DNA from: a virus
Strand: one strand, 5' to 3'
DNA length: 64,000 bases
Virus record (IMG/VR): IMGVR_UViG_3300046314_000658
The first letter of the stretch is position 1, and each line of letters starts with the position of its first letter. Positions 1 to 64,000 of the stretch are shown piece after piece. The notes beneath the pieces are model-generated. The model saw only the letters and a program-made list of their open reading frames with translations, ran no database searches and was not told the origin of the DNA. A program made the position numbers and the translations under genes.

Positions 1-207
1 TTTTGTTTTAGCTGCTGCTTTATCGAAGCCAATGTTCTTGCGCCAAGCGTTTAGTGCTTCTTGTTTTTCTGGATCGGCTTGTCCGATAACAGTCGTTACA
101 CTTGGGTACCACAAGTCGTCTGCAACTTTGTACATTCGCTTGCCATAGACGTTAGTTTTCGATTCGAGCTCGATGGCCCATTCAGGATGAGAGTTGCGTG
201 GTATCAA
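1..207 (-). CDS. Partial (runs off window) phage exonuclease, probably PD-(D/E)XK/RecB-like
   Basis: Manual translation gives ...KRMYKVADDLWYPSVTTVIG...EALNAWRKNIG, matching the YPSVTT..WRxxxG N-terminus of T4-superfamily exonucleases. The start (TTG 207) is uncertain. Confidence 0.6.
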   Translation of the reverse strand, partial: MIPRNSHPEWAIELESKTNVYGKRMYKVADDLWYPSVTTVIGQADPEKQEALNAWRKNIGFDKAAAKTK

Positions 208-265
208 AATAGGTAAAGGGAACTAATGCTCCCTTATCTATGTTTGGTAAAAAGGGGGCAACTAC

Positions 266-553
266 TCACCACCCCTTGTCTATGATTACCCTAGGCATTG
301 CATCCTCTTCGACACCATCTTTCATTAGTTTAGCAAGACGAGGTTTAAATAGAGATTGATTTCCTTTTGTGGTATACAGGATTGGCTGGCCGTGTGTGTC
401 TTTACCAAATCCTGTCACAGTTGCTTTACGATTCTTGAATTTTCCAATTCGGATTTCGTCTCCTACTTCAATAGCAGGTAGTTCTAGCCGTGGTTGTTCA
501 GCAGCTTCACATAGATAATCCAAGAATTTGCCCACTCTACAACCTCTTATCAA
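266..553 (-). CDS. Small hypothetical protein with KOW/SH3-like segment, probable virion protein
   Basis: ORF with EVGDEIRIGKFKNRKATVTGFG; likely true start is the GTG of (M)GKFLDYLCEA. Confidence 0.6.
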   Translation of the reverse strand: MIRGCRVGKFLDYLCEAAEQPRLELPAIEVGDEIRIGKFKNRKATVTGFGKDTHGQPILYTTKGNQSLFKPRLAKLMKDGVEEDAMPRVIIDKGW

Positions 554-1787
554 TGTAGTTTTTAGCAGCTAGTAGTGTACCAAAACGATTAACAGTTGCG
601 CCCACGATGGCCCATTGTTTTGGGCCTTCTTGGCGTACAGTGTACTGCTTGTATTTGATAGATTTGTACTCAGGCGATGTTGATTGTTCGTTGACAGCTT
701 TACTGAAATTTCTCCAGTCGGATCTGATATGAGAACCTGGGAATTTAATCATTGTAACTTCCAACATTTCAAACCCACGGTCAACACTTAGGACTTTACA
801 TTTCTCACCCTTGTACTTACTATCAGCAGTAATAGTAACAGTATCACCTTTTCTGAACGGAGAAGCTGCTTCTGTTACACCTCGTAAATCTTTTGCGCAC
901 ATCCCACGCATTAGTACATTACCGTTTGGCAGCTTAATCGGTTGACCGAGCATTGTTGGACGATAGTCCGCGTGGCCACCAGCGTGACGAAGTACCGTGT
1001 TAGTTTTTGGATCGACTTCATACCAGTCATCATCATTGAAGTGACCGGTGTATGCTTCGTTAACTGCTTTAGACGCATATTTTACATTCTGCGCTGCGCG
1101 TGCTCGTTTATTAGCAGTGTCAGCAATGCTTTTCATCTGATCCAAGATTGGATCCTTAACTGGTGCGGTCAGCTTTTTAACACTACGCTTGATTGTATCA
1201 CTAAGACCTTCCACCACAGTTGGTTCATTGAATGATTCAGATACTGCTGAACGCGATTGTGCAGCTTCCCAACCCAAGTTCCATTCGCGATTGTCGTCAC
1301 TACCAGCTGGGTGTGGATTTTTAACAACATCAGCGAGAAATGCATCGTACCCGGCAGCGTAAGCAGTGCTGTTTTTACTTTCTTTGACGCTTGCGTGCTT
1401 CTTTTTGATTTCGAAGTGATTCACGAACTTGCCATTCACAGTGTAATGATCGCCTGCTTTTGAGACGCTTGTGATTTTACCTTTGCCTCGGCCACCTTCT
1501 TGTGGCGGATCCATTTCGTACGACACGTCGTCACCAACTTTATATTTGTGCGTTAGTGCTTGTCCCATTACTTTACCAGCAATTTTGTTGAGTATACCTT
1601 CTGTCAACGAGCCTTTGCTAGTTGGAGCATTGAAACGACCTTTGTGAGACGTTTTATCCCAAGCGTGGTACGTACCAGTCTTGTTATCTTTTGTAACAGT
1701 GTAGCCAAGTTTTTTAGCAGCGGTTTCCCATTCGGCAAGTTTGGAGTAAGCGCTTTCATTGAGTGCGATGATAGATGTTAGTTTCAC
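537..1787 (-). CDS. Modular putative internal head protein (KOW/SH3-like and Rmf-like modules)
   Basis: 416-aa ORF; N-terminus MKLTSIIALNES; modules separated by recurring [LV]x(x)E-[SAGQ] motifs. Confidence 0.65.
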   Translation of the reverse strand: MKLTSIIALNESAYSKLAEWETAAKKLGYTVTKDNKTGTYHAWDKTSHKGRFNAPTSKGSLTEGILNKIAGKVMGQALTHKYKVGDDVSYEMDPPQEGGRGKGKITSVSKAGDHYTVNGKFVNHFEIKKKHASVKESKNSTAYAAGYDAFLADVVKNPHPAGSDDNREWNLGWEAAQSRSAVSESFNEPTVVEGLSDTIKRSVKKLTAPVKDPILDQMKSIADTANKRARAAQNVKYASKAVNEAYTGHFNDDDWYEVDPKTNTVLRHAGGHADYRPTMLGQPIKLPNGNVLMRGMCAKDLRGVTEAASPFRKGDTVTITADSKYKGEKCKVLSVDRGFEMLEVTMIKFPGSHIRSDWRNFSKAVNEQSTSPEYKSIKYKQYTVRQEGPKQWAIVGATVNRFGTLLAAKNYIDKRL

Positions 1788-2713
1788 TGTGCGTGTCCTT
1801 TTGATGTACGATATTTAGCCAAGCGTTGAACAAGTCGTTCATTTTTCTTGCGCTCTTTTTCTTCTTCTTCAAATTCTTCCATGTCTGCAACTTCTTGCTC
1901 GCGACTGATCTCAGCATCTTGTTTTTGAGTTTCAATGTCTTGTAACTCGGTTTCAGCTTTTGCTTTTGCAACATCAGCATTCGCAGTACGAACGCCAGTT
2001 TCAGATTTTAGTAGGTCGATCACCTGTTGCAATAACTGAACTGTGCTTTGCTGCATATCTGGAGATGTCTCATCTTCACTACCAAGTTCACCACCTTCTT
2101 CGCCATCAAGGTCCAGTTCATTATCACCAGCATCTTCCTCACCGTCAAGCGCGAGATCGTCTTCACCACCTTCTTCACTCTCTGGTTCCTCATCCTCTGT
2201 AATTGCTTCATCCCATTCAACGTCGACGATATCGTAGTCCTGCTTTAGCATGTACAGCACTTCTGCGATTTCTTTTGGATTGTCTGCATCACTCAAGATA
2301 GCATTGAGACGAGTTTCAAAATCTTCCGCTTGATCGCGCTTAACGGTGACCTTGATCACTTTACCGTCACCATCTTGCAAACCAAAAGTAGATGTTTGTG
2401 TTTTATCATCAACCTGTGCACGCTTGGTAGCGTTTGACACCTTATCATTTACATCAGCAACGATCTTCGCATTTTTATCTGCACTGAGGCCATTCCCTCC
2501 GTTAGAGCCCACTGCTCCATCGAATTCAAATAGGATGGCTGTACTCACATCAAAAGTTGAGATTACACTTTCGCTAATCTTCAACTTTTGCACTTTATTC
2601 TTTAGTATCGGACGTCGTTTAATAGAACCAGAGTGCGTAAATGGGTTACCAGCAATCGATGCTGCCCCTATCGAGCCAGCGGCTGCGTCTTCTAAAATGG
2701 TAGAGAGTTTCAT
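1784..2713 (-). CDS. Acidic, coiled-coil putative head/core protein
   Basis: 309-aa ORF with a long D/E-rich tract and C-terminal coiled coil; TAAATA box at 2736-2741. Confidence 0.6.
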   Translation of the reverse strand: MKLSTILEDAAAGSIGAASIAGNPFTHSGSIKRRPILKNKVQKLKISESVISTFDVSTAILFEFDGAVGSNGGNGLSADKNAKIVADVNDKVSNATKRAQVDDKTQTSTFGLQDGDGKVIKVTVKRDQAEDFETRLNAILSDADNPKEIAEVLYMLKQDYDIVDVEWDEAITEDEEPESEEGGEDDLALDGEEDAGDNELDLDGEEGGELGSEDETSPDMQQSTVQLLQQVIDLLKSETGVRTANADVAKAKAETELQDIETQKQDAEISREQEVADMEEFEEEEKERKKNERLVQRLAKYRTSKGHAQ

Positions 2714-2734
2714 AATATGTTGTGGCAGTATTGA

Positions 2735-4144
2735 TTATTTATCACCGAGGTAGCTCTTGTATAAGATTTCTACAGCTTGTTGAGTAGTTCTCGTGGATTG
2801 TATTGCTTTTTCATTGCTACGAATGTCTGTAATGATATCAGCAAACAGCGACAACGTACGGCGAGTAATCTCAGGAGAGTACTTAAATTTGCGCCCCGTT
2901 GCTGAATCCATTTCAATTTTGTCGACCCGCTGCATAAATGTATCTTTTGCTTGGATCAGCGATTGTTCAGCAGTTTTTAGTGCTTGAATGAGTTGCGGAC
3001 GAACTTTATTAATATCAACAGACCAGTCACCTTCACGAGAAGCAAGGAATGCACGGATTGTGCGAGGCGTTTTCAATTTCGGCTCTTGCAGGATTACAGA
3101 CAAATCCTCTAGCAAATCACCGTAGATAGAGCCACTACGTGTTTCAGCAACTTTTAACATTCCCTCAACGGGACGAGGTACAGTAGCTTTGATTTGATTG
3201 CGAATAGCAAAGTTGAATTGATTGAAAGCGGAGAACACATCCTTATCAACAATCTTGATTTGACGGTTTGTTTTTGGATCGAACATAACGACGCCCTCGA
3301 TACCCGGATCATGCTCAGCATCAACATCACTCACGTCACGCAAACTCGGTACCAGCGTACGGACAAACTGTTTGAGCAATTTCTCTTTAATTGGTAGTTT
3401 GAAATCGGTTAATAACTTCTCTGCAACTTGCTTGCGAAGTGCAACCATCTCCCGAGTCTTGGAGGTTGAACGAGTAATATCAGCAATTGACATCGCCCCC
3501 TGCGACGTCTCCACCTGCTGACTGATGTACAGCTTCAATTGCTCCAACTCATCCTCAAAATCAATCTGTTTTAACTTCTGTGCATCTATTTGTTGTGGAG
3601 TGGTGAAACGCCAAGTAATCATTGTTGGCTTCTTGATCAAATCTACCCCATTTTCAGTTGTAATCTCGACCGTCTCTACCTGTACTGGTGCTAGTTTCAA
3701 TGATTGAAGTTTTTTGATGATTTGTGGAGATTGTTCGCTGATAGCGCGAAGAAATGCGATTGCTGAACTACCATAAATGATAGCATTTGGTTGTCGACCA
3801 TAAAGAACCTCACACTCAACTAATATATTAGCAGGAACCACTCTTGCTAGACTAGCCTCAACCTGTTGTAGTGCTTGATGAGCAGATTTAAACCCAACAT
3901 ACGCAGGGGAGTCTCCCCACTGAGCTGGATCGTATACAGGCGTATCATTCCCTTTTTGCTGTCGGTTGGTATACAACTTACCGTGCTCGTCAATTCCGAA
4001 AGTTAGTGCAGATCCATCTAATTTTTCTGTTGCTGCATACCGAGTAAGGTTGGTAATTGTATCGACGAACTCATCTATCGACAGATCTTCGATGTGTTCA
4101 ATCCCTTCTTTTAGGGATTGTTTTAAATATTCACTAAATCGCAT
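2735..4144 (-). CDS. RNA/DNA ligase-like nucleotidyltransferase
   Basis: TEKLDG (motif I, KxDG), ECEVLY (III), IEGVV (IV), KIVDK (V). Probable start is MRFSEYLK at 4144. Confidence 0.65.
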   Translation of the reverse strand: MRFSEYLKQSLKEGIEHIEDLSIDEFVDTITNLTRYAATEKLDGSALTFGIDEHGKLYTNRQQKGNDTPVYDPAQWGDSPAYVGFKSAHQALQQVEASLARVVPANILVECEVLYGRQPNAIIYGSSAIAFLRAISEQSPQIIKKLQSLKLAPVQVETVEITTENGVDLIKKPTMITWRFTTPQQIDAQKLKQIDFEDELEQLKLYISQQVETSQGAMSIADITRSTSKTREMVALRKQVAEKLLTDFKLPIKEKLLKQFVRTLVPSLRDVSDVDAEHDPGIEGVVMFDPKTNRQIKIVDKDVFSAFNQFNFAIRNQIKATVPRPVEGMLKVAETRSGSIYGDLLEDLSVILQEPKLKTPRTIRAFLASREGDWSVDINKVRPQLIQALKTAEQSLIQAKDTFMQRVDKIEMDSATGRKFKYSPEITRRTLSLFADIITDIRSNEKAIQSTRTTQQAVEILYKSYLGDK

Positions 4145-4167
4145 ACGCACCTTCAACAAAAGTGTAT

Positions 4168-5478
4168 TTAGGTTAAACCAAGTAGATCCATCATCGATGC
4201 TTTCACAGGTGTGGCATCTCTTTGTGGTCTATCAAATGCGCCTTTTTCTTGTGGATTGAAAATCCTCAAGGATTTCGCATCCCAGCCAACATTGACGATA
4301 CTACCAACACCACCCGAACTTCGGGTTTTCAGAAACTGAAAACCGATTTGACCAGCAGCACGCATCGCATCTGTTAAGTGAATGGCAAGTGTCCAGTCAC
4401 TAGAACGAATCTTTTCTGCACCACCAGCTTGGTGACTTTGATCATACACTTCAACAGATGCAGCTGCTTTCGTCAGCTGGCTTGCAGTCAGTCCAATCAT
4501 ATCATATTCACCAAGCAAGTCGTAAAACTCTTCTGTAATGAACTTGTCGCGTGTACCGATGTTCTCCGAAGACACTTTTTGGATTGGATACAGTTTGTCG
4601 AGATAGTCGAGGACGATGATGTCTGGTATCCAACCTTTTTGAATTTCAATTTCCTTGATTAGTGCACGGATATCATTTGCAGTAGAACCAAGCCGAATCT
4701 TCTTGATGACCATTTCTCCAGAGACGCCAACCAATCCATTGACAGCGGCTTGACCGAGTTCAGGATGACGACTAAGTTCTACTGAACTTTTCTTCGATAC
4801 AATCATCTGCGCGCGCTTATCAATCATTGGCTCATTCAATTCCAGTGACACATACAGGCAGTTGAGAAACTTACCGTTTAACCCCCGTTGTTTCATCATA
4901 TTGAGAGCGAAGTTGAGAATCGATACGGATTTACCACCACCAGAAATAGCGAGCACAAGCAGCATTTCACCACGTGCCACACCACCATCCATTTTTTTAT
5001 CAATCTCCGGATAACCGAGTGAATAACGGATAGCATTTTCCTGCACCTCTTGACGAGATTCGATGTCTTGCAAGAATGAGATGCCGATGTTGCTATCTAC
5101 CTTAATCGAGATCGCACTTCGAACCAAGTGTTCCAACTGGTCATACTGCTCCGACATAATCAATGTTGGAGATTGCTCTAAAATTATGTTGCGTAAAGCA
5201 CTCTGACGACAAAAAGTTTGGATTTGGTCTTGTGTGTACTTAACCTCATCCCCTAGCAGTGCTTTCACTTTTTTGAGTTTAAGCTTTGTATCAGATTCAA
5301 TGATATCAATCGACGGGATTCCGTTATATTTCTCGTGATACTCTTTGATGAAGGTAACAGCTTTGCGAAATTCTGGATCAAAGTATTCTGGTTGAATGAT
5401 TGGCAAAGTTTTGGTGAATAGCTTAGCATCTGCTACCCACAATGAGATTAGCATTTCTTGTTGTTTATTGTCAAGCAT
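4168..5478 (-). CDS. DnaB-like replicative helicase (T4 gp41-like)
   Basis: Walker A AISGGGKS, YVSLE, Walker B IIVLDYLD, TASQL, KTRSS. Confidence 0.9.
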   Translation of the reverse strand: MLDNKQQEMLISLWVADAKLFTKTLPIIQPEYFDPEFRKAVTFIKEYHEKYNGIPSIDIIESDTKLKLKKVKALLGDEVKYTQDQIQTFCRQSALRNIILEQSPTLIMSEQYDQLEHLVRSAISIKVDSNIGISFLQDIESRQEVQENAIRYSLGYPEIDKKMDGGVARGEMLLVLAISGGGKSVSILNFALNMMKQRGLNGKFLNCLYVSLELNEPMIDKRAQMIVSKKSSVELSRHPELGQAAVNGLVGVSGEMVIKKIRLGSTANDIRALIKEIEIQKGWIPDIIVLDYLDKLYPIQKVSSENIGTRDKFITEEFYDLLGEYDMIGLTASQLTKAAASVEVYDQSHQAGGAEKIRSSDWTLAIHLTDAMRAAGQIGFQFLKTRSSGGVGSIVNVGWDAKSLRIFNPQEKGAFDRPQRDATPVKASMMDLLGLT

Positions 5479-6423
5479 TTAGTATATTACGAATGGTTTT
5501 CGAAGTTCTTCTACAATAGTAGAGTTTGCAACAACCAGTTGGTTGTTGTCAACAACGAGGTCCCCTAAACGAATAGTCGAATTGCGAATAATGCGATCTT
5601 GCACAACGTCTGCTGCAGCTGACTTGTCTGAGGTAGCTAGCGGCAACACAACCGTTGGTAGCGTCGACCCTGTTAATAACAGCGAATTGCCTTTTTGCAA
5701 TAGGTACGTCGGAATCACAGCTGAGTACAGGAAATATGGTTTCTCCAGTGCAATCACCTTATAGTGTGTCCACAGTGTACCCCCAATCGGCACATTAGAT
5801 GTAGTCCATCCTGTGGATTGAAAGTGGTTAATGAAGTCTAATTGTGTATACAACGTATCAAGCGATGTTAGTGATTTATAAGACAATGTTGCTGTAAAGG
5901 ACGATGCTTCAATGTCAGCAGCAATTGTCAAAATATTTGACGTTAGTAAGCTCGGTGCTGTCCACGACGTAGACGGTACCACAAGTGTGGGTGGATTAAA
6001 CTGATTATCAGTAACAACTGCAACACCTGTTTGTGGAGTTAGAAGATCGATTATAACAGTATCAGCTGTTTGAGATACAACGGTAAAAGCAGTGGTTTTA
6101 ACACGACTGATTCCACCGCTTGTGTTGGCCTCTACAAAAATCTCAACAATCAGCGAACCAATGTGGCCAAAATTGTGAGTAAGCACAATTGTTCGAACAG
6201 AAGTGAATGAGGTTTTATAGACCTTAGGTGTTTGTCGCCAGGTGATATGACTGCGTGCCGTAACATCAGCATTCGGATCAACAGACAGTACTCCAACGCA
6301 CCCTGGTGTAAGCGTGCAACGATTGAAGAATGTAATAGCTCCAGGAACAACGGATCTGTAATCCGCCTTTGCACATATACTACACTTAAAAATCTTTTTT
6401 ATGTTTGCGCGCTTGTTACTCAT
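5479..6423 (-). CDS. Hypothetical protein (N-terminal Cys cluster, beta-rich), possibly structural
   Basis: 314-aa ORF abutting its neighbours; CSIC...CTLTPGC. Confidence 0.6.
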   Translation of the reverse strand: MSNKRANIKKIFKCSICAKADYRSVVPGAITFFNRCTLTPGCVGVLSVDPNADVTARSHITWRQTPKVYKTSFTSVRTIVLTHNFGHIGSLIVEIFVEANTSGGISRVKTTAFTVVSQTADTVIIDLLTPQTGVAVVTDNQFNPPTLVVPSTSWTAPSLLTSNILTIAADIEASSFTATLSYKSLTSLDTLYTQLDFINHFQSTGWTTSNVPIGGTLWTHYKVIALEKPYFLYSAVIPTYLLQKGNSLLLTGSTLPTVVLPLATSDKSAAADVVQDRIIRNSTIRLGDLVVDNNQLVVANSTIVEELRKPFVIY

Positions 6424-6905
6424 TGCAGTTCTTTCAATAGGTCACCAAATCGAGGGTATGCGGCGGTGCGTATCGCAACATACTTCTGCACCCCAAATAT
6501 GTGAACTGGAATCTTTTTCTCCGCCACATATTTTATATCAACCACTTGACTAAATCGATCTGTAATAATTTGCTCAAGTAGTAGTGGTTGAAGTGCGTTT
6601 GCAACAACATCACCACGCTCAAATACCATAGGTCGCCAATCAAACTTATTGAATGGTAGAACATATACACTAGATTGTGACTGCACCCAATCAATCTCAA
6701 TTGATCGAGCCAGAACATCCTTTATTCCAACAATTTTCTCGATGATAACCTCTGTCGGAGAATGAATGTAATCACGATGACGGACCTTGACTACTGACAT
6801 TACTTTTGCACAAGGTGGACGGCTTTTGATTAAGCAAGTGCCTTCGCCAATTACTTGGCTACAGTGTTGTTTGATGAATTCGCGCTGAGTAGTAGTTAGA
6901 TACAC
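6420..6905 (-). CDS. Hypothetical protein
   Basis: 161-aa ORF with upstream TAAATA (6930-6935) and a 4-nt overlap with the next gene. Confidence 0.6.
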   Translation of the reverse strand: MYLTTTQREFIKQHCSQVIGEGTCLIKSRPPCAKVMSVVKVRHRDYIHSPTEVIIEKIVGIKDVLARSIEIDWVQSQSSVYVLPFNKFDWRPMVFERGDVVANALQPLLLEQIITDRFSQVVDIKYVAEKKIPVHIFGVQKYVAIRTAAYPRFGDLLKELQ

Positions 6906-6929
6906 TATGTGTTAACGTGATGCGTGAAC

Positions 6930-6947
6930 TATTTAGTCACATAAATA
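6930..6947. promoter_or_regulatory. Back-to-back divergent late promoters (TAAATA)
   Basis: TATTTA at 6930-6935 (minus) and TAAATA at 6942-6947 (plus), each 24 nt from a start codon; matches the core of the T4 gp55 box TATAAATA. Confidence 0.75.
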
Positions 6948-6971
6948 ACGCATACACTATTTTATGACACT

Positions 6972-7925
6972 ATGAAATTCTCACAATATTTATCTGAAGG
7001 CATTCGAGCAGCAGATTTCGAAAAGGCTGTTGGCACGATTGTTCAATATCTGCAAAAACAACTGGGTACAATGTATCGGTATCCACAGATTGAGCACTAC
7101 AGTGGTTCACAGGGTCAAGGGATTGGGTTGCGATATTTTCTGCAAGATGGCACTAGCTTGCGTTTCAATTGGACTTCAACGTCTGCATCTTCCAAGCTAG
7201 ATTCGATCTCAATTTGGGATGGTTCGTCTCGTCACCCTAATTTCCAGATTCGTGGTATTGGGGATGTGCCACTTGGTCAACTGTCACTCGCAAAGATCCT
7301 CCCAACACTTGCTCAAACTATCAAAAATCCAAAAGTTGGTGAAGTTGAGTTGTCTACACAAGAGTCAATCAGCGTACTGGCTGATTTGGATACCCAACTA
7401 TCCGAGAGCGTGTTGAACGAAGATGCATTCGATGATGTCGTCGGGGCGCTTGAACAAGGTGCTGTATCTGGCTACACATTCTCAAAGATGGGCCGTAACC
7501 AAGAGCGTATCTTCAAAGAGATTCTAGCTGCTCATAAAGACGAGTTTGAAACCAAGGTCGATGGTGCTGGACGTCAACGGTACACATTCACAGGCGAGCT
7601 CGGCGAAATTAGCCGGGATGATATCGTGGGCAATGTAGTTGGCAACCAACAAAAGAGTGGTCGTCTTGGACTATCCGTTTCAGTCGGCGGTAACGAGAGC
7701 ACAACAACAGATGGTGAAGATGCTGCAGCAAAGCAGTTCCCAGGTGCGCCAGCTCGGGTACCGTACGAAGAGCAGTTGGATGATATGAAGTCAATCATCA
7801 ATGCTGTTGTGAAAGGTGCGAGTAACTTCTCTGTGATATTAGGAGCTGGTGGACTTGGTAAATGTGCAAGTTCTGCGGTGTTATTGAATGGATCATTTAA
7901 AAACTGGGAAAAATCCCTCGCCTAA
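6972..7925 (+). CDS. AAA ATPase N-terminal fragment plus 20-aa split-intein IntN
   Basis: Ends ILGAGGLGK|CASSAVLLNGSFKNWEKSLA*; Walker A is cut before its Thr and followed by Cys1 (TGT 7863). Confidence 0.85.
   Translation: MKFSQYLSEGIRAADFEKAVGTIVQYLQKQLGTMYRYPQIEHYSGSQGQGIGLRYFLQDGTSLRFNWTSTSASSKLDSISIWDGSSRHPNFQIRGIGDVPLGQLSLAKILPTLAQTIKNPKVGEVELSTQESISVLADLDTQLSESVLNEDAFDDVVGALEQGAVSGYTFSKMGRNQERIFKEILAAHKDEFETKVDGAGRQRYTFTGELGEISRDDIVGNVVGNQQKSGRLGLSVSVGGNESTTTDGEDAAAKQFPGAPARVPYEEQLDDMKSIINAVVKGASNFSVILGAGGLGKCASSAVLLNGSFKNWEKSLA
7863..7922 (+). other. Split intein N-fragment (atypical, 20 aa)
   Basis: Cys1 directly follows the GK of Walker A; only block A is present. Confidence 0.8.
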
Positions 7926-8005
7926 AATACTTGCAGCCATTATCCATAAATAGTACTATTAATATACAGCAGCTAGTTCGCTGCATATATTTTTAGGGAC
8001 TAACA

Positions 8006-9322
8006 ATGAATGTTACCAACACCAAGCGCAAGAGCAAACACGAGCAACACACTACCGTCATACAGACGATCAACACTCCCGATCAGTTACTCGAATACGC
8101 ATTTGCAAAAGAGTTTCTCAATAGGGGAGATTGGAAGGGTTGGCACCCAGATGTAAAACAGCGTGCATTGCAGCTACTTGAGCTACCAGAGTGTAGTATT
8201 ACGAATTTTAATCTCAAAGTTCGGTTTGATGTACTAAATCCGAATCGCACTGCAAAACCAAATAACGTCGAACATTGGATCAATCGAGGTTGGACCGAAG
8301 CAGATGCAATGCTGCACATCAAAGCTATGCAAAAAGCTCGCAACAATAAAAAACAAGAAATGTTAACCCCCGAATACTGGGTACGAACTGGGTTGACTCT
8401 ACAGGAGGCGCAACAGAAAGCTGATGATTGTAGATTCGGTAATACAGCCAGGCGACCAGAATATTGGATTAAACAAGGTATGTCTGTAGACGAAGCAAAG
8501 ACGAAAGTATCTCAACACCAAAGCGCACACTCTCCTAAAACAGTTGGATATTGGACTGCGCAAGGGTTAACAGATGAACAAGCTACTAATAAAGTGTCAG
8601 AAGTGCAAACCAGTGCAGCAGCAATTGCAAAGCAGAAATGGAAGGATGGATTAATCGACAAAGCCACTCGTAACACCAATCTTGAATATTGGATCAAGAA
8701 AGCAAATGGTGATAAATTGCGAGCAAGAAAGTTGCTACGAGAGCGGCAGAGTACGTTTTCATTAGAAAAGTGTATAGCTACGCATGGAGAATTGAGGGGG
8801 ACCCAAATGTGGGAACAACGACAAGAGAAATGGCAGACTACGATGCAGTCAAAGCCCCCCGAGGAGTTGTTGCGGATATCTAGAGCAAAGCAGGTGCGTG
8901 GGAATGGGTTGCGATATGGTGTGGTATCACAACAGCTGTTCTGGGAGGTATTTAATATCACCCAACCTCTGGGGTATGCTATTTATTTTGCTGAACTTGA
9001 TCAAAAAACGAAAGTAAAAGCCATTCAAGGTAATCATGAATTTGTAATGTTCTGCGATGATGTGGTATATCGTCCGGATTTTTACATACCAGACATTGGC
9101 GTGTGGGTAGAGTTTGATGAGAAACATCACTGGGGGTGTACAGCAGCAAAAGCAAGCGACGTAATTAGAGAGACTAATATTAAACGAGTATTGAAAGATG
9201 TCACATTCATTCGCATCAAAGAAACAGAATTTGCAGACAATCCAGAAGATTGTGTGACGAAAATAGTTGATGTGATCTTAGCAAAACATCTCCAATACGA
9301 AGCAGCTCTCCAACAAGACTAA
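8006..9322 (+). mobile_element. Free-standing homing endonuclease (helical YW..G...EA repeats plus Vsr/PD-(D/E)XK-like domain)
   Basis: Repeats HWINRGWTEADA, YWVRTGLTLQEA, YWIKQGMSVDEA, YWTAQGLTDEQA; C-terminal YRPDFYI...VEFDEKHH. Lies between the intein halves. Confidence 0.8.
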
Positions 9323-9351
9323 ATACACGATACTACACTTCTACTACCACT

Positions 9352-9789
9352 ATGGATACTACTGCATTGAAACTTGAGACCAAATCGTTTGGTGAACTGG
9401 CCGACCTAATTAAGCAACATCTCAATATTACAGAGTTAGAACTGAATAGACTATACGACATTCGCAAGTTCGAGTGGACTGTTCAGGATCATAACGATAC
9501 TCCTATTCCAATTATTGGACTAATTCGCAAGCATAGTAAAGCAATTGCTTTTGAATTCAGCGATGGTAGTGAAATTATTACTTCCACCCACCACCTATTT
9601 GCCACTGACGATAGGTGCGATGTTACATTTGCTGCAGAGCTAGCGGTTGGTGATAGTATTACCAAAATTAGTGGTGAAAAAGTTACAGTAGTATCAGCAA
9701 CTGCGCTACCAGAGCAAGATGTGTACGACATCCAAGTTAAGTCTCACAAGATGTTGTATCGCGATGCAGCTGGTTTTGTGCACCACAAT
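9352..9789 (+). other. Split intein C-fragment (long, 146 aa; +1 Thr)
   Basis: HHN codons at 9781-9789; Thr codon ACT at 9790. Confidence 0.85.
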
Positions 9790-10434
9790 ACTCATACTGT
9801 TGAAGAAACACTTGGAGAACTTGGCTTAGAAGACGGGAATGGATACTTCAAAAACACATCGAGCGGCTCTGCAGCTGGATTGTACAAGACTCTATTCATG
9901 AACCGTACTGGCATTGTGGTGTTAGATGACTGTGATACGATTGTTGCCACACAAGAAGGTCGCAATCTATTGAAGGCTGCACTAGACACCAAAAAGAAAC
10001 GGAAACTCGTCTGGGCAAAAATGGGTTCTTGGTTGTTTGACCCAGCTGATGAAGAGGAGATGGCAAAGGCACAAGACTCCATCGCGGTTGGTGAAGAACC
10101 AGAGATGTTCCCACGATACTTCGACTTTGAAGGTCGTGTGATTATGATTAGCAACTTACCAGCAGAAACACTTGATCCAGATGGTGCACTAGCCACGCGC
10201 GGATTCATCATCACATTAAATCCAACGAAGGATGAAGTGTTTGCATTCATGCGTAAAATTGCACCGAAAATCCCCGTTGAAGGTCGTCAACTAACTGATG
10301 CTGAGCGTAATGAAGTTGTTGATATGCTTGAGAAGCAATCTGGTACCGCCAATATTCGAAAATTAGTTCGAGGTCTCAATATGTGTGCCAGTGGGACCCC
10401 TAATTGGCAAAGAATTGTCGAGCGTTATTGCTAA
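9352..10434 (+). CDS. 146-aa split-intein IntC plus AAA ATPase C-terminal fragment
   Basis: Block B TSTH, block F VYDIQV, block G GFVHHN|T; then THTVEE, Walker B VVLDDCD, NLLKAALD, IMISN. Own TAAATA at 9320-9325. Confidence 0.88.
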   Translation: MDTTALKLETKSFGELADLIKQHLNITELELNRLYDIRKFEWTVQDHNDTPIPIIGLIRKHSKAIAFEFSDGSEIITSTHHLFATDDRCDVTFAAELAVGDSITKISGEKVTVVSATALPEQDVYDIQVKSHKMLYRDAAGFVHHNTHTVEETLGELGLEDGNGYFKNTSSGSAAGLYKTLFMNRTGIVVLDDCDTIVATQEGRNLLKAALDTKKKRKLVWAKMGSWLFDPADEEEMAKAQDSIAVGEEPEMFPRYFDFEGRVIMISNLPAETLDPDGALATRGFIITLNPTKDEVFAFMRKIAPKIPVEGRQLTDAERNEVVDMLEKQSGTANIRKLVRGLNMCASGTPNWQRIVERYC

Positions 10435-10437
10435 AAT

Positions 10438-10463
10438 AAAGGACCAAATGCTGGTCCTTTTTT
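10438..10463 (+). terminator. Intrinsic terminator
   Basis: AAAGGACCA-aatgc-TGGTCCTTT followed by TTT, right after the stop codon. Confidence 0.8.
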
Positions 10464-10495
10464 GTTGCACTAGTATGCAACTATCATAAATAGAA

Positions 10496-10789
10496 GTGCG
10501 AGCCACGATGTACCACCATCCGCTCGCTCTAATGCTAACAAGGAGCAATCAGCATGACTATTTATACAATATATTTGGTGATGAATGTTGTTATGTAGAT
10601 AGCTCAACAATTGCTACCGACAACATAGTTAAGGGTTCTCGCGCAATTATTACACCGTTAGGAAGAGTTGGCAGTGTTGCTATTGCGTCAAAGGCTGCTA
10701 GCTTAAATCCATCAACAATCAACAGGCGTCTTAACAGTCCTAATTATCCCGATTGGTGTTTTGCTAATGAAGAGTTGATACACACCTAA
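10496..10789 (+). pseudogene. Probable homing endonuclease relic (NUMOD1/HTH-like tail only)
   Basis: IITPLGRVGSVAIASKAASLNPSTINRRLNSPNYPDW resembles endonuclease C-terminal DNA-binding modules; no catalytic domain is visible. Confidence 0.45.
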
Positions 10790-10814
10790 ATATGTCAACA
10801 CATACGCTCAATAT

Positions 10815-11420
10815 ATGAAAGTCACCACTGTTTTATCACTACTAGAAGCAAAGGTAGCACCACTGTATCACGGTACAACTGCTGACAGTGCTGAAAAAAT
10901 ACTAGCAACCAACAACCTTACAGCTAGGGCTGAGATTGAACCAAATGCACTCAGGTACATGCGCGGTGCTCGAACTGGTGATAAGTCAGTTAGTTTTAGC
11001 AGAAGCATTAGTGCTGCGCGAGCATTCGCATCAGGAGCGCCACGCAGAACCGGAATTTCCGGTGTTGTATTTGTGATTGATCAAGCTCTACTAAGCAGAG
11101 ACATTGGAAGACGACTCAACCCATATAATGACCTAACTGCATCTAGTAGTACTGCATCCAGAGGAGCAGGTTCGACAGAATATGAGGAGACTGTGGTTGG
11201 CGATGTGCGGAATTTTAACAAATATGTTAGTAAAATTATCGTGTTTGTGCACCCGCAATATAAAGATATGTTAGATCCTGAAATGTTCCCAACACTACTG
11301 AATAACCCAAAAACAATCCTAACAACAAATACTACCATCAAAGACTTGCCAAATGTGTATGATAGATTCGCATCAGCAAAGGAATTGGAATTCCAACAGC
11401 AGCATGACACTGCTAAATAA
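10815..11420 (+). CDS. ADP-ribosyltransferase-fold protein
   Basis: LYHGT, SVSFSR..AxxFA, GVVFVID, EYEE; TAAATA at 10787-10792. Confidence 0.65.
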   Translation: MKVTTVLSLLEAKVAPLYHGTTADSAEKILATNNLTARAEIEPNALRYMRGARTGDKSVSFSRSISAARAFASGAPRRTGISGVVFVIDQALLSRDIGRRLNPYNDLTASSSTASRGAGSTEYEETVVGDVRNFNKYVSKIIVFVHPQYKDMLDPEMFPTLLNNPKTILTTNTTIKDLPNVYDRFASAKELEFQQQHDTAK

Positions 11421-11438
11421 ATCATCAATGGACTTTAT

Positions 11439-13064
11439 ATGCTAGTAAATTTTAGGCACGGTATAGTATCTGCCACGCAAAATGCAACACAACAACCTCG
11501 ATTCTTGCAAATGCAAGGTCAGGTGGTTAAAATAATTGCAACCAACACTCCAGTTGTATTGACAATTGCACACAGGCAATCAAACTACCTAGTTACAATC
11601 GAGCAAGATGTTGATACAGCTTGGGTGGGTGTTAGTGCAGCACTAACTTATCTATATGTAGATATTAACCTAAAGACGGGTGTAGTATCGTACGGGCACA
11701 CAACAACTCCACCTTTGATACAATCAACACTACCAACTAATGCAATTAACGGTCAACACTGGTTTGATCCGAGTATCGACACAATGCGCATCAGAGGGAT
11801 TGGTGCATGGCAAGAGTGTGCTAGATTGTTCGTTGGGACAGTCGTGGGTGGAATTGCAACCTGCTCTCCATTTGGTTCTCAAATCGGAAAAACCGGTAAC
11901 TTTCCAACTGGGAAACTTGCGTTTGATGGTAGTGGAAAGCCAATTTCAAAAAGCACGGGAGAGTTTTGGACAACGGATGATGTGTTTTATGTAAACGGCA
12001 CAATATCTGCACCATATGCATTTGGCACGCAACTACAAGTCGCGTCAACAGCAGAAGTAGTAACTCCAATGTCAGTGGTAGCGTATAGTGGCAATACATT
12101 CAACACAGTGCGACTAGCACAACCTAGCGATACTGGATACGCAACACTTGCTATAGCAATGGCCGGCGTTAGCGCAGGTGAAAAAGTTAGTGTCGTGTGC
12201 AACGGAGTCATTGTTAACCCAGCGTGGGCGTTTGTAAATCCGAATAGCTTAGTTTGGGTAGGCCAAAATGGAGTAATATCAACCACTCCCGACCCTGTTA
12301 ACACATCTCAGCCGATTGGGCGTGTAATAGATGCAAACACTATCGTATTTAACCCTCCGATTAGTGTTAGTGCTGGTACAGGTAGCGGTAGTGGACAGAT
12401 GGGACCAAGAGGACCAGAAGGTGCACAAGGGCCTGCCGGAGCTACTGGATTACCAGGGGCGCAAGGTCCTGCCGGTCCTGCAGGAGCAGATTCTACAGTA
12501 GCAGGTCCTGTGGGACCAACCGGCGCCAATGGTACTGGTGGAGTACGGCGGCAAATCATGTATGTAACGTCAGGGTTGGTCGGGTTCGGATCGATAACAA
12601 CTAGTTGGCCAGAAGTTGATGAATTGTATACTCCTGCTGATAGATTAGTTACATACGACGCATATAGTGGTATGTTTACCTTTTTAAAGGCAGGGTCGTG
12701 GAAAATTACTATGGCAGTTAACTACGGATTTCCGGTTGGTGGAAATCTTCCAATGGGAGCATCTACGTATATTAGCAGGATTGACTACGTTAGTGGCGGC
12801 GCTTACTGGCGGCGCAATGAACATCGGTGTCGATTGATGCTCGACAACACTGCATATTTAAGTAGTGACGTATTAATTGGAGGAATAGATGGGTATGCAG
12901 ACTTCTTTGTCAAAGAGGTTGGGGAAAATTCTCAGTTCCTAATCGAGATGAGGTCTGAAACTGACGTCAATTCAACCACATACAGTAGCAATCCAGTTGG
13001 GTTAACATACTCTGCGCTTGTTGCTTTCGAACTCGTCGATGAATACGCCCCAAACAACGTATAA
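11439..13064 (+). CDS. Virion fibre/structural protein with collagen-like Gly-X-Y repeats
   Basis: [28 protein letters not shown] at about 12400-12540; GQHWFD motif shared with the tail proteins. Confidence 0.75.
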
Positions 13065-13725
13065 TTTAACAGTTGTTACTCACACTAGACTGCATAATCC
13101 GTATCCTAATTTATTGGAGCGGTGTAAGCAGTCTGTTGCAATAGCATTACCACCAAACTCACAGCATCTAATATTAGTCAACAACCCAACAGATGGTGTG
13201 AAGTTTTCAGAGTTCTTTGCGCACTTACGGTATAGTGCCCTACAATACAGTCGGTATATCGCGTTTGTAGATGATGATGATTACATTCATCCCGACTCAT
13301 TAACACTGTGTATGGATGCACTATCACAAACTGGAGCAGGTGCTGCCGTGACAAACGAAGTTATGGTAGATGTTGACGGAAAGCATCTGTCAGCAAACCG
13401 ATATCCTCGGTACTACTGTGGCGTGGGGATGCACCCACGGAACATCCACCACTTAACGGTGTTCAAAAGAGACTTTGTGCAACCAGTTGCGTTAGAGTTA
13501 GCGCTACAGTTTGGCGCTGGTATTGAATGGACGATGAAGGCGTCAGCTTGTCTGACTGGTGGGGCTGTTCACGTTCCGATTGATGGATATTACTGGACAC
13601 AACACGAGAGCAGACCAGGAGCACAACCAAACCTTCGTCAGCAACACGCAAATAAAATTTTACCACTCGGAAACGCTATTAAAAATGCATTCCCGAGTAG
13701 ATTTGGACGAATTCCAACTGTTTAA
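13039..13725 (+). CDS. Glycosyltransferase, family 2 (GT-A fold)
   Basis: LTVVTHT, CKQSV, YIAFVDDDDYI; probable ATG at 13039 overlaps the fibre gene end. Confidence 0.75.
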   Translation: MNTPQTTYNLTVVTHTRLHNPYPNLLERCKQSVAIALPPNSQHLILVNNPTDGVKFSEFFAHLRYSALQYSRYIAFVDDDDYIHPDSLTLCMDALSQTGAGAAVTNEVMVDVDGKHLSANRYPRYYCGVGMHPRNIHHLTVFKRDFVQPVALELALQFGAGIEWTMKASACLTGGAVHVPIDGYYWTQHESRPGAQPNLRQQHANKILPLGNAIKNAFPSRFGRIPTV

Positions 13726-14237
13726 ATCGGCTTGGTAAAATAGGCGTGCGCTTCTAGATCACTATTTGGTACACCAAATATCCTCAGTGCTTCGCACAAA
13801 TTTACCAATGTAAACCCCGTTGCACCCGACGTATTCACAAAGTGTGGTAACTGATGGGGAAGCATGTCACTATCATCATCGATAATAACATAGTTAGAAA
13901 CCTCAGGATGAGCATTCAGCCAGTCCTCAATTTCATCACCACGTACAGTACCAATTCCACCTCGTCCAGTTTTTCCAGTAAATGGAGCATCTACCCAACC
14001 ATATGATGTGAAGATATCTACGAACTCTTGCAGCGAGTAGTTCATTCTCCAAGTGCTTGATACGACGATTTTTGCATCAGTTGCATCAATGAGGTACTTT
14101 AGCAATCCAATGGCGACAGGGTCAAGACGGTCGGCCTCGCTGTAAATCGTTTTTGATGGACCACGTAGGTGGTGGTACGCAACCATCGATGAGACGGAGT
14201 TTAGTACACCGTCTATGTCCAACACAACGCAGTTCAT
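13722..14237 (-). CDS. HAD phosphatase (Swiss-Army-knife RNA-repair type)
   Basis: LDIDGVLN, IVVSSTWR, RGDEI, YVIIDDD. Confidence 0.8.
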   Translation of the reverse strand: MNCVVLDIDGVLNSVSSMVAYHHLRGPSKTIYSEADRLDPVAIGLLKYLIDATDAKIVVSSTWRMNYSLQEFVDIFTSYGWVDAPFTGKTGRGGIGTVRGDEIEDWLNAHPEVSNYVIIDDDSDMLPHQLPHFVNTSGATGFTLVNLCEALRIFGVPNSDLEAHAYFTKPI

Positions 14238-14815
14238 TTTCCTGCTTTCAACATGCGCTTCACATTATAAAGGTATGTGGCGGCACCGTTTGGAGTCAGT
14301 TTCAACTGCTCAATAAACATTGCTTGAAGCTCGCGCGAGGTTGCAGTTGGGTTAGCTTTCACGATATCAATAGCACGAGCTTGCTTTGACACTGGACGTG
14401 TATACTCTTCTTTGTGCTTCGCAACCATCGCTTTAACTTCATCACGACTCCCCATTTTCCACTCAATGCGTTTACCCACTGGTACGCGAGATGAGAACAC
14501 GTCGAAATAACTTTCAGTACCCTTTTGAGCAGTACGAATTGCTTGTTGCAATGCAATGTCGTCAGTTTTTGCGTACTGAGTTACAGCATCCCGCACGAAG
14601 TTGATAAAATACATTTTTGCTTGTAGCTCGAATCCTGTGCGAGTAAGGTCACCAGTGATTTCAAACAACGCGCGTTCGTAACCAGCTTGGTCTGTTTCAA
14701 AATCTTCAGCAGCAGTTACAGCACGTGTCACGTTATTGACGTCAATACCTTTATCACGCATTTTCTGAATTACGTTGAACAAATTAGCGTTGGTTTGAGT
14801 TGCTGCTGTAGTCAT
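14234..14815 (-). CDS. Hypothetical early protein with C-terminal helical (HTH-like) domain
   Basis: 193-aa ORF with SD AAGGA and an upstream TTGTCA-16-GATAAT. Confidence 0.7.
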   Translation of the reverse strand: MTTAATQTNANLFNVIQKMRDKGIDVNNVTRAVTAAEDFETDQAGYERALFEITGDLTRTGFELQAKMYFINFVRDAVTQYAKTDDIALQQAIRTAQKGTESYFDVFSSRVPVGKRIEWKMGSRDEVKAMVAKHKEEYTRPVSKQARAIDIVKANPTATSRELQAMFIEQLKLTPNGAATYLYNVKRMLKAGK

Positions 14816-14901
14816 ATTTTCCTTAATTATCTCAGTTGCGATAGGGTCTATTATCCTCTGTTTTTACAGATTGACAACAGTTTTTAGATTTATTTTCAAA
14901 T

Positions 14902-15720
14902 TTACTTAAACGCAACGCGTTGCACTACAGTTTGCTTCGTACCATTGTAACTGGTGTGGTCTTTCACAGTGAAAGCAGCAGTAGCAAACTCTTCGAATGG
15001 AGTTTCGTGACGACTTGTCCACCAGGTTAGTTGATTACCAGTAGAATCTTCCAGTGTAACCAACACGCGTGGGGTATTGGGATACGCAAAAGTGTTCCAA
15101 CCCACCTGCAAGCTACGCAGCACGCGCACTTTAGCAGCTTTCACACGCTCACCCACAGTACCGATATGTTTGCTATTAGCAGCAGCTTCAACTTGACGGC
15201 GTTGCACAACGAGTGCATTTTCAGTCGACTCGACTTGGCGAGCAGTGAGTGAACCCCACTGATTTAATTGCTGCTGCATAGACGACAGAAAACTATTCAC
15301 ACCAGCGTAGTCAGTTAGTGCTGCGACCAGTGCAGCGTGCTCATTCTTCCAAGCGGCGGCAAATTCTGCACGCTCCGCTTGACGAGCTTGGCGTTCAGCT
15401 TCCCACGCAGCTTGGCGAGTTGCACGACGTTCTGTTGCTTTTACAGCACGACGATCGCGAGCGTGTTGTAGACGAACTTTACGAAAGTCTTCAACCTGTT
15501 GACCAGTTTTCTCAACACAGTCGCATCCGACCACAAATGTCTTGTCGTTCTTGTCTTTAATTACATACTCATACAAAATACCCGTACCGCAGTAGTTGCA
15601 AGAACCACCAGGCTTGCGACCAAAACCTGGCATCTCAAACCAGTTTTCGCGGCAACCAACACACCGAAAGGGAGCATAACCGAGACCAGCTTTTTCAAAT
15701 GGGTGTGTGAATGTAGTCAT
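14902..15720 (-). CDS. Hypothetical early protein (Zn-finger N-terminus, OB-like C-terminus)
   Basis: CNYCG...VGCDC motifs; SD AAAGGA. Confidence 0.7.
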   Translation of the reverse strand: MTTFTHPFEKAGLGYAPFRCVGCRENWFEMPGFGRKPGGSCNYCGTGILYEYVIKDKNDKTFVVGCDCVEKTGQQVEDFRKVRLQHARDRRAVKATERRATRQAAWEAERQARQAERAEFAAAWKNEHAALVAALTDYAGVNSFLSSMQQQLNQWGSLTARQVESTENALVVQRRQVEAAANSKHIGTVGERVKAAKVRVLRSLQVGWNTFAYPNTPRVLVTLEDSTGNQLTWWTSRHETPFEEFATAAFTVKDHTSYNGTKQTVVQRVAFK

Positions 15721-15745
15721 TTCGGTTCCTTTGGTTGTTGAGATA

Positions 15746-15774
15746 ATTATCTACCCTAATTAAATAAATGTCAA
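15746..15774 (-). promoter_or_regulatory. Sigma70-type early promoter
   Basis: TTGACA-17 nt-GATAAT upstream of the start at 15720. Confidence 0.75.
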
Positions 15775-15778
15775 CAGG

Positions 15779-16351
15779 TTAACGCTTACCAGTGAAGATG
15801 CTCACGTAATATTGCGCATTTGCAACTGTAATGTTCCATTCTTCTGCAATTCTCTTCGCAATTTGGTAGGGAGTGTGGGTACCATATGCATTCAATCGAT
15901 CGAAAGTCGCGCGAGCATTAGCACGCTTGGTTGCAGCAGATGTAGTGTTTACAGGCTTCTCATCGATTGGAGTAGGAGCAGATGCAACAGAATCAGTCCA
16001 GTAGAACGTGATCCGCGATTTCCCACCAACTTTCCAAGAATCATGCAGGACTCCATTGATGATAGCAAATGCGTGACCACGCTTCAGACCATACACCTTT
16101 CCAGTGGGATTGGCAGCAATTAATTGGTTCAGCGTCATCCCGGCACCGTCTTTACGAGAATTGCGACCAATTAGATCATAGATTATGTGATTCTTAGTCC
16201 CGCGACCGTCGCGTCGACCAAGCTTCTTGAAAATGCAATGAGCTTCGTTATATGGGATGTCTTTGAACAGTGCATATGCACGCACTGCACAGTCGTTATG
16301 CTCTGCAAAACCTGAACTACGCATTCCACCATCAGTCTTAACGAATTGCAT
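15779..16351 (-). CDS. Hypothetical early protein (NDCAVRA...H..A...G..HD motif, possibly papain-like)
   Basis: Start MQFVKTDGG at 16351 with GGAG SD; Cys/His/Asp arrangement. Confidence 0.65.
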   Translation of the reverse strand: MQFVKTDGGMRSSGFAEHNDCAVRAYALFKDIPYNEAHCIFKKLGRRDGRGTKNHIIYDLIGRNSRKDGAGMTLNQLIAANPTGKVYGLKRGHAFAIINGVLHDSWKVGGKSRITFYWTDSVASAPTPIDEKPVNTTSAATKRANARATFDRLNAYGTHTPYQIAKRIAEEWNITVANAQYYVSIFTGKR

Positions 16352-16385
16352 ATTAACTCCGTCTGTACAATTAAACAATGTGTGT

Positions 16386-16413
16386 ATTATACAATCGTTT
16401 ATAGAAAAGTCAA
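16386..16413 (-). promoter_or_regulatory. Sigma70-type early promoter
   Basis: TTGACT-16 nt-TATAAT. Confidence 0.7.
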
Positions 16414-16418
16414 CGGAC

Positions 16419-16444
16419 AAATAAAAACCCGGACTATGCCGGGT
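16419..16444 (-). terminator. Intrinsic terminator
   Basis: ACCCGG-catagt-CCGGGT followed by TTTTATTT on the minus strand. Confidence 0.75.
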
Positions 16445-16451
16445 GATTGTG

Positions 16452-16736
16452 TTAGGTGATTAGCCTGATGTAAGCTACTGTATCAATGCTGACCAGTAGC
16501 GCGTAGTTACCGACCATCCCAAAGCTACGTCGCGTCCATGCTGCCCAACCAAACACAACACACTGAGATATGAACAGTGGATACAGGATGATGAACGGTG
16601 GATTAGGAATCGTTAGTGCCATTGTGACAGCGCACCCAATACTAGTGGCCCAAGCCAACACTTCCATGATAAACCGAGTGGGTCGATCCTGAAAGTCTTG
16701 CCTCGCCCAAGCAAATATGCCAAGGACTATGTCCAT
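16452..16736 (-). CDS. Small membrane protein
   Basis: 94 aa with three hydrophobic segments. Confidence 0.7.
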   Translation of the reverse strand: MDIVLGIFAWARQDFQDRPTRFIMEVLAWATSIGCAVTMALTIPNPPFIILYPLFISQCVVFGWAAWTRRSFGMVGNYALLVSIDTVAYIRLIT

Positions 16737-16741
16737 CTGTA

Positions 16742-17974
16742 TTATAGTCCAGCCAGACGTTCTAATGTCGCACGGTCAGTCAGGTCAGTCAATGCTAACA
16801 AACGCTTGATGCCAGTAGCCTTATCACGGAAGTGGTCAATCTGGTGGATACCCATTTGGTTCCAGATCGCAGTAAGTTGTGCGTTCGAGAGTGAAGCAAG
16901 GTGAGCAGTCAATACCGAGACAGATAGTTTACCAATTGTAGGCACCATGTCAACTAAGTCGTTAGTAATCGAGACTGGTGTAGGTGCAATTGGAACAGGT
17001 TGAGTTATTGATTGAGATCCTGGACCAGTGACAACTGGATAAGGCCACACAGCACTGGGGATCACGGGAGTACGAGCGGCAGCAGCGTCGACAGCAGTGT
17101 ATGGTTGTGTATGCATAGACGGTGTCAGCACCGATTTGACCGAGTCGTTGACTTCGATAGTGCGGTAGGCACTTGCAGCCACAATAGACGGACCTTGTGA
17201 CAGTATCGGACCAGTCTTTGCTTCTAACGTGATCTCGCTCAACACTTCATACTTACAGGTGCGACCCTTTGTGTCGTTGTAGTCAGTGGGGATTGATACG
17301 ACATCCGCTGGGTTAATTTTCAACACAACCACGCGGTCGGTACTGCTATCTTTTGACCTGAATTGGTCCAAATACGCATATGAACAAAAGTGTAAGCCAG
17401 TGGAGCATGTTTCTGTGTCTTTGTCGTTGACCAGTACACGAGGCATTTCCAGGATCTTGCCAACACTATTATCCATTGTACCAGAATGGATATCCTTCCA
17501 GTCGCCACGGACCTTTTTATAGGCAAGAAAGTAACCATCGTCAGTCAAAGGCATATTACCAACCTCGAGGAAGCGGTACAGACGCTCTGCAATCGAGCTG
17601 CGAGGATTCTGGTACAGATTTTCCAAAAATGCGAGGAACTTCAACAAAGGCTTTGGTGCACCAGTGCGGTGAAGTTCAAGAGCTTTTGTAGCGACGTATC
17701 CACTCAGCGGATACCCACGATACTTCAACGTACCTGAGGCTACATCAAACGTGACGTCATGCTTACCACGAGAGGTGACCTCAGGTTCAGTGCGCTGGGC
17801 ACCCAAACTTTTAACAAGATCGATGAGATTCATAAATTCATCTGGATTATCGTCGCCGTTTTCCAACTTGGAGATAATTTTCTTGAAATTGATGTGGTCA
17901 GAGGCAACAGTGATACCACGACCTTTGATAAACAGTGTTACCGAATCTGACTTGGCAATGTACGGAATAGACAT
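16742..17974 (-). CDS. rIIB: rIIB-like protein
   Basis: FLENLYQNP, LTDDGYFLAYKKV, TCSTGLHFC, VVLKINPADVVSIPTDY..KGRTCKY. Confidence 0.9.
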   Translation of the reverse strand: MSIPYIAKSDSVTLFIKGRGITVASDHINFKKIISKLENGDDNPDEFMNLIDLVKSLGAQRTEPEVTSRGKHDVTFDVASGTLKYRGYPLSGYVATKALELHRTGAPKPLLKFLAFLENLYQNPRSSIAERLYRFLEVGNMPLTDDGYFLAYKKVRGDWKDIHSGTMDNSVGKILEMPRVLVNDKDTETCSTGLHFCSYAYLDQFRSKDSSTDRVVVLKINPADVVSIPTDYNDTKGRTCKYEVLSEITLEAKTGPILSQGPSIVAASAYRTIEVNDSVKSVLTPSMHTQPYTAVDAAAARTPVIPSAVWPYPVVTGPGSQSITQPVPIAPTPVSITNDLVDMVPTIGKLSVSVLTAHLASLSNAQLTAIWNQMGIHQIDHFRDKATGIKRLLALTDLTDRATLERLAGL

Positions 17975-17995
17975 GAGGGTTCCTTTTAAAAGATT

Positions 17996-20443
17996 TTAGA
18001 CTGAAGTTAGTTTAATGTAATTTTGAATTTGTTCACAAGCTGCCACATAATCTCGTGTACCATATGAGCTGTGGCGAAGTGCTGTATTAACATATGGCAA
18101 TAGTGGAAATTCCAATACCAGCTGTTTATTAAGGTCTGCAACTTCACGATACGCTGTTGCTGCTACAACACTCGCTTCATTGACCTGCTTTGCAATATCG
18201 TGAAGTTGAGCATCAAGAGGAGCGTGAGAAGAGCGGTCAATTGCATTGAGGGTGTTCACCATCAATTTAATCGCGCTATGGTTAGCGGTCGCGTTAGACT
18301 GTGCGGTCGCGTTACAGACGAATGAGCTTACCAAGCGCTTTAACTCATTAACTGTCTTACTCTTCACAGTATCAATTGTTGAGACGGCACATAGTGCAAC
18401 ATTTTGGTTTCCGTAGTTTGAATGCCACTGCAAATGGTACGCTCCAGCAGTGGCAACCCTTACGGCATTTGCATATACCCACGAGCGGATGAGGGTTTCA
18501 AGATTCTGAGCTTGTTGAATAAAGGTTTTCACTTTTTTTACCCCCATTGCGGATGACTTGATCCCAACTAACAGGATTTTATCCGGACCAACTACTTTGG
18601 TTAGGTAGTTCCACAGTTCGGCAAAGTCGTCGGTAATCTCGTTAAACACAACATCTTTAGCACTATTAGTGTATGTAAACTGAGGCACGCCACGAATTTG
18701 TGGAACAAATACTACGTGTTTATACTTGAGACTTTTAATGTACACATCTAGCTGAGCTTCGTCTACTGTGGTCCACTCATTAAGTGCATACCTGTCTGGG
18801 CACTTTGTACTAGTGATACTAGGATTAAAAACTTTGAATGTATCATCAGCACGTGTGATCGTTGAAGGATTGGTACCCTTCTTCGGAGCGGCAGCTAAGG
18901 TAGAGGCATATACAACAGAAACAAAGCTACCTGGAACATTGAATGCTTCCAACAATTCTGTAACAGCGGTGTTGAATCGAACTGTATCAGCAATCTTAAC
19001 TCCACGTGGGGCTGAGATTGAAAACACCTCACCTTTGTGTGTCGCAGATGCGTTGTTGAGATAGTGAAACTTCAACTTTGACGTTCCGCCTTTCGCTTCA
19101 TCAAGCACAACAAAAGTAATCCTTTCACCTGGAATAGAAAACGACAGATTTGTGTTAATACTCTCGGTAACACTTACAGTTACTGTACCATCTGCAGCCA
19201 CGACACGTCTGGGAGTTGAGATGCGCAGTGGGACTGGCTCCATTTTACGACGCAGATTCGATTGTAGTGACAAATCATGCTTCGCAAGTGCTGATTCTAG
19301 TTTGACAGCATCGGTTGGTACGTATGTACCATCGATCGAGATTTCCTTTCCCTTCCACATCAACTTACCACCAGTCGTGTAGGTAATAATACTGCGCAGA
19401 CGATCACCACGCAGAACACGGCAAAATTTAACCACATCCCACATAGTAGGCAACTCGCTAAACTGGTCCTGAATGTGTTTGCCGATACCTTCACCAATCT
19501 TGACCAACTTATCCAGAATAACAGCGACTGTTTGTTCTGTATACTGCAACTCTTCACGAGACGCGCTGAAATCCAATGACCCGATTGGGAAGGTAATGAT
19601 GATTGGCAGTTCCAACAATTTGGTTATCAGGTTAACCTCTTGTAAGCCTGAGAAGCCTGAGAAACGCTCGCGGAACGCATTAGAAGCAAGTACTGTAGAT
19701 TTTGCGAGTGGGTACGGTACGTTACCTTGGATAGCAAGCGCAGTCGACAGAGGACCCCCTGACTTTGCAACAAACCAGTCAGTTCCACCAAACTCACGCT
19801 CAACATGACGTAGTGTGGTACGACCTTGCAAGCCACCCAATATTTTAGGTGGAGTTGAACCCCAAGTTGTGAAGAATGATTGCACTTTGGAGGTGAACTT
19901 TTCAAAGTCGACCTGTTTTACAGCGAAGTTCACCTCCAGACCAGACGGCTCATCAGAGTCTGAGACATCAAGCAGAGCAATCGATGGGATGCCATCTGCA
20001 GTTTTAAAGGCAGAATACACCAACTTCAGACCAGTGTGCCAGCTCGTAATCGTGTAGTTGCTTGTATATGAGAATGGTGACTTTGAACCAAGCCCCAATG
20101 CACCAACTACATCATTCGATTTAGTTTTCGTACTCTCGAAGAATTTAGTATAGATGCTGTCAATTTGTTCGGCAGACATGCCAGTACCATAATCGCGAAT
20201 CGCAAAAAACGGTTCGAGTTGGTTGGGTAGATGAATGTCGAATGGTTTGTCTGGGTTACCATTAGTGACATGAGAATCTGACGCATTGCACGCCAGTTCA
20301 CGCACCACAGCGAGAATGGGGTCCTTGTACAACATTGATGATAAAATATCAAATGTCTTACCTGTCAACGCAATCGAGTATTGCTTGGATTGCAATCCAC
20401 TACTCATAGTGGTAGCCGTACCTGAGGATGAGAGAGGAATCAT
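17996..20443 (-). CDS. rIIA: rIIA-like protein (GHKL ATPase N-terminus)
   Basis: LYKDPILAVVRELACNASD, IRDYGTGM, GALGLGSKSPF, FSASREEL; adjacent to rIIB. Confidence 0.9.
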   Translation of the reverse strand: MIPLSSSGTATTMSSGLQSKQYSIALTGKTFDILSSMLYKDPILAVVRELACNASDSHVTNGNPDKPFDIHLPNQLEPFFAIRDYGTGMSAEQIDSIYTKFFESTKTKSNDVVGALGLGSKSPFSYTSNYTITSWHTGLKLVYSAFKTADGIPSIALLDVSDSDEPSGLEVNFAVKQVDFEKFTSKVQSFFTTWGSTPPKILGGLQGRTTLRHVEREFGGTDWFVAKSGGPLSTALAIQGNVPYPLAKSTVLASNAFRERFSGFSGLQEVNLITKLLELPIIITFPIGSLDFSASREELQYTEQTVAVILDKLVKIGEGIGKHIQDQFSELPTMWDVVKFCRVLRGDRLRSIITYTTGGKLMWKGKEISIDGTYVPTDAVKLESALAKHDLSLQSNLRRKMEPVPLRISTPRRVVAADGTVTVSVTESINTNLSFSIPGERITFVVLDEAKGGTSKLKFHYLNNASATHKGEVFSISAPRGVKIADTVRFNTAVTELLEAFNVPGSFVSVVYASTLAAAPKKGTNPSTITRADDTFKVFNPSITSTKCPDRYALNEWTTVDEAQLDVYIKSLKYKHVVFVPQIRGVPQFTYTNSAKDVVFNEITDDFAELWNYLTKVVGPDKILLVGIKSSAMGVKKVKTFIQQAQNLETLIRSWVYANAVRVATAGAYHLQWHSNYGNQNVALCAVSTIDTVKSKTVNELKRLVSSFVCNATAQSNATANHSAIKLMVNTLNAIDRSSHAPLDAQLHDIAKQVNEASVVAATAYREVADLNKQLVLEFPLLPYVNTALRHSSYGTRDYVAACEQIQNYIKLTSV

Positions 20444-20449
20444 TTTGTA

Positions 20450-20959
20450 TTACAAGTTTAAAAGATTGAGAAGAGTCTGTCGCGTTGTTGCAGCCGATGT
20501 ATGGAGAATTCCTACTCCACCAGCCTCAATCCAATTGTGAATATTGGGTTGTCGGTCATCGATTAGGATTTCAATTACTCCAGCCTCGATATATTTTTGT
20601 TTATCTCGAGACAAGCACACAACCACATCAACAATCTCAGGAACATACCGACTAACCCACGCAATCTTATCACAAGTTGCAGTAGGCATACTATCCTTAC
20701 GAGGACGGCCTGTGATAACACGCTGTTTGAAGCCAAGTGCATGCAGCATGTGAACTAGACTTACTACATCATCGTACGGGCAGAGATCAGCGAAAAGGTT
20801 TGAATGCCTTTCCAACGTTGGCCACAGCAACTTCTGTGCATCAAGCACGTGTGGTAATTGTCCCGTAAGTTCGAGCACACGCTCGTCAAATTGAGCAAGG
20901 ACGCCGTCACAGTCCCAATTCACCCTAACTAACTCTTTTGTATATGGTGGTGTATTCAT
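20450..20959 (-). CDS. 5'(3')-deoxyribonucleotidase (HAD)
   Basis: DCDGVLAQF, ITGRP, K..W, ILIDDR...W..AGG.GI. Confidence 0.8.
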   Translation of the reverse strand: MNTPPYTKELVRVNWDCDGVLAQFDERVLELTGQLPHVLDAQKLLWPTLERHSNLFADLCPYDDVVSLVHMLHALGFKQRVITGRPRKDSMPTATCDKIAWVSRYVPEIVDVVVCLSRDKQKYIEAGVIEILIDDRQPNIHNWIEAGGVGILHTSAATTRQTLLNLLNL

Positions 20960-21252
20960 TATAGTAATCCGTATGTTCTTGCTCGTGTAGCACTAATGTA
21001 GTCACGGGTGGTATTGATAAAATCATCTTCGGTCTCAAATCTGGCGACATCGTGGAGGTCGGGTGGACCCAATAACTCCATTACTGCTTCTAACAAGACA
21101 GCTTCGTAACCTCGTCCCATAGAAATGCCAGCTGCATCATACCGTTGCCACAAAATAGTTAATAAAGTACGTGCACGAACACCAGGAGATACTGGAAGCG
21201 CATCCATTCGCTGTTGTGGAGATAGTAGAGACATTTGCTTCATGATCACCAT
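20959..21252 (-). CDS. Hypothetical protein
   Basis: ORF whose start probably lies downstream of the terminator at 21266-21297 (21252 or 21243). Confidence 0.5.
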   Translation of the reverse strand: MVIMKQMSLLSPQQRMDALPVSPGVRARTLLTILWQRYDAAGISMGRGYEAVLLEAVMELLGPPDLHDVARFETEDDFINTTRDYISATRARTYGLL

Positions 21253-21265
21253 CTTACTGAAATGG

Positions 21266-21297
21266 AAAAAAGGGGTCAACACTACTGCTGACCCCCC
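21266..21297 (-). terminator. Intrinsic terminator
   Basis: GGGGTCAGCA-gtag-TGTTGACCCC followed by TTTTTT on the minus strand. Confidence 0.8.
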
Positions 21298-21342
21298 AAT
21301 ACTAGCTTTGGACTAGTGATCTATTTTAAGAAAATAACCTTA

Positions 21343-21570
21343 CTACAACCACAATGGAGTAGCAGATTGGGTAAGTGTACCTTCTACTAACTGCTTAATC
21401 GTAGCACTACCATCAGTGTGTTCGATCAAACGAGCTTTGCGGCCAGTTGATGCAAATCGGCGGACTATCCAGTTGATCGGAGCATCAGTGTGTGCAACAC
21501 AATCGAGACGATATGTTGTATAAATTGTCTCTAACTCACGAATTTCAGATTCACGTAGCTCAACTAACAT
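21343..21570 (-). CDS. Hypothetical protein
   Basis: Start MLVELRE at 21570 with GGAG SD, immediately after the queD stop. Confidence 0.55.
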   Translation of the reverse strand: MLVELRESEIRELETIYTTYRLDCVAHTDAPINWIVRRFASTGRKARLIEHTDGSATIKQLVEGTLTQSATPLWL

Positions 21571-21571
21571 A

Positions 21572-22096
21572 TCAGTCTCCCAGCAAATCTTCATTCCATT
21601 CGCGGTGACCAATTCTGTATGCCATATTACTTTCAGTTTCTCTGACAGAAACTTTATAGCACCAAATTCGAGCAGCTTCTCCACTGCCCCAGTAGTCTGG
21701 AATGAACACTCCGTTGATATATTTGTACAACATATCAGCAATTCCTTCACACCCAAGACGTGGAAGCTCAATTACCTTTGCAATCCCTCGCTTATTTGCT
21801 TCTCGATACCAATCAATTTCAGGATCACTAGAACTAACCAATAGAGTATGATCGAAGTTATTTTGGAGAAACTCCTTCAGGGGGCGCAAAGAGCCGTAGT
21901 CGACGCTCCAGTTCCTACAATCGAGATCATTTGTTCCGAAGTAAAACTTCATCGAGAAGGCATATCCGTGAATCTTATTGCAACCTGGAATGTTACCTGG
22001 TTTATCATCAGCGAGATACTGACGATATGCTACTGGAAACGCGTCAACATATTCTTTGGTTGAGGTGAAGCGATACGTAATTGGTGGATAATCCAT
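21572..22096 (-). CDS. queD: 6-carboxy-tetrahydropterin synthase / PTPS
   Basis: CNKIHGY, VDYGSL, FDHTLLV, VRETESN; T-fold motifs; near folE. Confidence 0.85.
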   Translation of the reverse strand: MDYPPITYRFTSTKEYVDAFPVAYRQYLADDKPGNIPGCNKIHGYAFSMKFYFGTNDLDCRNWSVDYGSLRPLKEFLQNNFDHTLLVSSSDPEIDWYREANKRGIAKVIELPRLGCEGIADMLYKYINGVFIPDYWGSGEAARIWCYKVSVRETESNMAYRIGHREWNEDLLGD

Positions 22097-22110
22097 AATT
22101 TTCCTAAGTT

Positions 22111-22156
22111 CAGCAGCGGAATATTTTACGAGGGAACGATGCTGGTACAGTCCTCA
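22111..22156 (-). ncRNA. Candidate cis-regulatory H-type pseudoknot (preQ1-I-like) in the queD leader
   Basis: P1 UGAGG/CCUCG; P2 CAGCA/UGCUG; A-rich linker UAAAAUA; ends 5 nt before SD AGGA; TAAATA at 22173-22178. Confidence 0.5.
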
Positions 22157-22255
22157 ATGTTTTACAATAGTGTATTTAGATAGTGGTATCAACAGGTCGA
22201 GTTGATTGGTACTATTGGTACTGATCTACGTTGCCATTTAATTTTTAGTATGCGA

Positions 22256-23950
22256 TCAACAATCTGGCAACCATTCATATACACTTGTACCACAGTCCCA
22301 GAATCTATCAAACTTATTCTCTAACATATTCTCGTATAGTGTTTTTTGCTCGTCGAACTTTGGAACAACATCTGCTATATTTGCTTTTGTAAATTTATTA
22401 GGAGAACACAAAAATGGTGTCTTAGATGCTGTGCTAAAATAGTAACCAACTGGTGGAGTAGTGCGAACTAGTTCAAACCCACTTTCCCTCGCATACTGTT
22501 CAGGTAGTCGTCTATCAGTCTGGTGAATAACTTTCACAATGCTATGTTGCTTACAGAAAGATGATATTAACTGTCGCAATAAGCCTGGAACATAAGTGTC
22601 TGTTGCATATGAAAAATTATCAATTCTGACTATATTATTATCAATACCACTCAACGCGAGTGCAGCGATTAACTGCCGATTAACTCGAACTCCATAGAAA
22701 TATTTAGATTGATTAGAAATTCCAGTTATAGCGTTCTCTGTAAAAAACCAATCAGCATCTCTTCTGGATATTGGATATGCAGCACAGTCATTTACGTCAT
22801 ACTTGATTGGAGATAACTCCAATGCACGCTTAATTAAACTCTCAGTTGCAGAACGGTGGTAATACCAATCTGGTTCTAATATTTGGAGCAGTGTGTACCC
22901 ACTTTTCTCACACAATTGGGTTTTTAGTAGATGTTTATTTCTACCAACGTGAGATTCCCGATGCCAATATAACCCGTTGTATTCAATTGCTATGTGTTTA
23001 GTTGGTATTACTATGTCCAATTCATATGGATGTATAAGTGATCGATTGGATACTTCACACGGAACAAGCGAGTTTACAAAATTGGCAATTTCAATTTCAG
23101 CAGATGAGCGGAATTGATCCTTGCGAATTGAGATCCTGTGCTGATTCAAATACTTTAAAACTGTTGTATCCGATACCTCTCCGTGTAACAAGTATGTAGC
23201 GATGTGAGTGGAAGATAATGTTTGATTTGTATACGCATTTGTCATCCACTCAACATTTTCCAATTTCGCCATAACTTCAAGTGATATGTGTCTCTGAGAC
23301 AGCGTTCTACCACCATTTTCTAATCTAGTGTTAGCTTCAATTGCATCCTGTATGTCAACACTTTGAAATGGAAAATCATGACCGTAACGAGATTGTCTTG
23401 TTGCAAGCTGTTTTGCTTTAACATCGGGTAATAATGCAGTAGATGTTACACCGTACTTTTCAAAAGTATTGTCTCGTACTTTCTGTTGAATTTTATCACT
23501 TTGAAATGGAGTTGCAGACCCGTATCGTTCTATACAGGTTGCGTGTTGCTTTGCACGAATAGTAGGAGATAGCCCAGCAGATTTTACCCCATACTTTTTA
23601 ATCATAGTCGCTTCTTTACGCGACTGCGTTTCAGGAGAGGCTTGTGCACACTTACGACCACAAAATGGTTTATACCCCTGCATTCTGCTAGTGAATTTAA
23701 CTGAAAGTTGATTGCAATGCTTACATTTTACAAGTTCGGTGACACCGTGTTCTAATGCATGTATGCGTTGGTCATTGCGTGCATGCGGGCCGAGGAATGC
23801 TGTTCTATCAATGTACGCGACCCACCAATCTGGCAACACTGGATGGTGTCGAGTCCAATGCTCTACAAGTTTTCCATTTATACGCCCGTCTGGTTTAAGA
23901 ATTCCAGAAAGTTTTAAGTGATCCATAAGCTGCTGGTCAGTGAATATCAT
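22256..23950 (-). mobile_element. Free-standing homing endonuclease (T..xxYG repeats plus PD-(D/E)XK domain) between folE and queD
   Basis: TMIKKYGV, TCIERYGS, TFEKYGV repeats; YELDIVIP..IAIEYNGLYWH; C-terminal WDCG. Confidence 0.75.
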
Positions 23951-24019
23951 GGTTGAGTTACATTACTTTGTAATATTTACATGTATTTATCGACCAGCCC
24001 TAAATTTTTAGGATACTAG

Positions 24020-24718
24020 TCAACTTGCTAGTTTATCTCGAGCAATTGCCAGAAATTCTTGTCGAACGTACGGATTATTGACAAACTTGCCACTCATCGC
24101 GCACGTAACAGTATCAGCTGCAGTGTCTTTTGCACCACGTGTTGACATACACAAGTGAGCCATTGAAGCAAACACTGCAACATCATCGGACTTGGTGATA
24201 AACTTTATTGCTTCTAAGATCTGGTGTGTCAATCGTTCCTGCACTTGAGGTCGGGCGGAAAAGAAACTAACAACCCGACTAACTTTTGATAATCCTAACA
24301 CACGCTCGTTGGGAATATAAGCTACTACTACTGCGGGTTTGTTTAAACCACCTGCAGGAATTATACTTAAAAGGTGATGTTCGCACTGAGACACCGCAGA
24401 ACATGCGATGTTTACAAACTCATCAGGCGCCGACATTTTGTTATCTACAGTGGTGCACTTTGGGAAATTATTGTAATCCAAGCCCCACATAAAGTCATTG
24501 ACCCACATTTTACCAACACGATTAGGGGTATCAATCAAACTGTCATCAGTCAAATCTAACCCCAACGCCTCAAGCATTGTTCTTGTAGATGCGGCGATAA
24601 TATCAATTTGCTCTTGTTTAGACAGTTTTTGCTCAATCATTGGAGTCTCGAGCCCTAGTGAAATTAAGTGTTCGTGGACTTGTTTGCCGAGTTCGGGATT
24701 TGCTTTGCTCATTTTCAT
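24020..24718 (-). CDS. folE: GTP cyclohydrolase I
   Basis: DTPNRV, SQCEHHL, GLSKVSR, RPQVQERLT, HLCMSTRG. Confidence 0.92.
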   Translation of the reverse strand: MKMSKANPELGKQVHEHLISLGLETPMIEQKLSKQEQIDIIAASTRTMLEALGLDLTDDSLIDTPNRVGKMWVNDFMWGLDYNNFPKCTTVDNKMSAPDEFVNIACSAVSQCEHHLLSIIPAGGLNKPAVVVAYIPNERVLGLSKVSRVVSFFSARPQVQERLTHQILEAIKFITKSDDVAVFASMAHLCMSTRGAKDTAADTVTCAMSGKFVNNPYVRQEFLAIARDKLAS

Positions 24719-24746
24719 TATTTCCTTCTATTAATAAGAGTTCTAT

Positions 24747-25034
24747 TTACACTAGTTGAATGCCAGATACTTCTTGCAAGTACTGCTTTTCAAAGTCATT
24801 ATCTACTGCGATTGTAGCAACTACGTGCGCTACCGGAACGGTGATTGCCGACAAGTCGACTGCTGCCATAAAGATTGGTGTTAGTGCCAACCCCATTCCA
24901 CCTTTACCGTTTGGTACAAGTTGGAGGCGGCGTGGATCTTTCAGTGTGATGGTTCCATCATCACTAAGTTGTTGAGTGTGTTTACCAATCCACTCTTCAC
25001 CGTTTGTTACCTTGATTGCGATTACTGTTGTCAA
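24747..25034 (-). CDS. Sm-like fold small protein
   Basis: IKVTNGEEWIG...TLKDPR...YLQEVSGI. Confidence 0.65.
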   Translation of the reverse strand: MTTVIAIKVTNGEEWIGKHTQQLSDDGTITLKDPRRLQLVPNGKGGMGLALTPIFMAAVDLSAITVPVAHVVATIAVDNDFEKQYLQEVSGIQLV

Positions 25035-25603
25035 TTTGAGTCCTTATTTAAAATAGCATTTTGCACATATACAGATAGAATGTCCACTGATTCGAAGTTG
25101 TTATCAACTTCGTGATGGATTTCAGAGTGCTGCTCTACAAAGTTGCGAATTTTATCATCCATCACAATCGATTGTTCAAGTGTTTGCACTCGTCCCTCTT
25201 GTTTGAAGATTGATGGATCGCGCTTGATCCACAGGTTCAGATTTTGATACTTACTATTCAGTGCAAGTGATAATTTTTCAAACTCATCGTGTGGATATTC
25301 CGGAATGTACTCTCGTGCGTATGGAGCAAATAGTAGTAGCGGGCAATCGCTAACTACGACTCTGACCTTACCATCTAGTGCCCATAATTTTTGGTGCTGA
25401 TTAGCAAGCATCACCTCAGGGTGTTCGAGGACATTACCGTGATTGAGCCAAACTGACATCTTATGCCACTCATCAACATACTCACAATCAACACCAGATT
25501 GCTTTAATAGACCAGCAAGTAGTAGTGCTACGGTAGTTTTACCGACACCCGCACCTGAGAAACAATTAATTACCAACAGTTTAGATTTCATTTTTAATTC
25601 CAC
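25031..25603 (-). CDS. P-loop kinase/ATPase (NadR/AAA_28-like)
   Basis: SGAGVGKTT, VVVSDCPLL, GRVQ. Confidence 0.75.
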   Translation of the reverse strand: MELKMKSKLLVINCFSGAGVGKTTVALLLAGLLKQSGVDCEYVDEWHKMSVWLNHGNVLEHPEVMLANQHQKLWALDGKVRVVVSDCPLLLFAPYAREYIPEYPHDEFEKLSLALNSKYQNLNLWIKRDPSIFKQEGRVQTLEQSIVMDDKIRNFVEQHSEIHHEVDNNFESVDILSVYVQNAILNKDSN

Positions 25604-26204
25604 TTACGGTGAATAGTTTATCGTGACCAGTAGCAAGCGTGCAGATTTGTGTTACTGTGATTTTATCTACAACTGCATCATAGGCATCAAAAGATGTAAC
25701 GATATCTTTCGTTTGCTCCACTGGAGTGAGGATTTCAATTTGATTAGGAAGAGTATTGATAGGAAAGGACTTGATTTCACACGTGTCCGTGAATACTACA
25801 ACGTCATATTGGTCAAATACTGCAAACTCGGTGTTATCTAGGATTGGACCAAAGAAATAGCTCTTGAATAAGTTCGGAGAATTGATGTATGTGTTTGCAG
25901 AGTCTTGCTCAGCTTGCGATTTAACGATTGTATCCACAACATAACTTGTGGAAAGATTTAATAGAATTTTTGCAAACAAGACTCCGTGATTCCCAATTGT
26001 GATAATGCGCTTCGGAGTTTCGTGTACTGTTCGATTAAGATGGGAGGCGAGTGCAAATATAGTAAGGAGTTGTCTACCAGATGCTGAAATGCCAGGACTG
26101 TACGATAGTGATAAGCTATCTGTAAGAATACTAATTGGAATTAGTGTTTGTGTTGAAAATGTTGGTTGGAAAAGTTCAGAAAAAGAAACAGAGGGAGTAG
26201 TCAT
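25581..26204 (-). CDS. Hypothetical protein
   Basis: 207-aa ORF within the operon. Confidence 0.55.
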   Translation of the reverse strand: MTTPSVSFSELFQPTFSTQTLIPISILTDSLSLSYSPGISASGRQLLTIFALASHLNRTVHETPKRIITIGNHGVLFAKILLNLSTSYVVDTIVKSQAEQDSANTYINSPNLFKSYFFGPILDNTEFAVFDQYDVVVFTDTCEIKSFPINTLPNQIEILTPVEQTKDIVTSFDAYDAVVDKITVTQICTLATGHDKLFTVSGIKNEI

Positions 26205-26266
26205 TAAACAATCATCGTTGGTGATAACTGAATATTACCCCCTCTGTGCAGGTGGTTACAACAAAA

Positions 26267-26623
26267 TTATGGTGTAGGTGCAGTGATTGGTACACCATAT
26301 TTTGCTAGCACAGCAAGCACTCGATCTTCAAATGGTGGCAAAGGTGTAGGAGTTGGGGCAGGTGTGGGGGGAGTAATAACTTGTGGAGCATAACTCACAA
26401 TCCCGGATGTTCCGACCGGGACTGAAACTACAGTGGCAGTTGATTCAATCCAACGATGAATTGGTGCATATTGTTCAACAATTGTACCAACATCCCCATC
26501 ATTAACAGGTAGTGGCATGCCAACAAGCATAGTTGGGTAACCTGCTGCCGTATATTCGACTTCCATCGTCTTCGACTCAGGTGATGATGTAATCACTTTA
26601 TACGTATATGTAATAGTTGACAT
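26267..26623 (-). CDS. Hypothetical protein, possibly a tail-fibre chaperone
   Basis: SD AAAGGA; follows a fibre gene; Pro/Thr tract. Confidence 0.6.
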   Translation of the reverse strand: MSTITYTYKVITSSPESKTMEVEYTAAGYPTMLVGMPLPVNDGDVGTIVEQYAPIHRWIESTATVVSVPVGTSGIVSYAPQVITPPTPAPTPTPLPPFEDRVLAVLAKYGVPITAPTP

Positions 26624-26724
26624 TTAATTTCCTTTTTAATACGAGGAGTACTCGATGCACGCCTCGTGATTCGTAATATACTTATGGTTAAATAAGCAGA
26701 GTGCCACGTCACACAGTTGGGTGA

Positions 26725-29640
26725 TTAAATAATGACTCCCAAGCGCGTACCTGTTGCACCCCACACAACAGGGTGTCCATTCGTCAAGACAGCTGCACCA
26801 CCTGCACCACCTGCACCTGGATATTGCGCAGCACCAAACCTACCTCCCTCACTACCAGCTGCACCAAGATTACCACCACCACCACCTGCCGTTCCGTACC
26901 CATCACCACCAATACCACCTGACCATGATCCAGCACCACCAGCGCCTCCAGTAGTTGTTCCACCCCACGAACCATCACTACCATATATTGTCGTTGACAG
27001 TGTACCATACTTATCAACGACAATTGATAGATGCGCCCCCAAACCGCCAGCGCCGGCGGCATAACCAGCACCACCACCACCACCACCACCACCGTCTTGT
27101 CTATCCCCTGTCGAGCCTTTACCACCACCACCACCACCACCACCAATTGTACCGTAGTTAAAAATAGTAAATGGTACATTAGAACCAACATTAATTGCGG
27201 TACCACCTGCATAGCCGTTAGTACCTTCTGTACCGTACCCCCCTCCAGCACCACCTGCACCTAACACGTATCCATAATTCAATACCCGAAGTTCCACATA
27301 ATCACCCATTGTCCACCCTGCACCCACATCGAATGCTGGATATGCCGTAGAGATGGAGCCGATCACGCTGTTCGCATTAACAGTAACAATAACATCTGAT
27401 TGTCCAGGTAAATACCCAGCGCCACTTACATTAACTCCAGTGCCGTGTTGAGATGTATACACATTATTAATTACAGTAAAGTTATGTATACCTGCAGATG
27501 TGACTGTAATATACACCGTCCGACGATCGACTGTTGTGTCAACTGAATTCGAATTACCTCCAGCAAAATTTACTGCTGTTAGCGTTGTTGTGTACGTACC
27601 TGAAGTTGTATAAGTGTGTGTTGGATTCTGTTGAGTTGAAGTAGTACCATCACCAAAGTTCCACAGCCACGAAGTTGGTGAATTACTAGACGTATCAGTA
27701 TAGGTAACAGTGACCGGCACCGTACTACCACTTGTTGTGTGACTAAAACTCGTAACAACCGCAGGGGGAGTTATCGTCACAGCTTGAGATGATGTTTGTG
27801 TTCCAATGGTATTATATGTAGTTAGAGTAATTGTACGAGTACCGTACGTGGTGTACACGTGAGCTGTATTTTGCGATGTGGCCCCCGTACCATCACCAAA
27901 ATCCCACTGCCACGATGTTGGACTATTAGCCGAGGTGTCAGTAGCAACTATTGTTATTGGTAAGGTTCCAACACCTGATGAAAGAGTGAAAGAGGATGCT
28001 GGTGCTAGTCCAACACTCACTAGATCGACCATCGTTTTTACTGATGTATTACCCACATCCAATGCAGTGTTGGATAGTACATTCGTGGCAGTTAGACTAA
28101 CCGTATATCGTCCCCAATTTGCATACGAATGTGTTGGATTCTGTTGAGTTGAAGTAGTACCATCACCAAAGTTCCACAGCCACGAAGTTGGTGAGTTACT
28201 AGACGTATCGGTAAACGTGACTGAAAATGGGGATGTATCAGCTGTATTGCGCGTTGGGGTGGTGTAAGAGAAATTGGCAATCGTTGGTTCACCAACCTGA
28301 ACCGCGTGTGTAACAGTAGCTGTATTACTTCCAGCAGCATTCGTAACAAGTAGAGATACAGTGAAATCCCCCATTGTCGTGTACGTATGAGCAGGATTGC
28401 GATCAGATGATGTTGTGCCGTCACCAAAGTTCCACAGCCACGATGTTGGTGAACCAGTTGACTGATCTGTGAAAGCAAGTGTAAAAGGCGTAGTCGCACT
28501 CACATCAGGGTTGGAGTCGGGACCAACTAGAAATTGTGCTACTGGCAACCCTGCAGCACTAATTCCACCTTGTGCAGATGTAGTACCAACAGAATTTACA
28601 AGTGTTAGTGTAACAACCCTGGAACCTGCTGTTGTGTACGTGTGAGATACATTGCCGGGAGTGGTTGATGTAGTACCATCGCCGAAGTCCCAAGTGTATC
28701 GTGTTGGTCCAAATGCGTCACGCGAACTGACAGTCGTTTGAGTGGATGTATCAGTGAAATTAACAACCATTGGTAGTGTACCTGTAGTAGCAGATACAAT
28801 AAATCCCGCTAGCGGCAGTTGAGTGGGTGGATATAGTGCAGCATTTATTGCATCAATGGATGCTTGGATTTGTAAAAATGTTGATTTGATGGTTGCAACT
28901 CCATACATGCCAGCATTACAAATCGTAAAATTGTCAGCAGCTAATACATCAACTATTGAAGATGGTGCAAATACTCCATTAGCTTGTGCCAGTACTCGTA
29001 CATTGGTAATAAGCGCTAACCAATGTGTTGGAGTTGGTTTAGTAGCTCCTGTTAAAATAGGCAGCGTACCAGGGATCGTTGTTAATGCATTAGTGGCTGC
29101 TGTAAGAGTATTATATTCTCGTTGAGATGCATATGGAATACAACTGATGTCGCTCCAGCTCGCGTCATACGAACGGAACGTATACGTAGACGTATCGAAC
29201 CACAACTCACCTGGCACTGCTTGTGAAGCAGTTGCAGCAATGTTAACAGATGCACCCAACTTGTAGAAAGTATTATTGCGACCGTACCAACGTGGTACAG
29301 CTGGTTCAAACGAGGTATCTACCCAAATTTGACCTGGTATCGCATTTTTGGTGTATTTTGGAAAAATGTAAGTTGATTCACTTGGTTGAGAAAAGTTTTC
29401 TAGCAAATAAAATAGATTATTCCAAAGTGGAGCACCATATCCCCTACTACGATGACCATACAACACAACATCCAACGGAACTCGCTTCACTGGATTCGAG
29501 TGATTGAGGTTAGTAGTGTTTACACCAGGTCGATTAGTTTGGTCAGTGACCTCAATCTCGATAAAACGACCATTGTCTGTACCATCGAGATTAAGGACGT
29601 AATCACTGTATTTTATTTTGTAGGTATCGCCAATCATCAA
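26725..29640 (-). CDS. Tail appendage protein: LENF-type N-domain, five PKD (Ig-like) repeats, Gly-rich tip
   Basis: YG..LW.N...LENF, PGQIWVD; five W[ND]FGDG repeats; GGGGG-rich C-terminus. Confidence 0.8.
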   Translation of the reverse strand: MMIGDTYKIKYSDYVLNLDGTDNGRFIEIEVTDQTNRPGVNTTNLNHSNPVKRVPLDVVLYGHRSRGYGAPLWNNLFYLLENFSQPSESTYIFPKYTKNAIPGQIWVDTSFEPAVPRWYGRNNTFYKLGASVNIAATASQAVPGELWFDTSTYTFRSYDASWSDISCIPYASQREYNTLTAATNALTTIPGTLPILTGATKPTPTHWLALITNVRVLAQANGVFAPSSIVDVLAADNFTICNAGMYGVATIKSTFLQIQASIDAINAALYPPTQLPLAGFIVSATTGTLPMVVNFTDTSTQTTVSSRDAFGPTRYTWDFGDGTTSTTPGNVSHTYTTAGSRVVTLTLVNSVGTTSAQGGISAAGLPVAQFLVGPDSNPDVSATTPFTLAFTDQSTGSPTSWLWNFGDGTTSSDRNPAHTYTTMGDFTVSLLVTNAAGSNTATVTHAVQVGEPTIANFSYTTPTRNTADTSPFSVTFTDTSSNSPTSWLWNFGDGTTSTQQNPTHSYANWGRYTVSLTATNVLSNTALDVGNTSVKTMVDLVSVGLAPASSFTLSSGVGTLPITIVATDTSANSPTSWQWDFGDGTGATSQNTAHVYTTYGTRTITLTTYNTIGTQTSSQAVTITPPAVVTSFSHTTSGSTVPVTVTYTDTSSNSPTSWLWNFGDGTTSTQQNPTHTYTTSGTYTTTLTAVNFAGGNSNSVDTTVDRRTVYITVTSAGIHNFTVINNVYTSQHGTGVNVSGAGYLPGQSDVIVTVNANSVIGSISTAYPAFDVGAGWTMGDYVELRVLNYGYVLGAGGAGGGYGTEGTNGYAGGTAINVGSNVPFTIFNYGTIGGGGGGGGKGSTGDRQDGGGGGGGGAGYAAGAGGLGAHLSIVVDKYGTLSTTIYGSDGSWGGTTTGGAGGAGSWSGGIGGDGYGTAGGGGGNLGAAGSEGGRFGAAQYPGAGGAGGAAVLTNGHPVVWGATGTRLGVII
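27617..28209. repeat. 80-bp direct repeat (27617-27696 and 28130-28209, 79/80 identical) in PKD modules
   Basis: Direct base comparison shows a single mismatch at 27682/28195. Confidence 0.9.
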
Positions 29641-29718
29641 CTGTATCCTTGCAATAGTAACTATTTAGGCGTCAATTGAATTGGTTATCCTATTACTTCC
29701 CGATTACCGACTAGATCG

Positions 29719-30873
29719 CTACGCTACAGTGATTATCTGTGTAGTAGATGCAGTGCCAACTGTATTTGTAACTGTTAGAGTTATTGTATACGTACCCACA
29801 ACAGTAAATGTATGATTTGGGTTGATGTCTGTCGATGCTGTGCCGTCGCCAAAATTCCACAAGTGAGTTGCACCAGACGCATGTACGCTATTATTAGTAA
29901 AATTAACCAACATTGGTGCAACACCCTGTGTGAGAGATGGTGCAAAAGCTGCAACCGGAACAGGTGTTTGATTGGTGGCGAGGCGTGTAAAAATGGCATT
30001 ACACACTACAATTAAAGCATCATAATACTGTTGGAGCAATTGGAACCCAAATCGATCAGTTGAGTAATATCTAAATGTAGTAGGTACCAGTGTAGACGTG
30101 TCTACGGGTGGAGTTAGTGCATCGCCGAATTGCTTTACGTATGTGAATAGTGCCAGCCACTCGACGTCTGTAGGTTGATGGTTTATTGGCAATACGCTTG
30201 GACGACCAACCATATTCCATGCAGCAAACTGCGTGGCTAAGGAATTATATTCTGCAACTGCAGCATATCGATGATATAATACATTAACCCACTTTGCTCC
30301 AATTGCGAGACCCACTTGAGAATGTAGTGTTGGGTGACCTGCACTATCAACAGGACCAGTCGGGTCAATTGTTGTATATGGAGAGACTACAGCAGCAGAG
30401 GTTGTAGCCAACGTAGTATCCCAAAAGAACAACCCACGATTATCAGGATTGTACCATAACGTCGGACCATTAACGACGGGTGGGGTTGAACTGACAAAAA
30501 TACGAGAATTTACATTATTCCAAACAGAATTAATTGGATCAGTACACACTTGCAATGCACCAAGTGTGCTACTCTTATTAAACCACAACTGTCCGAGTAC
30601 TGGGTGCTGTGGTTTAGTAGAGCTTGCAAAATTTTCAAGAAGTTGCAACATATTAGTCCACAACACTTGACCATATTCGGGATTACGGTACCCAGTGAAT
30701 ACCAACGATAATGGGGTAGGAGCAATCTGGTTATTAGCACTATCGTATAGTACTGGTTGGTCTACGTTTGTTCCGAGAGGAGCAATAGTAAAGAAATTGT
30801 CAACACTCCCTGCGTATCCTGTACGACCTTGGTTGCTGTAGTTGATCTGGTACGCAATATTTGAGGTTGCCAT
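29719..30873 (-). CDS. Tail appendage paralog with one PKD domain
   Basis: Start MATSNIAY at 30873; YGQVLWTNMLQLLENFA; WNFGDG. Confidence 0.8.
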   Translation of the reverse strand: MATSNIAYQINYSNQGRTGYAGSVDNFFTIAPLGTNVDQPVLYDSANNQIAPTPLSLVFTGYRNPEYGQVLWTNMLQLLENFASSTKPQHPVLGQLWFNKSSTLGALQVCTDPINSVWNNVNSRIFVSSTPPVVNGPTLWYNPDNRGLFFWDTTLATTSAAVVSPYTTIDPTGPVDSAGHPTLHSQVGLAIGAKWVNVLYHRYAAVAEYNSLATQFAAWNMVGRPSVLPINHQPTDVEWLALFTYVKQFGDALTPPVDTSTLVPTTFRYYSTDRFGFQLLQQYYDALIVVCNAIFTRLATNQTPVPVAAFAPSLTQGVAPMLVNFTNNSVHASGATHLWNFGDGTASTDINPNHTFTVVGTYTITLTVTNTVGTASTTQIITVA

Positions 30874-30905
30874 CTGGTATAACGAAGTATGAGTGTGGTA
30901 AGTAT

Positions 30906-33476
30906 TTAGGCAATTGTTCCGTAACAAGTGCCCCATGTACCAAGCGGAAGCGCAAACCCGCCAGATCCAACAACAGCTGTACCACCCCCACCGCCGTTTG
31001 AAGCGACGTAGTCACCAGGCCAAGCAGAACCCTGCGCGCCTCCTGCACCCCAAGATCCGCCTGCACCAGAGTTGCCATGTCCTGATGGTACAATAGCTCC
31101 ACCAGGGCCACTAAATGTGCCTGGATAACTCCAGCCGTATCCACCTGCAGAATTGGTCCGACCCGATTGGCCACCACCTCCACCTGGACTAGATACTTGA
31201 TATGGAGAATAAGATCCACCACCTCCTCCGCCACCACCAGCAATTACTCCGTAGTTACGTACTTTATATAATACATATGGAGTTCCATCATGTCCCAGAG
31301 CCGGACCACCAACACCTCCACTTGATGTAGGAATATCAACCACCCAATTTACAGCTTTGCCACCACCGCCACCATCATGTTGCCAGTTACCATTGCCACC
31401 AGCACCACCCATACCCACAATATAGCCGTAGTTGATGATAGTAAAATCACTGCCGACTGGCAACGATCCTCCTGTGCGCAATGCATACTGTGCCGTTGAA
31501 TTGGCACTAATTACCACACCAGTATTGATTGTTAGTGAACCGAAGACAGGTGAAATACCGTTCCAGCCCGCTGCAATTAACTTAGATCGGACGTCAATGT
31601 TCTGTTCATCACTTGAGAGTACGATGCTAGTAGTGAATTGTGTACTAACGATGTTTGATGAAATCTTGGTTGAAGATCCTGCTGCATTGGTAGCAATTAA
31701 CGTGACTGTGAATACACCATTCGTAGTATATGTGTGCGACGGAGATTGTAACGATGAAGTGGTGCCATCGCCAAAATCCCATAGCCACGAAGTTGGTGAA
31801 TTAGCTGAGGTATCTGCAAATGCCAATGTAAGTGGTGTGGCTCCACTTGTAGCGCCACTATATGTAAAGTTAGCGATTGGTGCGACAACTGTTTGTACAC
31901 ACGCAGGTACAGTAACAGTATTAGATGCAACCGTGTTCGTTACTGTAAGACTAACTGTGAACAACCCCACTGTTGTATAGATGTGAGAAGGTGATTGCAC
32001 AGTTGAGGTAGCGCCATCGCCAAAATCCCACAGCCACGAAGTTGGTGAATTCGAAGACGTGTCTGTGAAGTTTACCGTAAGAGGAGGTTGCGCAACTGCT
32101 GCCGTTGGGGTGCGGGTGAAGCTTGCAATTGGTGATGTAGTTGTGATCACCTGTGTAGTTGCTGTGTTAATAGATGCGCCAGCTTGATTAGAAGCTACCA
32201 GTGAAATATCATACACTCCATTAGTTGTCGCACTGTATTGAAAGTTTTGTGTTGTTGCAGTAGTTACAACGGCACCAGTATCATGATTTGTCACTGTCCA
32301 ACCCCAATTGGTCGGATTATTCGTTGAGGTATCAATAAATGTTGTTGACAGTGGTGGAATGCCAACTACTGGACCGATTGTATTAAAGCTAGAAACAGGC
32401 TTTGCATATGATGTGAGTACATCCGTAGCTGTGCCTACACTGGTTGAATTAGATGCAGTTAGAGTGATTGTGTATGTCCCAGGATTTGGATACGATAATA
32501 CGTGTGGACCTTCTAGATTACTAGAAACCCCATTGCCGAAATTCCACAACCACGAAGTTGCACCAAAAGTTGTTGAAGTGCACGTGATAGTTTGACCAGG
32601 TACGGCTGTAGCAGACGACAGTACAAAATCGACTGCGTTTGGTAGTGCTAAATTGGAAGAGGTTGCCCAACTCTTAGCGTGGGTGGACGTTGCATACACA
32701 AAATCAAATATCTCAAAGTATGTAGACATTCCGTGTAAACTTGAGGTTCCAGTAGGGCACCACTTGAAATCCTCACCAGAAGCAACTATCGCTGCAATCG
32801 TGTTATATGCTTCAATCCAGTATGCAGCATTGATAGCAGGTGTTCCTGATTGGGCATTAGTGTCACGAATGTGAGCTATAATCGTTTGTACCCCAATAAA
32901 CAACAACTGCCACTGTGAAGTCGTTGGTGGGGTATTCGGTGAACCAGCAGTCGTAATTATCTTGTTAGTGGGAACAGCCAACCCCAGTGCTGCTCCAACA
33001 ATCACCAACTCATCTACCAGTGCATTATATTCCAACTGCGATGCGAATACTGTACAATTAATGCCAACCCAACTATTTAAAGCTCGATCCCAATACTTTA
33101 GTGAGTTTGTACTATCATCGAACCACAAATCGGGTGGATATAGTGGATCAATTGTTGCAGGAATAGTAGGTGGAGTTGATCCAATTGTTAGACCAGCACC
33201 GATAACTTCCCACACACCTTGCTTATTATATACTTTTGGAACACCAGGTGATGTGGTCATATCCATCCAAATTTGCCCAGTGATTGGACTTCTTGGTGGG
33301 GACGGAGCAGCAAAATTCTCCAACATACGCAATACATTGGTCCACAGTGCCTCACCGTATACTGGGAACCGATAGCCAACAAATGTTAGTGATGTTGACG
33401 TATCTTGTGTAGCTGGTAGAATCTCGATGGGCGCTAGCGCAGGATCACTGCGCTTAACTATATACTTACCTGGCAT
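30906..33476 (-). CDS. Tail appendage paralog with about four PKD domains and a Gly-rich tip
   Basis: YGEALWTNVLRMLENFA; WNFGNG and WDFGDG repeats; Gly-rich C-terminus. Confidence 0.8.
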   Translation of the reverse strand: MPGKYIVKRSDPALAPIEILPATQDTSTSLTFVGYRFPVYGEALWTNVLRMLENFAAPSPPRSPITGQIWMDMTTSPGVPKVYNKQGVWEVIGAGLTIGSTPPTIPATIDPLYPPDLWFDDSTNSLKYWDRALNSWVGINCTVFASQLEYNALVDELVIVGAALGLAVPTNKIITTAGSPNTPPTTSQWQLLFIGVQTIIAHIRDTNAQSGTPAINAAYWIEAYNTIAAIVASGEDFKWCPTGTSSLHGMSTYFEIFDFVYATSTHAKSWATSSNLALPNAVDFVLSSATAVPGQTITCTSTTFGATSWLWNFGNGVSSNLEGPHVLSYPNPGTYTITLTASNSTSVGTATDVLTSYAKPVSSFNTIGPVVGIPPLSTTFIDTSTNNPTNWGWTVTNHDTGAVVTTATTQNFQYSATTNGVYDISLVASNQAGASINTATTQVITTTSPIASFTRTPTAAVAQPPLTVNFTDTSSNSPTSWLWDFGDGATSTVQSPSHIYTTVGLFTVSLTVTNTVASNTVTVPACVQTVVAPIANFTYSGATSGATPLTLAFADTSANSPTSWLWDFGDGTTSSLQSPSHTYTTNGVFTVTLIATNAAGSSTKISSNIVSTQFTTSIVLSSDEQNIDVRSKLIAAGWNGISPVFGSLTINTGVVISANSTAQYALRTGGSLPVGSDFTIINYGYIVGMGGAGGNGNWQHDGGGGGKAVNWVVDIPTSSGGVGGPALGHDGTPYVLYKVRNYGVIAGGGGGGGGSYSPYQVSSPGGGGGQSGRTNSAGGYGWSYPGTFSGPGGAIVPSGHGNSGAGGSWGAGGAQGSAWPGDYVASNGGGGGTAVVGSGGFALPLGTWGTCYGTIA

Positions 33477-33535
33477 GTTGAATAATCCGTGGCGACATTA
33501 GCGTGTATTTAGCTCCATTCGCCACGCGATCTATA

Positions 33536-34108
33536 TTATGTAGCCCAAACATCATCCCAAGAGCCCGACAATGCACCTTTGGCATAGTCAGTAACTTTAC
33601 TCTCGAAGAAGTTTCCGTGTGTGGGAGCGCCAACCATTTCTTCTACCCAGGGTAATGGATTTTTCTTGACTTTGAAAATACCCTTCATACCAGCAGAAAT
33701 CAATCGTCGGTCAGCGATGTAGCGAATGTACTGCTTGACTTCTGCTGCTGTAAGATTGCGCATTGTGCCACCACAAACACCAAACGCTAAATCAATGAAT
33801 GCGTCTTCCAATTTAACCATTGTTTCACAGATCGAGTAGATCTCACTCTTCAACTCATCATCCCACACATCCTTATGCTCTGAGAGAAATGTCTTGAACA
33901 GTTTGGTCATTGAAGAGCAGTGACAATTACCTGTTACAGACACTTTGTCGTTGTGCTTAATAACAAACGCACCAGTCGGCACTGTCAAACAATACACATC
34001 CGTTGCCGGAGATTCTATGTTAGTTATTGTAACGTTGTTGACCGATTCCACCGCAGGAGTGCGGCCGGCAAACATTTGTAAAATATTTAAAATATCTTCA
34101 TTATTCAT
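33536..34108 (-). CDS. nrdB: Split-intein IntC (61 aa) plus RNR class Ia beta subunit C-fragment
   Basis: VYCLTVPTGAFVIKHNDKVSVTGN|CHCSS; YIRYIADRRL, NPLPW, NFFE..VTDY; SD AAGGA. Confidence 0.9.
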   Translation of the reverse strand: MNNEDILNILQMFAGRTPAVESVNNVTITNIESPATDVYCLTVPTGAFVIKHNDKVSVTGNCHCSSMTKLFKTFLSEHKDVWDDELKSEIYSICETMVKLEDAFIDLAFGVCGGTMRNLTAAEVKQYIRYIADRRLISAGMKGIFKVKKNPLPWVEEMVGAPTHGNFFESKVTDYAKGALSGSWDDVWAT

Positions 34109-34991
34109 TTTTTGGGTTTCCTTTTTTCCAATTAATTATCCGTCCGGGTTTCCACCCTTCAGGGATTTGCTCATCTTTTGTTATACATTTTGATACGCTA
34201 CCGTCTGTGATCCACCGTTTACTATGCTTTTGAGTCATACCCAACCTAAATCCATCGGGAGGAGTCTCTCCGGGTTGTAGTTTAAGATTGACAATTCCGT
34301 CTGTATAGCACACGACTCCGCGTATATTTTTATTGTTAGCGATTTTCTGTTTTGATTCCTCGGAGTGAGCAACGAATCGAGGTATATCTGAACCTACACC
34401 TCGTTCCCATCCTGGCGGAATTGGTCGAATAGCGTTGTGTGTCACAGTTATCCGACCATCGGTAATACGAATATATTTTCCACGCCTGGTTCTACCTGCT
34501 TGTTTGATATTTTCTAACACATTTCCTACGTGGACCCGTCCGACATTGTTCGGAATATGTCCCTTTGCGGCTCTGATTTTTGCTGCAGTCGATATATTTT
34601 GTTTGTGCTCATCGGTGAAATTTAAAGAACCGTTTAATCGCTTGGTTGCCACTGATTTCAGGGCAATTGCACTTCTTTCCCCTCTGGAGTACTTTGCAGT
34701 GGTAAACCCGCCAGTTCCCCCCAGTGCAATATTGAACGTATTTTCATCGAGGATAAAGTTAATATCGACCAGTTCTTGTTCCTTTGCATATGCTTCTTCT
34801 GCAGTAAGAAATATAAACAACGTCTCTCGTTTAAACATATGCTCGCTGTATTTCTCGATTGCTCGGTTCAATAACAATCCCGACCCCAAATACCCATCGA
34901 ATTCAAAAGGGGGGAGGCGTTGGCTATGTACTCCGATGTAAACTTTACCTGTCGGAATACATGTAGTTTGATATACAATATGATAATTCAT
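34101..34991 (-). mobile_element. GIY-YIG (Seg-like) homing endonuclease between the nrdB halves
   Basis: IVYQTT..GKVYIGVH..YLGSG, FNIALGG; NUMOD3-like HSEESKQKI; xTDG repeats. Confidence 0.85.
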
Positions 34992-35041
34992 ATAGTTAGT
35001 TGGATTGTTACAAACCTATTTATACTAATCCAAGTAACTAT
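34992..35041 (-). promoter_or_regulatory. Hairpin occluding the endonuclease start region, with late promoter TATAAATA in its loop
   Basis: Arms 34992-35006 and 35027-35041 are 14/15 complementary; TATAAATA at 35017-35024. Confidence 0.75.
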
Positions 35042-36132
35042 CGTAATGAAAGTCGTGTCGCTTCATATAGCTGTAGAAATTCCTCAGCCCAATTGCTATC
35101 GATTGCATCAAAAAGCGGGACTATCCAAGATAGATCCGCTTCTCCTCGAGCAGACAATTCGCATAATTCTTTTTGCTTTTCTGTTAGGTGCTTTAGTGGG
35201 CCTTGTTTTTTACCAGATAGTATCAGACCGAAATCAATATCATTGGAATGAACATCTTTTGCTAATTTTTCAACAGGTTCTCCGTGCTGTTGACCAATCA
35301 TCCGATGATTAGGAGATGTTACCTGAGAAATTGCTGGACCGTCAAATTGAATTAAATTATCTACTTGTTTGTGTACCAACCCAGTTGGGGAAGCAAATTG
35401 AGTACGTTGCGTTATCGGATCATATGTTAGCACAGAATCAATCAGCTGCACTGCTTCGATTGGTTTCCAACCAGCTGCAGTTAAAACTTCTGTCCCTGGT
35501 ACCAGGCATTCCTCATCGATAATGCTCCAAGAAATAATTTGACCAAGTGACTTCATCAAGCCGTTGCGAGGTAAGTTTAACAACATCACAAATGAGCTGA
35601 ACAACTGCAAACCTTCAGTGAATAAGCTGAATACTGCAATCTTTTTAGCGATAGCGCGCGGTGTTGGTACAGTATCTGATTTAAAATCGTCAAAGTCGAA
35701 GATGTAGTTGTGTTTATCAACCATCTCTTTGTACTGCATAAATTCATTATACGTCGTCTCAGGTAGACCAATTGTCTCAATCAAATGAGAGTAAGCAGCG
35801 ACGTGCAGTGATTCGCGGGCTGCAAACGATGTAAGCATCATTCGCACTTCAGGTGTCTTGAAAACTGGAAGGTAATGATCAACATACCCTTCACTAACAT
35901 CCAAGTCACCTTGCGTGAAAAACCGAAGAATGTGAGTCAGGAAGTTTTTTTCTTCCTTTGTCAACTTTTTCTTCCAATCTTTGACATCCTCTTGCATAGG
36001 TAATTCAAGGTGGAGCCAATGAGACTGCTCACTCAGCAACCAGGATTCGTAACACCATGGATAATCGAATGGCCGAAATGTTTTACGAGTTGAGTGTAGT
36101 AATGATTTCTTTTTTGTTGTTTGCGCGTTCAT
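35038..36132 (-). CDS. nrdB: RNR class Ia beta subunit N-fragment plus split-intein IntN (156 aa)
   Basis: FFTQGDLDV, ESLHVAAYS, EGLQLFSSF, SIIDEE|CLVPGTEVLT; block B TSPNHRM. Cys1 at 35508; start MNAQTT at 36132. Confidence 0.9.
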   Translation of the reverse strand: MNAQTTKKKSLLHSTRKTFRPFDYPWCYESWLLSEQSHWLHLELPMQEDVKDWKKKLTKEEKNFLTHILRFFTQGDLDVSEGYVDHYLPVFKTPEVRMMLTSFAARESLHVAAYSHLIETIGLPETTYNEFMQYKEMVDKHNYIFDFDDFKSDTVPTPRAIAKKIAVFSLFTEGLQLFSSFVMLLNLPRNGLMKSLGQIISWSIIDEECLVPGTEVLTAAGWKPIEAVQLIDSVLTYDPITQRTQFASPTGLVHKQVDNLIQFDGPAISQVTSPNHRMIGQQHGEPVEKLAKDVHSNDIDFGLILSGKKQGPLKHLTEKQKELCELSARGEADLSWIVPLFDAIDSNWAEEFLQLYEATRLSLR

Positions 36133-36136
36133 TGAG

Positions 36137-36781
36137 TTAGTCCTTTTTATATTTTGTCGTGCCAAGGTAAAAATCAATACCTGGCTGCTCGAGCGAGCGT
36201 TTGTTTATAGTGCCGTTGGTCCACCACTTTTTACCACGGACATTTGTATTTCCCATAGAGCCAAGTGCTTGCTGTTGGCGATATTCATCAGTTATGTTAC
36301 GCAGCGTCCCATACGTATTACCTTGCATTTTTCTCGATCGAAGTTGCCTAACGTGAGGTAAATCATTTGCTGGAGATGTTTGGAAGTTGTGTCGCCCTTC
36401 GTCATACAACCGTCGGGCAGCCTTTGACAGTGCAGGCTTGCGTTTTTCACAAATCTGTTGAACATCAACTGCTGTCAACAGAATTCCCTTCGCTACATTG
36501 CGATTGAGCAACATTTCTGTAAATTGAACAAAACCATACTTTCGAAGGAGACGCTTCAACAACCTCGCTTCATACTCCCGAGCGTCAACTCGACATTTGA
36601 TTCGTATTATTTTGAAACTATCAACACCATCCTGCTCAATGAGTTGCTTCACTCGTTTAGATGATGTGAAATAACTCACCCAAAAATTTGCAGGCGAGCT
36701 ACTAGCACCATACTGCGACCCAATGTAGTACGCTCCGGATGGAATATGTTTGATCTTGTAAAAATACGGTTCCAATGTCAA
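36137..36781 (-). mobile_element. GIY-YIG-like homing endonuclease between nrdA and nrdB
   Basis: YFYKIKHIPSGAYYIGSQY, YFTSS, LLNRN, KWWTNG; ATGA overlap with the nrdA stop. Confidence 0.75.
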
Positions 36782-37860
36782 CCTTCACAGCTCGAACAAC
36801 TATTATCAATCAGTGATATCATATTCATATCTTCAATCTTCTCCCGCTGTACCTTTGTTGACAACTTTGATGCCTTACCAAGTTTTTCACTGCGGCAGTA
36901 GTACAACCCCTTGAGGCCTTGCTTCCAAGCCATGAAGTGGACAGCATGTAGGTACTTCACATTAACGTCAGGCGCAAAGAATGTGTTAACTGATTGTCCT
37001 TGATCAATAAATTCCTGGCGTTTTGCAGCATGATCGATGATCCACATTTGGTCAATTTCAAGAGCTGTTTTGAATACATCCTTTGTATTCTGATCCATCC
37101 ACTTAATATGCTGAACTGAGCCTTCATTCGCAAGAATGTCGCGCCACACATCATCGTAATCATCACCAGTTTGCTCACAATGTGCCTTAATAATTTTATC
37201 AAGATAGCGATTGCGGTTCGTGTATGCACCAGACAGAGTATCTTGACGATACACATTAGCTTTATACGGCTCAATAGATGGTGAACAGTTTCCCATTAAA
37301 ATTGAAGAGCTAGCATTGGGCGCGCAGGCCATTACGTGTGTAAAACGACGTTGAGGCGCATTCAACCCATTCGCCTCAATATAATCAAGATTGCTACCAC
37401 GCTCGGCACCAAGTTCAGCATTAGCGATATCAAGCTGCGTACGAATGTGCTTAAAGATGCGGATATTTGCACCAGTTGCCATTGCGCTCTCGAATGGAAT
37501 CATATGTTTTTGGAAGTATGAGTGCAATCCAAGTAAGCCAACACCAATTGAGCGTTCACGCATTGCAGAGAATCTCGCACGAGAGATCGTATCAGGTGCG
37601 TCATCAATGAACTTTTGCAGAACATTATCAAGCATTTCTGCGACGTCTTTTAGGAATAGCTTATCATTCTTCCATTCGTCAAAATACTCTGCATTAACTG
37701 AACTCAAACAACACACAGCAGTACGGTTTTCATCAGTGACCAAGTGAATTTCATTACAGTTGTGAACAAGCACGTTGTTTGCAAAAAATGATTCCGTGTC
37801 AGGTACCGAGATATCATACACAACTGTTGTTGGTACTTGAATTTTTCTTATCTTTAACAT
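36778..37860 (-). CDS. nrdA: Split-intein IntC (34 aa) plus RNR class Ia alpha subunit C-fragment
   Basis: MLKIRKI..VYDISV..FFANNVLVHN|CNEI; AVCCLSS, APNASSS, DQGQS, LYYCR, terminal CSSCEG. Confidence 0.92.
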   Translation of the reverse strand: MLKIRKIQVPTTVVYDISVPDTESFFANNVLVHNCNEIHLVTDENRTAVCCLSSVNAEYFDEWKNDKLFLKDVAEMLDNVLQKFIDDAPDTISRARFSAMRERSIGVGLLGLHSYFQKHMIPFESAMATGANIRIFKHIRTQLDIANAELGAERGSNLDYIEANGLNAPQRRFTHVMACAPNASSSILMGNCSPSIEPYKANVYRQDTLSGAYTNRNRYLDKIIKAHCEQTGDDYDDVWRDILANEGSVQHIKWMDQNTKDVFKTALEIDQMWIIDHAAKRQEFIDQGQSVNTFFAPDVNVKYLHAVHFMAWKQGLKGLYYCRSEKLGKASKLSTKVQREKIEDMNMISLIDNSCSSCEG

Positions 37861-37906
37861 TTTGGTTTTCCTAATTTAAGCGTTGAGATTGATGAACTCT
37901 ATAGTA

Positions 37907-39061
37907 TCAAATTTCCAATAATTCGTCAGTATCGGTTAAATGCTGAGCTTGAACAAAACCTCTGTTTCGAGTATAAATTTGGTGTTCAGGTGTACACTTA
38001 ATTACGTTGCCGGTTGGAGTTTCAATCTCATACAGCTCAGTAGCAGTTCCAGTTGCAGCTGCTGCTGTTACATCAGACCAGCCTTGCTGATCATTTACAG
38101 AGGTTTTAACCTTGACTCCCGGTAGATAACCTAGTTGAAAATTATTAACAAATTCTTCAAGATTGCATTTTGATACTTTGCCATCCATCGTCATTATTTC
38201 AATTTCTGTATCCCCAACCAAGCACAAGTTCGACCCTTTTACAGTCAGTCCGAGCTTCTTTTGATGTTCTGGAAGTGCGTTATTAACTGTATCGATGAAA
38301 TTGAGGTACGGTTCACCTGTTTCCATGCGAAGAATCAATAACTTTTGCCACAGAGCCTTTGCAGATACTACTTCACGAACTTCTTTTGACGCTGGATCAA
38401 TCAATTCCCACGAATCATCAACAGTTGGATCAGCCATCGATTTCTCGATCAACTCCATAAACTTATCGCTAATATTAATAGCATTATGTAAGTTAAGGCA
38501 GCGCGTATTTTGATCACCAGTTGGTTTACGCATCTCCAAGAATTCGATTACATCTGGGTGACTAATATCCAAGTACATCGCATATGACCCACGTCGCGTA
38601 TGTCCTTGTTTATACGCCATAGATGATGCGTCGTATGTTTTCATATGAGGCATGATGCCAACTGACTTATCATCAACAGCACGAATACCAACGTGAACAC
38701 CAACGCCACCACCCATCATCGAAAGCCAATTTACCTCAGATAGTGTATCTACCAAACCTGTAGATGAATCAGGCAAAAAGCTAAGGAAGCAGCTTACACC
38801 AAGTCCACGCTTGTTTCGACCATATGCTAATATAGGGGTTGAGTAGCTCAACCAATGCTTGCTGGAGTAGTCATACAAACGTTGAGCATGTGTTGGATTA
38901 GATGCGAATGCGTTACTAACGTACGCAAACCGTTCCTGGGGTGAAACTTCATGTTCCATCATATACGAATCTTTAAGTCGCTCGAGGCCGAGACTATCAA
39001 ACAAACTATCCCTCGAATAGTCAACTGTAATGCCGTGTAGTGTGGTTGGGAGATCTATCAC
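37907..39061 (-). CDS. nrdA: RNR class Ia alpha subunit N-fragment (no ATP cone) plus split-intein IntN (105 aa)
   Basis: STPIL, VSCFL, GGGVG, RRGSYA, TGEPY, GSNL|CLVGDTEI; block B CTPEH. Cys1 at 38224. Confidence 0.92.
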   Translation of the reverse strand: MIDLPTTLHGITVDYSRDSLFDSLGLERLKDSYMMEHEVSPQERFAYVSNAFASNPTHAQRLYDYSSKHWLSYSTPILAYGRNKRGLGVSCFLSFLPDSSTGLVDTLSEVNWLSMMGGGVGVHVGIRAVDDKSVGIMPHMKTYDASSMAYKQGHTRRGSYAMYLDISHPDVIEFLEMRKPTGDQNTRCLNLHNAINISDKFMELIEKSMADPTVDDSWELIDPASKEVREVVSAKALWQKLLILRMETGEPYLNFIDTVNNALPEHQKKLGLTVKGSNLCLVGDTEIEIMTMDGKVSKCNLEEFVNNFQLGYLPGVKVKTSVNDQQGWSDVTAAAATGTATELYEIETPTGNVIKCTPEHQIYTRNRGFVQAQHLTDTDELLEI

Positions 39062-39261
39062 TTATTGTCCTTTTGAATAGTGTCGACAGAGCGTTAAGCT
39101 CAGTTTAAATGTCGAAAATGTCGGTTGTTTATTTAGTAGCTCAACTGTCGAAGATAGAGTAAAAAATCAATGTTTACAACAAAATATATTTCCGCTAAAT
39201 TCAGATGGTAGTCGAACAATATCGACTATATCTAATCAACAATTACTCAAAAAGGTGCTAT

Positions 39262-39597
39262 ATGGCAACAGAAGTACAAACTCAGCAAGCATCGTACGAT
39301 CCAGTTACTGCGATGACGAACAAACTCTCCGCAACATTTCGTGGTGTTACGAAACAAATTCCGTTTACACACCCAATGCTCAAGCGATTGCAAACACACT
39401 TTACGTATTTCATCGATGAAATTCAACGTGGGCCAGAATACGACCAGAATAAATTGGGGTTTTTCGTTTTGAAGTGGGTCCAAAAGGTTGGTGAAGCACT
39501 ACAATTGGACGCCGCAGATGCAGAGATTGATATTGAACTAGAACGTTTATTGAAAGCGACATATGTACACAATAATTTCTACATAAGTGCTGCGTAA
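39262..39597 (+). CDS. Hypothetical protein
   Basis: Start MATEVQ with SD AAGGT; upstream TTTACA-17-TAAATT (39173-39201). Confidence 0.6.
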   Translation: MATEVQTQQASYDPVTAMTNKLSATFRGVTKQIPFTHPMLKRLQTHFTYFIDEIQRGPEYDQNKLGFFVLKWVQKVGEALQLDAADAEIDIELERLLKATYVHNNFYISAA

Positions 39598-39615
39598 ATT
39601 ACTCAACCACTATCT

Positions 39616-39641
39616 AAAAAGCCACCTTGAGTGGCTTTTTT
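39616..39641. terminator. Bidirectional intrinsic terminator
   Basis: AAAAA-GCCAC-cttga-GTGGC-TTTTTT between convergent genes. Confidence 0.85.
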
Positions 39642-39651
39642 CACATTAATA

Positions 39652-40758
39652 CTATGTACTGAGGGTGCGTAATGTTCCAGCAGCGTAATTCAAATAACTC
39701 GATTGTTCTGCGGTAAGTGTTGATTGTGCAGCCTGCGCAAGTGCTGCTGCTACATTGGTAGCACCTTGTTTCAGTTGTTCTGTTGTCTTACGCGTCGAAT
39801 CAGATGCAGATGCACCCGCGTTTGCTACGGCTGTCGTTTGAGTATTTTGGTTACCAGGTCCACCACTTGTAGCAGATAAATCACGACGCAGATAGTACGA
39901 CGGGGCACCAGCATTTGAATTATTCGAGGTAACCAATTGAGATATTTCTGTGGTCATCTTTCCTGTATCTGATGTCAAGTAGTCGTACCCGAAACTTAGT
40001 TTAAGCATGGTAACATCTTCACCAGCTGTCATATCCAAATCATCCAAATCCATAGACAACAACCTCGGATTCATAAATGTGAACGTGTTCACAGCCTCAC
40101 CATACAAGTGTACGTGGTGAATCTTAATTGATTTAAAAATAGAGACTGCACTGCCAACAGCAACTTGAGATCTTGCTAGTTTTTCTCCAGGATATCCAGA
40201 CGATTGTGCGTACACATTAGGTCGGTATTCACTGGTACCATTCTCTTGAACTGATATGCCTCTTGAAGTGGTATTAATATTAGTGATAGTGCCCTGTCCC
40301 GTTCTAAAATCATATTGACGCTGATCGACGGTAGCACTATTACTAATATTTGTGATCGGACTCATCAATCTTAGTACGTTTGTAAAAAATTGCATTGCAC
40401 TATTATCATTGTCGTCAATGAATGATAAATTGATTGGCTCGAAGCTAGTTTTCGTTAAAACTCCCTTGCGGATGCCGTACTCATTAAACTCTTGGTGCTC
40501 AAATTTTAGTTTTGGTCGTGATGCTGTTTGGGTTAATAAAGCAAATCGTGCCATGTCAGCAATTCCGACGTAAAACGGGTGAATATCAATCTCAGTAATG
40601 AATAAGAACTTGTGTTTAGGACTATTCTCCCAACGCGCGAGATCTTTTGCATATGCAGAGACGTCACGAACCATTGGCCCTGAAAAATTACCTGGAGCAT
40701 GTGTTGATATATCCCGCTGTGTAACAGGAGGTGGTTGGTAGTTGCGTGGATCAGACAT
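39652..40758 (-). CDS. Tail tube / tube-initiator protein (gp19/gp54-like)
   Basis: PKHKFLF, RPKLKFE, FEPINLSFIDD, NPRLLSMDLDDLD, FGYD. Confidence 0.7.
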   Translation of the reverse strand: MSDPRNYQPPPVTQRDISTHAPGNFSGPMVRDVSAYAKDLARWENSPKHKFLFITEIDIHPFYVGIADMARFALLTQTASRPKLKFEHQEFNEYGIRKGVLTKTSFEPINLSFIDDNDNSAMQFFTNVLRLMSPITNISNSATVDQRQYDFRTGQGTITNINTTSRGISVQENGTSEYRPNVYAQSSGYPGEKLARSQVAVGSAVSIFKSIKIHHVHLYGEAVNTFTFMNPRLLSMDLDDLDMTAGEDVTMLKLSFGYDYLTSDTGKMTTEISQLVTSNNSNAGAPSYYLRRDLSATSGGPGNQNTQTTAVANAGASASDSTRKTTEQLKQGATNVAAALAQAAQSTLTAEQSSYLNYAAGTLRTLST

Positions 40759-40766
40759 AATTCTAT

Positions 40767-42320
40767 TTATCGGCGCCAGTTGGGTCCGCGTGTTTTATGC
40801 TCACGACCAACATCTGGATCGTTATATGGATATCTTGGTTCGTGAGTGTTATCAGACTTCGTACCAGTACGAGCCCACGGCTCGTGGAGTGGGTACCGAT
40901 TGGTGAAGAATGCAGGATCTGGTGATGCAGAGGTTGCATCTGCTGCTGATGTAGCTGAGGCAGCACTTGGGCCATTCATATGAATTTGCGCACCAGTTTC
41001 AATGATGTTGCCGCCAGCTAGTGTGTTGTTTGCACCGCCTGATTGCTCGTTGAGATCTCCAGATGCTTTTGTCTCATGATTACCACCCGCTGTTTCCAGA
41101 ATATTACCTGCTGCCTTTATTTCAATGTTACTAGCTGATTGTTGGTGTATATTGCCTCCCACGTTCGTATGGTGATCGCCAATGGTAGTTTCAAAAATAT
41201 GTCCCCCAGCTTTAGTGTCAATGTCGCTACCGGCTGTAGTTTGGATTTTAGTACCCGCCTGAATGCAAACATCTCGATCACTCTTGATGTGCACTCCTGT
41301 TTTACCATACAATCGAATCGTTTCTTCTGCAGTTAGATTGATATGTCTTGCAGTTGCAGATATCTTTTCACTGCTGTATATGTCAATACACCCATCTTCA
41401 TCAATCTCAATCCAGTTATTACCTTTTGCCGTGTTGATGTAAATGCGTTCGTTTGTGTCATCCATTATAATTTGATGGCCTGCACTAGTACGGAGTTTAA
41501 TTCGACAGTTCACCTTACGATCATCTAGAGATATTGAGTGAAATCCAGGTGTCGTCCACGAGTATGTTTGGTTATCATTCGCACCTTCATTGTCGCGACT
41601 CTGTACCATACCCTGAACAATGTGAATCGTAGTTCCATCTTCTTGAGTGAAATCTACATTACTATCGTCTTCAACATAGCAGGGACTTGGTTGGTAACTT
41701 GCATCACCGATAATTGCTGTATTTTGAAAATCTGCGCCACGGGTACGCCATTCAAAATTACCAAATCGAGTCTTGAAAGCAGATGTTTGATTATCAAATA
41801 GAGGTTGAATCGGATTTTCAGTTGCTGTAACTGGACCATAAGGTGCACCACCTGGATGTGGAATTGTCCCGTCCTGATCTTGGTAGAAGTACCTACCGTG
41901 TGGAAGCGTATTAACAACATACTGTTCATACACAGTACCGATCCACACGCGTTGAGCGGGATTACCATTAATGCACATTACACCAACAATTGCACCACGT
42001 TTGGGAATAGCCCACATACCATACGTGACGGGGCCATGTGAGTATGTATCATCAGGGCCACGAGATTGATCACTTTCAGTAATTCCACCAAATGGTGCCA
42101 TGTATGTGCATGGTGGCAAGTTAGTAAAATCTGAGGGGTTTAAGTCAGGTGGATCACCAAGGTCGGGACACAACACAAATAGTCGCCCCATTTGTTGTGG
42201 ATCATCAGTACTAACTACTCTACCGAGTGTTACACCATAAAACGAAGCACCACGAAGTCCTGCGGTTTCATTAAATGATCGAGCACGTTCACGAAGAACA
42301 TCATCATGTAGATTACTCAT
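40767..42320 (-). CDS. Baseplate spike (gp5/VgrG-like OB fold plus beta-helix), no lysozyme domain
   Basis: GRVVSTDDPQQMGRL, YGMWAIP, TSAGHQIIMDD; 8-residue GG.I.E repeats. Confidence 0.8.
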   Translation of the reverse strand: MSNLHDDVLRERARSFNETAGLRGASFYGVTLGRVVSTDDPQQMGRLFVLCPDLGDPPDLNPSDFTNLPPCTYMAPFGGITESDQSRGPDDTYSHGPVTYGMWAIPKRGAIVGVMCINGNPAQRVWIGTVYEQYVVNTLPHGRYFYQDQDGTIPHPGGAPYGPVTATENPIQPLFDNQTSAFKTRFGNFEWRTRGADFQNTAIIGDASYQPSPCYVEDDSNVDFTQEDGTTIHIVQGMVQSRDNEGANDNQTYSWTTPGFHSISLDDRKVNCRIKLRTSAGHQIIMDDTNERIYINTAKGNNWIEIDEDGCIDIYSSEKISATARHINLTAEETIRLYGKTGVHIKSDRDVCIQAGTKIQTTAGSDIDTKAGGHIFETTIGDHHTNVGGNIHQQSASNIEIKAAGNILETAGGNHETKASGDLNEQSGGANNTLAGGNIIETGAQIHMNGPSAASATSAADATSASPDPAFFTNRYPLHEPWARTGTKSDNTHEPRYPYNDPDVGREHKTRGPNWRR

Positions 42321-42322
42321 GG

Positions 42323-44722
42323 TTATCCTTTATAGGGTAAGTATTGACCCTTGACACCACGCCAATGCAATGCTGTGCGTACATTGGCTGATGCTGTACG
42401 AGATACGGAGAGATGCACCCATGGGTTACCATTCGACGGCTCCTCTAAAATCAATCGCTTAAACGGAACTTTCATCGCAATGATTGCATCTACAAGTTGT
42501 TTTGGTGTGAATTTTGACGAGGTAAAGTCAACAGCTTCACCTAACATATGATCACTATTTGCAGCACCTCCAACCACACGGTTGACCGCAGCACTACGAT
42601 ATCCACTAGAAACAATAACGGAAATATTCAGAGCATCTTGAATACCTTGTAACACAGCTGCAAGATTAGTTACATTATCCAGAATAGTCTGTGTTGGTGG
42701 TTGGTTTTGACCAGGCGTGGCGTATCGAGATGCGGTGAATGTGCCAAGTGTGAAACTTCGCGTCAACTGCGTTGCATTAGATACCGTAGATATAGTGGGT
42801 TGTGTATTAGTTGAGCCAACAACAAAAGGTTTACTTGATACAGGTACTGGCGTCACCGACTGTGCACCACGACCCTCTGGTGGAATGCTACCAGATGTAG
42901 ACTCAGTAACCGATTGAGCGTTAATTTGAGCATAGTTAGTAATCAACAAATCAAGTGTAGTTGTAAATCCACCACTATTGTCGAACGAATTCGATACCTT
43001 TTGCACGCGCCACAAACCTTGGTACCAGAATTTTTCATACTTTTGTGGACCCGCATTTTGATATACGGTAGATGAAGAAGATGGCATTTTAATATTGAGG
43101 TACACATCCGGAATTTCATCAACAAACGTGAGGGACGCTGTTGTGGCAACGCTGTATGGATTTTTTGCAAACATTGATAACCATCCAGAGTGACCACGGG
43201 TGCGTACCACAGCTCCCATCTTAGCCGAACCTTGTGACCACACTCTAGCATACATCGCATCATTTTGCTCTTTGAGTACGGACAACTCTTGGCCACCCGA
43301 TCTAGTTTGATTTGAGCTTGCACCTGGACCCACTGCAGCCCTAGCTCCAGCTGTATCACCACCAGTTGGTGTAGCTACTGTAGCTGACGGAGTTGCACCT
43401 GTAGTAACAGTAGTACCCACTCGATACCGATCACTTATAGTTTGTATATTCGTTATCGTTTGAAAGTAAGACATACCTTCATCAATCTGCATATCGAATG
43501 ATTCTATATCTACATTTTTCCCCGTGAAAGTGTAATCATAAATCACAACACCAGGTGTATCTATCAATGCATTTTCAGCATCAGTGGCAGCCACCATATC
43601 ATCAACAACATCTCTACGAATATTAAAGTAGTGTGGGACAATACGATACACAATGTCAGTACTATCACCACTTGATGCAAACGATGTTACGACACGATAG
43701 TAAAAAGAATCAACAGTATTTGCTGTAGCTTGCTTTAAGTATTCGGCACACGAATCGAAAATGTATTGAATGGCACCATCGAGTGCAACATTAGGTGGAA
43801 CCAACGTTGGTTGATTACCACCAGCTGCGCTTTGTCGCGCATTTCTCATCGAATCAGTAGACCACCCACGTACCTGTTGGATTGATTCATCAATAATGAT
43901 TCTATACTTGATCGGATGTTTATTTGTTGCGATATCTGACGAGAGTCGGTTGAAATTTGCAACAGCATCTTCCGTATATCGATTTGCCACCAAGTCTAAC
44001 ATATCTTGTATACTGCCACCACCTTGCACCAAGATGCCACTAGACGATGAAGATAGTGCAGGCATGTGAGCAATTCCACCAACACAGTTACTGAATATTG
44101 CGGTGTATGTAGAACCTAACTCTGTAACCCCAATCTTGAAGTTAGTTATAGTACCATACACAGGGGGAATATCAAGGATGGTGTCAATACGCGCAGGTTG
44201 TCCACCAATTGAATGTGTTTCACCAACAAATACGGTCTTGATAATCGTCAACAACCCTTCAGCTGTCGTATTTAATTCTGTACAAATGGCGCGATATACA
44301 TTGAGAAATTTAACTCCGTGAGGTTCCTTGATTACAATCTCACCATTTAAACCAATTAATGCTTGTGATCCTGTTGAAATTGGAGTACCTTGCACGACAG
44401 TTTCTAGTACCAATGAATCTACAACAAAATCAACATCTTGCATACCATTACACAAAACGAAGTAGCTGTCTAGTGTATCACCTGAATCACTAACTGCAAG
44501 CGCCACTCGATACCCATCTTCATTCTTTGGAGTTGGAGTATTGATTAGTTTTAATACTTCTGCATTATTTTCAAATATTGGTGCGACATTTTGAAGTCCA
44601 TTTGTAGCACATACAGCCAATATGTGATAATACGAGTATGAACGAAACTTATCCAGCTGGTTTCCGTACAGAGCACGCAACCGCAGCGCGTCGCGCTCTG
44701 TCGTTTGTTTTGGTATACGCAT
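42323..44722 (-). CDS. Baseplate hub-like protein with C-terminal peptidase M15A domain
   Basis: YDYTFTGKNVDI, YQGLWRVQKV; C-terminal SSGYRS..N..VGGAANSDH..GEAVD..WVH. Confidence 0.75.
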   Translation of the reverse strand: MRIPKQTTERDALRLRALYGNQLDKFRSYSYYHILAVCATNGLQNVAPIFENNAEVLKLINTPTPKNEDGYRVALAVSDSGDTLDSYFVLCNGMQDVDFVVDSLVLETVVQGTPISTGSQALIGLNGEIVIKEPHGVKFLNVYRAICTELNTTAEGLLTIIKTVFVGETHSIGGQPARIDTILDIPPVYGTITNFKIGVTELGSTYTAIFSNCVGGIAHMPALSSSSSGILVQGGGSIQDMLDLVANRYTEDAVANFNRLSSDIATNKHPIKYRIIIDESIQQVRGWSTDSMRNARQSAAGGNQPTLVPPNVALDGAIQYIFDSCAEYLKQATANTVDSFYYRVVTSFASSGDSTDIVYRIVPHYFNIRRDVVDDMVAATDAENALIDTPGVVIYDYTFTGKNVDIESFDMQIDEGMSYFQTITNIQTISDRYRVGTTVTTGATPSATVATPTGGDTAGARAAVGPGASSNQTRSGGQELSVLKEQNDAMYARVWSQGSAKMGAVVRTRGHSGWLSMFAKNPYSVATTASLTFVDEIPDVYLNIKMPSSSSTVYQNAGPQKYEKFWYQGLWRVQKVSNSFDNSGGFTTTLDLLITNYAQINAQSVTESTSGSIPPEGRGAQSVTPVPVSSKPFVVGSTNTQPTISTVSNATQLTRSFTLGTFTASRYATPGQNQPPTQTILDNVTNLAAVLQGIQDALNISVIVSSGYRSAAVNRVVGGAANSDHMLGEAVDFTSSKFTPKQLVDAIIAMKVPFKRLILEEPSNGNPWVHLSVSRTASANVRTALHWRGVKGQYLPYKG

Positions 44723-44725
44723 TGG

Positions 44726-45001
44726 TTATGTTACTCTTGATGGGTGTGGCATTACAAGAACTTTACCTGGATACAACTCTGCAACAGGATCAATGATATT
44801 ATTATATTGTAGTACCAACCAACCAAGTGAATCATCACCATACAACTGATAGGTAATAATATTCAATCGAGTGCGAGTTTGCTCAGTTAGCTTGATTGTA
44901 ATATCATCTGAGCGATGATCGAATTGCTTGCGAGTCCATACTCCTACCCCAACAGCGTTTGAGGTAGTAGTGCCACCGAATGTATAACGAGTCTTTGTCA
45001 T
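44726..45001 (-). CDS. Baseplate wedge protein (gp53/LysM-like)
   Basis: RLNIITYQLYGDDSLGWLVLQYNNIIDP. Confidence 0.75.
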   Translation of the reverse strand: MTKTRYTFGGTTTSNAVGVGVWTRKQFDHRSDDITIKLTEQTRTRLNIITYQLYGDDSLGWLVLQYNNIIDPVAELYPGKVLVMPHPSRVT

Positions 45002-45005
45002 GTTG

Positions 45006-46811
45006 TTACCAGCCTATTAACTTACCAGCTTTAAAATCAGCCAGAGAGAATTGCTCAATTTCATACGGAGCTTTTGTTTCTTTTAGTTCTAGTGCGATCG
45101 TCATAACCGTTGGGAATGGCACACCATCGAGTGTTGGTATATAGTCAACATCATTTGGGTAGTTAAATCCTACTGAGGCAACACATACCGGAACTCGACG
45201 GATATTTTGAACTGTATTTGTTGCTGTAATACCATCTTCACTATATCCATAAAAATACAACACCGGTGGAGGTGAACCGATACTGCTATTCAACACTTCA
45301 TTACTTGGAGTATTCGCATTTGCAGCAGATGGTGTAATCGGAGTAGTCTGCGTCGCAATTGTGGTAGAATCCAACAGTCGCGTAGTAGCTGCACCTAATT
45401 GCTTGCCATCAATTTTGGATATATTAGTTGCAGTTTTGGATAGGATAGGATTGACAACTGCTGCTGTTACAGACGCAGCGGTGCAGACAGAGGCTGCAGC
45501 AGTTGTAGGTAGATTAGAAACAGACAATAAAGTACCATTCATCGGATCGAAAGTGTTGAGAGCGTAATCAATGTACTCAACAGGTACAGGAGCTGGGTGG
45601 CGACGAAGAAGTTTAGATATTTCTGAAGCGTTCGCAACAGCACTTGCTGCATCTATAGCTCTTTGTTCACGCGCAAGTATGCGTTTTGCTGCAATTTGCG
45701 CAGATTCAGATGTTGGTTCACTACCAAAATCAGATTGGTTTGGACCTTGGGTATGTGATCGACCAAAATACGGCTTAGTCCACGAGCGCAATAGAGTCAA
45801 CATCTGTAAGTTGTGTTGAGCTTCTGATGCATTGCGAGAGATTAGTTTAATATCGCTAACCGAGAATGTTCTAGCCGGACTATTCTTATATGCTAGTATA
45901 TGTCCCGGAGCATGTAGTGGTGAAAATTCCGAATACTGTGCTGATTCCGATATGTTGATAATCGGTTGTGTCTTAAACACAAACAACTCACTTGCATTAA
46001 TTGACGATTCTAAATATACCTTGTACGTATGTGGTTGTGGCAGTCCTTCATTCCCAATAGAGTTGTTAGTTACTGTTGTTGGTGTATTGGGAGGTTGTAG
46101 CCGAATTCCTTGTTGTATAGCTTGAGTCGCTCGTTGAACCGACTCGGGAGATGTTGAAGATGTTGATCCACCAATTAAGTCGATTACTGATTTAATAGTA
46201 CCTGCTTGTTTAACTTCTGGAAGATTGTCAAACGTTGAGTGAAAACTATTAAGTACTGCTGTCCCAAACACAGCGTATTGCTGTGCATTTAGAATTGCGG
46301 TACCATATTTTTGTACCACAGAATTCTTGCCGAGATTAATGGCTGAGTTTGCAAGCACTGCTAACCCCGACGATAGAGGACCAGAATTTGCACTGACCCC
46401 AAATGTAGGGGATGTTGATGCAATAAACCCACGAATGCCAGAAAATAAACGAGTTGCTACATTACCTCGATATTGATTGGATCCGATATCAGTATCCCCC
46501 GTTTGAGTTCGAGATGTCTGCAAGACTGTAGCAATTGTCCCACTAACTGCACTACGGACTGCCGCCTGGTATCCGCTTGGCATTCCAAGCGTTTGTGAAC
46601 CAGATGCTATTGCATCAACCACACCAGATGGTGGTAGCACAGCAGCATTGCGCTGCTGTGGTTGGTTATATGATGAACGATTATCGTATGCAGTTGACGC
46701 AGGAGTTGGTTGCCTACGCGGTGCTTGCACACCGTCTACAGAGGTTTGGGCATTGGGGTTGTTGAGGATGGTCTCGAGCAACGAGCCTGACGGAAGTAAT
46801 TTAATACCCAT
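45006..46811 (-). CDS. Baseplate/tube cap protein (gp48-like)
   Basis: FKTQPIINISESAQY, YKNSP, PPPVLYFYGY, VPVCV..YPNDVDYI; position in the baseplate cluster. Confidence 0.6.
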   Translation of the reverse strand: MGIKLLPSGSLLETILNNPNAQTSVDGVQAPRRQPTPASTAYDNRSSYNQPQQRNAAVLPPSGVVDAIASGSQTLGMPSGYQAAVRSAVSGTIATVLQTSRTQTGDTDIGSNQYRGNVATRLFSGIRGFIASTSPTFGVSANSGPLSSGLAVLANSAINLGKNSVVQKYGTAILNAQQYAVFGTAVLNSFHSTFDNLPEVKQAGTIKSVIDLIGGSTSSTSPESVQRATQAIQQGIRLQPPNTPTTVTNNSIGNEGLPQPHTYKVYLESSINASELFVFKTQPIINISESAQYSEFSPLHAPGHILAYKNSPARTFSVSDIKLISRNASEAQHNLQMLTLLRSWTKPYFGRSHTQGPNQSDFGSEPTSESAQIAAKRILAREQRAIDAASAVANASEISKLLRRHPAPVPVEYIDYALNTFDPMNGTLLSVSNLPTTAAASVCTAASVTAAVVNPILSKTATNISKIDGKQLGAATTRLLDSTTIATQTTPITPSAANANTPSNEVLNSSIGSPPPVLYFYGYSEDGITATNTVQNIRRVPVCVASVGFNYPNDVDYIPTLDGVPFPTVMTIALELKETKAPYEIEQFSLADFKAGKLIGW

Positions 46812-46813
46812 GG

Positions 46814-47437
46814 TTATTCCAACCCCATTCGATTACGCAACAATTCAAATAATGAAGCTGCTTGTCGTTGTGGTTGTCCAGTAATTACCGTGAACGACTT
46901 GATGTCGTTATCTGCAACAGCTTGTCGTGCTTTGGTACTCGATGCGAGTGAAGCTGGATCATCAGCATCTGTACGGGATAAAGATCTCACATCAGGGGGA
47001 GTTTTTTGGTAATCAACATCAAATATTTTAGAAGATAAATCACGATACTTATCAACGCGATCCTCACCACAGACGAGCAGGTCAAGATCTCCACCCGTCT
47101 CCTTGACATTAACTAGTGCTTGAAAAGCATTTGCCGTAACCATCACTTCGACAGTTGGGTACACTGATTCTATTAGTTGCTTGCGTTCAGCTCCTGTTAA
47201 CAATCTGTCGGTGGTGTTCAATCCACCTACATCGACAACTGCCACAACTGGAACTAGGTCACGTTGCTTACACGCAATCAACAGTTGATTGATCATTTTT
47301 TTATGACCTATTGTCAATGGTGAAAATTTACCAATCACCATCCCGATAGCTGGCGGTGTGGGGTCATCAATGCTCCCACGCTCCTCTCGGAGTGACTCCT
47401 GTATCGCTTGCTTTGATAAGTAAAATGCTTTAAACAT
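46814..47437 (-). CDS. HIGH-family (cytidylyl)transferase-like protein
   Basis: GKFSPLTIGH, VCGEDR, SSTKARQA. Confidence 0.8.
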   Translation of the reverse strand: MFKAFYLSKQAIQESLREERGSIDDPTPPAIGMVIGKFSPLTIGHKKMINQLLIACKQRDLVPVVAVVDVGGLNTTDRLLTGAERKQLIESVYPTVEVMVTANAFQALVNVKETGGDLDLLVCGEDRVDKYRDLSSKIFDVDYQKTPPDVRSLSRTDADDPASLASSTKARQAVADNDIKSFTVITGQPQRQAASLFELLRNRMGLE

Positions 47438-47474
47438 TGGAGGGTAGATAGGTACTCGATTGTGTATTTATCTG

Positions 47475-47510
47475 TGCAACGTTGTCAACAACGTTGCAAA
47501 CTGGTAACTT
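47475..47510 (+). promoter_or_regulatory. Sigma70-like promoter overlapped by a 24-bp palindrome
   Basis: TTGTCA-17-TAACTT with a TGn extension; TGCAACGTTG-tcaa-CAACGTTGCA. Confidence 0.5.
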
Positions 47511-47533
47511 TAATTGGTACTGTTCAAACAAAT

Positions 47534-48106
47534 ATGGCAAAAAAATCTACAAAAGCACCAGCAATTGCATCAATTGAAACGATCATTGACGACATTCCCG
47601 ATGAAGTTATTGCAGAGATCATCGATGCACCAGTTGTCGAAGAGGTAGTTCAAGTTGTAGACATCGGAGCTCTCGAAAAGCCTGGTGTATACGTAACCAA
47701 CAAAGCTCTACTAGCAGAATTCAAACGTAGTCGGGAAAAGGGCGAAATGACCACTGAACTTGCTAAGATGGTCATGTTAATATGCGAGCGGTATGCTCGA
47801 CGTGGTAGTTATGCTAGTTATACATACAACGAAGACCTACAAAGTTTTGCATTAATGAATCTTGTGAAGTCGTGGAAGAGCTTCAATCCTGAAAAATCAC
47901 AAAATCCTTTTGCTTATTTCACTAGTTGCATTCACAACTCGTTCTTGCAATATCTCAATCAAGAGCGCAAACATCGCAATATTCGCGACGCTCTGCTCGT
48001 AGAAAATGGACTTGACCCTTCGTATACCTACACAGGCTCATACAAATACGATGGTGACAAGACTGATAGCTCTACAGAATCCACAACCGATGAAAAAGCC
48101 GAATAA
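47534..48106 (+). CDS. Late-transcription sigma factor (T4 gp55-like)
   Basis: YVTNKALL, YTYNEDL, FNPEKSQNPFAYFT; directly upstream of gp47/gp46. Confidence 0.88.
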   Translation: MAKKSTKAPAIASIETIIDDIPDEVIAEIIDAPVVEEVVQVVDIGALEKPGVYVTNKALLAEFKRSREKGEMTTELAKMVMLICERYARRGSYASYTYNEDLQSFALMNLVKSWKSFNPEKSQNPFAYFTSCIHNSFLQYLNQERKHRNIRDALLVENGLDPSYTYTGSYKYDGDKTDSSTESTTDEKAE

Positions 48107-49160
48107 ACAACTCAATAAGATGCTGATTTTTACCGACTATCACGTCGGTAAATCTCGCGACCTGTTTTACACTTCCGTTACCAATGATTATATGGATTGG
48201 TTCTGCGACCTTGCACAGAATACTCCAGGCATTGACAGTATTGGATTTTTAGGAGACTGGCACGAGTCTCGTAGTCACCTGCATGTCGACACGATGAACC
48301 TAACATACCGTCTAACCAAACGTCTCAACGACCTTGGTTTGCCAGTGTATTTTGTCGTTGGTAATCACGACCTGTTCAATAAACACAATCGGGACTTACA
48401 CAGTTGCGTGTTTCTAAACCTGCTTGATAACTTCATCGTCATCGACCAGCCCATGATTCGACCAGAATTTGATGGTGGTGCGTTGTTTTCACCTTTTTTG
48501 TTCCATGAAGAATATGATACACAGTTGTTGAATCAGAAATCCCAACACTTACTTGGCCACTTCGAGTTTAAAGACTTTGTCATAACTGGGTATAACACAA
48601 AAATGGAGTCTGGTCCCGATTGCACACAACTATCAGACTACAAAAAGATTTTATCTGGACACTTCCACAAGCGACAGAAGACGCGTAATGTTGAATATAT
48701 TGGTAACACATTTAGTACATCGTTTGCAGATGCGAATGATACTCAACGTGGTGCTTGCGTATACGAGTTTGATAAGGCAAAAACTACTTACATCAATTGG
48801 ACTGATGGACCACAGTACATCAAAACAACTCTATCAGACCTATCCGACGGCAAGGTAAATGCAACACTAACTCCAAAAACATTCGTACGATGCATTGCAG
48901 ATACGAAGATCACATACGAAGAGCATTCTATGTTGAAGGACACCTTCCTGAAACAGTACGGGGTTCGATCCATATCAATCGAAGAGGATAAGGTGGCTGC
49001 AAAAGCGATTCTGTCAGAAACACTACCAGGCATTACACAGGATGAGTTGGCAAAATCCACCACCGATGAACTTGTACACAAAATGTTGAGCCAACTTTCT
49101 GTAGATGGTATAAACAGTAAGACGCTTGTCGAACTGTATAAGGCTTTGGGTAAATCGTAA
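48090..49160 (+). CDS. Recombination nuclease gp47 (SbcD/Mre11-like)
   Basis: FTDYH, LGDWHE, VGNHD, LGHFE, SGHFH. Confidence 0.9.
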   Translation: MKKPNKQLNKMLIFTDYHVGKSRDLFYTSVTNDYMDWFCDLAQNTPGIDSIGFLGDWHESRSHLHVDTMNLTYRLTKRLNDLGLPVYFVVGNHDLFNKHNRDLHSCVFLNLLDNFIVIDQPMIRPEFDGGALFSPFLFHEEYDTQLLNQKSQHLLGHFEFKDFVITGYNTKMESGPDCTQLSDYKKILSGHFHKRQKTRNVEYIGNTFSTSFADANDTQRGACVYEFDKAKTTYINWTDGPQYIKTTLSDLSDGKVNATLTPKTFVRCIADTKITYEEHSMLKDTFLKQYGVRSISIEEDKVAAKAILSETLPGITQDELAKSTTDELVHKMLSQLSVDGINSKTLVELYKALGKS

Positions 49161-49163
49161 AAC

Positions 49164-50921
49164 ATGCTTAAAATAAAACAAATCTCATTTCGTAATTTTC
49201 GCTCGTACGGTAAAGTCGACACTGTAGTAAATTTTGAAACCCCTGGCACTACGCTACTAACAGGAAAAAATGATGATGGTGGAACGACGAATGGGCACGG
49301 TAAAACTTCCATTTTATTTGCACTCACGTGGTTGCTGTATGATAAGGTTATTGACTCCATCAACAAAGATGAATTGATAAACAACACAAATAAAGTTGAC
49401 ATGCATGGTGAGGTTTCGTTTTCAGTCAAGAATGATGAAGTCGTTGTAAAGCGGTGGCGCAAAAGTGGCAAAGGCAATCGCGACAATGGTGCAGCATTGT
49501 TTATCAATGGTATTGATGTTACTCCAGCTGGGAATGATAAAATTAATCTAAAAATTCAGGAGTTGATTGGAATTGACTTTGAGTTATTTTCACGAATTGT
49601 TGTGTACAGCGCATCAAACAAGAGTTTCTTCGACTTACCATCAACATCTCATTACGAATCTAACCAAACTGACATGGTTGAGCAGTTATTTAATTTGCAA
49701 ATGTTATCCGAGCGGGCAGTTGCACTCAAAGCACAAATAAAAACTACTGAAACAGATCTAATTACTCAAAAAAAGCTAATTGAACAAGCAGAGAAACAAT
49801 TAGAGTCGCATTCTACGCTCGTCAATAAGACAGAACAGCGAAAGGGCATCTGGGAACAGAATCGCTTGAATGAAATGAGTGCGATTGAAGCTGACTTAGA
49901 TTTGATTACTCACGTCAATTTTGATGAGGAAAAGAAGTATCACGATACAATAACTGAGTGTGTAGCTACACGGAAGGAGTTGCTTGGTGAGAAGCGAGTA
50001 CATGAAAATGTACACAACACACTAACTCGTCAAGTGAAAGAGTTGAAAAGTGAAGTGGCGAGTCTTTCTGATTCAACCTGCCCATATTGCGAGCAAGAGT
50101 TTGCGGGCGCAGCAGATAAACGCAAACAGGTACAAGAGCAACTGGTTAAATTTACCGCTCAGTTAGAATCCATTACAACCGAGATTGCAGAATGTAACAC
50201 TCAGATTGCAACACTAGATCGACTAACGAAAAACACACTTGCAAAAACTACTGTCAATGATTTTGATCACCTCGTTGAATTAAAAGCAACCCACAATGAT
50301 CTGGTAGCAAAACTAACTCAACTTAAAGAGCAATTTAATCCACACACCGAGACTCTACAAGAATTGATTGATGCAAAACCAATTGTTCCAGATTTTAATT
50401 CAATCAACACACTAACAACGCTAAACGAACACCAACAGTTCTTGTTAAAGCTATTAACAAAAAAAGATTCTTTCCTTCGTAAAGCATTGCTATACAAAAA
50501 CATTCCACTGTTGAATGAACGAATGTCTTTCTACCTCGAAAGCCTTGGTTTACCACACACTGTAGAATTTACTCCAGCATTGACAGCTAACATCACACAA
50601 TTCGGACGTGAACTATCGTTTGGCAGTCTAAGCAATGGACAAAAGGCTCGTGTAAATTTTGCTCTGTCGTTAGCATTCGGAGACTTATTGCAAGAGATTC
50701 ACCAAAAGATTAATATTCAACTTTTTGACGAGGTATTAGACATAGGACTAGATGCACATGGTGTGTCATCTGCATCGCGACTACTAAAACAAAAAGCTCG
50801 TAAAGAGGGGTTAGCTATTTTTATGATCACTCACAGGGATGAACTTGCGAATGCGTTTGATAACCAACTAATCGTGCGGCAAAAAGATGGTTTTTCTTAC
50901 ATTGAAACAACTAAAGTGTAG
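49164..50921 (+). CDS. Recombination ATPase gp46 (SbcC/Rad50-like)
   Basis: NGHGKT, Zn hook CPYC, LSNGQ, FDEVLD, ITH. Confidence 0.92.
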   Translation: MLKIKQISFRNFRSYGKVDTVVNFETPGTTLLTGKNDDGGTTNGHGKTSILFALTWLLYDKVIDSINKDELINNTNKVDMHGEVSFSVKNDEVVVKRWRKSGKGNRDNGAALFINGIDVTPAGNDKINLKIQELIGIDFELFSRIVVYSASNKSFFDLPSTSHYESNQTDMVEQLFNLQMLSERAVALKAQIKTTETDLITQKKLIEQAEKQLESHSTLVNKTEQRKGIWEQNRLNEMSAIEADLDLITHVNFDEEKKYHDTITECVATRKELLGEKRVHENVHNTLTRQVKELKSEVASLSDSTCPYCEQEFAGAADKRKQVQEQLVKFTAQLESITTEIAECNTQIATLDRLTKNTLAKTTVNDFDHLVELKATHNDLVAKLTQLKEQFNPHTETLQELIDAKPIVPDFNSINTLTTLNEHQQFLLKLLTKKDSFLRKALLYKNIPLLNERMSFYLESLGLPHTVEFTPALTANITQFGRELSFGSLSNGQKARVNFALSLAFGDLLQEIHQKINIQLFDEVLDIGLDAHGVSSASRLLKQKARKEGLAIFMITHRDELANAFDNQLIVRQKDGFSYIETTKV

Positions 50922-50924
50922 GTG

Positions 50925-51419
50925 CTAACTAAAGAACTCAGTATCTGACAAAGTTAGCAGGTCTTCCAGTGTGTAAATGTAGTTTGATTTATATACCAAT
51001 CGAACAGGAATCGTAGAATATAACTGCTTAACAATGGCTAACTCTCGAACACTATTGTATTTTACGATCAATAGTGGAGATTTACCGGATTTTGCACTAT
51101 CCTGTTCAACCTGACTCAACCATCCATCCCATTGCTTAACTTCTCCTGATACGATTGCAGTAAACGTTGGGGGAGTTTTGTAGTGTTTACACTCAATTGA
51201 GAATTTGAAATTAACTGGACACAACAAATCTCCAAAATTGGCATGATCCGTGTCATGTGTATCCGTACGAGTTTTATTGCCGCCGCCAAAAAACGCACCA
51301 CTATCTGGATTTCTCCGAAAAGATGTTGAGATTCCAGTTAACGCCGCAAATCGAGCGGAAAACATTGTAGAAATCTTTCGTTCGAACGTAGATCCTTTAT
51401 TTTTCGAGTTTATACTCAT
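50925..51419 (-). CDS. Holliday junction resolvase (Hjc-like)
   Basis: Start MSINSKNKGSTFER; SGA, GDL, IECK; TAAATA at 51443-51448. Confidence 0.75.
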   Translation of the reverse strand: MSINSKNKGSTFERKISTMFSARFAALTGISTSFRRNPDSGAFFGGGNKTRTDTHDTDHANFGDLLCPVNFKFSIECKHYKTPPTFTAIVSGEVKQWDGWLSQVEQDSAKSGKSPLLIVKYNSVRELAIVKQLYSTIPVRLVYKSNYIYTLEDLLTLSDTEFFS

Positions 51420-51606
51420 TTCTCGTAGCTCCAGTGTTTTTGTATTTACGAAATGTGTACCTGCAGTTAGCCCCCAAAAGGGTATACTAATCAAACTTGA
51501 TTGCACTAGCACATGTTCAGTTGTCAACACAATTATGTTAATGTAGGTTGAACTATCTGAAACAGCACTCGTGTGTTAACCCTATAATGTTAGCGATATG
51601 AGAGGT

Positions 51607-51658
51607 TGTACTAAATAGCGGTCAGTTGATTCAAATTTCATGACCGCTATTTAGTACA
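51607..51658. repeat. Perfect 18-bp inverted repeat, each arm containing TAAATA
   Basis: TGTACTAAATAGCGGTCA-16 nt-TGACCGCTATTTAGTACA. Confidence 0.9.
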
Positions 51659-51686
51659 TCTTTAGTACACATTTTTAAATAACATC

Positions 51687-52007
51687 ATCAGTTTGTTGGT
51701 ACCGTACAAACCTTCTTATTGCCTTAGTACTTGTGACAATTTGGACATTCAAGAAGTCTGCGACATCGTTAATGGCGAGGCAGCTTTCAGGTGATGATCG
51801 TGTAACCGTGTGAAATAGAACGGCTGCATCGCAGGAGAATATCCTGTTGCAGGAGCTTTGTGAATGAGCTCGTAAAACCCTTCAAAGACACCTGTAAACT
51901 CAGATAGCAACAGTGACCGACCTGTCCCCAGGCGGTGGTAAACAACTGACCTATCTGATGCAGCAGTGCGCAATGTACTGAACTTAACTGCAAAAATTTC
52001 ACAAGTA
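51687..52007 (+). ncRNA. Candidate large structured ncRNA
   Basis: TAAATA at 51676; closing stem 51728-51742/51994-52007; several nested helices, one pseudoknot, and G-U pairs favouring the plus strand. Confidence 0.55.
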
Positions 52008-52338
52008 ATTATCGCTCTTCTCTTTTTACATCTCCTCTTTACCCTTATTCTGACAATCTTGTATAACTGGCAATTCTGCTCGGCCTGCACCCAATGGTCG
52101 ATAGGGGGGATATCGATGCCTTTGAAAACCAAATGCACACTAAGTCCCATCTAGTCCCATCTAGTTAAAGTACTAATTCTGCTGTGATTAGACTGTATTT
52201 AAAATTGCTCTAATAGAGTTCTTATTAGTTTGCTTGATGTGAAGTGCGAATATTATGAGGTTGTGCAACAACCGAAGTAATATGAGCAACTTGCACCGGA
52301 GGTGCGATAAATAGTTAGTCTTAATGGATACCTGCCTA

Positions 52339-52707
52339 ATGCGTGCGCTATACAGAGGTTTTTCTCTTCACGAGTACCAGCGAAAAGGTACGACTAAAAT
52401 AAATGACTTAGACCTAGTTAAGTTAAATCTTCTTACTCACATATACACGTCAAAAGGTGAGAGATTAGGTATGACTACGTTTGGTACACGAATTCCAGAA
52501 TTATTATTTGAGCAGTTAGACCAACGTGCTATCAACGCAATTACAGAGGATTTGACCTACGTATTTGCATATGAGCCGCGTGTCAAATTAAACAGCATGA
52601 ATGTAACACCAGTGTATGAACGTGGTGCCATCATAGTGGAAGCAGATCTGACCTACCTGGAATTGAATGTAAGTGAACCATTTGTTTTGCAGCTCACATT
52701 TCAATAA
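52339..52707 (+). CDS. Baseplate wedge gp25-like
   Basis: KGERL..FGTRI..LLFE, EPRV; start MRALYRGFS. Confidence 0.85.
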   Translation: MRALYRGFSLHEYQRKGTTKINDLDLVKLNLLTHIYTSKGERLGMTTFGTRIPELLFEQLDQRAINAITEDLTYVFAYEPRVKLNSMNVTPVYERGAIIVEADLTYLELNVSEPFVLQLTFQ

Positions 52708-52732
52708 ATAGACATTAGATGTCAACTTAGCC

Positions 52733-55486
52733 ATGATCAATCCTCCATCAACAAACTTTGCTGAGCAATGGGTAAAGCAATACACTCAGCTTAATAAAGC
52801 CATTTCTTACAAAGCGTTTGATTTCAATGGGATTAAGCAATCTCTTATTAATTACCTCCGTACCTATCACCCTGAGCATTTCAACAATTTGACTGAAACA
52901 GATGAATTACTTGCACTAATTGAGATGTTTGCATATGTGGGTGAGTTGTACGCCTATCGTGCTGATGTCAATACACAGGAACATGTATTATCTGCTACAA
53001 CACGCAAATCTAGTGCTATTCAGATAGCAAACATGCTTGGGTATACACCATCTAGACGAGTTGCAGCTGTTGGACTTGTGAAATTAACATCAATCTCAAC
53101 AACTGAAACAATCACTGATGCGGATGGATCTAATTTAGCACGACGTGTAGTTAAGTGGGCTGACCAATCCAATGCTCGTTGGAAAGCACAGTTTGAATTA
53201 ATTCTACGTCGCGTACTCAACACTACTACTGGGGTATTCTCCGATTCGGATAAAACTCAAGTTGAGAATATTACATTCGAGCGTTATGTTATGAATACAA
53301 AAGCACTTGTTGGTGGGGTATTCAAGTACACTACCACTGTTAATGGTGTATCTGTTCCTATGGAGCTTATCGGTACTCAGTTGCAATCTGGATCAATTGT
53401 AGAATTACCTCCGACTGGTGACCGACCTATTGATATACTATATGCAAATGACGGATTTGGAGATAACTCTCCATCGACTGGGTATATGTTTTTAACTAAG
53501 CAAGGTAACCTATCCTCTATCTCAACATCATTTAGTGGTAGTAGCGTCAATCTAACTCAACCAATTAATGCTGCTGGCATTAATGATACGGATGTTTGGT
53601 TAAATGCAGTAGACGCAGTTGGTGCTTTTAAAGCCGCGTGGTCTCAAGTCGATAACATTGCATATAATCAGTCTGTTGATGCGACGGTGTTTCAGGTTGT
53701 ATCCCGAGAGAACGATCAAGTATCATTGGTGTTTGGTGATGGTAATTACTCTACCATTCCAAAGGGGGATTTTCAGATTTGGTACCGAACTAGTTTGGAG
53801 CTGGATGGGACTATTCCGATTAATGCTATTGCAAATACCCCACTTATTATGCAGTATGTTGACACGTATGGGAACAATCAAACGTTGACGTGCACATTTT
53901 CGTTGCAATCCCCTATTGTTACTAGCTCGTCGTCTGAAACATTGGCAAAATTACAACAAGCTGTTCCGGGTGTATTTTATACCCAAGATCGTATGGTTAA
54001 CGCCCAAGATCATCAGAACTTTTTGTTGCAAGATCCTTCGGTTGTAAAAATTAAAGCAGTTAATCGTACATTTGCTGGACACTCTAAGTATAGTAGTTGG
54101 CATGATGGTAGTGAAAGCTATGATAATGTTAAAATCTTCAGTGATGATGGAGTGCTGTATTTGGATGATAGTGTAACAACACACGAATTCCTTAATACCA
54201 ACAATTCAGTTTCTTACACAAACTTTGTATCGCAGGAGTTATCAACACTCCTACACTATCCGGAATTGTGGTCATATATCACTAGACGTTTCACTGGTGC
54301 TGTAGTAACACCTCGCACATATTTCACACCAGCTGAGCAAACTGCAATTGCTGCAGCACTTCAAGGTCAAGCAATTGGTAGTGTTGTTGGTGTACATTGG
54401 AATAATGTGTCTTCGAATTGGTCAGTTATAACACAATCGGATAACACACACGACATTACAATTCGATTACTCAACACTGCCGCAGGGTGGTCTGTACAGA
54501 CGTGTGTTAGTAAAGTAATGTTGTACAGCGCCTCAACGCGTTTTTGGCAGTACTCGTCTGTTTCTGGTATAGATTATGATACAGTTAATCCAACGAATGA
54601 CTTAATAACAATACTACAGGCCAACACAGATAGTACTAATAATTTACTTGCTGATACAATCCGTTTTAAAATTTCCAACAATGTTGAATTACAACGTCTA
54701 ATCCCATATCAAGCGAGTGTTGATTTACATCGTGTACAAATCACTGAGGCTGTAGGAAACGCGATACCACTTGCTGCGCTATTTGGATCGACTTCTCCAA
54801 CCTACGTATATTTTACACCGGATGGCTCTCCGACTACATCCACAGGAGTGGGTGCCGTGCGAAAAATCGGTCGATCTAGCCTTAACTTTTTATGGCAGCA
54901 TTTTACTGATCAATTTGAGATCGTTAATCCTGCTCGTACCAATATTATAGATTTATATGTTGTAACAAAACAATACTACACAGATTTTGTGCGCTGGCTT
55001 CAGCATACAAACGCGTCAAAACCTGTGTTACCTTCTGTCACGCAACTGGCTACTGCTTATTCAAAATACATGCAGAAAGCAATGATGTCAGATGAGTTGG
55101 TTTTACGTCCTGGTAAGTTTAAGGTACTGTTTGGTCCTAGGGCAACTCCAACTCTACGAGCAACTATTCAGATTGTCCTCGCACCGGGATTACAAGCATC
55201 TAAGGATGCTGTAAAGCAAGATGTTGTAAATCTGGTTCGACAGTACTTTGATATTACCAATGTTGAGTTTGGCGACACTCTATACTTTTCAAACCTAAGT
55301 GCATATTTGCAAAACAACAGCAAGTACACACTAGGATCGATATTACTTGTTCCACTGTACCCTGGGTATCAATTTGGAGATTTGTACGAGTTGACTGCTG
55401 CACCAGATGAAATATTTGTGGCTGATATATCAGTCTCTGATGTGCAAATTGTTGATCAACTAACCTCAACTAACCTTCGGCAGTAA
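52733..55486 (+). CDS. Baseplate wedge gp6-like
   Basis: DFNGIKQSLINYL, A.MLGY.P, FGDG, QDRMVNAQD. Confidence 0.85.
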   Translation: MINPPSTNFAEQWVKQYTQLNKAISYKAFDFNGIKQSLINYLRTYHPEHFNNLTETDELLALIEMFAYVGELYAYRADVNTQEHVLSATTRKSSAIQIANMLGYTPSRRVAAVGLVKLTSISTTETITDADGSNLARRVVKWADQSNARWKAQFELILRRVLNTTTGVFSDSDKTQVENITFERYVMNTKALVGGVFKYTTTVNGVSVPMELIGTQLQSGSIVELPPTGDRPIDILYANDGFGDNSPSTGYMFLTKQGNLSSISTSFSGSSVNLTQPINAAGINDTDVWLNAVDAVGAFKAAWSQVDNIAYNQSVDATVFQVVSRENDQVSLVFGDGNYSTIPKGDFQIWYRTSLELDGTIPINAIANTPLIMQYVDTYGNNQTLTCTFSLQSPIVTSSSSETLAKLQQAVPGVFYTQDRMVNAQDHQNFLLQDPSVVKIKAVNRTFAGHSKYSSWHDGSESYDNVKIFSDDGVLYLDDSVTTHEFLNTNNSVSYTNFVSQELSTLLHYPELWSYITRRFTGAVVTPRTYFTPAEQTAIAAALQGQAIGSVVGVHWNNVSSNWSVITQSDNTHDITIRLLNTAAGWSVQTCVSKVMLYSASTRFWQYSSVSGIDYDTVNPTNDLITILQANTDSTNNLLADTIRFKISNNVELQRLIPYQASVDLHRVQITEAVGNAIPLAALFGSTSPTYVYFTPDGSPTTSTGVGAVRKIGRSSLNFLWQHFTDQFEIVNPARTNIIDLYVVTKQYYTDFVRWLQHTNASKPVLPSVTQLATAYSKYMQKAMMSDELVLRPGKFKVLFGPRATPTLRATIQIVLAPGLQASKDAVKQDVVNLVRQYFDITNVEFGDTLYFSNLSAYLQNNSKYTLGSILLVPLYPGYQFGDLYELTAAPDEIFVADISVSDVQIVDQLTSTNLRQ

Positions 55487-55538
55487 AGCGGCAAGCAAAG
55501 ATAGTGCTAAATACACTATCTAGCTCGACCACCACCTT

Positions 55539-58500
55539 ATGTTTGAAAAGTACGGAACAGATTACGCACATCCAGCACTTCAACTAAACGACCTGCTTCC
55601 GTCTGTTAATCAATCAGAAGCATCAAATAGCATTTTATCTACTTTGTTTCAGCGGTGGTTGACTAAGCCTAATCTAACCACCGTTGCTGGAACCATTGGA
55701 TTCTCACGTACTCCAATTGCTGGACTTATTCAAGAGGCGACACCACATCGTCAAGCCTATCAACTGCATCCGACATTCTACTGCGAGCAAGGTGATCAAA
55801 AACGCGTTACGGACTGGAACGACATTCTTCGCAAACTTGCATTTACGGGTGTCGATCCGCTGAAATATGATCAATGGGGAAGCACAACAGCATTCGATTT
55901 CCGCCCTCCAATTGATTTTGATAAGTTTGTTAACTTCAGTAGTTATTACTGGGTAAATGAGGTCGATACTATCGAGCAGCCAAATTACATTACGATTGCA
56001 CCTAATGCATCTCGTACCAACGACTGGTCGTATGATCCGGCCATCTCCCCAATGGTAGGTGGATGGGTTCACAAGAATGATATTGGGAATCGAATCGCAT
56101 ATGCTAAACAAGCGCAAGTACCAATCATTGAGTTTGATGACATTGAGATGTGTCAATGGTTCAAAGTCGTGCGCGTATGGAAGAAGTTTGATAGAACTAC
56201 TAACACCTACTCTACCACATCTGAGCAACCAATATGGTCTACTGTCGATTATGTTCCAACAACGTTGAGTGTTGCTGACACGATCGATACTGAGTGGGAG
56301 CTACTGAGTGAGACACTTGTACCAGTTGGATCCCCGCCAACCAACCCATTGATGCAGCAGTTGGTGCAATTGAAGTGTCAATACATCAGCACTGATGTTA
56401 TCAACAATACAGCTCGCTTTGAACTTCGTACAGCATTGATTGGTGGTGTTGTACAACAATACTTGCGTGGACAAAATGACATCGTGGTATTTGCTGGAAG
56501 TGACAATGCACAGATAGTGAACTTTACAGAGGTCGAACACCCGTCTAGCAATCAATATGGTACGCAGATTGATATACCGTTAACTGCATTAAGTGGTGTT
56601 AACCACAGTGTATTATATGCATATGTTGGTGCACATAGTGCGCATGAAATTAGTCGCGGATTAGGTAAAAAATTAATAGCACTTGCTGATGGATTTACAT
56701 CGTTCACTCCTATGAGTGGTGCCAAACTAGCATCTGCACAATATCGTAGTTTGTATGAATATAAGTTGTTTAATCAACGAAAGCTATCCAAATACCAACT
56801 CCCGCTATTTAATCTATACACACTCAAACCAACAGGCACGCATGCGGAGCAAACTACAGCTGGTTATATATTGCGCTATAGTCAAGATGCTAGCACTCCT
56901 ATTGATAGTCAATTAGGGCAACGTGTTGCAACGGCGTTGGGTGACGTATCGTTTACACTTGATTTAGTCAACAACGCGGGAGAACTCCTTACATATAAAC
57001 GCAATGATGTGCAAGTTACAGCAGACTGTGATGCGCACTATACTATTTGGAGGGGTCAATTAACTGCTAGTGGTATCGATACGCCTATTGTACACACTCA
57101 TGTGTACGTAGATTCAACTCGCTCTCCTGTTGCAAAAACTGAACCTGGTGGTTGGGAGCCATCGCAACTACTAACATCTAATCCACTACGCGAAACTCGC
57201 TCTCAATTTAAACTTAGTGAAGTAGTTAATCACTTTCAAAGGCTTGTACAAGGGTTACCTGGCACGATTACAATATCTGACGATGGTGGGAATTATCTAG
57301 TTTCATCGTTATTAGCAGATGGCGTGTCTATACCAGCGCTTGTTGAATTTGTCGCTACCGAACTCGCGACATATCGATCGCAATTTGAACAACAAATTAA
57401 GATGCAGTTGTTTAGTGATAGTACTCTTCGTACAACTCCAACTACCCAAATTGCATCTATTGTTTACCAAACTCTGCGTGACCACTCTCGTGTTGAAGGT
57501 GGTTCAAACTCGATATACGATGATACACTATCGTATGATGTTGATACGGATCTGGGATATCCAAGTTTTCCATTAACATTTGGTGTACTTGGGTTGGCAA
57601 ATCTTGTTAACATTACCATAGAAGCAGATCGCAAGCTAAATCATGCAATTCTTACAACACATGATGACACTTCGTATAGCACTACCATCACCCCACGAGA
57701 ATATGCTACTATTGAGGCTGCTTTATCTACCAACATAGTTGTTGGTGCTAATCCAACTCCAACAGATAATTACTGCATTTGGCAAAAAAACACAACTGAA
57801 TCATATCGTTTCGAATGTCATTATTTCTCTACATCTCCACCTGCTACTCCTACAATTAATGCAACGTGGTTTAATCCTACAACTTCAACTGCATCATTGT
57901 GGACGGGATCACAGTGGCGTGGAATTTCTACAAGTGAGTTGTGGATAGCATTCGATGTGGTAGAGGTGTTGCTGACTGTATTGAGTTACCAAGAGCGTGA
58001 TATTGCTGCATTAATCACATCTCGTTCACCGAGCGCACTACCAGCTATACTTGACTTGCATGCAGTTGCTGCGACAGATACTACTCAATACGGAGCATTG
58101 ATCAAACGAGACTTCGAAGACTTTGCATTTCAGTATCAGCAGCGAGATTTAGCAGATCAGGCTGTTAGTCGCTTACTTGCACCACCATCATCCACGAACC
58201 CATTTACGTGGAATTACGGTAGCATCTACCCATCCACACCTTCAGTATATCAGTTGTATCAACATATGTTTGGTACAACCCTCCCACACAAGTACCCTTG
58301 GAAAATGCAAGGCTACATCGATAAACCAGTGTGGTGGGATGTCGAGTATGCAGATACCACCGGTCAACGTCGTTGGTCTTCAGTTATGTGGACCAATATT
58401 GCCACTGGTACCATTCCTTATGGACGACTGCTCGCTAGTGGTGAAGTAGGTGCTAATATACCTGGACAATATTCAAACACTTACACTATTATCCCCGTTA

Positions 58501-61500
58501 ACTGCACTTCTGTGACATACTACGGGTATGCTCCTGATGATTTGCTACCACCGTACCTCAATACTCAAGATCAAACATATGGTAATACACATCCGTTGCT
58601 ACCATATGTACTGATTCCTGCACAAGTGACAGCAGCTTCTCCTGCGGTGCAAAATCCAACAGCAACACTTGGGCAGTATTTGATATTTCCAGTAATATAC
58701 GCATCTGGTAGTTTTATTGAAAATATATGGAAGACATCACCAACTGTTGTTTCACGTCACCTACGGGCTGCGTATTCAACTGACCCCTTACACTTTGCCA
58801 CGAGTGTACTCACTCGTGGATTTAATTCAATAGGAGGATTACGAGTCAACCCGATAACAAACAATGTATCACGCAACAGTGATCCACTACATGGTGAGGG
58901 GGGTGCAACTGACCATTCGCTATTTGCAGCGTTAACGTTCCTATCCCGTCGTTCTAACTTTGCTGCATTGGATGTATCACCCCTCACTACGTGGAAATCG
59001 TGGTCGACTCGATTAACATATCAAACCAATGCATTGATCGTTCCTCAAACACTCAAAATATATCAAGATTGTTATGACCTCACTGAATACTCAATCATTC
59101 TCAAAAAGAGTGAAAACATTCGTCGCATTCCATTCTCCAATATTATAATCACGTTAGCATCGATGGGTGATCCGTTAACATCTATGGATCGTGGTGAAAA
59201 CTGGACTTTTAAAATCGCATGTAGTGAAAACACTCCTACAATCCGTTACCGATACGCACCATTGCAGCAAGATTTTGTGTGGAATTCAACTAACAAGTTT
59301 TTCTCACTTAATGCAACTGAAGTATTTCGATGGGTAGACGGCGAAGCTGTGCAAATCACCAATCCTCCAACGTCTGTAACATCTAATTTATTCTACATTA
59401 GTACCATCAAAGATGCGACTGGTAATGCAGTAAGTAACGCATTTGGATTATACGGATCGGCAGTAGATGCCGTTATGGGCGTAAAAGCTTTAGTTTTCGA
59501 TGATATTTTTACCGGTCCAGTCGAATTCAGAACTGTTAAAGCAACGTTTACAGCGGGTGGTAGAGTATGGGAAACGGTTGAGGTTGATCGTCGCTCCCCT
59601 ATTAAATTTAGTTTTACGGATAATATTACTATCACTGGTGTACAAACACTCATTGACTTTGTGGTTAGCTACACGGAGTATATGCAAGATGATGGTATTG
59701 TGATTAATGCTGGTACCAATCCTGTTCTCGATCCGGATACAGACGCAGCGATATCCTGGCAACAACAAATCACAAAAGCGGTTGATAGGATTTTCGCTTC
59801 GAATGGATTATCAATTAATGATTACAGACCTGTTTTTGTACCAGATGCAGACGGCAAACTCCGTCCACTTACAGCTGATCGCATGTATATTGATACGCCG
59901 TTTGTTGAAATCAACCCTTTCCGCAGTGCTGTGTATTTCAATACTCCTGATGGTGTTATTTGTGATTTCACACGTACTCCATACACAAACGATCCCATGT
60001 CTCGAGCTGCAATATATGACGATACTGCTACCCCGATATCATCAACAGAGTTGATTCCTCTGCGCACGGACCGATTAACCTCTGTGGTATTCAATGATCA
60101 ACAGCCTGCTCGTTCCATAACCATCAGTCAAGATACATCGCGTCGCATTGCCTTTGGTGAAGTATCGCTTGATTTTTATGAGCACGTCATTGTATTTGAT
60201 CAACAAACATCCAATGGTCTGACAATTTTCGATCGTTTTTTCAATTTACAAAAAACATCACTAAACCTGGAAATGCAGAAGTCGACAGATTTTTACTATC
60301 GTCCTGTAATGGGTGGATTTGCTGTTACTGATGGGGGTACACTACCTAATTTCGAAACGATTGCTGAATATCAGCGTAATGACTACGATGTTACAGAGAG
60401 TAATGAACTCGTTCAGTCGACGGTGGATAGTCGCCAAATGTTAGGTAAAGCACCTCTTTCATACTTCCAAAATATTCCAGTAACATCTAAAACCGAATTC
60501 CAATTCTGGCAACAGATGATTCGTGAAAAGGGTACAAAAGGTGCCATCAATGCATTCACGCGACATCAACTTTATGATGAAGTTAAGTATGATGAATTCT
60601 GGGCATGGAAGCTTGGCACATTTGGTGCTGTAACTCCACGTAAGCAAATCGAAATGGCACTGCAGGTTGGTGACGCTATCCATACAGCAACCTCGTTTTA
60701 CTTCTCCGCCACTACGCCACCAGTTTCATCTTTTGTTGTACAGCAGATTAAACCATTAAATCAGACACGCTGGGTTGATTTTCCTAATTACCTTGATCAA
60801 GTTGGACAAACTGGAGTATTGTTTGCCGATACTCGACAACACGTTATTGCATCGGGTGATGGAACGGGGTATTTTACCAGCCCAGGTGATAACTTTGTTA
60901 ACATTGAATACAACACATCGACTACTATTACTCCCACGTGGGGGATAATCCCTACGGAAGATTACGAAGTGTTGAGCGCTCGCACTATACGGATTATTGG
61001 TGATGGATATGACTTATACAAGCAAAACGGATTCCGATTAACGGGCTTGATGCCTGCTTATGGTCAAATTTCTCCTATTCGAGTTGTCGACATTGACTCG
61101 AAAGTGGTAGTTAAGACAATGCCCGCTTGGGATCCAGCTAACAATATCCATACAACTGCAATTGCACATTTTGATTATTTGGTAGCAACTGACCCAGCAT
61201 CATACAACAGAACCGCTTATAACTCAACTGGTTCAACGTGGGGTGTTCAGCAACTTGGCCAATATATGGTTCGCAGTACTTCATTGGTGTATAAACCATA
61301 CTTCGATATTACAGCCTTCCCATTGTTGGATGATCGCACGCGATACTGGGGTCAACTCGCAGACGGGTACACACCAATCGCCTATCAGTGGGTGGAGTCT
61401 TCTACAATCCCTACAATTCAATCGATTGATGAACCACTCACCAGAAAGGTGAAGCGCAGTCGCGCTGACTCTAAAGTCACTATCGTCGCTAGTACTTCCC

Positions 61501-62900
61501 CAACCACGTTCGTGTGCTCATCTCCGCTGCCATCGCAGTATCGTAACACAACACTGGTTAACTTATACAAACCAAGTGAAATGATATCCAATGCGATGGA
61601 TGCTTTAGTGGGTGTAGAGTATATGATCATGGACATCGATGCGACTCGCACGTCGTTTACGCTACTTGCCAATGGTACTACTTTGGTGGTACCATTAGGC
61701 GCATCTGTTGCTGGGTTATTCATCGTGAGTACGTGGGATGATGTAGTTGTTACAGAAATACTACCACTTTCCCATACGTTTTACGTGCAAGCAGGCGCTG
61801 CAACTAACACGCTTCAACTACCTTGGACTAACATTGTAGGCGACACAACAATTACAACTACTGGTGAGTTGGTGAAGTTTGTTCTACACGACTTAACAAC
61901 TCCAACCGCCGTTGTTAATATTGATGGTGTAGCAGCAGCCTTTAGTGTCACTGCTGCTGGCACTCTAACAGTGTATGATGAATATAATCAACCATTCGAT
62001 TTCAGCAATCGTTCACTATCTGTTGTAACCGTAATGTACTCTGAGTCTGCTGTAGCAGCAACAGGCAGACCAATGACATCATCTTCTGACCTCGAGTATG
62101 TTGATATTGATGTACCATACGTGGAGTACACTCTCAGTGTTGACCAGTTGTCGGTAACCAAGTACTACTATTGGTCAGCATCTCCAACTTCAAACTCGCC
62201 TATCAAGACCGTCTCACTATCAGCAGCTATTGCCGACTTGGTGTATCCTCAATCGAATGCATATATTGCAATTCACGCAGATCGTCAACTACTAACAACT
62301 TGGGGGTTATATGGGATCCATCAACTGACATCTAAAGCACTAGCCATTGACATTGATGTTACAATGCGCGATCGATACATTGCACCATCAGTATCAAAAA
62401 ACACAAATGAGCAGTGGGTACTATTTCGGGAGTATCAAGATGGGTATCCAAATCAACATATTTGGAACTCCATTGTTGCTACTATCACCGGAACTCGTGT
62501 AGTGAATTCAACTTCGACGGTAATTATCCCATCACCAGACCGCGTGTCGTACGACTACTTGTATGATACGACATTGAGCTACGGCACAGGGTTGACTCAA
62601 TCTCTAATCTCACCAATACGCGCTCGTGAACTATTCCTTGAATTTTTCTCAACAACGAATCCGTTAATTGAGTCAACTTGGCACACATTGCTATCCAACA
62701 GTACGTGGTCTACTTTGGTAAATTCACTACGATATGCTGATGCATTAGATTATGTTTATACGTATTTGCCTCCAACCTTATTAAATAGCTTTATATTTGT
62801 AATACTTCGTGAAGGTTTATACAGTGGTTATCATTACGATGGTCTCTTTAAAACTAGCTTCATTGCGTTGCAAACCTCGCAGAAAGTTGTGGTTGGATAA
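55539..62900 (+). CDS. Very large baseplate wedge/structural protein (2453 aa)
   Basis: Follows gp6; FDKFVNFSSYYW, QFWQQMIREKGT, FKTSFI; TAAATA at 55508. Confidence 0.75.
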   Translation: MFEKYGTDYAHPALQLNDLLPSVNQSEASNSILSTLFQRWLTKPNLTTVAGTIGFSRTPIAGLIQEATPHRQAYQLHPTFYCEQGDQKRVTDWNDILRKLAFTGVDPLKYDQWGSTTAFDFRPPIDFDKFVNFSSYYWVNEVDTIEQPNYITIAPNASRTNDWSYDPAISPMVGGWVHKNDIGNRIAYAKQAQVPIIEFDDIEMCQWFKVVRVWKKFDRTTNTYSTTSEQPIWSTVDYVPTTLSVADTIDTEWELLSETLVPVGSPPTNPLMQQLVQLKCQYISTDVINNTARFELRTALIGGVVQQYLRGQNDIVVFAGSDNAQIVNFTEVEHPSSNQYGTQIDIPLTALSGVNHSVLYAYVGAHSAHEISRGLGKKLIALADGFTSFTPMSGAKLASAQYRSLYEYKLFNQRKLSKYQLPLFNLYTLKPTGTHAEQTTAGYILRYSQDASTPIDSQLGQRVATALGDVSFTLDLVNNAGELLTYKRNDVQVTADCDAHYTIWRGQLTASGIDTPIVHTHVYVDSTRSPVAKTEPGGWEPSQLLTSNPLRETRSQFKLSEVVNHFQRLVQGLPGTITISDDGGNYLVSSLLADGVSIPALVEFVATELATYRSQFEQQIKMQLFSDSTLRTTPTTQIASIVYQTLRDHSRVEGGSNSIYDDTLSYDVDTDLGYPSFPLTFGVLGLANLVNITIEADRKLNHAILTTHDDTSYSTTITPREYATIEAALSTNIVVGANPTPTDNYCIWQKNTTESYRFECHYFSTSPPATPTINATWFNPTTSTASLWTGSQWRGISTSELWIAFDVVEVLLTVLSYQERDIAALITSRSPSALPAILDLHAVAATDTTQYGALIKRDFEDFAFQYQQRDLADQAVSRLLAPPSSTNPFTWNYGSIYPSTPSVYQLYQHMFGTTLPHKYPWKMQGYIDKPVWWDVEYADTTGQRRWSSVMWTNIATGTIPYGRLLASGEVGANIPGQYSNTYTIIPVNCTSVTYYGYAPDDLLPPYLNTQDQTYGNTHPLLPYVLIPAQVTAASPAVQNPTATLGQYLIFPVIYASGSFIENIWKTSPTVVSRHLRAAYSTDPLHFATSVLTRGFNSIGGLRVNPITNNVSRNSDPLHGEGGATDHSLFAALTFLSRRSNFAALDVSPLTTWKSWSTRLTYQTNALIVPQTLKIYQDCYDLTEYSIILKKSENIRRIPFSNIIITLASMGDPLTSMDRGENWTFKIACSENTPTIRYRYAPLQQDFVWNSTNKFFSLNATEVFRWVDGEAVQITNPPTSVTSNLFYISTIKDATGNAVSNAFGLYGSAVDAVMGVKALVFDDIFTGPVEFRTVKATFTAGGRVWETVEVDRRSPIKFSFTDNITITGVQTLIDFVVSYTEYMQDDGIVINAGTNPVLDPDTDAAISWQQQITKAVDRIFASNGLSINDYRPVFVPDADGKLRPLTADRMYIDTPFVEINPFRSAVYFNTPDGVICDFTRTPYTNDPMSRAAIYDDTATPISSTELIPLRTDRLTSVVFNDQQPARSITISQDTSRRIAFGEVSLDFYEHVIVFDQQTSNGLTIFDRFFNLQKTSLNLEMQKSTDFYYRPVMGGFAVTDGGTLPNFETIAEYQRNDYDVTESNELVQSTVDSRQMLGKAPLSYFQNIPVTSKTEFQFWQQMIREKGTKGAINAFTRHQLYDEVKYDEFWAWKLGTFGAVTPRKQIEMALQVGDAIHTATSFYFSATTPPVSSFVVQQIKPLNQTRWVDFPNYLDQVGQTGVLFADTRQHVIASGDGTGYFTSPGDNFVNIEYNTSTTITPTWGIIPTEDYEVLSARTIRIIGDGYDLYKQNGFRLTGLMPAYGQISPIRVVDIDSKVVVKTMPAWDPANNIHTTAIAHFDYLVATDPASYNRTAYNSTGSTWGVQQLGQYMVRSTSLVYKPYFDITAFPLLDDRTRYWGQLADGYTPIAYQWVESSTIPTIQSIDEPLTRKVKRSRADSKVTIVASTSPTTFVCSSPLPSQYRNTTLVNLYKPSEMISNAMDALVGVEYMIMDIDATRTSFTLLANGTTLVVPLGASVAGLFIVSTWDDVVVTEILPLSHTFYVQAGAATNTLQLPWTNIVGDTTITTTGELVKFVLHDLTTPTAVVNIDGVAAAFSVTAAGTLTVYDEYNQPFDFSNRSLSVVTVMYSESAVAATGRPMTSSSDLEYVDIDVPYVEYTLSVDQLSVTKYYYWSASPTSNSPIKTVSLSAAIADLVYPQSNAYIAIHADRQLLTTWGLYGIHQLTSKALAIDIDVTMRDRYIAPSVSKNTNEQWVLFREYQDGYPNQHIWNSIVATITGTRVVNSTSTVIIPSPDRVSYDYLYDTTLSYGTGLTQSLISPIRARELFLEFFSTTNPLIESTWHTLLSNSTWSTLVNSLRYADALDYVYTYLPPTLLNSFIFVILREGLYSGYHYDGLFKTSFIALQTSQKVVVG

Positions 62901-63617
62901 ATGAGTTCGTTTCTATTTTCACCCCTGTGTCTTGATCCGTTACAAGGCATATTAGACTTCACTGCAGATGTGAAGCCCTTTCATACTAAGGTCATTCAAG
63001 CAGGCATATCGCTATCATTCTTTGACGCGATGACGGTTGGGGTACGAGAGCAACTGCACAGTGACATCGAACAACTGTTTCATTTGCATCGCGGAAATTG
63101 TAGCATTGAACCACTACCGTGTGTGAGTGATGGATTTGAAAGTGAAGTGTATGATGATGAAATTGGCTTTGAGCCGACTATTCGGTACACTACCGCTGAG
63201 TTTCCAGTTGGCACACCAACTGTGGGAATGTTAAATTTTATAGGATTTAGCGCTAGGGGAAATCCTGTTTTTATTGTTCCCGAGGAGTGTGATATCCCAC
63301 CCCCTGTGTGCCCTGATGGTTTTGAGATGTATGGGTATGACCAAGCTCTATTCGACAGTACGGATCCTGAATGTCTCGATACATGCAACGGGGTGTATGC
63401 GGATTCAAGCTCGACACCTACTGCCCCTAATATAAATCGCTCGCCTACTACACTTGCATCGATGTTTATAGAATCGCTGCTTGTGGAAGATGAGCTAGGC
63501 GTACTACTGGAAGTCTATGGCTCGGAACAATATTCCACTATATACGGATACAATCCCACCACTGGGACGACAGAAGTTGTATATGAATCTAATGGTGAAC
63601 AGGTATATCTTGGATAA
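62901..63617 (+). CDS. Putative structural protein
   Basis: Abuts the previous gene; VKPFHTK and DGFE..YD repeats. Confidence 0.6.
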   Translation: MSSFLFSPLCLDPLQGILDFTADVKPFHTKVIQAGISLSFFDAMTVGVREQLHSDIEQLFHLHRGNCSIEPLPCVSDGFESEVYDDEIGFEPTIRYTTAEFPVGTPTVGMLNFIGFSARGNPVFIVPEECDIPPPVCPDGFEMYGYDQALFDSTDPECLDTCNGVYADSSSTPTAPNINRSPTTLASMFIESLLVEDELGVLLEVYGSEQYSTIYGYNPTTGTTEVVYESNGEQVYLG

Positions 63618-63620
63618 ACT

Positions 63621-64000
63621 ATGATTATTGAAGCATCTATTCAAGACCTTACCGCATCGACCAATAGTATTGATACGACTGCCAGACAACATACAGCCAA
63701 TCAAGTGCAGATGCGGACTGGTTTTCAAACCATCAAGATGGGTGCTGATGTGGTGTTCCAGGGTGAAACCACAACGGGCCACACGCCAAAGCTTCGCATA
63801 ACTGGATTTGAGGTGTCTGAAAAACCAAATGCTGTGGAGGTTGTCACTGCAAGCGGTCCAATAAAAATTGAGCCTCTGTCAAAACAAGCGCAAGCATACG
63901 TTTCGTGTGACTGTGAGGATTTTGTGTTTCGTTTTGCTACCACCGACCAAGCACGTGGAGTGTTGTTTGGGAAGATAACTCATCCATACATCCCCAAGAC
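63621..64000 (+). CDS. Partial protein with SWIM-type Zn finger start
   Basis: Manual translation MIIEASIQDL...VSCDCEDFVFRF; runs off the window. Confidence 0.65.
   Translation, partial: MIIEASIQDLTASTNSIDTTARQHTANQVQMRTGFQTIKMGADVVFQGETTTGHTPKLRITGFEVSEKPNAVEVVTASGPIKIEPLSKQAQAYVSCDCEDFVFRFATTDQARGVLFGKITHPYIPK

Follow-up and report, generated by a model that had tools for sequence, protein, structure and literature searches.

A predicted large structured RNA behind a late-type promoter, upstream of the gp25 baseplate gene in freshwater T4-like giant phages

Why would an otherwise densely packed phage genome leave some 900 bases open directly upstream of its baseplate genes? This question is raised by a locus in the window, by which we mean the whole 64,000-nucleotide stretch of DNA analysed here (IMG/VR virus record IMGVR_UViG_3300046314_000658), a portion of the genome of an uncultured freshwater giant T4-like phage. 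The gap between the genes for a resolvase and for gp25 is the sole one of such size in these 64 kb; an apparent second gap proved to be filled by the gene for a gp55-like late sigma factor. The stretch occurs in DNA sequencing runs that are all freshwater metagenomes. Among cultured phages, the nearest (Xanthomonas phages Xoo-sp13 and XacN1, Pseudomonas phage PA5oct and others) share only 31–34% identity in gp6, and a blastn comparison of the gap with 50,697 phage records gave no match in cultured phages. The neighborhood is as follows.

47534–48106, gp55-like late sigma factor gene, filling the apparent second gap at 47438–48005
49164–50921, plus strand, gp46 gene, a neighbor of the locus
50925–51419, minus strand, PDDEXK/RusA-like resolvase gene, flanking the gap upstream
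51420–52338, resolvase–gp25 gap of ~900 bases, carrying the RNA element
52308–52313, plus strand, TAAATA, gp25's own late promoter, marking the downstream limit of the RNA and not part of it
52339–52707, plus strand, gp25 (baseplate wedge) gene, flanking the gap downstream
52733–55486, plus strand, gp6 (baseplate wedge) gene, following gp25

Taken with its relatives, the gap appears to encode a plus-strand, non-coding structured RNA with a conserved core from ~51687 to 52111, or ~425 nt or more. An unclassified plus-strand phage RNA is also what the preliminary description of this locus had proposed, from the letters of the window and their open reading frames, and the proposal is borne out by negative Rfam searches, covariation, an excess of G-U pairs, broken ORFs and contigs from RNA libraries that fall on the element, each of which we take up below.

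Evaluating promoter signals across the window, we found TAAATA 25–35 nt upstream of the ATG in ~19 of the 53 genes, those for gp25, gp6 and the resolvase among them. The genes with TAAATA are without Shine-Dalgarno sequences, and the other genes possess sigma-70-like promoters and clear ribosome-binding sites. Given this distribution and the gp55-like sigma factor, we interpret TAAATA as the late promoter of this phage; the exact sequence TATAAATA was not enriched, and the shorter TAAATA served as our working motif. At the element, the arrangement is that of a T4-type late transcription unit, with a TATAAATA-like -10 element, a gp55-type sigma factor and no -35 element. Conservation with one close relative (L027) begins sharply at the TAAATA at 51676, and the equivalent place in a second, more distant clade holds either TATAAATA (in L031 and L029) or TATAAGTA. 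We infer a transcript start at ~51687, a few bases 5' of the first hairpin (P1).

Relatives were recovered by searching with the flanking proteins, and share the same gene order and a large gap upstream of gp25. Homologs of the element occupy this gap in 7 window-like lineages (the window, L042, L027, L057, L038, L058 and L051, with partial copies in L055 and L043) and in 4 lineages of the second clade (L031, L029, L052 and L053, together with their duplicates). Core DNA identity to the window is 89% in L042, 87% in L027, 78% in L038 and 71% in L058, and the 87–89% of the closest relatives compares with only 69–79% identity for the flanking proteins of L027. Similarly, a core of ~400 nt is nearly identical between two lineages of the second clade that have divergent flanks. 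Co-occurring strains with a near-identical core and divergent flanks would explain why metagenome contigs so often break here, many of them ending within or beside the gap. Distant relatives (gp25 ~39% identical) possess neither gap nor RNA. Two motif scans of IMG/VR for the 3' domain brought zero new lineages, a metagenome scan added just L038 with a complete gap, and the single match from a motif scan of viral contigs (L023) was unrelated and set aside as a chance match. Since motif scans and profile searches placed the element nowhere else, we consider it single-copy and lineage-specific, and so far apparently limited to a single lineage of uncultured T4-like giant phages from freshwater.

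Among these relatives, L046 (gp25 78% identical) differs in having the promoter, a hairpin and then the 3' domain directly, without the 300-nt central domain, such that only the 3' domain and a further hairpin described below (module III) are retained. The central domain is thus dispensable in at least one lineage, and L046 can be read as a natural minimal variant of the element.

To evaluate the structure formally, we used an alignment (A5) of the seven sequences of the window's clade, from which RNAalifold predicted 80 pairs and compensatory double changes at 30. One poorly supported RNAalifold helix, CUGUA/UGCAG (51892–96/51959–63), was dropped for CAGG/CCUG of the preliminary description, which we preferred because it covaries, and the revised structure has 81 pairs. 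Two-sided changes occur at 34 of the 81 pairs, compared with 13.4 ± 2.4 in shuffled alignments, and 94% of the cells at paired positions can pair, compared with 85% in the shuffles (0 of 500 shuffles as high for either measure); these values come from a small alignment (7 + 4 lineages) and from a consensus structure scored on the alignment that produced it. As a control, we slid the partners by 1–3 columns, leaving only 1–10 pairs with two-sided changes. The central domain has a structure conservation index of 0.79 at 69% mean identity, and its consensus folding energy has z = -10.8 relative to column shuffles, with the plus strand scoring better than its reverse complement. Paired positions hold 64 G-U cells and 6 A-C cells, which identifies the plus strand as the folded one and agrees with an earlier remark that the G-U pairs work on that strand only.

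The folding energy of the single sequence is less telling. For 51676–52007 the plus strand gave z = -1.8 and the minus strand -1.5, neither significant alone, so one sequence cannot decide the matter and the case for more than chance rests on the relatives. Single-sequence minimum-energy folds of the homologs were mutually discordant and were left out of the consensus. Of the checks suggested at the outset, then, the folding z-score was uninformative on its own, whereas covariation across the resolvase–gp25 gaps of related phages gave a strong signal, with compensatory changes exceeding both the shuffled and the slid controls. We are highly confident that this is a real, selected RNA structure. 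Its 5' part and central domain are laid out as follows.

51676–51681, plus strand, TAAATA, late-promoter motif of T4 type where conservation begins (5' edge)
51691–51711, plus strand, P1, 5' hairpin GUUUGU-loop-ACAAAC, present in the fold and conserved in sequence in the window's clade
51711–51716, plus strand, CCUUCU, possible long-range partner of the G-run at 52104–52109, in the window's clade only
51728–51742 and 51994–52007, plus strand, 5' and 3' arms of the closing stem, formed in the single-sequence fold
51753–51787, plus strand, P2, a pair of stacked helices flanking an invariant 2x2 internal loop (GA/AG), with cap hairpin CAUCG-UUAR-UGGCG
51788–51894, plus strand, P3, CAGG(UG) at 51788–93 with (CA)CCUG at 51889–94, enclosing P3a, P3b and P3c
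51806–23, 51824–52 and 51853–71, plus strand, P3a, P3b and P3c, hairpins within P3
51895–51899, plus strand, UAAAC, conserved single-stranded junction
51900–51958, plus strand, P4 arm, three stacked helices (51900–07/51951–58, 51911–15/51943–48, 51916–24/51929–36)
51965–51979, plus strand, P5, hairpin AGUGC-GCAAU-GUACU

The predicted core fold opens with the 5' hairpin, continues through a central domain of many helices (P2, P3 and the three hairpins inside it, the UAAAC junction, P4 and P5) and closes with a 3' domain (P6, P7 and GGGGGGAU). The best-conserved piece of the central domain in both clades is P2, where 97% of cells are paired across 10 sequences (9 distinct), 4 pairs show two-sided changes and 0 of 500 shuffles reach the covariation score. 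Two-sided changes are also found at 4 of 6 pairs in P3, 4 of 6 in P3a, 8 of 11 in P3b and 2 of 6 in P3c; the second clade has GAAG/CUUC at the position of P3, just 5' of UAAAC, enclosing different inner helices. The junction itself, as (G/C)UAAAC, is kept in both clades with the sole exception of L051 (GUAAAA). The P4 arm, which includes internal loops, an A-rich bulge and a UCCC loop, has two-sided changes at 4 of 7, 2 of 5 and 2 of 8 pairs in its three helices respectively, and P5 has them at 3 of 5 pairs, yet just 82% of its cells are paired.

Nearly all of the helices named in the preliminary description are present in the sequence at the positions given there, and the minimum-energy fold of 51676–52007 reproduces most of them. 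Compensatory changes in relatives back CCGT/ACGG (51806–23), GCAGGA/TCCTGT (51831–47), GAGCTT/GAGCTC (51853–71), CAGATAG/CTATCTG (51900–58) and ACCG-CCTG/CAGG-CGGT (51916–36), and more weakly CAGTGC/GTACTG (51965–79). Other parts of that fold need revision. The proposed GCTGCAT/ATGCAGC helix (51823/51958) is displaced by local pairing of CTGCA (51824–28) with TGCAG (51848–52), in which 4 of 5 pairs covary. The CAGGTG/CACCTG helix (51788/51889) stands, its inner four pairs covarying, but it is consequently nested rather than crossing and closes the three-hairpin insert, so that the pseudoknot claimed on the basis of that crossing falls. The 5' hairpin holds for the window's clade, but the second clade has unrelated hairpins at the P1 position after the promoter. 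For the closing stem, support is strong near the window (the duplex has z = -2.3 in the window, L042 reaches -2.6, and L027 shows one compensatory change, G-C to U-A), but the stem is weak in L058 and absent in L038; it is probably real in the window and its nearest relatives, and not universal. Lastly, a length of ~320 nt ending at 52007 had been proposed, which is too short, as conservation and structure extend to 52111 and a further hairpin lies at 52246–52287. The features of this 3' part are given below.

52008–52068, plus strand, pyrimidine-rich linker, varying in length and sequence (alignment A5)
52069–52080, plus strand, P6, small hairpin GGCA-AUUC-UGCU
52081–52100, plus strand, P7, stem CGGCC/GGUCG with a 10-nt loop containing CACCC (52088–92)
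52104–52111, plus strand, GGGGGGAU, the most conserved part of the whole element, at which strong conservation ends
52246–52287, plus strand, module III, rod-like hairpin containing a tandem G-A motif, its UGA/GAA internal loop invariant
52293–52305, plus strand, small hairpin GCACC-GGA-GGUGC, following module III

The linker is absent in L038, L058 and L051. In P6, GGCA/UGCC becomes GACA/UGUC among relatives, giving one two-sided pair. In P7, 95% of cells are paired in the window's clade with loop variation restricted to C/U, and the second clade possesses a longer stem with one fully compensatory change (G-C to A-U, L031 versus L052). All 12 element-bearing lineages keep the six Gs of GGGGGGAU unchanged, save for L046 with its five. 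Module III has two-sided changes at 12 of 13 predicted pairs (8 sequences), and a covariance-model search of the window found it in single copy. A repeat, TAGTCCCA (52141–52165), did not stand out as a motif across the genome and was set aside.

The G-run at 52104–52109 and the CACCC loop of P7 form a candidate pseudoknot, which we regard as possible. H-type pseudoknots occur in regulatory RNAs, such as the leader of T4 gene 32 mRNA, and the likeness here is that the C-rich loop of P7 could pair with the downstream invariant G-run. Of the two stems, the first (P7) is supported, and the second (CACCC with GGGGGG) shows only one-sided C/U changes. Unlike in the H-type pseudoknots, this second helix lies beyond the reach of covariation, since the G-run never varies and covariation therefore cannot choose among its partners, and the 3-nt connector is short for a stem of 5–8 pairs. 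Within the window's clade there are further C-rich candidate partners, namely the UCCC loop at 51925 and the CCUUCU at 51711–51716. RNAalifold pairs the latter with the G-run, and it undergoes only C/U changes, such that all variants still pair; the invariant G-run leaves this pairing without two-sided covariation, and CCUUCU is absent in the second clade.

We also compared the element with known RNA families. Rfam 15 at gathering thresholds gave no match in the 64-kb window, a search of 51400–52500 at E ≤ 10 gave spurious low-scoring matches only, with none inside 51700–52030, and six homologous loci at E ≤ 5 gave no relevant match. The models covered include GOLLD, ROOL, tmRNA, RNase P RNA, group I and II introns, riboswitches and small ribozymes, none of which was matched, and ARAGORN found neither tRNA nor tmRNA in the window. 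That the preliminary description did not recognise it as a tmRNA, an RNase P RNA or a group I intron accordingly fits, and its novelty stands by the proposed Rfam check. Three resemblances spotted by eye were considered and rejected, these being conserved regions of RNase P (GUAAACUC...GCAA, with GAAAGUCCGG in L051), a stretch of E. coli tmRNA (GUUAGUGGCG) and a T-box motif (GGUACCG), each with its motifs in the wrong order, unconserved in homologs and unmatched in Rfam. A literature search found no description of such an RNA. The element thus appears to represent a new RNA family.

Environmental RNA libraries offer a hint that the element is expressed. Small parts of the stretch occur in six RNA libraries, and each of the four freshwater RNA libraries examined held one contig within 51658–52058 and none on the flanking genes (1.5 kb); such contigs attest presence in a library only, not strand, ends or level, and DNA carry-over is possible. 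Three of the four contigs are sequence variants, one of them carrying two compensatory pairs in P3a (51807/51822 and 51808/51821), and the contig from run X20 extends through the linker to 52058. The libraries give no cover of 52059–52700 or 51200–51657, although for assembled contigs such absence is uninformative. One contig begins ~30 nt upstream of the promoter, and its extra letters match the end of a resolvase gene lying on the plus strand, the arrangement seen in L042; this points to read-through from that gene in the variant concerned.

What might this RNA do? The preliminary description had named a ribozyme, a packaging or scaffold RNA and a replication-priming RNA as candidates. Our preferred reading, to which we assign somewhat less than an even chance, is that the element is a stand-alone gene for an independent, stable, trans-acting RNA. 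The phage's gp55-type late RNA polymerase would transcribe it from the TAAATA at 51676, and the product would accumulate as a stable species with its ends protected by the 5' hairpin and the 3' domain. Late in infection it would then work in trans, binding one or more phage or host factors as a folded scaffold or decoy. Candidate binding sites would be the invariant unpaired positions, namely the P2 GA/AG loop with its UUAGYGG hairpin, the UAAAC sequence at the junction, the A-rich bulge and the loops rich in C or in G.

Independence from gp25 is favored by three observations. The gp25 gene has its own TAAATA ~30 nt before its ATG in nearly all relatives, RNA-bearing or not; the spacer from GGGGGGAU to gp25 is poorly conserved and varies from ~165 to 440 nt; and, as noted above, the relatives with ~39% gp25 identity lack both gap and RNA. 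Against a trans role, the constant position and orientation upstream of gp25-gp6 would fit a role in cis as well, the search for an intrinsic terminator between core and gp25 came up empty, one RNA contig starts upstream of the promoter, and L046 lacks the central domain. The RNA may run on into gp25.

These last points bear on the main rival explanation, that of a long, folded 5' leader of the gp25-gp6 operon, or a cis-regulatory RNA belonging to it, produced by read-through from 51676, which we consider unlikely, if still a serious contender. Its folded domains would act on the late genes downstream through processing, stability, termination or translation and, in a switch version, the Shine-Dalgarno-like G-run and the anti-Shine-Dalgarno-like CACCC loop would pair or separate. 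Such a leader accords with an element that invariably lies directly upstream of gp25-gp6 in one orientation, even where the resolvase upstream is flipped or replaced, and with an interval to gp25 free of intrinsic terminators. It also accords with module III sitting just 5' of the gp25 promoter in several relatives, and with an AUG immediately after the G-run in five. However, gp25 keeps its own promoter whether or not the RNA is present, the distance from the 3' domain to gp25 is inconstant, and the tiny ORFs that follow the G-run are unconserved in length and sequence and absent in L046 and the second clade. In addition, the four RNA-library contigs fall on the element and zero on gp25.

A second rival, quite improbable in our assessment, holds that the RNA is catalytic or forms a higher-order assembly of RNA alone, along the lines of GOLLD and ROOL; its many conserved junctions and loops would then serve tertiary folding and oligomerisation instead of binding proteins. 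This explanation overlaps with that of a stand-alone gene. The element would suit such a role in being large (425 nt or more), multi-domain, phage-encoded and apparently late-expressed, with a highly conserved 3' region, a more variable 5' and central region, variable linkers, invariant unpaired nucleotides and a candidate pseudoknot. Weighing on the other side, no GOLLD, ROOL or Rfam ribozyme model is matched, tRNA genes are absent nearby, and there is no conserved self-complementary loop, the GGUACC of the P1 loop being unconserved.

The remaining two explanations, at the level of DNA or protein, we regard as effectively excluded. A DNA-level element is highly improbable, be it an origin of replication that makes a priming transcript, a site for packaging or a hotspot of recombination, conserved for protein binding or for an R-loop at the G-run. 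It could draw on the many contig breaks in or beside the gap, on the uvsY origin of T4 adjoining gene 25 and on the G-run as a potential stabilizer of an RNA-DNA hybrid. However, the changes among relatives preserve RNA pairs with G-U far above A-C (64 versus 6), which is unexpected for a double-stranded DNA site or cruciform; the contig breaks are otherwise explained by strains sharing a near-identical core; and the promoter is late-type, as opposed to the early or middle promoters of T4 replication origins. A protein gene, being either the minus-strand ORF at 52150–51749 or a small plus-strand ORF, is scarcely credible, as the preliminary description had also judged for the overlapping ORFs: 133 codons are long for a 900-nt gap and stay open for 122 codons in L042, but the frame is split into 49, 34 and 40 codons in L027 and also broken in L057, L058 and L051, substitutions relative to three relatives are even across codon positions (15/12/16, 24/28/23 and 30/35/32) without third-position excess, gaps in the region are not multiples of three, the 133-codon ORF has no PHROG match, and the long minus-strand ORFs of the second clade occupy another frame with respect to the conserved blocks of DNA.

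Returning to the stand-alone RNA, we compared it with other phage RNAs. The T4 stable small RNAs known as species 1 and 2 (band C and D RNAs) are encoded in the tRNA cluster and processed with the tRNAs, and their function is unknown. Like the element, they are non-coding RNAs of a T4-type phage, but they are much shorter and lie among tRNA genes, whereas the element has its own late-type promoter between resolvase and baseplate genes. The pRNA of phi29-like podoviruses (~120–174 nt) belongs to the virion assembly machinery and acts at the portal through intermolecular loop-loop pairing. This analogy, which follows from the packaging RNA suggested in the preliminary description, holds in that both are phage-encoded structured RNAs; unlike in pRNA, no conserved complementary loops were seen in the element and, to our knowledge, T4-type packaging motors need no RNA.

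Nearest in kind to the element are GOLLD and ROOL, large 'ornate' RNAs that phages and prophages encode and whose function is unknown. GOLLD has a 3' region that is conserved universally, a 5' region that is conserved less well and linkers that vary, and its expression rises during phage lysis (PMC12286853). The element shares with both its phage origin, a length of several hundred nucleotides and many covarying helices, and with GOLLD a 3' domain that is the most conserved part, a central domain that is variable or missing (L046), variable linkers and a promoter of late type. It is nonetheless a member of neither, as it matches neither Rfam model (E ≤ 10), is smaller, has no neighboring tRNA genes, and is confined to one freshwater T4-like giant-phage lineage at a fixed site upstream of gp25. 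It is conceivable, although on balance we doubt it, that the element is the first member of a so far undescribed class of large 'ornate' phage RNAs, late-expressed, 425–630 nt long and built of three conserved modules with a tertiary architecture of their own, which would serve as a ribozyme, an RNA-only assembly or the RNA subunit of a phage ribonucleoprotein when these giant phages are late in infecting freshwater bacteria.

Large, intricately folded RNAs with strong covariation and no family are rare, and GOLLD, ROOL, OLE, HEARO and raiA each opened new biology or a new RNA architecture. With a clear promoter, a fixed context, a minimal variant in L046 and a hint of expression, the element is well suited to follow-up. 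Should it prove to be no more than the leader of a baseplate operon, such elaborateness would still be unusual in a regulatory RNA for virion structural genes. As a predicted RNA behind a late-type promoter, it brings a non-coding part to the late programme of giant phages, whose genes have otherwise been interpreted nearly all as protein-coding.

Comparing the genes beside the structured RNA across related metagenome contigs, we found that the resolvase on its upstream side differs in strand and sequence. The loci compared were:

window 50925-51419, minus strand, resolvase adjoining the RNA
L027:1832-2410, resolvase
L042:1386-1889, resolvase
L047:1201-1713, resolvase
L058:1091-1603, resolvase

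A minus-strand resolvase adjoins the RNA in the window, in L046 (a relative of the window) and in the second clade (L031, L029, L052, L053); in L027, L042, L038 and L058, all of the window's own clade, the resolvase lies on the plus strand, with an identity of only about 35%. The resolvase gene has been swapped out or inverted, with the RNA and the baseplate wedge gene gp25 keeping their position. Directly upstream of the RNA, window positions 51606-51657 hold a perfect 17-bp inverted repeat (GTACTAAATAGCGGTCA ... TGACCGCTATTTAGTAC) with TAAATA in both arms, such that two promoter-like motifs are oriented toward each other. Because its left arm is similar to the 3'-terminal part of the resolvase gene that L042, L027 and L038 carry on the plus strand, this repeat may be a leftover of gene replacement.

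Unusually many contigs (L020, L021, L025, L033, L043, L044, L049, L050 and L054) end inside or just beside the RNA gap. Co-occurring strains that have a near-identical RNA core in common and differ in their flanks likely broke the assembly graphs here.

The RNA itself also varies among relatives, and one contig carries a natural minimal variant:

L046:1796-1905, RNA with the central domain missing

Here the late promoter is followed by a long hairpin, which encloses an inner hairpin CCCCU/AGGGG, and then directly by the 3' domain (P6, P7, GGGGG), with approximately 430 nt containing other hairpins between this domain and gp25. No copy of the RNA was present in the gap upstream of gp25 in L041 (L041:100-420; gp25 identity 51%), where CACACNCACAC-rich direct repeats of roughly 110-120 nt stand in its place. 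In the window, the variable tail contains a tandem direct repeat, (CTA)AGTCCCATCTAGTCCCATCTAG, at 52141-52165; the tails of L042, L057, L058 and L051 contain related words resembling TAGTCCCA.

An apparent second large gap in the window is occupied by a gene:

47534-48106, gp55-like late sigma factor gene, overlapping at its end with the beginning of the following gene (start at 48006)

Comparing the upstream regions of genes across the whole window revealed two gene-start classes. The late-type genes possess TAAATA at -25 to -35; their leaders are short, A/C/U-rich and lack a Shine-Dalgarno sequence. Genes of the second class possess AGGA-type ribosome-binding sites and sigma-70-like promoters (e.g., 14902-15720, 15779-16351).
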